DNA of 12,702 nucleotides, taken from positions 1-12,702 of the forward strand of contig JBEKHN010000030.1 in the NCBI GenBank assembly GCA_050012255.1, read 5' to 3'. This document shows positions 1-12,702 of this stretch, piece by piece (position 1 is the first letter of the stretch; each line of letters begins with the position of its first letter). The stretch comes from Candidatus Bathyarchaeia archaeon (GTDB lineage Archaea > Thermoproteota > Bathyarchaeia > Bathyarchaeales > Bathycorpusculaceae). Made by a program: the position numbers and the translations under genes. The notes below the pieces were generated by a model, which saw only the letters and a program-made list of their open reading frames with translations, ran no database searches and was not told the origin of the DNA.

Positions 1-72
1 GGAGTGGCCTGGGAAGAGAGACTCCTGGGTTTTCCTAAGGGATTCTAGAAAAGAAAGAACGGGGGGAGGAGG

Positions 73-102
73 ACACACACACACGCGCGCACGCACACGC
101 AC
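73..102. repeat. Alternating purine-pyrimidine microsatellite (RC)15: ACACACACACACGCGCGCACGCACACGCAC
   Basis: Directly visible 30-bp run of (A/G)C dinucleotides, flanked by purine-rich sequence. Confidence 0.9.
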
Positions 103-305
103 AGGGAGTGAGGGTGTGATAGTGAAGGACGAGGCAATGGAATTGACAAAATCGTCAATAAGATTTCGAGGTACAAGGGCCTGCTAACATCACAATTCCC
201 ATTTGGTGAACAAAGGACCGCGCGGCCTTGACATATGCATTCCATAGCTCACTGTATATTCGTTCCCTGAGATATTTGCGCTGATCGATAGCTCGAGCCT
301 CAAGC

Positions 306-2714
306 TCACAACTTTTCTCTTATATATTCAACCTGCATTTTCCAATTTGCGATTATGTTGTCCATGAATCTCACATTGCCGAATTCTGAAAAAGACAGCT
401 CAGGATTGCTCTTAAGCTCATCATCTTCCATTTGCTTCAGATACTTGAGGAACGTATGAGTACGTTCGAATCTTGCCTCCATGCGATCCTTCTTGTTCAG
501 TATAGAATCAGCGTTCAATCCTCTCCTCAGAGCTTTGAGGGTTTTTTCTTCACAGATCGGAGTATCCATAAATACCAAGTCAATGTAAGGAAAGCTGTGG
601 GCGAGTTCTTCAAGATAGTACAAACCAGTCGCAGTTATCTTGACATATTGGGCTGTCTTGAAACCTTCTTTGCTCTGGTTGTCGTATTCGACCAACCCGA
701 ATTGCGACAGTCTGCCCATGCAGTCTTCAATTGCCTTGCGGCTTATTCCGGCCACTTCAGCGTCTTCGATGATTTGGTTAATATCTATGAAACCCTTGTC
801 AAGTGCGATGAAGTAGTTCATCCTTTTGCTGAGATAAGCTAGAACTCTGAGGTGAAGAAAATAACTATACGTATGTTGAGGGTTTACGGAAAATACGTTC
901 ATTACACTACTGTGGGAGCTCGAGTAGTACTTGTAGTCTTCTAAAACTATGGATTTTATGATATGATGTAGAGGGATTTGATAATGCTTGTACTCTGGGG
1001 TTTCAGGTGGAAGGCTGGTCTCTACATCTATCATTTCTTCAACGTCTGTGTTCCCGGATGTCATGAAAGCGTTTATGAAGCGTAGCGCTTGTCTCATATC
1101 GCCCCCTGACACGTCATTTATGAATCGCAAAATCTCCTTTCCTACTCTTCGGCTCTCTCTTATAGAGTAGTTGATAATCGTGAAGAACATTTTGACAACA
1201 ATCCATTCACCCAGTGGGCTAACATCCAGCGATGCTCTTTCCCGTTCTTGCGTGGTTAGAAATTCCTGCGTATATTCGATTCTTTTCCGGATCAATTCCT
1301 CAAAGTTTGGTGATTCTATGTGAAACTTTGGCAAGTGATAGGCGTCCAACACGCCTGATCTAGTTGATTTGAAAAAAGACTCTTCACGAAGTGTGACAAA
1401 GGTAATAGTCTTGAACTTATTCGCAAAGTATTGAGAATATTCGAATACTCTTTCCTGATATTTTGGTGTAGTGTAACTATGTTGATCAACATTGTCTAGG
1501 ACGATTGCGATCGTATAGGATTGATATCTGAGCATGGAGAAGAACGCCAGCAGGCTTTCACCGTTAGCAGTGACAGAACTTACGCCAACAGCCTTCAGCG
1601 AGTCTTCCAACCTTTTCCTGTATCTCTCTTGATATTCATGAACAATACTGTCGAAGATGAAACCTTCAATCTCAGAAATATCAGGCGGGGAGACTCCGAA
1701 ATCAACATAGAACCATAGAATGTCTTTTCTGTCGGACATTACGACCTTGAAATAGTGATGGATAAAGGTTGTCTTGCCAGATCCCACACCTCCGAGAAGC
1801 ATGATGACCGAACCGAGCCCTCCTTCTTTTCTAAGAAATTCCCTGCATTTCTCAAAACTTAATTGGAACTCTCCGGCCTCTGTCTCCGTTTCTTTGAACC
1901 AGTTTATGTCGTAATGTTTTGCATAGTACGGCAACTTGTCAAAACTCGTACGAAGGACGTTGTCTGTGTTGCGAATCTGTTTTTGTCTTACGTAGCATTT
2001 CCTGAGGACATCAATCTGTGAATCCTTTGTTATGTCTTTAAAAATATAAGGAACAATCGTGGTCAAACGAGCCGCTAGCACATTCCAGCCAACGGTTGCA
2101 CTTTCGTTGTGAACAAAATCTAGGGGTCTCTTGAACTCTAACGAAACCAATTCTTTAGCCACGTTCTTTTTCAAGGAACCCCCAATCACCGCTGGCTTAC
2201 TCAAGATGCCAAAGAACAAAGAGAAATTGTTGACAATGTCTTCGACAGAAGAAAAGGCTACACAAGATCCTTCTCTCCACTTGCCAAATCGTCTAAAAGC
2301 TTCAAAAATAACAAATTGATGCCCATTACTGATAACCGCATATGTTGCTCCTATTTCTGTACAATACGCTTGAACTTGATTGATGGCTTCACTAATCTTT
2401 TTGTCTGTCGAGATAGCTCCATTTATCTTGTATCGTCTCTTCTTTAGAGCTTCAGAAATGATGAAAGAATAGCCGACTTTTTTTGCTTCAAGCACAAAAA
2501 CAGGTCGATCGTCAATCTTGAAAGTGTAGTCTATGAATCCTTTATGAATGTGTTCTTCTCTAGTTATGTCATCTTCAGTCCAGCCTAGGCAATCTTTAAA
2601 AATGGGATCTAAGATTTTCGCTCTTGAATCTGATTCCGACAAAGACAATTCTTCAAAAGTGCCCGCAAGCTTCTTGAAACACGCATATGCATTATCTATG
2701 TCAAGGGCAAGCAT
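306..2714 (-). CDS. Type I restriction HsdR-N-like PD-(D/E)xK nuclease fused to a P-loop/AAA+ ATPase and C-terminal winged helix (putative defence protein, 802 aa)
   Basis: N-terminus has the HSDR_N pattern: ESDSRAKILDPIF..LGW, FIDY...VLEAKK, QVQAYC, YAVISNG. Walker A is GGVGSGKT and Walker B is IAIVLDNVD. SGGDMRQAL resembles the Cdc6/RFC sensor-2 motif. C-terminal ISRKAIEDCMGRLSQFGLVE...VKITATG resembles a wHTH. Confidence 0.8.
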   Translation of the reverse strand: MLALDIDNAYACFKKLAGTFEELSLSESDSRAKILDPIFKDCLGWTEDDITREEHIHKGFIDYTFKIDDRPVFVLEAKKVGYSFIISEALKKRRYKINGAISTDKKISEAINQVQAYCTEIGATYAVISNGHQFVIFEAFRRFGKWREGSCVAFSSVEDIVNNFSLFFGILSKPAVIGGSLKKNVAKELVSLEFKRPLDFVHNESATVGWNVLAARLTTIVPYIFKDITKDSQIDVLRKCYVRQKQIRNTDNVLRTSFDKLPYYAKHYDINWFKETETEAGEFQLSFEKCREFLRKEGGLGSVIMLLGGVGSGKTTFIHHYFKVVMSDRKDILWFYVDFGVSPPDISEIEGFIFDSIVHEYQERYRKRLEDSLKAVGVSSVTANGESLLAFFSMLRYQSYTIAIVLDNVDQHSYTTPKYQERVFEYSQYFANKFKTITFVTLREESFFKSTRSGVLDAYHLPKFHIESPNFEELIRKRIEYTQEFLTTQERERASLDVSPLGEWIVVKMFFTIINYSIRESRRVGKEILRFINDVSGGDMRQALRFINAFMTSGNTDVEEMIDVETSLPPETPEYKHYQIPLHHIIKSIVLEDYKYYSSSHSSVMNVFSVNPQHTYSYFLHLRVLAYLSKRMNYFIALDKGFIDINQIIEDAEVAGISRKAIEDCMGRLSQFGLVEYDNQSKEGFKTAQYVKITATGLYYLEELAHSFPYIDLVFMDTPICEEKTLKALRRGLNADSILNKKDRMEARFERTHTFLKYLKQMEDDELKSNPELSFSEFGNVRFMDNIIANWKMQVEYIREKL

Positions 2715-2922
2715 AGGTTCAAGATATAATTAAACTGACTTATTACTTTTTCTTTTGGCGCGCACTCCGTCTTGGTCCTAACTTGTAGCCAGCAGGCAGA
2801 ACGTACCTGAGGTCGTTTATGACACTTGCAGGTTTGTGACGGCGGCCGGAAAAGACGTGGTGATAAGTTGAATGGAGAAAAAGGGTATGATCGTGCTTGG
2901 AGAATGGTTTCATAAATAAGAC

Positions 2923-3036
2923 CTAACGATATCTTCGCCTCAAATACTGCTGCCTTTTCAATTCTGCTTTCCTTTTTGAATGTCGGGCGAGATGCCTTCC
3001 TGAACTTCCTACCACTTTTATACCGCCTTTTCGCAT
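2923..3036 (-). CDS. Small basic peptide, 37 aa (MRKGGIKVVGSSGRHLARHSKRKAELKRQQYLRRRYR); below ORF-track cutoff
   Basis: Hand translation. Same strand and K/R-rich composition as the upstream operon, but no obvious RBS. Confidence 0.35.
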   Translation of the reverse strand: MRKGGIKVVGSSGRHLARHSKRKAELKRQQYLRRRYR

Positions 3037-3049
3037 AAGTTGGACTTTA

Positions 3050-3213
3050 GCAGCTCTTGGGCAACGACACAGGTATGAGCTGCCAAGGCCCGTTCCCCAC
3101 GCTCATTTTGCGAGGCGTATTTGACTTACTCACTGCCCCGCAGGGGAGATTGGAGATGTCAGGAAGAGCCTGCGGGGCATTTGCCGTTAGACTTGAGTTG
3201 GCGAGTCTGACGG
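3050..3213 (+). other. Cluster of stem-loops (possible structured RNA, terminator or origin element)
   Basis: Three stems: GCAGCTC 3050-3056/GAGCTGC 3077-3083; a perfect 11-bp TGCCCCGCAGG 3134-3144/CCTGCGGGGCA 3169-3179; and a 12-bp stem 3184-3195/3202-3213 with two G-U pairs on the + strand. Confidence 0.45.
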
Positions 3214-3220
3214 ACTCTAC

Positions 3221-3313
3221 TTAGAACTTTTGTGGGGCTTTACTTCGTCTTAGCGGGGCTAAACGCATCCCACCATAGTTCTTGCTTTTTGCTCCTTTCA
3301 GTCGTCTTGGCAT
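3221..3313 (-). CDS. Small basic peptide, 30 aa (MPRRLKGAKSKNYGGMRLAPLRRSKAPQKF); below ORF-track cutoff
   Basis: Strong RBS GAGGTGA (overlapping the upstream stop) 6 nt before the ATG; continues the operon. Confidence 0.55.
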   Translation of the reverse strand: MPRRLKGAKSKNYGGMRLAPLRRSKAPQKF

Positions 3314-3319
3314 TTGTTG

Positions 3320-3961
3320 TCACCTCTTTACCTTTCCGTTCAGTTCTACCGACTTTTGTCCCAGAATTACAATTGGCACCTTTTTGATCCCGAGATCCAT
3401 GGCTGTCTTCATTCTATGGCGAAAATCGTGAGAGGCATACGGCCCTTTCATTTCGCTGTAGTCCAGAAAGCCCACCGGCAGCACCTTTCCTGATAGCATT
3501 GCTTTCTTTGCGTATGCCAGGCTCTCTTGGTCGTATTGGTCTCTGCGCTGGACTACTGCCGGTATTTTAACGCTGACAGTTGAAGGAACTCTTCCGAGCC
3601 ATTCCTGCGGCGTTGCCCATTCTATCTTTGCGCTCAGCCCTTTTCTTATTGCCTGTCTCTTCAAGAGTTCAATGCTTGCTGCGCTTGCTCTCCATACCGC
3701 ACCGTCAATGCCTTTTGAGCTTTCTATGAAAGATCCGAGAGAAGGACTCTCGGCCCCGCCGACAGAAGTCTTGGCTATTACAGAGGCTTTAGGTTCTTTC
3801 TCAAGGGCTTTCAAAGCAGCAGGAGACATTACGGATTGAGCAGAACGTATGTTCCCTTTTGACTTCCATTTCTTAGGCGCGGGTCTCGAAGTTGCATCGT
3901 ATGTCAGAAAGTGTTGGCCGTCAGAATGTCTACTGCGCCATCTTCGTTTCATGAGACTCAA
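3320..3961 (-). CDS. Basic protein with C-terminal ParB/Srx-like domain (213 aa)
   Basis: C-terminal LPVGFLD...SHDFRHRMKTAMDLGIKKVPIVI resembles the ParB DGxHRxxAxxxLG..VPV motif. N-terminal WRSRHSDGQHF motif is shared with the upstream ORF. Start may be the ATG at 3952. Confidence 0.6.
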   Translation of the reverse strand: MSLMKRRWRSRHSDGQHFLTYDATSRPAPKKWKSKGNIRSAQSVMSPAALKALEKEPKASVIAKTSVGGAESPSLGSFIESSKGIDGAVWRASAASIELLKRQAIRKGLSAKIEWATPQEWLGRVPSTVSVKIPAVVQRRDQYDQESLAYAKKAMLSGKVLPVGFLDYSEMKGPYASHDFRHRMKTAMDLGIKKVPIVILGQKSVELNGKVKR

Positions 3962-3968
3962 TCCCTGT

Positions 3969-4958
3969 TCAGCTTAGTCTCCGGAGTGCTCTCTGCGCTC
4001 TTCTGAGCTGTCGTTTGACCTTCCTGAGAGCCGTGCTCGGGCTCTGCTCTTCTGGAGCTGTGTCTTCTGCTTCCTTAGAGCCAAATACACTGCTCTGGAA
4101 AGGCCTGCTTGAGGTCCGCCTTCTCCTTTCTGCCTCTGATCTGGTCATTGGCGCTGCTCTGGCTTTTGCTTCAGCTGCTCTTCTTTCTCTCAATGCTTTC
4201 CATTCTTCAGCTGTGTATCCGGCGAATGCGGAAGGTTCTGATGGTTTTGCAGCCCTAACCGGTTCAGCTCCTGCAACTCCTATCCTTTGGAGCCTTGAGG
4301 CTTCGGCCAGTATTTGCTCTTCTGTTTGCCCTTCCGTTGTTGGAGTCCTTGGTGCGCCTTCTCTTCTTGCTTTCTCAAGCTCGTAGACGTCTCTTGCTTC
4401 GCCAGGAATCCTTGCAATTCTTCCTGCTTCCCTTGCTGTTTTTACTGCTGCCTTTTCTGCGAATGCTATACCTCTCTTTGCGTAGCTAGGTATCTTCTCC
4501 ACACCCGCCTTAATTGCTGAGGCGAACTTGTGTGCTCCACCTGAAATGGCGTGGGCTATTTCTGAAAGGCTCGGGTCGACTATGACTATCTCGTCAACGT
4601 CTTCGGGGTCGTATTTCATCATGTTCTTGTGCGCTATGAAGAAAGCTTGGTGCCAATTTTGTGCCATTAGAGGGATCTCTTCTCTGGTGCCGTCTTTGAG
4701 CTTTATACCGATCATGAAGCCCTTCACGCCTTTTGCTTCCATGTCGCGTTCTGCCTTAACCGCTTCAAGCTCTAGAGAAGTAACATTTGCCTTGTCTCTA
4801 TGCGCCATTGTCTTCCAGTGTCTTGGACTCATCGGTGCCTTCTGCCCGACTTGAAAATGCTGGCCGTCTTTATGGCGTGAGAGCCATGTGCCTGGTTTGT
4901 AGGCTCTGTGGACGTTTGCGGACAAATATTGGCGTTTGGTTCTTGTTTGGGCTGTCAT
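3969..4958 (-). CDS. Hypothetical basic Ala/Arg/Lys-rich protein (329 aa), virus-like
   Basis: Long ORF with ATGA overlap to the upstream gene, an N-terminal WLSRHKDGQHF motif and a low-complexity C-terminal half. Confidence 0.8.
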   Translation of the reverse strand: MTAQTRTKRQYLSANVHRAYKPGTWLSRHKDGQHFQVGQKAPMSPRHWKTMAHRDKANVTSLELEAVKAERDMEAKGVKGFMIGIKLKDGTREEIPLMAQNWHQAFFIAHKNMMKYDPEDVDEIVIVDPSLSEIAHAISGGAHKFASAIKAGVEKIPSYAKRGIAFAEKAAVKTAREAGRIARIPGEARDVYELEKARREGAPRTPTTEGQTEEQILAEASRLQRIGVAGAEPVRAAKPSEPSAFAGYTAEEWKALRERRAAEAKARAAPMTRSEAERRRRTSSRPFQSSVFGSKEAEDTAPEEQSPSTALRKVKRQLRRAQRALRRLS

Positions 4959-5206
4959 TTGCGGAGCCCCCGGAGTGTTTTGGCTAAACGAGCAGCCTTA
5001 GCAATCGATCCGGACTTCTCAGCGACGCTTCTCAGCACACTTGACTTGATCCGAAGTCTGCCTTTAGCGCCTGATTCAAAGCTGGCCGATCCGTATTCTC
5101 TCCGGATGTATTTTCTCAGTCTGCATCTGCGCTTCTTTGGTATAGCCTTCTGGATCCATTTCTTCCTGTTAGTGCCGTACCTGTTTTGCCTGTGCTTCTC
5201 TCGCAT
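4955..5206 (-). CDS. Small highly basic protein (83 aa, MREKH...), resembling small basic phage proteins of the KKWIQKAI...ARLAxTL type
   Basis: ATG at 5206 lies 2 nt after the stop of the 5209-5391 ORF, so it is a better start than 5341. KKWIQKAI and AKAARLAKTLRGL recall a phage hypothetical family (from memory, unverified). Confidence 0.7.
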   Translation of the reverse strand: MREKHRQNRYGTNRKKWIQKAIPKKRRCRLRKYIRREYGSASFESGAKGRLRIKSSVLRSVAEKSGSIAKAARLAKTLRGLRK

Positions 5207-5208
5207 TT

Positions 5209-5391
5209 TCAAAAGCTCCCCCGGATTGCGTTGCGTCTCTTGCCGTGCATTAGCTTCGACTTGCGCCTGATCTTCGTGGTGCCCAGTTTCTCGAGACCTT
5301 TCCATGGGTTTTTGAACTTCTGTCCGTGCCTCTTTGCCCATTTGTAATCGCGTTGGTATTTCCGTTGTTTTCTCGGATTTTTGTAGACCAT
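5209..5391 (-). CDS. Small highly basic protein (60 aa), first gene of leftward operon
   Basis: GAGGT RBS at 5404-5400 and TATA box at 5436-5429 upstream; very K/R-rich. Confidence 0.75.
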   Translation of the reverse strand: MVYKNPRKQRKYQRDYKWAKRHGQKFKNPWKGLEKLGTTKIRRKSKLMHGKRRNAIRGSF

Positions 5392-5428
5392 TTTGTCTAA
5401 CCTCGGCCGCGGGCGACCACTAAACCGC

Positions 5429-5436
5429 TATAAAAA
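5429..5436 (-). promoter_or_regulatory. Archaeal TATA box (TTTTTATA) for leftward operon
   Basis: About 25 bp upstream of the GAGGT RBS of the 5391 ORF. Confidence 0.6.
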
Positions 5437-5592
5437 GCTTGTCTAACTGTGCTGCTAAACGGGTTTCAAAAATACAAAGGTTTAACCATCAGGACTTCGA
5501 TTAACCTTAAATTCCTTCAAATCGTTTGAATTTCAACCAGAAAAGAAAAATAACAATGAATTCAAACCGGGTATTCAGTGACCGTGAAAACG

Positions 5593-5632
5593 TTTATATA
5601 TGTGAACGTGATGGACGGTCGGTTTCGAGGTG
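5593..5632 (+). promoter_or_regulatory. Archaeal BRE/TATA (GAAAACG-TTTATATA) plus GAGGTG RBS for rightward operon
   Basis: TTTATATA at 5593-5600, GAGGTG at 5627-5632, in-frame TTG at 5638. Confidence 0.65.
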
Positions 5633-5637
5633 GTTTT

Positions 5638-5895
5638 TTGAAGACATATAAACGCAGGTCAGCGGAGCGGCTAGACCTCAGAAATTTCAAATTCCCGCCA
5701 AAACAAAAACAAGTGCACGACGGATTGCTGAAAGGCTTCTTGGTGGGTCTCAGACCGGGCACTGACGAATACAGAGAAGCGCACAGAAAGGCTGTCATGA
5801 TATGGCGTCTTGCGGGCAGAGACAAACGGAACCCAAATTACGGGAAACGCAAGTGGAAAGGAAAAAGAAAGGCTAAGACAGGTGAGAAGGCGTGA
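5638..5895 (+). CDS. Small basic hypothetical protein (85 aa; start revised from 5578 to TTG 5638)
   Basis: TATA and RBS positions favour the TTG at 5638; K/R-rich; GTGA overlap with the next gene. Confidence 0.7.
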   Translation: MKTYKRRSAERLDLRNFKFPPKQKQVHDGLLKGFLVGLRPGTDEYREAHRKAVMIWRLAGRDKRNPNYGKRKWKGKRKAKTGEKA

Positions 5896-6266
5896 GCCCT
5901 TACGAAAAAGTGCACGACAGGCCTGCTAACTACGAGCTTGCAAAGAGCATGTATGAGCTGATAGTTTGGATCAATGATGAAGGAACAGGCAATCTCAAGA
6001 AAGACAGAGCGCTGTGGACAATAAGAAAGGGCTTTTCTCCATCAACCGGCGAGAAACAATGGACACTTCTGAGAGACGCCGAAGCAATATCTGAGAACGG
6101 AGGACACTACATAAAGCTGCCTCTGTTCTACACGCTGCTGAAAGAAGCCTACAGAGCAATAAGACCTGATATCAAAGAAAGCACAAGCGAAACGCCTTTC
6201 ACAGATGCCATCAATAAGCGCCGGGAAACAATAAAGCGCAATCTAGAGAAGCTGGGGCATAAGTAA
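5892..6266 (+). CDS. Hypothetical protein (124 aa)
   Basis: GGTGAG RBS-like sequence, GTGA overlap upstream and TAATG overlap downstream. Confidence 0.75.
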   Translation: MSPYEKVHDRPANYELAKSMYELIVWINDEGTGNLKKDRALWTIRKGFSPSTGEKQWTLLRDAEAISENGGHYIKLPLFYTLLKEAYRAIRPDIKESTSETPFTDAINKRRETIKRNLEKLGHK

Positions 6267-6667
6267 TGACCACACAGACAATCCCATTATGGAGACCGAA
6301 GACTCTAACTGGACGACCGATAGGTGGAAAGCAAGGTAGATTCCGCGTTTTGGAGTTGACAGTTTACTTCGACTACGTCGCTGGCAAAGGAGAAAGCCAG
6401 GACAGAGAATTCGAGTTCACGTTGAGAATTCCGTTGACGAAGAGAAACAGCCGAAGGAACATGTTGTTCTGGGAATTCGTAGCCGCAACCAAAATGGAAG
6501 CAGTGGGAATCCACATTCAAGGCGAAAACTGGGACGAGGGAATCGTTGGATACCGATACACCGGGAGGACAAATAGTTACAAACCGCGATACATTTGCTT
6601 AAACAAAAAGACGAACTGGTGCATGCCCAAGTCCGGCGGTTGGGGCACTCTGTGGTGGCCATGGTGA
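6266..6667 (+). CDS. Hypothetical protein (133 aa), aromatic/Trp-rich
   Basis: Translationally coupled within the operon; no recognisable family. Confidence 0.75.
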   Translation: MTTQTIPLWRPKTLTGRPIGGKQGRFRVLELTVYFDYVAGKGESQDREFEFTLRIPLTKRNSRRNMLFWEFVAATKMEAVGIHIQGENWDEGIVGYRYTGRTNSYKPRYICLNKKTNWCMPKSGGWGTLWWPW

Positions 6668-6981
6668 TAACCGTCGACATAGATTCTCCCAGCAAAGCAA
6701 AACTGTTGTCAACATACCGCAAAGCGCTGAGCTACGGAAGAACAAAGGTGACAAAAACGGCACACGGAGGTTTTCATCTCAGGATCGACAGCGACATTGA
6801 AGACCCACTGGAGATAATCCGGATCCGCAGACTTCTCGGAGACGACCCAAAGCGCATAGAGCACGACAAAATCCTCATACTTCTTGGACATCCTGAGCTG
6901 GCAAACAGACTCTTTGAAGCCAAGAAAGTGAACGGGAAGTACGTAAAAGAAAGACCGTTTGAAATGGAGGGAGACAAATGA
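6661..6981 (+). CDS. Minimal archaeo-eukaryotic primase (AEP/PrimPol)-like protein (~106 aa)
   Basis: ITVDID (motif I hhhDxD), KTAHGGFHL (motif II sxH), LLGDD (candidate motif III). ATG 6661/GTG 6664 overlaps the upstream stop. Confidence 0.55.
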   Translation: MVITVDIDSPSKAKLLSTYRKALSYGRTKVTKTAHGGFHLRIDSDIEDPLEIIRIRRLLGDDPKRIEHDKILILLGHPELANRLFEAKKVNGKYVKERPFEMEGDK

Positions 6982-7175
6982 AAGATGAGAACAAAATGCC
7001 GATAGTGCCGCACGAAATAATCATAGTGGGCCCAGAACAGGATCTTCAAAAGCTCGTAATGAAGGCCAACGATGCGCTTGAAGGTTGCATGCAGACCTAC
7101 GTAAACAACGTGCAGCTCTACGAGTCAACCAAGGGATGGATAGTCATGATCTGGTATAAACTCGTCGGACACTGA
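6978..7175 (+). CDS. Hypothetical protein (65 aa)
   Basis: GGAGG RBS and ATGA overlap with the upstream stop. Confidence 0.7.
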   Translation: MKDENKMPIVPHEIIIVGPEQDLQKLVMKANDALEGCMQTYVNNVQLYESTKGWIVMIWYKLVGH

Positions 7176-7186
7176 GGCGAAGATCT

Positions 7187-7363
7187 ATGACATACTCCGA
7201 GATCAGGCTTGCGAAGAGACTGATAGCCACGGCCGGAATGAAATGTTACTGCGGATCTACCGACATTTGGAGAGCAGGCTTCGACGTGACACCGGAAGGA
7301 CGAAGACAGCGCTACCAGTGCAAGAAATGCGGCCGCTATTTATTCAAAAACAAAGAGGGTTAG
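7187..7363 (+). CDS. Zn-ribbon protein, IS1 InsA-like (58 aa); below ORF-track cutoff
   Basis: Hand translation MTYSEIRLAKRLIATAGMKCYCGSTDIWRAGFDVTPEGRRQRYQCKKCGRYLFKNKEG: CxCGS...G...QRYxCxxCGR. GAGG RBS; fills the operon gap. Confidence 0.8.
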   Translation: MTYSEIRLAKRLIATAGMKCYCGSTDIWRAGFDVTPEGRRQRYQCKKCGRYLFKNKEG

Positions 7364-7367
7364 AGAC

Positions 7368-7568
7368 ATGAAACGGAAAATGATGATGGACCCCTACCAC
7401 AAAAGGCACAGAAAGAACGTCCAAGATTTCAGAAGCAGGCATAAAGGTAAAGCGTACGTCAAGCTCGACGGACAATACCAGTGGATCGACAGAAGAAAAG
7501 TGAAGATACGCATAATTCAAACTGCTGAGCGAATAAAGAAATCCGAGCGCTTCGGGCTCGCGAAATGA
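7368..7568 (+). CDS. Small basic hypothetical protein (66 aa)
   Basis: GAGGG RBS, follows the previous stop by 4 nt, K/R-rich. Confidence 0.7.
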   Translation: MKRKMMMDPYHKRHRKNVQDFRSRHKGKAYVKLDGQYQWIDRRKVKIRIIQTAERIKKSERFGLAK

Positions 7569-7610
7569 TCATAGAAATGGAGGAAGTAGAGAAGGAACTC
7601 AGCCCGATGA

Positions 7611-7856
7611 CTAAATCCCGTTCGGCTTCGCGGTCTCTTTTTTCTTTGTGAAATATCGCTGGAGCAATGCCCGGTATTTTTCAGGATTTAGGCCACGCCA
7701 GAGATAACTCCGGACTAATCGCGGGCTTATGTCCAATTTCTGTGCAATTTCCTCAACACTGGCACCTTTTGTGTGCATTTGACAGACACGCAATATTTTG
7801 CCTTTTTTCTTACGTTTGGTCTTAGGTTCTTCAATCTTGGCGGGGCACACTTTCAC
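7611..7856 (-). CDS. Helix-turn-helix DNA-binding protein (start probably GTG 7856 or 7850 rather than 7952)
   Basis: ASVEEIAQKLDISPRLVRSYLWR is an HTH. A minus-strand TTTATATA at 7917-7910 lies inside the longer ORF, favouring a later start. Confidence 0.65.
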   Translation of the reverse strand: MKVCPAKIEEPKTKRKKKGKILRVCQMHTKGASVEEIAQKLDISPRLVRSYLWRGLNPEKYRALLQRYFTKKKETAKPNGI

Positions 7857-7909
7857 TTTCCAATTATATCCCCCCCTGCTTTTTGAAGCGCCAGCCCCAT
7901 GCAAACGGC

Positions 7910-7983
7910 TATATAAAGCATTAGCCTCGCGGCCAATAATGGTGAGTTGCAACCGCGATTCATCAAAGCATTTAATTTATAAG
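7910..7983. promoter_or_regulatory. Divergent TATA boxes for the HTH gene (-) and the three-gene operon (+)
   Basis: TTTATATA on - strand at 7917-7910; TTTATAAG on + strand at 7976-7983, about 24 bp before ATG 8007 (leaderless spacing). Confidence 0.55.
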
Positions 7984-8006
7984 CGCAATTGCAGAATGTG
8001 ACAGTG

Positions 8007-8579
8007 ATGAAGATGGCTAAGAATACAGAAGATGACTTGATAAAGGCAGCGATTCAACGAGCTATAGATATCACCAAAGACATCGAGGAACCATATCGTT
8101 TAAAGGCTTTTGAAATTGTGTTTTCGAAGCTCTTGGCCCCCATCGCTGAACACAAAACAGAGACGCTTGGGACGACCAGAAGCAAAGGCGGAACTGCAAA
8201 TTTGGGAGCTAGAATCGAAGAGTTTGCAACCAAATGCGCTCTATCCGTGGAACAACTAAAGAACATCTTTGACTTTAAGGAGGATGGACCACTTTTTACT
8301 GTTCCTCTTCAGGGAAGTCATGCTGAAAAGCAGGTTCTGGTTTCCAGATACTTGTTGACTGCATATCATGAAGCATACGGAAAAGAATGGGCAAGCCTGA
8401 ATCAAATCCTAGCAGAACATGGTGTAGGTTCACTTGAGAACTTGGCCTTTAATCTCAAGAAACACTCAGAAATCTTTAGACAGAGAGGAAGAAAGAAGGC
8501 AAGTGAATACAAACTGGCCGATGCGGCAGAGCGCGAGACTTTTCACATGATTCATGAGCTTGGTACTGGCGGGACCTAA
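8007..8579 (+). CDS. Hypothetical protein with probable C-terminal winged helix (start ATG 8007 or 8013)
   Basis: Helical N-terminus (EPYRLKAFEIVFSKLL); C-terminal SLNQILAEHGV...NLAFNLKK...FRQRGRKKASEYKL is wHTH-like. Confidence 0.7.
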   Translation: MKMAKNTEDDLIKAAIQRAIDITKDIEEPYRLKAFEIVFSKLLAPIAEHKTETLGTTRSKGGTANLGARIEEFATKCALSVEQLKNIFDFKEDGPLFTVPLQGSHAEKQVLVSRYLLTAYHEAYGKEWASLNQILAEHGVGSLENLAFNLKKHSEIFRQRGRKKASEYKLADAAERETFHMIHELGTGGT

Positions 8580-8603
8580 TACTCGCTAACGTAGTAAGGT
8601 GTC

Positions 8604-9020
8604 ATGATGTCAGAAGAAAAATCTCGGTTCAGAATCAAGAAAGGAGAAACAGAGATAGAATATGAAGGCCAATCGAAGGAAGTCAATGAGCGATACAGAG
8701 AGGCTTTTGAATGGTTGAAGTCTTTGCGTCCTGAGGATACTGAGGAAAAGCAGTCAGAGGAGAAGGGAACAGGCCTAGAGGAAAAGCGTGGCGGAGCGAG
8801 AAAAGAACTGTTTTCGCCCAAAATCGATGAATTAATCAAAGGGAATTATTTCAAACTACCAGACAAGAGAAAAGTCTCTGATGTGATGAAAACCCTGATG
8901 GAAAAGGGACTGCCGACGAGCGGTAAAGATGAGGCAGTATTGAATTCCTTGAAACGAAGGCTTGGCAAGACTCTGAAAGGAACAAAAGAAGGAAAAGAAT
9001 GGGTGTTTTGGACTGAATAA
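8604..9020 (+). CDS. Hypothetical protein: N-terminal FRIKKGETEIEYEG module, linker and winged helix (138 aa)
   Basis: AAGGTG RBS; C-terminal IDELIKGNYFKL..KVSDVMKTLMEKG..VLNSLKR..KEGKEWVFW is wHTH-like. Confidence 0.75.
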   Translation: MMSEEKSRFRIKKGETEIEYEGQSKEVNERYREAFEWLKSLRPEDTEEKQSEEKGTGLEEKRGGARKELFSPKIDELIKGNYFKLPDKRKVSDVMKTLMEKGLPTSGKDEAVLNSLKRRLGKTLKGTKEGKEWVFWTE

Positions 9021-9022
9021 GA

Positions 9023-10000
9023 ATGTCTATTGAGCTTCCCAACCTTATTGGAAAGGAAAAGCAGCATTACGATTCACTCGAAGAACTTTATGCGTATTCT
9101 TGCGGAAGAAAGAAAGACGAGGCGCAGCTTTGCAGCCAAATAAATGAAACCATTGATGATTGGGACAAAATGATGGGAGGCCGAAGTAATCTCAAGACCT
9201 CGGTTGCTCCTTATTCTCAAGCATTGCTCAAGAGTGACCACCGTAAAGCTCGAGAACTCTACTTCTTCCTAAGCCCAGTCTTTTTCTACATTCACGTACT
9301 CCTTGAAATGGAAAGAAAGGCTTGGAGAAATGCTATGACTTCGAGCGGCATATTTTGTGAAAGAATCGTCAGAAACTTGCTACAAGAGGTTGACAGAATA
9401 AACTCGTCAAAGATCTGGGAAGAATTGTCAAAGGACCCGAAGTTTGATAACCGCAATGGTAGACTTCGAAAGGAATTAGAAGGCAAAAAGATCGACCAAA
9501 CTGACACCTTATGCAGCTTGTTGAAGAGCATTTATTTCACTAGAACTCACACAGGACCGCATGATGTTCCACCTCCAGAGCCCATTCAAGCGGATTTATC
9601 TGCAAGATTATGCCTGCCAGCTTACGTAAAGTATCTTGAAACTCTCATAGAGCTCGGCAATGACCTAACCAGTGATTTCAACAGTTATGTCTCCTTCTTC
9701 TACAGTCTAACTAGGACAAACGTGGCTTTGATATTTGGAAAGGAGGAAGTTCGGAAACCACCCAAAGAGGTTATTTTCGAAATCTACATGCAAGGGTTCT
9801 TCAAACTAGGAAAGACGTTTGGTGAGACGAAGAAAAAATTCCGAGAAGCAGGCTACGACCCTGGTGATGCTCGACTTGCTAATGAACTGGAAAAGCTATC
9901 CAAAGGTAATAAGGCGTTTCTAACGCGACGAGGAAGACGGGGATTTTACGTCTATCATGAACGCTATCCACCTGACGACTCTTTCAAGATGGCAATATGA
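9023..10000 (+). CDS. Putative HEPN-domain protein with C-terminal winged helix (325 aa)
   Basis: AMTSSGIFCERIV (HEPN N-terminal E helix) and R174-x5-H180 (RTHTGPH). C-terminal QGFFKLGKTFGE...LTRRGRRGFYVY is wHTH-like. Confidence 0.55.
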   Translation: MSIELPNLIGKEKQHYDSLEELYAYSCGRKKDEAQLCSQINETIDDWDKMMGGRSNLKTSVAPYSQALLKSDHRKARELYFFLSPVFFYIHVLLEMERKAWRNAMTSSGIFCERIVRNLLQEVDRINSSKIWEELSKDPKFDNRNGRLRKELEGKKIDQTDTLCSLLKSIYFTRTHTGPHDVPPPEPIQADLSARLCLPAYVKYLETLIELGNDLTSDFNSYVSFFYSLTRTNVALIFGKEEVRKPPKEVIFEIYMQGFFKLGKTFGETKKKFREAGYDPGDARLANELEKLSKGNKAFLTRRGRRGFYVYHERYPPDDSFKMAI

Positions 10001-10118
10001 ACTGAGCACTCGTCCTGCTCTTTGGGAAGCACACAAAGCAACTAGAATGGGTGACAATATCTCTTAGTAGCAACGTTTTTTAATGGCCTTGCCTGGGCCA
10101 GCCCGCGAGGTAGTTTGA

Positions 10119-11135
10119 ATGAAGACAAGAACGGCGAAGTTATTTTTGACCGACTATGGTTCTTTCCTGGGCCGGGCCGACGGATGCCTAACGGTAAGGC
10201 ATAGAGACAAAAAGATAGAGAAATATCCTCTGTTTGAAAACGAGATCTCAGAGATTCAACTTAATATGGGCAACTCCGCATCTGTTACTGCTCTGACTAC
10301 GGCTGCAATGTGGGGCATTGATTGTGTTTTCCTTACTTCGCGCGGAAATCCTGTTGCTTATATGAAAAGCCTATCCGATGATTCGCATGTTAAGACCCGG
10401 ATCTCGCAATATGAGGCCATAAAGAACGGCAAAGGATTTTCAATCGCCAAAGAAATTGTGTTGGCTAAGATCGCAGGACAAAACCAGGTCTTGAGAAAAT
10501 ACGGCCTGAGACAGCACGATATGATCCAAATCAAAAAGAAGGTAGCTGAGGCCAAATCAAAGAACGCACTGCTGACAATTGAAGGCCACTGTGCCGAGAG
10601 CTATTTCAACCAGATCTTCAAGTTGATGCCCAAACCTATGAAGATCGAGCGGAGAAGGACTTTCAAGGCTTACGACGGCACGAATAACGTATTCAATCTC
10701 GGCTATGAAATTCTCCGTTGGAAGGTATATCGCGCAATTATCAGATCGAAACTTGAGCCGTTTTTGGGATTCCTCCACAGCGAGCAGTTCTCAAAGCCGT
10801 CTTTGGTGTGCGACGTAATGGAGATCTATAGATTTTTGATTGACGACTTTCTGATAGACTATTGCAAGAAACTCCGGAAGAAGGATTTCGTACGCCAAAA
10901 CCAGGAATACTCATCAAACAAGAAGGGGCAGCGAGAGTTTCTCAGGAAGGAGGCTGCCAAGGACATGATAAGCAAGCTGAACTCCTTCTTTGAGTCAATG
11001 GTCGAAATACCGCGAATCAAGCACGGAAACAGGCAGACAATAGAAACTCTGATCAACGAAGAGGCATTGCTACTGGCCAGATATTTGCGGAGCGAAACTA
11101 ATTCATGGGTTCCAAGATGTGCCCGATTAGTGTGA
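10119..11135 (+). CDS. cas1: Cas1 endonuclease/integrase, stand-alone (possibly casposase-like), 338 aa
   Basis: Beta-rich N-domain (LFLTDYGSFLG, IDCVFLTSRG); RISQY; catalytic E155 (TIEG), H220 (LGFLH) and E235 (SLVCDVMEIYR); NNVFNLGY. GAGGT RBS at 10107-10111 and T-rich TATA-like sequence at 10076-10084. Confidence 0.95.
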   Translation: MKTRTAKLFLTDYGSFLGRADGCLTVRHRDKKIEKYPLFENEISEIQLNMGNSASVTALTTAAMWGIDCVFLTSRGNPVAYMKSLSDDSHVKTRISQYEAIKNGKGFSIAKEIVLAKIAGQNQVLRKYGLRQHDMIQIKKKVAEAKSKNALLTIEGHCAESYFNQIFKLMPKPMKIERRRTFKAYDGTNNVFNLGYEILRWKVYRAIIRSKLEPFLGFLHSEQFSKPSLVCDVMEIYRFLIDDFLIDYCKKLRKKDFVRQNQEYSSNKKGQREFLRKEAAKDMISKLNSFFESMVEIPRIKHGNRQTIETLINEEALLLARYLRSETNSWVPRCARLV

Positions 11136-11295
11136 TTATTTTTGGTAAAATTAATCGCACTGTCTGGCGGATTCGATCAATGTATGTGGATATTTTTTGT
11201 AAAATTAAATACACTAACTGAACCCGTGATCCATTTATTTTCCCGGAGCGATTTTAGATTAGTGCGTTTATTTTTAGTAAAGTTCATATCACTGT
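11125..11295. repeat. Three degenerate palindromic ~33-39-bp repeats directly after cas1
   Basis: 33-bp cores: 11129-11161 AGTGTGATTATTTTTGGTAAAATTAATCGCACT, 11183-11215 TATGTGGATATTTTTTGTAAAATTAAATACACT, 11261-11293 AGTGCGTTTATTTTTAGTAAAGTTCATATCACT. R1 and R3 match at 32/39 over 11125-11163 vs 11257-11295; the R1 and R2 cores match at 25/33. Confidence 0.8.
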
Positions 11296-11313
11296 TCTCC
11301 CACGACAAACCTC

Positions 11314-11829
11314 ATGCCCCCTATAATGCCGCTCAAGACGCAGAAAGCAAACATCAGAAGAATGATCCGAAAAGTCAATCCTGAAATGGAAGACGTAGAT
11401 CTCGGGTTCCTTCAGAAGGTCCATTATCCTGAGAACATTCGGATTGCCGAGGATCAGCTCGGTATTACTCTGCGACGTCCCAAAGAAGAGAAGCCTCGAA
11501 AGGGCCCTCGAAGATCGCTTGACGTCTACTACAATCGTGATGGAACCCTATGTGCAGATGCGGTGGTCGTGGTCCAGAAACACGCGCCGTTGGACAAAAG
11601 GGCAAAAGTGCTCAAGTACTACAACCACCCGTTTACATATTCATATGGCCGGATACAACTCACTGTCCCTGAAGAGCTGATTAACACGCAAGCCAGGGTT
11701 CATCTAGAGTTCCCAAACGCTCCGGAGATCAAAACCAAGAAGAGACGGGGCAGGAACCAACTCAAACACTATCACATTGAGGAGGGTGGACACTTCGGAA
11801 AGAAGGCAAAACAATGGAGAAGATTTTGA
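11314..11829 (+). CDS. Hypothetical basic protein (171 aa); YGRIQLTVPEELI segment is reminiscent of AbrB/DUF2080-like swapped-hairpin DNA-binding domains
   Basis: Open frame of 171 codons in the same orientation as cas1; the domain guess is weak. Confidence 0.65.
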   Translation: MPPIMPLKTQKANIRRMIRKVNPEMEDVDLGFLQKVHYPENIRIAEDQLGITLRRPKEEKPRKGPRRSLDVYYNRDGTLCADAVVVVQKHAPLDKRAKVLKYYNHPFTYSYGRIQLTVPEELINTQARVHLEFPNAPEIKTKKRRGRNQLKHYHIEEGGHFGKKAKQWRRF

Positions 11830-11950
11830 TCCATTATTTTTCTCGCCGTTATATCTACTATCAATGGATCCTAAAGATAATCGGATTCAAATAACAACCG
11901 CCGCGCCGGAACAAGTCCGCAGGCTTATGGTGGGTCGGTGTGCTAATTAG

Positions 11951-11957
11951 AAAAAAA
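11951..11957 (-). terminator. Oligo-T archaeal terminator for the ArsR-like gene
   Basis: CCCCCTTTTTTT on the - strand about 30 nt after the stop at 11987. Confidence 0.5.
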
Positions 11958-11986
11958 GGGGGAAGATGAGGCGTGTTGAGCAAGCG

Positions 11987-12472
11987 CTAGGTCGCCCTGA
12001 CGACACTCAGGACTTCACCAACGAAGCCCAACATTGTTGAGCCTAAGCCTGTTGTTCTGTATCGTGTATCCTTGCCTTTTCCTGTTTTCTCTATGAACCC
12101 GCCTGCCTGCAGTAGATCCACATGGTGTTTTAGAGATGCAGGATTCAAGCGAAGTGTCAACATTATATTGGTGAATGAACGCTCTGCCAAACAATAATTC
12201 AGCATTCTTATTCGGATGGGGCTAGACATAATCGTAATATATTCACCCAGTTTCTGTAGCACTTCGCCGTCATATTCCTCTATTTCTGAGAATTCAAGAG
12301 CTTTCTTACTATCTCTTTGACTACTTCTTTCGCTGTTTGGCGCACATAGGGGTCGCTTAGGATTCGCTTCAGCGTTCTTGGCAAAACAGACTTGGGTCTC
12401 CGCTTTGAAGACTTTCGCTGTTTCATGCTTTAGACATCCAATGCTTCTTTCCATTTCCTTTTCACCTTGCAT
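11987..12472 (-). CDS. ArsR-family winged-helix transcriptional regulator
   Basis: SSPIRIRML...SFTNIM..L.LNPASLKHHVDLLQAGGFIEK...YRTTGLG is a typical archaeal ArsR/HTH_20 pattern. The N-terminal extension and start are uncertain. Confidence 0.8.
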   Translation of the reverse strand: MQGEKEMERSIGCLKHETAKVFKAETQVCFAKNAEANPKRPLCAPNSERSSQRDSKKALEFSEIEEYDGEVLQKLGEYITIMSSPIRIRMLNYCLAERSFTNIMLTLRLNPASLKHHVDLLQAGGFIEKTGKGKDTRYRTTGLGSTMLGFVGEVLSVVRAT

Positions 12473-12524
12473 TACCTTGCTTGCCTATCCTCTAAGTGTC
12501 AAAGGAAGGATTTATACTTTACTA

Positions 12525-12552
12525 TGGTTAATTCACTTTTAGGAATTAACCA
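12525..12552. promoter_or_regulatory. Palindromic operator TGGTTAATTC-N8-GAATTAACCA upstream of the ArsR-like gene
   Basis: Perfect 10-bp inverted repeat next to a TATA-like sequence (TATAAA on - strand, 12515-12510). Confidence 0.6.
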
Positions 12553-12702
12553 GAGTTAATGAACCATCTGATAAGGCGTGCGCCAGCCTGTAACTTCAAA
12601 AAACGGCAAGGCGCACAACTGCTTCGCTCTGCCTTCCTTCCGCTCGAGGCTTTTTCCCCTGTCATTCCAGATCTTCCTGACGGTATCCCAAGCCACCCCA
12701 AG

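Follow-up and report, generated by a model that had tools for sequence, protein, structure and literature searches.

A probable polymerase-less "family 5" casposon with a virus-like gene module in a Bathyarchaeia genome from peat

Genes and features of the window

The window, meaning the whole 12,702-bp stretch of DNA that was analysed, is one entire contig (C30) from the genome of an uncultured Bathyarchaeia archaeon obtained from a peat metagenome. Its features, from left to right, are as follows (TIR, terminal inverted repeat; HTH, helix-turn-helix).

1..14, no strand: inner imperfect continuation of the left TIR, 12 of 14 bases being the reverse complement of 12686-12699
306..2714, minus strand: 802-aa cargo protein with an N-terminal restriction-enzyme-like (HSDR_N) region and a P-loop NTPase (phrog_14719, E 3.2e-87)
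3320..3961, minus strand: 213-aa basic protein, last gene of the leftward operon (ORF; partial relatives on loci L075 and L076)
3969..4958, minus strand: 329-aa conserved module orphan (seven metagenome relatives)
4955..5341, minus strand: 128-aa very basic protein, matching the fusellovirus VP2 (DNA-binding) family over its C-terminal 70 residues (PF25632)
5578..5895, plus strand: 105-aa basic orphan that opens the rightward operon (no Pfam, NCBIfam or PHROGs family; L076 relative at 46%)
5892..6266, plus strand: 124-aa orphan (ORF with a 4-base overlap with the preceding gene; no Pfam, NCBIfam or PHROGs family)
6266..6667, plus strand: 133-aa orphan (52% identity to L076 1367-1774)
6661..6981, plus strand: 106-aa primase-like protein (mini-AEP), candidate replication initiator (motifs and AF2 model)
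6978..7175, plus strand: 65-aa orphan (54% identity to L076 850-1020)
7187..7363, plus strand: 58-aa zinc-ribbon protein (NF050000, E 4.2e-4, weak)
7368..7568, plus strand: 66-aa basic orphan (ORF; no Pfam, NCBIfam or PHROGs family)
7611..7952, minus strand: 113-aa HTH protein (several HTH families, E 7e-5 to 1e-2)
7989..10000, plus strand: three cargo genes (196, 138 and 325 aa) between the HTH gene and cas1 (no Pfam, NCBIfam, PHROGs or PADLOC family)
10119..11135, plus strand: solo Cas1, predicted integrase (casposase) (PF01867, E 4.3e-51; TIGR00287, 186 bits)
11131..11298, no strand: three degenerate 36-nt direct repeats (family D1) directly after cas1 (72-78% identity, spacing 54 and 78)
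11314..11829, plus strand: 171-aa basic orphan (ORF; no Pfam, NCBIfam, PHROGs or PADLOC family)
11987..12472, minus strand: 161-aa winged-helix protein (HTH_45, E 2.3e-5)
12686..12699, no strand: inner imperfect continuation of the right TIR, pairing with 1-14

Cas1 is the only recognisable recombinase, as the initial annotation had observed. The 20 window ORFs scanned against Pfam, NCBIfam and PHROGs (E <= 0.01) yielded no other integrase, transposase or recombinase family, a tyrosine integrase included, and no tRNA gene was found in the window. The generic model TIGR00287 (NCBIfam) spans residues 8-327 of the 338-aa Cas1, which therefore has no extra C-terminal domain, and residues E155, H220 and D232 are kept, being invariant in 23 of 23 full-length members of its clade. 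By sequence, the protein is equidistant from the CRISPR Cas1 of A. fulgidus (4n06, E 7.6e-17, its best PDB sequence match) and the M. mazei casposase (6opm, E 1.1e-15).

The compact module is made up of two divergent gene sets, running from 5341 to 3320 on the minus strand and from 5578 to 7568 on the plus strand. Both the overlapping stop and start codons and the skewed coding strands described for it earlier were seen, with overlaps of 4 bases or 1 base at 4955-4958, 5892-5895, 6266 and 6978-6981, and A-rich coding strands (AT skew -0.23 to -0.52 over 3001-5500 and +0.26 to +0.34 over 5501-7500). No Pfam family was found for 14 of the 20 scanned ORFs. The 128-aa protein matches PF25632 with 29.8 bits against a cut-off of 27 (E 8.1e-7) and phrog_15706 (E 4.2e-9); its gene is the sole VP2-like one in the genome and has an L076 relative at 34%. 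The 329-aa orphan has seven metagenome relatives at 45-58% identity on contigs of 1.5-12.5 kb and occurs with Cas1 of the window's clade on L076 and L072; its AF2 model is poor (pLDDT 52) and the Atlas held no usable match. The 213-aa protein was suggested earlier to be ParB-like, a label that no library confirmed (Pfam, NCBIfam, PHROGs, PADLOC: no match); it has partial relatives on L075 (residues 96-205, 45%) and, for the N-terminus, on L076. Separately, the L076 gene at a position similar to 3320-3961 has a ParB HTH domain (E 1e-11).

The AEP-like assignment of the gene at 6661-6981 is supported by its motifs, and fold matches suggest the same. The catalytic motifs of the AEP superfamily (DxD, sGxH and a later acidic residue) are present, and D6, D8, G37, H39, G60 and D61 (DxD, GxH and GDD motifs) are invariant in 14 sequences. 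For the AF2 model (pLDDT 91.7), the VIA-wide structure list is headed by AEP enzymes with 92-95 residues aligned and Z up to 6.2, namely the LigD polymerase domain (6.2), human primase (5.6), Tetrahymena primase (5.1) and CAPP prim-pol (5.0). In BFVD the model matches small archaeal-virus proteins (E 2.9e-6 to 6.7e-3), including proteins of lipothrixviruses and of a haloarchaeal icosahedral virus. Foldseek against the PDB gave nothing at E <= 0.001, there was no Pfam match, the profile found nothing among PDB sequences, and IMG/VR returned two weak partial matches only.

The Zn-ribbon reading of 7187-7363 stands as far as the weak NF050000 match carries it; relatives of this gene lie beside Cas1 in L017 and are also present on L072 and L074. 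The HTH gene is a regular companion of Cas1, found in all five loci whose Cas1 is at least 63% identical, with relatives at most 5 kb from Cas1 in L017, L051 and L052, and also in L076. The three cargo genes that follow it are absent at that position in L017 and L076, where the HTH gene abuts cas1. The 802-aa nuclease-NTPase is probably a defence-type gene, judging from its HSDR_N match (E 2.2e-5, just under the cut-off) and weak STAND/ATPase matches; it had no PADLOC match and is absent from L076 and L017. The 161-aa winged-helix protein also matches the Sso10a family (E 1.8e-7, below cut-off) and, weakly, a Csa3-like family (E 4.6e-5).

Element ends and flanking sequence

The span of 2923-11870 first proposed proved too narrow, the element being the whole window plus a terminal repeat of ~146 nt on each side, or ~13.0 kb (12,702 bp plus two 146-nt TIRs). 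Metagenome contig L071 consists of the window's DNA with 123 bp more at either end, and these two 123-bp ends form a perfect inverted terminal repeat. The TIR was lengthened from 123 to 146 nt by means of two contigs of the window's own genome, C23 (27.6 kb) and C12 (71.6 kb). C23 ends in the 123-nt repeat (100% identity), ahead of which stand 23 further repeat bases and GGGGTAAAGTTTTATCC, and C12 starts with an inverted copy of the outer 32 nt of the TIR followed by the same 17-mer in direct orientation, so that a 17-bp direct repeat abuts both TIRs. The perfect 146-nt part thus sits just outside the window on both sides. The path C23-TIR-C30-TIR-C12 was deduced from common contig ends, without spanning reads, and Logan contigs break at repeats. 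Two more contigs of this genome, C19 (85%) and C10 (91%), carry sequence similar to the final ~100 bases of the window.

The 17-mer is the consensus promoter word of the host and the commonest promoter word of the genome (~40 near-copies), which makes two copies of it, by chance or design, less surprising than two copies of a random word. Comparison with related genomes, which had been put forward as a check, gave no clean empty site for the window copy. In a genome of the same genus, a single contig carries both the C23 and the C12 flank, 4 kb from each other; the interval is rearranged in relatives, with a 200-bp small gene inverted in G009 and a different 4 kb in G007. A partial empty site was seen for the related locus L067.

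Related elements and alternative explanations

The nearest relative, L017, has a Cas1 67% identical to that of the window and is an entire 17.5-kb contig with 170-nt TIRs at 98%, similar in pattern to those of the window element; it carries an HNH gene as cargo. On L076, Cas1 (68% identity), the HTH gene, the mini-AEP (67%) and five more module genes all lie between TIRs of 142 nt at 95%, with host genes (a GPN-type ATPase and MoCF_biosynth) directly outside. This presence of module and Cas1 together inside TIRs supports the reading of the element as a non-canonical casposon. The co-occurrence of this Cas1 with the 6661, 4955 and 3969 ORFs, put forward earlier as a test, holds on L076, but the primase-like gene is present in only three of 26 well-bounded elements, indicating that the Cas1 clade can do without the module. 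Only Cas1 is common to all 26, and most relatives are 3-7 kb in length, with Cas1 and a few small genes.

The survey of the window's Cas1 clade covered 77 loci, 74 of them titled Bathyarchaeota or Bathyarchaeia. TIR pairs enclose Cas1 in 34 loci and were not seen in the other 43, many of which are on short contigs; the TIRs are 29-271 nt long in the first 12 pairs and 26-271 nt over all 77 loci. In 23 of the 34 pairs the TIRs are abutted by perfect direct repeats of 12-17 bp, and these flanking duplications are TATA-like and AT-rich (78% A+T), with a modal length of 15 bp (window included: 15 bp in eleven cases, 14 in five, 13 in three, 17 in two, 12 in two and 16 in one). As a control, 13 of the 14 other inverted pairs in the host genome were inspected; direct repeats at these never exceeded 8 bp. 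A TIR pair with a 16-bp direct repeat was also observed around ordinary metabolic genes only, with no Cas1, at L060.

The lack of a visible family B polymerase (PolB), reported in the initial annotation, extends to the relatives. None was found among the 20 window ORFs (Pfam, NCBIfam, PHROGs), the ORFs of L017 and L076, the 61 ORFs of 12 TIR-bounded units (11 around Cas1), or the 28 largest non-Cas1 ORFs of the 77 clade loci. Neither PF00136 nor PF03175 matched in the window or relatives, but the PF03175 control had no match anywhere, which makes that search uninformative by itself; the three PF00136 genes of the host sit on contigs other than the window's.

It was considered whether the window could instead be a free, unintegrated molecule, such as a linear plasmid or viral genome ending in inverted repeats, that was binned with the archaeal contigs. 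Three assemblies do stop within the repeat, at 12,702, 12,948 and 12,984 bp, L017 too is a whole contig ending in its TIRs, and the GC content is 45.5% against ~48% in large contigs. De Bruijn assemblers, however, break at inverted repeats anyway, and C23 runs from chromosomal sequence through the entire 146-nt repeat, with C12 beginning inside it. Together with L076 and 23 other copies that lie between host sequences with flanking duplications, this makes a free molecule quite improbable. In Logan contigs the repeat is ~2.4x as deep as the flank, which fits two arms, although such depth is a poor measure.

A second alternative regards Cas1 as a passenger, or as what remains of a CRISPR adaptation module, the block having been moved by something else or not at all. 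Generic CRISPR Cas1 models give the best score for this Cas1, which shares fold family, length and catalytic residues with the CRISPR-adaptation Cas1 of A. fulgidus (4n06), lacks the C-terminal HTH of studied casposases, and has the weakly Csa3-like winged-helix gene nearby. Unlike CRISPR-adaptation Cas1, however, the window's Cas1 has no Cas2, Cas4 or array, and the gene lies inside units bounded by TIRs and target-site duplications (TSDs) and occurs in several copies with decayed remnants, with up to eight matches in one genome, many truncated or with stops. Neither cas2, cas4 nor a CRISPR array was found in the window or whole genome, and the 2.35-Mb genome showed no array-like repeats in k-mer scans, although arrays can be lost from MAGs or be unassembled. 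The genome has three Cas1 copies, each of them solo, and the modal 15-bp duplication is the length reported for casposases (PMC4046053; PMC9939771), which, with the constancy of Cas1 among well-bounded elements, leaves this explanation most improbable.

The initial annotation had also offered a virus or satellite with Cas1 as its integrase, and a provirus or virus satellite whose module makes or borrows virions, with Cas1 in place of a tyrosine integrase, appears improbable. The VP2-family match, the resemblance of the mini-AEP model to archaeal-virus proteins, the PHROG match of the 802-aa protein and the mostly viral labels of the nearest Atlas clusters are in keeping with it, as is the published spindle-shaped Bathyarchaeia provirus Huangdivirus, with VP1-3 (Duan et al., PMC10541130), which shares its host class and a VP2-like DNA-binding protein with the window element. 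VP2 is, however, described as DNA-binding and not as a shell protein, and the VP1/VP3 capsid proteins, AAA+ ATPase and tyrosine integrase of Huangdivirus (PMC10541130) have no counterpart found in the window. None of the 20 ORFs was recognised as encoding a capsid, packaging ATPase or other virion protein (Pfam, NCBIfam, PHROGs), and a VP1/VP3-type major capsid protein, with its two hydrophobic helices, had no Pfam or PHROG match. IMG/VR held no relatives of Cas1 or the 329-aa protein and no close relatives of the element, a phage collection gave no match, and the small size of most relatives also argues against a virus.

Taken together, the window is probably the interior of a Cas1-mobilised DNA transposon, a polymerase-less "family 5" casposon integrated in a Bathyarchaeia chromosome. 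The observation made in the initial annotation is confirmed, and its first alternative, a non-canonical casposon, is supported by the TIRs, the 17-bp direct repeat, the intact sole Cas1, the module on L076 and the clade-wide signature of TIRs and ~15-bp duplications. The variant "non-autonomous" does not fit, because Cas1 is intact.

Comparison with known casposons and possible mode of insertion

The idea of a casposon without PolB is not new, as "family 5" was proposed in 2022 (Salgado et al., Front Microbiol, PMC9755687). Based on motif look-up and by-eye matching of printed sequences, the window's clade appears to belong with these family 5 casposases. The clade-invariant Cas1 word KPSLVCD occurs in five sequences of Supplementary Table 3 of that paper (PMC9755687), among them Cas1_938 (named family 5) and Cas1_125 (labelled Bathyarchaeia); the printed sequence of Cas1_1200, also family 5, contains it too, and the printed sequences match clade consensus A4 over long stretches by eye. 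Both groups are archaeal solo Cas1 proteins with conserved catalytic residues and no C-terminal HTH, and most family 5 members, like the window element, are without DNA polymerase B (PMC9755687). TIRs were reported on some contigs, the remaining genes being variable hypothetical proteins, and the main text makes no mention of TSDs, primase or Bathyarchaeia, with target site appearing once, in a reference title (PMC9755687). The six family 5 members described came from hot springs (PMC9755687), whereas the window copy is from peat, is ~13 kb long and carries a virus-like module. The window element is a new, large member of a kind of Cas1-mobilised, PolB-less element that is already known but poorly described.

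With casposon families 1-4 (PMC4046053; PMC9939771) the window's clade shares a Cas1-family integrase as sole recombinase, TIRs of comparable length (reported as 25-602 nt), duplications centred on 15 bp (a median there, the commonest length here), an apparent site preference and defence-type cargo (R-M and HNH genes there, an HNH gene in L017 here). In contrast, families 1-4 have a family B polymerase, which a 2023 review describes as conserved in every casposon identified (PMC9939771), the studied casposases (family 2) bear a C-terminal HTH where the window has a separate HTH gene, and families 1-4 target the ends of tRNA or aEF-2 genes (PMC4046053; PMC9939771), the apparent targets of the window's clade being TATA-like promoter words. 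Among the features by which casposons were defined (Krupovic 2014), the element has an intact Cas1 as sole recombinase, TIRs and a target-site duplication, the last at 17 bp in the window copy against ~14-15 bp in the definition. The family B DNA polymerase and the C-terminal HTH on the casposase are lacking.

For insertion, Cas1 would bind the pyrimidine-rich TIR ends and join them to positions staggered by ~15 bp within a promoter word that is AT-rich, quasi-palindromic and TATA/BRE-like; gap repair would then duplicate this word. Copying would depend on host polymerases, for which the small AEP-like protein of the element, with a predicted primase activity, may supply primers; most relatives would have another protein in its place, ~150-220 aa long and with a D-x-D/E motif. 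The cargo would comprise the nuclease-NTPase, the three genes between HTH and cas1, and three genes of an archaeal virus- or plasmid-like module, those for the VP2-like, 329-aa and 213-aa proteins.

A further-reaching and doubtful proposal is that family 5 casposons are promoter-seeking transposons and that the window copy is such a transposon fused with a small archaeal virus- or plasmid-type replicon. The replicon would then prime its own copying with the 106-aa minimal primase, and Cas1 would recognise and duplicate the quasi-palindromic BRE/TATA word of the host consensus promoter, so that each insertion would leave two promoters, one directed into the element and one directed outwards. 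Repeats of the CCCAAACCC type, which also flank ordinary promoters of these genomes, form the ends of many elements. If true, the unusually uniform promoters of Bathyarchaeia would have been shaped, or even spread, by casposon insertions and the solo TIRs that they left behind.

Element ends, target duplication and recurrence

A metagenome contig of 12,948 bp (L071) carries the window at 100% identity together with 123 bp more on each side, and these two additions form a perfect inverted terminal repeat. The same 123 nt end another contig of this genome, C23 (100% identity), where they are preceded by 23 further repeat bases and, before these, by GGGGTAAAGTTTTATCC; a third contig, C12, opens with the outer 32 nt of the repeat in inverted form, after which GGGGTAAAGTTTTATCC comes in direct orientation. 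As C23 and C12 extend the 123 nt of L071, the perfect terminal inverted repeat (TIR) measures 146 nt, and it continues imperfectly inside the window (12 of 14 bases). At about 12,994 bp, the element sits between two direct copies of a 17-bp word, the consensus promoter word of the genome, present there in about 40 near-copies. In a same-genus genome, a single contig carries both the C23 and the C12 flank at a distance of 4 kb; the two are therefore chromosomal neighbours around a variable spot. Of the ends and the empty site that the initial annotation proposed to look for by genome comparison, the ends were recovered from L071, C23 and C12; a clean empty site for the window copy was not found in the five same-genus genomes searched, as the region is rearranged in these. 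The Logan contigs of a single run, which is probably the source sample, are interrupted at the repeats and show no joint. A circular contig was rejected, as no terminal direct overlap was found. The TATA-like word was rejected as part of the TIR, and is read as a duplication, because its asymmetric centre is in direct rather than inverted orientation at both ends in all cases examined.

Across the order, Cas1 matches at E ≤ 1e-20 were present in 44 of 201 genomes, with up to eight in a single genome, many of these being truncated or interrupted by stops; the weakest rows (27–32% identity) are probably ordinary CRISPR Cas1. An inverted pair encloses Cas1 at 34 of 77 loci from named genomes, and perfect direct repeats of 12–17 bp abut the pair in 23 of the 34, with three of the other 11 pairs missing their flanks because the TIRs sit at contig ends. 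With the window included, the duplications are of 15 bp (11 cases), 14 bp (five), 13 bp (three), 17 bp (two), 12 bp (two) and 16 bp (one), and are 78% A+T, as in GATTAAAATTTAATC and GTTAAATTTTAACC. This genome has 14 further inverted pairs of at least 60 nt, and among the 13 examined as a control no direct repeat exceeded 8 bp. Cas1 was the sole family found in all of the well-bounded elements (26/26). Inner sizes in the clade are mostly 2.8–8.7 kb. For one of the loci, L067, there is a partial empty site: at the position of the element, the counterpart in a related genome shows the left flank, one TATA-like word and CCCAAACCC. The element combines TIRs, a duplication and an intact Cas1 without a family B DNA polymerase (PolB), and this anatomy recurs among its relatives; the element itself has probably been mobile recently.

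Copies of GGGGTAAAGTTTTATCC across the genome (e.g., C16:40133, C28:6496, C8:26628) are usually flanked by inverted GGGTTTGGG / CCCAAACCC repeats, and in other genomes the TIRs of many elements have these repeats as their outermost bases. A small ORF points inward from the right end of the window (12546-12701, minus strand), with DNA paralogues (85–91%) at C19:24757-24852 and C10:24680-24722. A TIR-like stretch comes after this right-end ORF in C19 and in C1 (at 237.9 kb, beside a truncated Cas1), in each case adjoining a promoter word; these stretches are possibly solo ends of related elements. Besides the window Cas1, the genome has three further members of this clade (49–57% identity): an intact one with different neighbours and no TIR found (C28:9903-10946), a truncated one (C1, at 236.8 kb), and a C-terminal fragment (C8, at 23.0 kb) within a decayed 93-nt inverted pair (C8:20853-25354). 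In another genome, an inverted pair of 142 nt (90%) that has a perfect TATA-like direct repeat of 16 bp (L060 3030-7358, G144:C5) encloses only ordinary-looking genes (glycosyltransferase, CBS, GH130, GH127-like) and no Cas1; this may be a relative that carries cargo only and is mobilised in trans, or a pair of relic ends with host genes trapped between them. The archaeal Cas1 clade also has one locus each in records titled Candidatus Levybacteria (L133) and Candidatus Sulfotelmatobacter (L173); for L133, a contig of 5.6 kb, mis-binning seems likely.

Gene content and linkage of Cas1 to the virus-like module

The genome (2.35 Mb, 38 contigs) includes the window as one complete contig of 12,702 bp, in which no housekeeping or tRNA genes were found. 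Its assignment to Bathyarchaeia agrees with the related loci, of which 74 of 77 have Bathyarchaeota or Bathyarchaeia in their record titles. Genes named below include:

3969-4958, minus strand: 329-aa protein
4955-5341, minus strand: 128-aa basic protein, VP2-like
6661-6981, plus strand: 106-aa primase-like protein (mini-AEP)
7611-7952, minus strand: HTH protein, 113 aa
10119-11135, plus strand: Cas1

Cas1 matches PF01867 (E 4.3e-51) and TIGR00287 (186 bits over residues 8–327 of 338). No Cas2 or Cas4 was found beside it among neighbouring ORFs or in family scans including PADLOC, and k-mer scans of the genome gave no CRISPR-like array, although arrays can be absent from such assemblies. The ORF scans returned no other recombinase family and the family scans no PolB, so that both earlier observations held, as did the description of divergent, tightly packed, A-rich operons (3320-5341, minus strand, and 5578-7568, plus strand). 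No Pfam family was assigned at E ≤ 0.01 to 14 of the 20 window ORFs.

Two small sequence features were also observed. Three degenerate 36-nt direct repeats (11131-11298; 72–78% identity, spacing 54 and 78) begin at the cas1 stop codon, and could be protein-binding sites or a relic. The products of the adjacent genes 3320-3961 and 3969-4958 have an N-terminal word in common (RSRHSDGQHF / SRHKDGQHF), and the similar RHGQKF occurs in an alternative frame at 5209-5391.

The proposal that Cas1 belongs with the virus-like module is borne out by the co-occurrence of Cas1 with module genes on the related loci L076, L072 and L063, and by the zinc-ribbon and HTH relatives that abut cas1 on L017, a complete 17.5-kb contig with the nearest Cas1 (67%) and 170-nt TIRs at 98%. 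L076 is a stretch of a 24-kb metagenome contig. Its TIRs of 142 nt (95%) surround Cas1 (68%), the HTH gene and the mini-AEP (67%), together with relatives of 6978-7175, 6266-6667 and 5578-5895, of the VP2-like gene and the 329-aa protein, and of the N-terminal part of the 213-aa protein; host genes lie directly outside. L072 has Cas1, a relative of the 329-aa protein and a zinc ribbon, and L063 has the mini-AEP next to Cas1 within perfect 271-nt TIRs. What the window has beyond L017 and L076 is cargo: three genes that separate the HTH gene from cas1 (7989-10000), and an 802-aa nuclease-NTPase at the left, which matched no PADLOC defence family. L017 itself encodes an AIPR abortive-infection-type protein, an HNH protein and an MvaI/BcnI-type restriction enzyme with N4/N6 methylase (364-2187, 13710-17049), defence cargo such as classical casposons have.

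The module looks archaeal-virus- or plasmid-like, as the 128-aa protein exceeds the threshold that Pfam sets for the fusellovirus VP2 family and the mini-AEP has viral matches: in BFVD (E 2.9e-6 to 6.7e-3) these are uncharacterised small proteins from filamentous, spherical and icosahedral viruses of archaea. No virion genes were found in the module, and a DNA search of the phage collection with 2900-8000 gave no match. In IMG/VR, no relatives of Cas1 or the 329-aa protein were found by single-protein scans or a scan with the alignment of the latter, and the mini-AEP alignment gave two weak partial matches only (E 2e-4 and 4e-4). The 329-aa protein had no usable match in the Atlas, and its AF2 model (pLDDT 52) was too poor for searching.

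Family placement, mechanism and replication genes

Casposons of families 1–4 are described as having Cas1, TIRs of 25–602 nt, target-site duplications with a median of 15 bp, and PolB (PMC4046053), and a 2023 review gives the polymerase as conserved in all identified casposons (PMC9939771). Salgado et al. (2022) propose 'family 5 casposases' from six hot-spring sequences that branch beside Cas1 of subtype I-A. These have kept the active site, lack a C-terminal HTH and, in all but one, come without DNA polymerase B, and the authors read them as non-self-replicative transposons (PMC9755687). The main text of that paper does not mention target-site duplications, primases or Bathyarchaeia, and has 'target site' only in a reference title; no other literature on such elements in Bathyarchaeia was found. 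Five entries of its Supplementary Table 3 contain the clade word KPSLVCD, among them Cas1_938 and one labelled as Bathyarchaeia, and a comparison by eye shows the printed sequences to match the clade consensus. From this word and match, the window is provisionally filed under family 5, of whose polymerase-less casposons it is a real and large member, with virus-like and defence-like cargo; such elements can reach 13–17 kb. In that paper, the only one to describe it, polymerase-less family 5 branches beside CRISPR Cas1.

The main interest of the element lies in its well-defined ends and promoter-word target, and together with its relatives it offers a testable anatomy of exact ends and a duplication of about 15 bp. 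Cas1 would integrate the element at staggered positions about 15 bp apart in a TATA/BRE-like quasi-palindrome. This landing site, an AT-rich palindrome-like promoter word, formally resembles the CRISPR repeat beside its leader, and casposons are regarded as ancestors of the CRISPR spacer-integration machinery. The HTH protein, which takes the place of the fused HTH of studied casposases, may act as a DNA-binding helper. Copying of the element would rely on host polymerases, with the mini-AEP, a small primase-like gene standing where other casposons have the polymerase, as the putative priming enzyme.

PolB was absent from the 61 ORFs of 12 TIR-bounded units (11 around Cas1), from the 28 largest non-Cas1 ORFs of clade loci, and from the ORFs of L017 and L076; the three host PolB genes are all on contigs other than the window. 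Relatives encode a family (A5) of about 150–220 aa marked by one invariant Asp with a D/E after it and by TLR..K. It falls into three subgroups linked by hhalign at 92.6% and 72.3% probability, and it has no Pfam match for its members and no PDB sequence match. The window subgroup has in its stead the 106-aa mini-AEP, with invariant DxD, GxH and GDD. The likeness of the two in motif order is a lead only, because hhalign finds no link (probability ≤0.2%). The mini-AEP was modelled with good confidence (AF2, pLDDT 91.7); Foldseek retrieved no PDB structure at E ≤ 0.001, a profile search of PDB sequences was likewise empty, and a structure search made without Foldseek placed AEP enzymes at the top (Z ≤6.2). 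L076 additionally encodes a 158-aa protein (371-847, minus strand) matching DNA polymerase beta thumb / DUF6932 (E 3e-17), which is of small nucleotidyltransferase type and not a family B polymerase.

What the first reader, a model, noticed from the sequence alone, without database searches (positions are those of the whole stretch)
10119..11295. Solo Cas1 whose stop codon sits inside the first of three palindromic repeats: casposon-like end or proto-CRISPR
Seen in sequence: cas1 keeps its E155/H220/E235 catalytic triad, has its own promoter and RBS, and has no cas2, cas4 or effector genes in the window. Three degenerate copies of a 33-bp dyad (AGTG..TTATTTT-NNN-AAAATTAA..CACT) start within its last codons, separated by unrelated 21- and 45-bp gaps. 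R1 is a near-perfect hairpin (14 of 15 pairs, including one G-T). The right half of R2 (11201-11217) is also complementary to the left half of R3 (11259-11275). Established: casposons use a Cas2-independent Cas1 as integrase, their terminal repeats can be palindromic and have been proposed as CRISPR repeat ancestors, and transposase stop codons often run into terminal repeats. Inference: these are Cas1 binding or integration sites, either a subterminal element end or a primitive or decayed mini-array.
Basis: partly seen in the sequence, partly recalled or inferred. Interest (0 to 1): 0.85.

Follow-up and report, generated by a model that had tools for sequence, protein, structure and literature searches.

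The report
Solo-Cas1 mobile element with regulatory dyads
A Cas1 gene without any CRISPR partner sits on a mobile element of an uncultured archaeon; the three repeats behind it look like a gene-control region, not the element's end or a primitive CRISPR array, although related elements do have casposon-like ends.

Summary
cas1 (10119-11135) is intact and solo. Three diverged copies of a 33-39-bp unit follow it, and the TGA stop lies inside copy 1. Only copy 1 is a strong hairpin.

This Cas1 belongs to a large family found almost only in Bathyarchaeia. The family shows no Cas2, CRISPR array or PolB nearby. It rides on small elements with HTH proteins and a mini primase-like protein.

In relatives, Cas1-bearing segments end in matched inverted repeats of simple sequence. 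These abut a conserved 15-bp core, GGGTAAAGTTTTATC, that is directly repeated in 15 of 19 cases. Homology between loci breaks exactly at that core. That is casposon-like architecture without a polymerase.

The window is a whole 12.7-kb contig whose ends stop in such repeat DNA. It holds no core itself.

The dyads are absent behind 123 other cas1 genes. One related element (L086) has a single copy, elsewhere and at one end only. They carry T5-T6 tracts and a BRE/TATA-like half-site 30 nt before the next ORF.

My best reading is a terminator plus promoter/operator module (about 0.5). Cas1-site mimicry or an origin of replication remain possible. A mini-CRISPR is very unlikely.

The parts
10119..11135 (+). 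Solo cas1, 338 aa, catalytic E155/H220/D232/E235 intact
   Evidence: It scores below every CRISPR-subtype cut-off in NCBIfam.
11125..11163 (.). Dyad copy R1. A strong hairpin that contains the cas1 stop (11133-11135) and a T5 tract (11139-11143)
   Evidence: fold z -6.1
11179..11217 (.). Dyad copy R2 (69% to R1), with a T6 tract. A weak palindrome
11257..11295 (.). Dyad copy R3 (82% to R1), with a T5 tract. Its right half AGTAAAGTTCATATC is the best match in the window to the family's 15-bp core. It lies 30 nt before the ATG at 11314
   Evidence: The promoter reading is inference.
11314..11829 (+). ORF of 171 aa, basic, with no known family. It has a relative in L083 (32% identity) and a truncated copy in L013
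11987..12472 (-). Winged-HTH protein (ArsR/Sso10a-like), a candidate DNA binder
   Evidence: Pfam HTH_45 2.3e-5; NCBIfam Sso10a_fam 1.8e-7, below its cut-off
7611..7952 (-). 113-aa HTH protein. Its C-terminal half is conserved next to cas1 in the 9 closest related loci
   Evidence: (cluster 15)
12603..12700 (.). Right-end segment, 85% identical to C19:24757-24852. In C19 it is followed by about 115 nt of simple sequence and then a core copy. Probably the subterminal part of the unassembled right end
61..131 (.). Left-end simple-sequence tract (GGAGG / ACAC / GCGC). It is homologous to the tract that directly follows a core in C28:15753-15800 and C34:3377
6595..6981 (+). 128-aa ORF with VDID and GGFHLRID motifs, a possible mini primase-polymerase. 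Conserved in L083, L084 and L091
   Evidence: The motif reading is recalled, and BLASTP shows no link to cluster 4.

Best explanation
The window is a whole contig carrying one member of a family of small integrative mobile elements, almost certainly of Bathyarchaeia. Their only recombinase-like gene is a Cas2-independent Cas1. In relatives these elements end in inverted repeats made of simple sequence, and those repeats abut a conserved 15-bp core, GGGTAAAGTTTTATC, usually present as a direct repeat on both sides. That is the casposon arrangement, but without a DNA polymerase B. In this contig the ends were not assembled.

The three dyads are not those ends. They are three diverged copies of a roughly 39-bp AT-centred unit that fill the 178-bp spacer between cas1 and the next gene. 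I read them as a transcription-control module:
- The T5-T6 runs (the first lies 4 nt after the cas1 stop) act as archaeal oligo-T terminators for cas1.
- The right half of R3 (AGTAAAG + TTCATATC) acts as BRE/TATA for a leaderless transcript starting at the ATG of ORF 11314.
- The dyad symmetry and the triplication serve as operators for an element-encoded HTH protein.

Shown: the anatomy, the uniqueness of the motif, its lack of conservation behind other cas1 genes, and the end structure in relatives.
Inferred: the terminator, promoter and operator roles, and Cas1 as the integrase.
For: Family and context.
- Cas1 homologs are many: 2055 proteins at E<=0.001, and the 120 listed are 55-100% identical.
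- 76 of 79 genome loci carry Bathyarchaeia titles. Genomes often hold several copies, many of them truncated.
- No PolB, Cas2 or Cas4 appears among the conserved neighbour clusters.
- Three minimal 3.6-4.0-kb elements (L098, L124, L137) hold Cas1 and no other recombinase-like ORF.

Ends in relatives.
- Of 120 full-length cas1 ORFs, 19 have a core (2 or fewer mismatches) on both sides within the DNA held. 15 of the 19 are direct repeats.
- TIRs of 49-60 nt lie directly inside the cores in L137, L086, L098 and L124.
- True end pairs score a median of 15 against 8 for 342 mismatched pairs. The first 12 nt next to the cores are 11/12 identical against 6/12.
- Homology between loci breaks exactly at the core.
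- There are 50 exact cores in 1.79 Mb of Cas1 loci, against 0 for the reversed control.

Dyads.
- They are unique in the genome.
- They are absent behind 123 other cas1 genes, and occur once in L086 at another place.
- T5/T6 tracts lie inside each copy.
- R3 is the top match to the core in the window.
- TTTTAT and TTTATA peak 41-45 nt before the ATGs of long ORFs in this genome, so the core's TTTTAT behaves like a TATA hexamer here.
- In L083 the homolog of ORF 11314 is also preceded by a cluster of AT-centred dyads, of different sequence.
Against: - There are no transcript data, so the terminator and promoter roles are unproven. The -30 geometry and the likeness to BRE/TATA rest on recalled knowledge of the SSV1 T6 promoter.
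- In L086 the single dyad lies 158 nt before the next ORF, which has its own TTATATTTT box. There the dyad is not that gene's promoter.
- Three copies are more than a terminator or a promoter needs.
- Against Cas1 as integrase at the core: the window has no core at 3 or fewer mismatches. This genome has 27 exact cores but only 3 cas1 copies.
- In a 300-genome sample, only 1 of 13 core-bearing genomes also has this Cas1, and 1 of 29 Cas1-bearing genomes has an exact core.
- 4 of 19 core pairs are inverted.
- No empty site was found.
- A 15-bp direct repeat is also what att-site recombination would leave.
Confidence: 0.5

Rival explanations
1. The dyads are binding sites for Cas1 itself, alone or with its HTH partner. 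They would be diverged internal copies of the family's integration core, kept for autoregulation or synapsis, or left as relics of an old junction.
For: - R3 is the best match to the 15-bp core in the whole window, and R1 also scores among the top sites.
- R1 has GTGTG/CGCAC arms around an AT-rich centre, like the GT-arm/core/CA-arm layout of real sites.
- L084, whose Cas1 is 68% identical, has a palindrome over its cas1 stop that holds TAAAACTTTA, the centre of the reverse-complemented core.
- 4 of 124 homologs have an AT palindrome within 45 nt of the stop, against about 0.4 expected from the rate in the loci.
- In L086 the dyad is subterminal.
Against: - The match to the core is weak (score 9 of 15, with a gap) and none is exact.
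- The dyad occurs at one end only in L086.
- It is not conserved behind most cas1 genes.
- A functional target inside the element would invite self-integration.
Confidence: 0.2
2. The dyads are iterons of the element's replication origin, bound by its initiator (a mini primase-like or HTH protein).
For: - Three direct copies of an AT-centred unit lie in a non-coding stretch.
- Family elements carry a small conserved protein with an AEP-like fold. Its AF2 model has pLDDT 95. The top VIA rows include LigD polymerase, AsfvPrimPol, RepB' and S-2L PrimPol at Z 5.5-6.1, and SV40 T-antigen at Z 5.9.
- The dyad sits at a different place in L086 and in a non-coding region, as a movable ori would.
Against: - The spacings of 54 and 78 bp are not in helical phase.
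- The copies are only 69-82% alike.
- Fold matches are below Z 8, which the tool warns may be a common arrangement.
- No sequence link was found between the window's ORF 6595-6981 and that protein cluster.
Confidence: 0.15
3. The dyads are a primitive or decayed mini-CRISPR array, with repeats R1-R3 and two spacers.
For: cas1 lies directly upstream, and there are three repeats with unrelated intervening sequence.
Against: - The repeats are 69-82% alike and the gaps are unequal (21 and 45 nt).
- No Cas2, effector or other array is present in the genome.
- None of the 159 Cas1 loci has an array.
- Rfam finds no CRISPR direct-repeat family in the window.
- Homologs lack the dyads.
Confidence: 0.03

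Closest known systems
Casposons, families 1-4 (Krupovic et al. 2014, PMC4046053; passages read)
   Same: - A Cas2-independent Cas1 with the full catalytic set, on a mobile element.
- In relatives, TIRs are flanked by a direct repeat of 15 bp. My recollection is that casposon target-site duplications are 14-15 bp.
- Insertion is site-specific, and tandem or clustered insertions occur.
   Different: - There is no family B polymerase in the window or among the conserved neighbours.
- Cas1 scores better against a CRISPR Cas1 (4n06, 105.7 bits) than against the M. mazei casposase (6opm, 76.7 bits).
- The TIR tips are simple-sequence repeats.
- The repeated core is the same 15-mer across many genomes, and it is not a tRNA or EF-2 gene end.
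Proposed 'family 5' casposases from hot springs (PMC9755687; passages and section 18 read)
   Same: Archaeal Cas1-solo with active-site residues, mostly without a DNA polymerase, close to subtype I-A Cas1, with TIRs in some contigs and variable cargo of hypothetical genes.
   Different: That paper reports six sequences and, in the passages and section I read, no target site or duplication. Whether it is the same clade could not be tested: the sequences are in supplements, which are closed, and the word Bathyarchae does not occur in the text.
CRISPR adaptation module and array
   Same: A Cas1 fold and active site. If the family model is right, each insertion duplicates a short target, so a genome accumulates many copies of one short repeat.
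   Different: There is no Cas2, no array and no effector, and Cas1 scores below all subtype cut-offs. The 'repeat' is 15 bp, and the inserts are 0.1-12 kb elements, not 30-40-bp spacers.
Archaeal promoters (BRE/TATA) and oligo-T terminators (recalled general knowledge; SSV1 T6 promoter recalled)
   Same: The right halves of the dyads, and the 15-bp core, read purine-rich GTAAAG followed by a T/A-rich octamer. T5-T6 runs directly follow the cas1 stop.
   Different: The triplication and dyad symmetry are not features of a plain promoter or terminator. No transcript ends were available.

Membership tests
Casposon | Cas1 homolog with intact catalytic residues, not linked to CRISPR-cas | tested here: met
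Casposon | Family B DNA polymerase inside the element (self-synthesizing) | tested here: not met
   No PolB hit in the 12 window ORFs scanned with Pfam or in the 8 neighbour proteins, one from each of 8 neighbour clusters, scanned. The largest window ORF is an ATPase.
Casposon | Terminal inverted repeats | tested here: inconclusive
   Window: the ends are not assembled, and only a 13-nt inverted likeness of the contig tips was seen. Relatives: met in 4 of 19 with 49-60-nt TIRs, and most of the others have matched 11-18-nt simple-repeat tips.
Casposon | Target-site duplication of about 14-15 bp | tested here: inconclusive
   Relatives: a 15-bp core flanks both sides, direct in 15 of 19. No empty site was found, so duplication as opposed to att recombination is not shown. 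Window: no core.
Casposon | Cas1 groups with casposases in a phylogeny | not tested
   No casposase reference sequences could be brought in. As a proxy only: 6opm scores 76.7 bits against 105.7 for 4n06.
CRISPR-Cas adaptation module | cas2 next to cas1, with a CRISPR array nearby | tested here: not met
   Cas2 found in 0 of 1 (G000) and 0 of 3 other genomes. Arrays found in 0 of 159 loci and none in G000 (a naive exact-word finder).
CRISPR-Cas adaptation module | Cas1 reaches a subtype-specific model cut-off | tested here: not met
   All 8 subtype models score below their cut-offs. Only the generic TIGR00287 passes.
CRISPR array (for R1-R3) | Near-identical repeats with spacers of similar length | tested here: not met
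   69% and 82% identity, with gaps of 21 and 45 nt. No Rfam CRISPR-DR hit.
'Family 5' casposase (PMC9755687) | Membership of that clade | not testable with these tools
Fusellovirus-like spindle virus | Small major capsid proteins with two hydrophobic helices (VP1/VP3) | tested here: not met
   None of the 16 window ORFs has a hydrophobic 19-mer above 1.6. The only hit is VP2-like, at 29.8 bits against a cut-off of 27.

The most novel reading that the evidence does not exclude
This Cas1 family is the integrase of polymerase-less, primase-bearing, casposon-like elements. They insert at a conserved, promoter-like 15-bp core (GGGTAAAGTTTTATC) set between GT-rich and CA-rich arms, and they duplicate that core with each insertion. 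Genomes would thereby build up clusters of one short repeat separated by inserted DNA: 27 exact copies in this genome, spaced 0.1-3.3 kb apart in islands. That would be a living analogue of the proposed step between casposons and CRISPR arrays. The window's three dyads would be diverged copies of that target, kept inside the element as Cas1/HTH binding sites.
Probability: 0.2. Interest if true: 0.85.

Novelty: new variant of a known kind. Interest (0 to 1): 0.6.

Why it matters
Casposons are the proposed ancestors of the CRISPR adaptation machinery, but the known families are few and all self-synthesizing.

A large, apparently active family of Cas1-only integrative elements would widen what Cas1 integrases are known to mobilise. 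It has many truncated and multi-copy members, and sequence homology between loci breaks exactly at the core. If the duplication is confirmed, the family would give a natural example of a short repeat multiplied by Cas1-type insertion. It would also offer a compact Cas1 with a defined 15-bp target for in vitro work.

The dyads themselves matter less. They are probably ordinary element-specific control DNA.

I found nothing in print on these Bathyarchaeia elements or on the core. Four searches came back empty or irrelevant: casposon+Bathyarchaeota, casposon+Bathyarchaeia, the core string, and Cas1+Bathyarchaeota+transposon+TIR. The Bathyarchaeia virus paper PMC10848311 (passages read) reports no Cas1-bearing element. 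The library lacks most subscription journals.

Tried and rejected
- tRNA and Rfam scans of the window found nothing, so there is no tRNA attachment site and no known RNA family.
- Searching viral contigs with Cas1 gave no relatives, either with the single protein or with the profile.
- Searching genome contigs with the single protein gave none. The profile was needed.
- Scanning viral contigs for the core gave 117 single hits, almost all in unrelated contexts, about what chance gives for a 15-mer in a collection that size by my own rough estimate (no tool gave an expectation). Only L171, L179, L228 and L253 show the simple-sequence arms. This did not tell att-site recombination from transposition.
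- ORF 11314 stays unexplained. It was not found in 300 other genomes of the class. The word-indexed search returned only itself. The Atlas gave nothing usable. AF2 on a 3-row alignment gave pLDDT 37.6, too poor to search with.
- The profile of neighbour cluster 4 gave nothing meaningful against PDB sequences. Foldseek against the PDB gave no match at E<=0.001.
- Reads: one DNA run holds the stretch, possibly the source sample. Its contig equals the window plus about 30 nt at each end. There were no joints and no circular junction. No RNA holder is listed.
- The empty-site search among all held flanks found 0 triples.
- The naive CRISPR finder flagged four places (C1:173695, C19:21870, L005:13170, L013:65). 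All are coding beta-helix repeats.
- The core is not a plain mRNA promoter at a fixed distance. Distances to the next ORF range from 11 to 391 nt, and 6 of 41 cores have none within 400 nt.
- The bacterial promoter/terminator scanner was not used, because the host is archaeal.
Full report
**What is there.**

The window is the whole of contig C30 (12,702 bp, 45.5% G+C). The genome has 38 contigs, is 2.35 Mb and is 98.5% complete.

The cas1 ORF (10119-11135, 338 aa) matches Pfam Cas_Cas1 at 4.3e-51 and the generic NCBIfam cas1 model at 186 bits. It stays below the cut-off of all eight subtype models. E155, H220, D232 and E235 are invariant in an alignment of 36 family members. They align with the catalytic motifs of the solved A. 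fulgidus Cas1.

Directly behind the gene, the repeat finder reports three copies of a 39-nt unit at 11125-11163, 11179-11217 and 11257-11295. They are 69% and 82% identical to the first copy. The TGA stop at 11133-11135 lies inside copy 1.

R1 is a strong hairpin (14 pairs, z -6.1). R2 and R3 are not (z -1.2 and +0.8). R2's right half pairs with R3's left half. At 9 or fewer mismatches of 33, the unit occurs nowhere else in the genome.

**The Cas1 is solo and belongs to a large family.**

- The genome has no Cas2 match.
- My exact-word array finder found only coding beta-helix repeats.
- Three other genomes that carry the family also lack Cas2 (0 of 3).
- None of 159 Cas1 loci has an array.

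Homologs are abundant. There are 2055 proteins at E<=0.001, and the 120 listed are 55-100% identical. 76 of 79 genome loci carry Bathyarchaeia titles. Genomes often have several copies, and many copies are truncated or carry stops. That is the pattern of a mobile gene. This genome has three: C30, C28 (49% identity) and a fragment in C1.

Clustering of 5476 ORFs from the loci shows these conserved neighbours:
- a 131-aa basic protein;
- a roughly 160-aa protein (cluster 4);
- a zinc-ribbon/wHTH protein;
- a P-loop ATPase;
- wHTH proteins overlapping the cas1 start;
- a 113-aa HExxH protein directly downstream.

Eight neighbour proteins from these clusters, scanned with Pfam, gave only weak hits below the cut-offs, to domains of unknown function. 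No PolB, Cas2 or Cas4 appears.

Cluster 4 folds with pLDDT 95. Its best structural matches are AEP primase-polymerases and viral origin-binding domains, at Z 5-6.4. That is suggestive only.

**Where the elements really end.**

Downstream of many homologs I saw GCGCGC tracts (16 of 124, against a 4% background) and microsatellite-like tracts.

In this genome those tracts surround a 15-nt core, GGGTAAAGTTTTATC. There are 27 exact copies and 14 with one mismatch. A GT-rich simple repeat nearly always lies on one side and a CA-rich one on the other. The copies cluster in low-G+C islands and small contigs, and they flank both other cas1 copies.

The same exact core occurs 50 times in the 1.79 Mb of Cas1 loci from other samples, against 0 for the reversed control.

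Of 120 full-length cas1 ORFs, 19 have a core on both sides within the DNA held, and 15 of those pairs are direct repeats. Directly inside the cores lie inverted repeats:
- 49-60 nt, near-perfect, in L137 (3.6 kb), L098 (3.7 kb), L124 (4.0 kb) and L086 (11.8 kb);
- 11-18 nt of the same simple-repeat unit in most of the others.

As a control I paired left ends with right ends of other elements. True pairs have a median score of 15 against 8. The first 12 nt are 11/12 identical against 6/12.

The three minimal elements hold Cas1 and no other recombinase-like gene.

Homology between independent loci stops exactly at the core. G000 C8:25733 and L124:13079 share 95% identity over 123 nt up to the core and nothing after it. 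L087 and L142 share an outer flank at 99% identity but hold different Cas1 elements inside.

This is casposon-like architecture without a polymerase.

Caveats:
- Cores far outnumber cas1 genes.
- Four pairs are inverted.
- No empty site was found.
- In a sample of 300 other genomes of the class, the exact core (13 genomes) and this Cas1 (29 genomes) coincide in only one. MAG binning of small repeat-rich contigs may explain this, but it counts against a simple link.
- Direct 15-bp repeats would also be left by att-site recombination.

**The window's own ends.**

C30 has no core at 3 or fewer mismatches.

Its left tract (61-131) is homologous to the tract that follows a core in C28 and C34. Its last 98 nt match a segment of C19 that runs into about 115 nt of simple sequence and then a core.

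The only run holding the DNA gives the same contig with about 30 nt more at each end and no joint.

I conclude that the contig is an element of this family whose tips were not assembled. cas1 ends 1.57 kb from the right tip. That fits the enrichment of simple-sequence tracts 0-1.25 kb downstream of cas1 in relatives.

**What the dyads are.**

- They are not the ends and not conserved with cas1. At 10 or fewer mismatches of 33, no copy lies in the downstream DNA of the 123 other cas1 genes.
- The only clear copy in 159 loci (8 mismatches of 33) is L086:549-581. It is a single unit about 250 nt inside the left end of an element that shares several genes with the window, and it has no partner at the right end.
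- L084 has a more distant palindrome over its own cas1 stop.
- Each copy holds a T5 or T6 run. The first lies 4 nt after the stop.
- R3's right half (AGTAAAG TTCATATC) is the best match to the 15-bp core in the window. It starts 30 nt before the ATG of ORF 11314, which has no Shine-Dalgarno-like sequence.
- From recalled knowledge of archaeal promoters, this is the geometry of BRE/TATA for a leaderless mRNA.
- In this genome TTTTAT and TTTATA peak 41-45 nt upstream of long ORFs.
- In L083 the only full-length relative of ORF 11314 (32% identity) also follows a cluster of AT-centred dyads of unrelated sequence.
- The element encodes two HTH proteins that could bind such sites.

I therefore favour a terminator plus promoter/operator module, at about 0.5.

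The likeness to the core keeps open the possibility that Cas1 or its partner binds them (about 0.2). An iteron-type origin is also possible (about 0.15). A mini-CRISPR is very unlikely (about 0.03).

**Comparison and novelty.**

Against casposons, the Cas1, the TIRs and the 15-bp flanking repeat (in relatives) agree. The defining polymerase is missing, and Cas1 scores closer to CRISPR Cas1 than to the solved casposase.

A 2022 study proposed a polymerase-less 'family 5' of casposases near subtype I-A, from six hot-spring contigs. I could not test whether this is the same clade, because supplements are closed.

I found no paper on Bathyarchaeia Cas1 elements or on the core. The Bathyarchaeia virus survey describes a spindle virus with a tyrosine recombinase, not Cas1.

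**Verdict.**

It is a new variant of a known kind. Interest is moderate to high because of the element family and its 15-bp junction, not because of the dyads.

Noticed in passing
G000 contigs, e.g. C21:17287-31721 (10 copies), C34:3377-8180 (5), C8:20846-26627, C28:6481-6495 and 15738-15752, C1:235400-238021: A 15-nt core, GGGTAAAGTTTTATC, occurs 27 times exactly and 14 times with one mismatch. It nearly always lies between a GT-rich and a CA-rich simple repeat, and it clusters in low-G+C islands. It is exact in 14 of 301 genomes of the class, against 2 hits for the reversed control.
   Followed up: yes
G000 C8:25733 vs L124:13079; L087:140-154 vs L142:108-122: Sequence homology between independent loci runs up to the core and stops there. 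Two different Cas1 elements abut the same outer flank, which is 99% identical.
   Followed up: partly
L137:403-843 (-) and 44 relatives (neighbour cluster 4): A small (about 150 aa) protein conserved next to solo cas1. It has nearly invariant D19, D21 and F58 and a majority-consensus YHVVF motif. Its AF2 model has pLDDT 95. The best fold matches are AEP primase-polymerases and viral origin-binding domains at Z 5-6.4, which is not decisive.
   Followed up: partly
window 4955-5341 (-): A basic 128-aa ORF just passes the Pfam Fusello_VP2_Capsid cut-off (29.8 against 27 bits) and matches phrog_15706. No ORF in the window has the hydrophobic helices of spindle-virus capsid proteins, so a virus assignment is not justified.
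   Followed up: partly
window 306-2714 (-): An 802-aa ORF with an HSDR_N-like N-terminus and a P-loop/STAND-like ATPase. It matches phrog_14719 strongly (3.2e-87). Its function is unknown.
   Followed up: no
window 7989-10000 (+): Three ORFs (196, 138 and 325 aa) with no family and no relatives in the held loci. They separate cas1 from the HTH gene, which in the 9 closest related loci lies upstream of cas1, directly so (a median of 107 nt) in most. This looks like inserted cargo.
   Followed up: no
window 1-30 and 12673-12702: The two contig tips are weakly inverted copies of each other (GGAGTGGCCTGGG against the reverse complement GGGGTGGCTTGGG). A related GCCACTCC motif lies beside the terminal tracts in C19 and C23. 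Its meaning is unknown.
   Followed up: partly
L083:3689-3800: A cluster of AT-centred dyads of the form CCGG-TTTTAA-CGG lies 100-200 nt upstream of the only full-length relative of ORF 11314. The layout is the same as in the window, but the sequence differs.
   Followed up: partly
L013:6256-6495: A truncated copy of the ORF 11314 gene (81% identical over its last 58 aa) begins directly at a core copy with a simple-sequence tract, so a junction cuts the gene.
   Followed up: partly
downstream of cas1 in L083, L088, L004, L005, L087, L093, L094, C28 and others: Alternating GCGCGC tracts occur within 150 nt of the cas1 stop in 16 of 124 homologs, against 4% of random 150-nt windows of the same loci.
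   Followed up: partly
L228 (IMG/VR contig, 23 kb) around 412-426: Two core copies in inverted orientation lie almost back to back, with CACACA arms, in a contig filed as viral. L171, L179 and L253 also carry cores in true context.
   Followed up: no
G000 C19:21780-22120, C1:173600-173950; L005:13170; L013:65: 69-nt periodic repeats that mimic CRISPR spacing are coding repeats of beta-helix proteins.
   Followed up: yes
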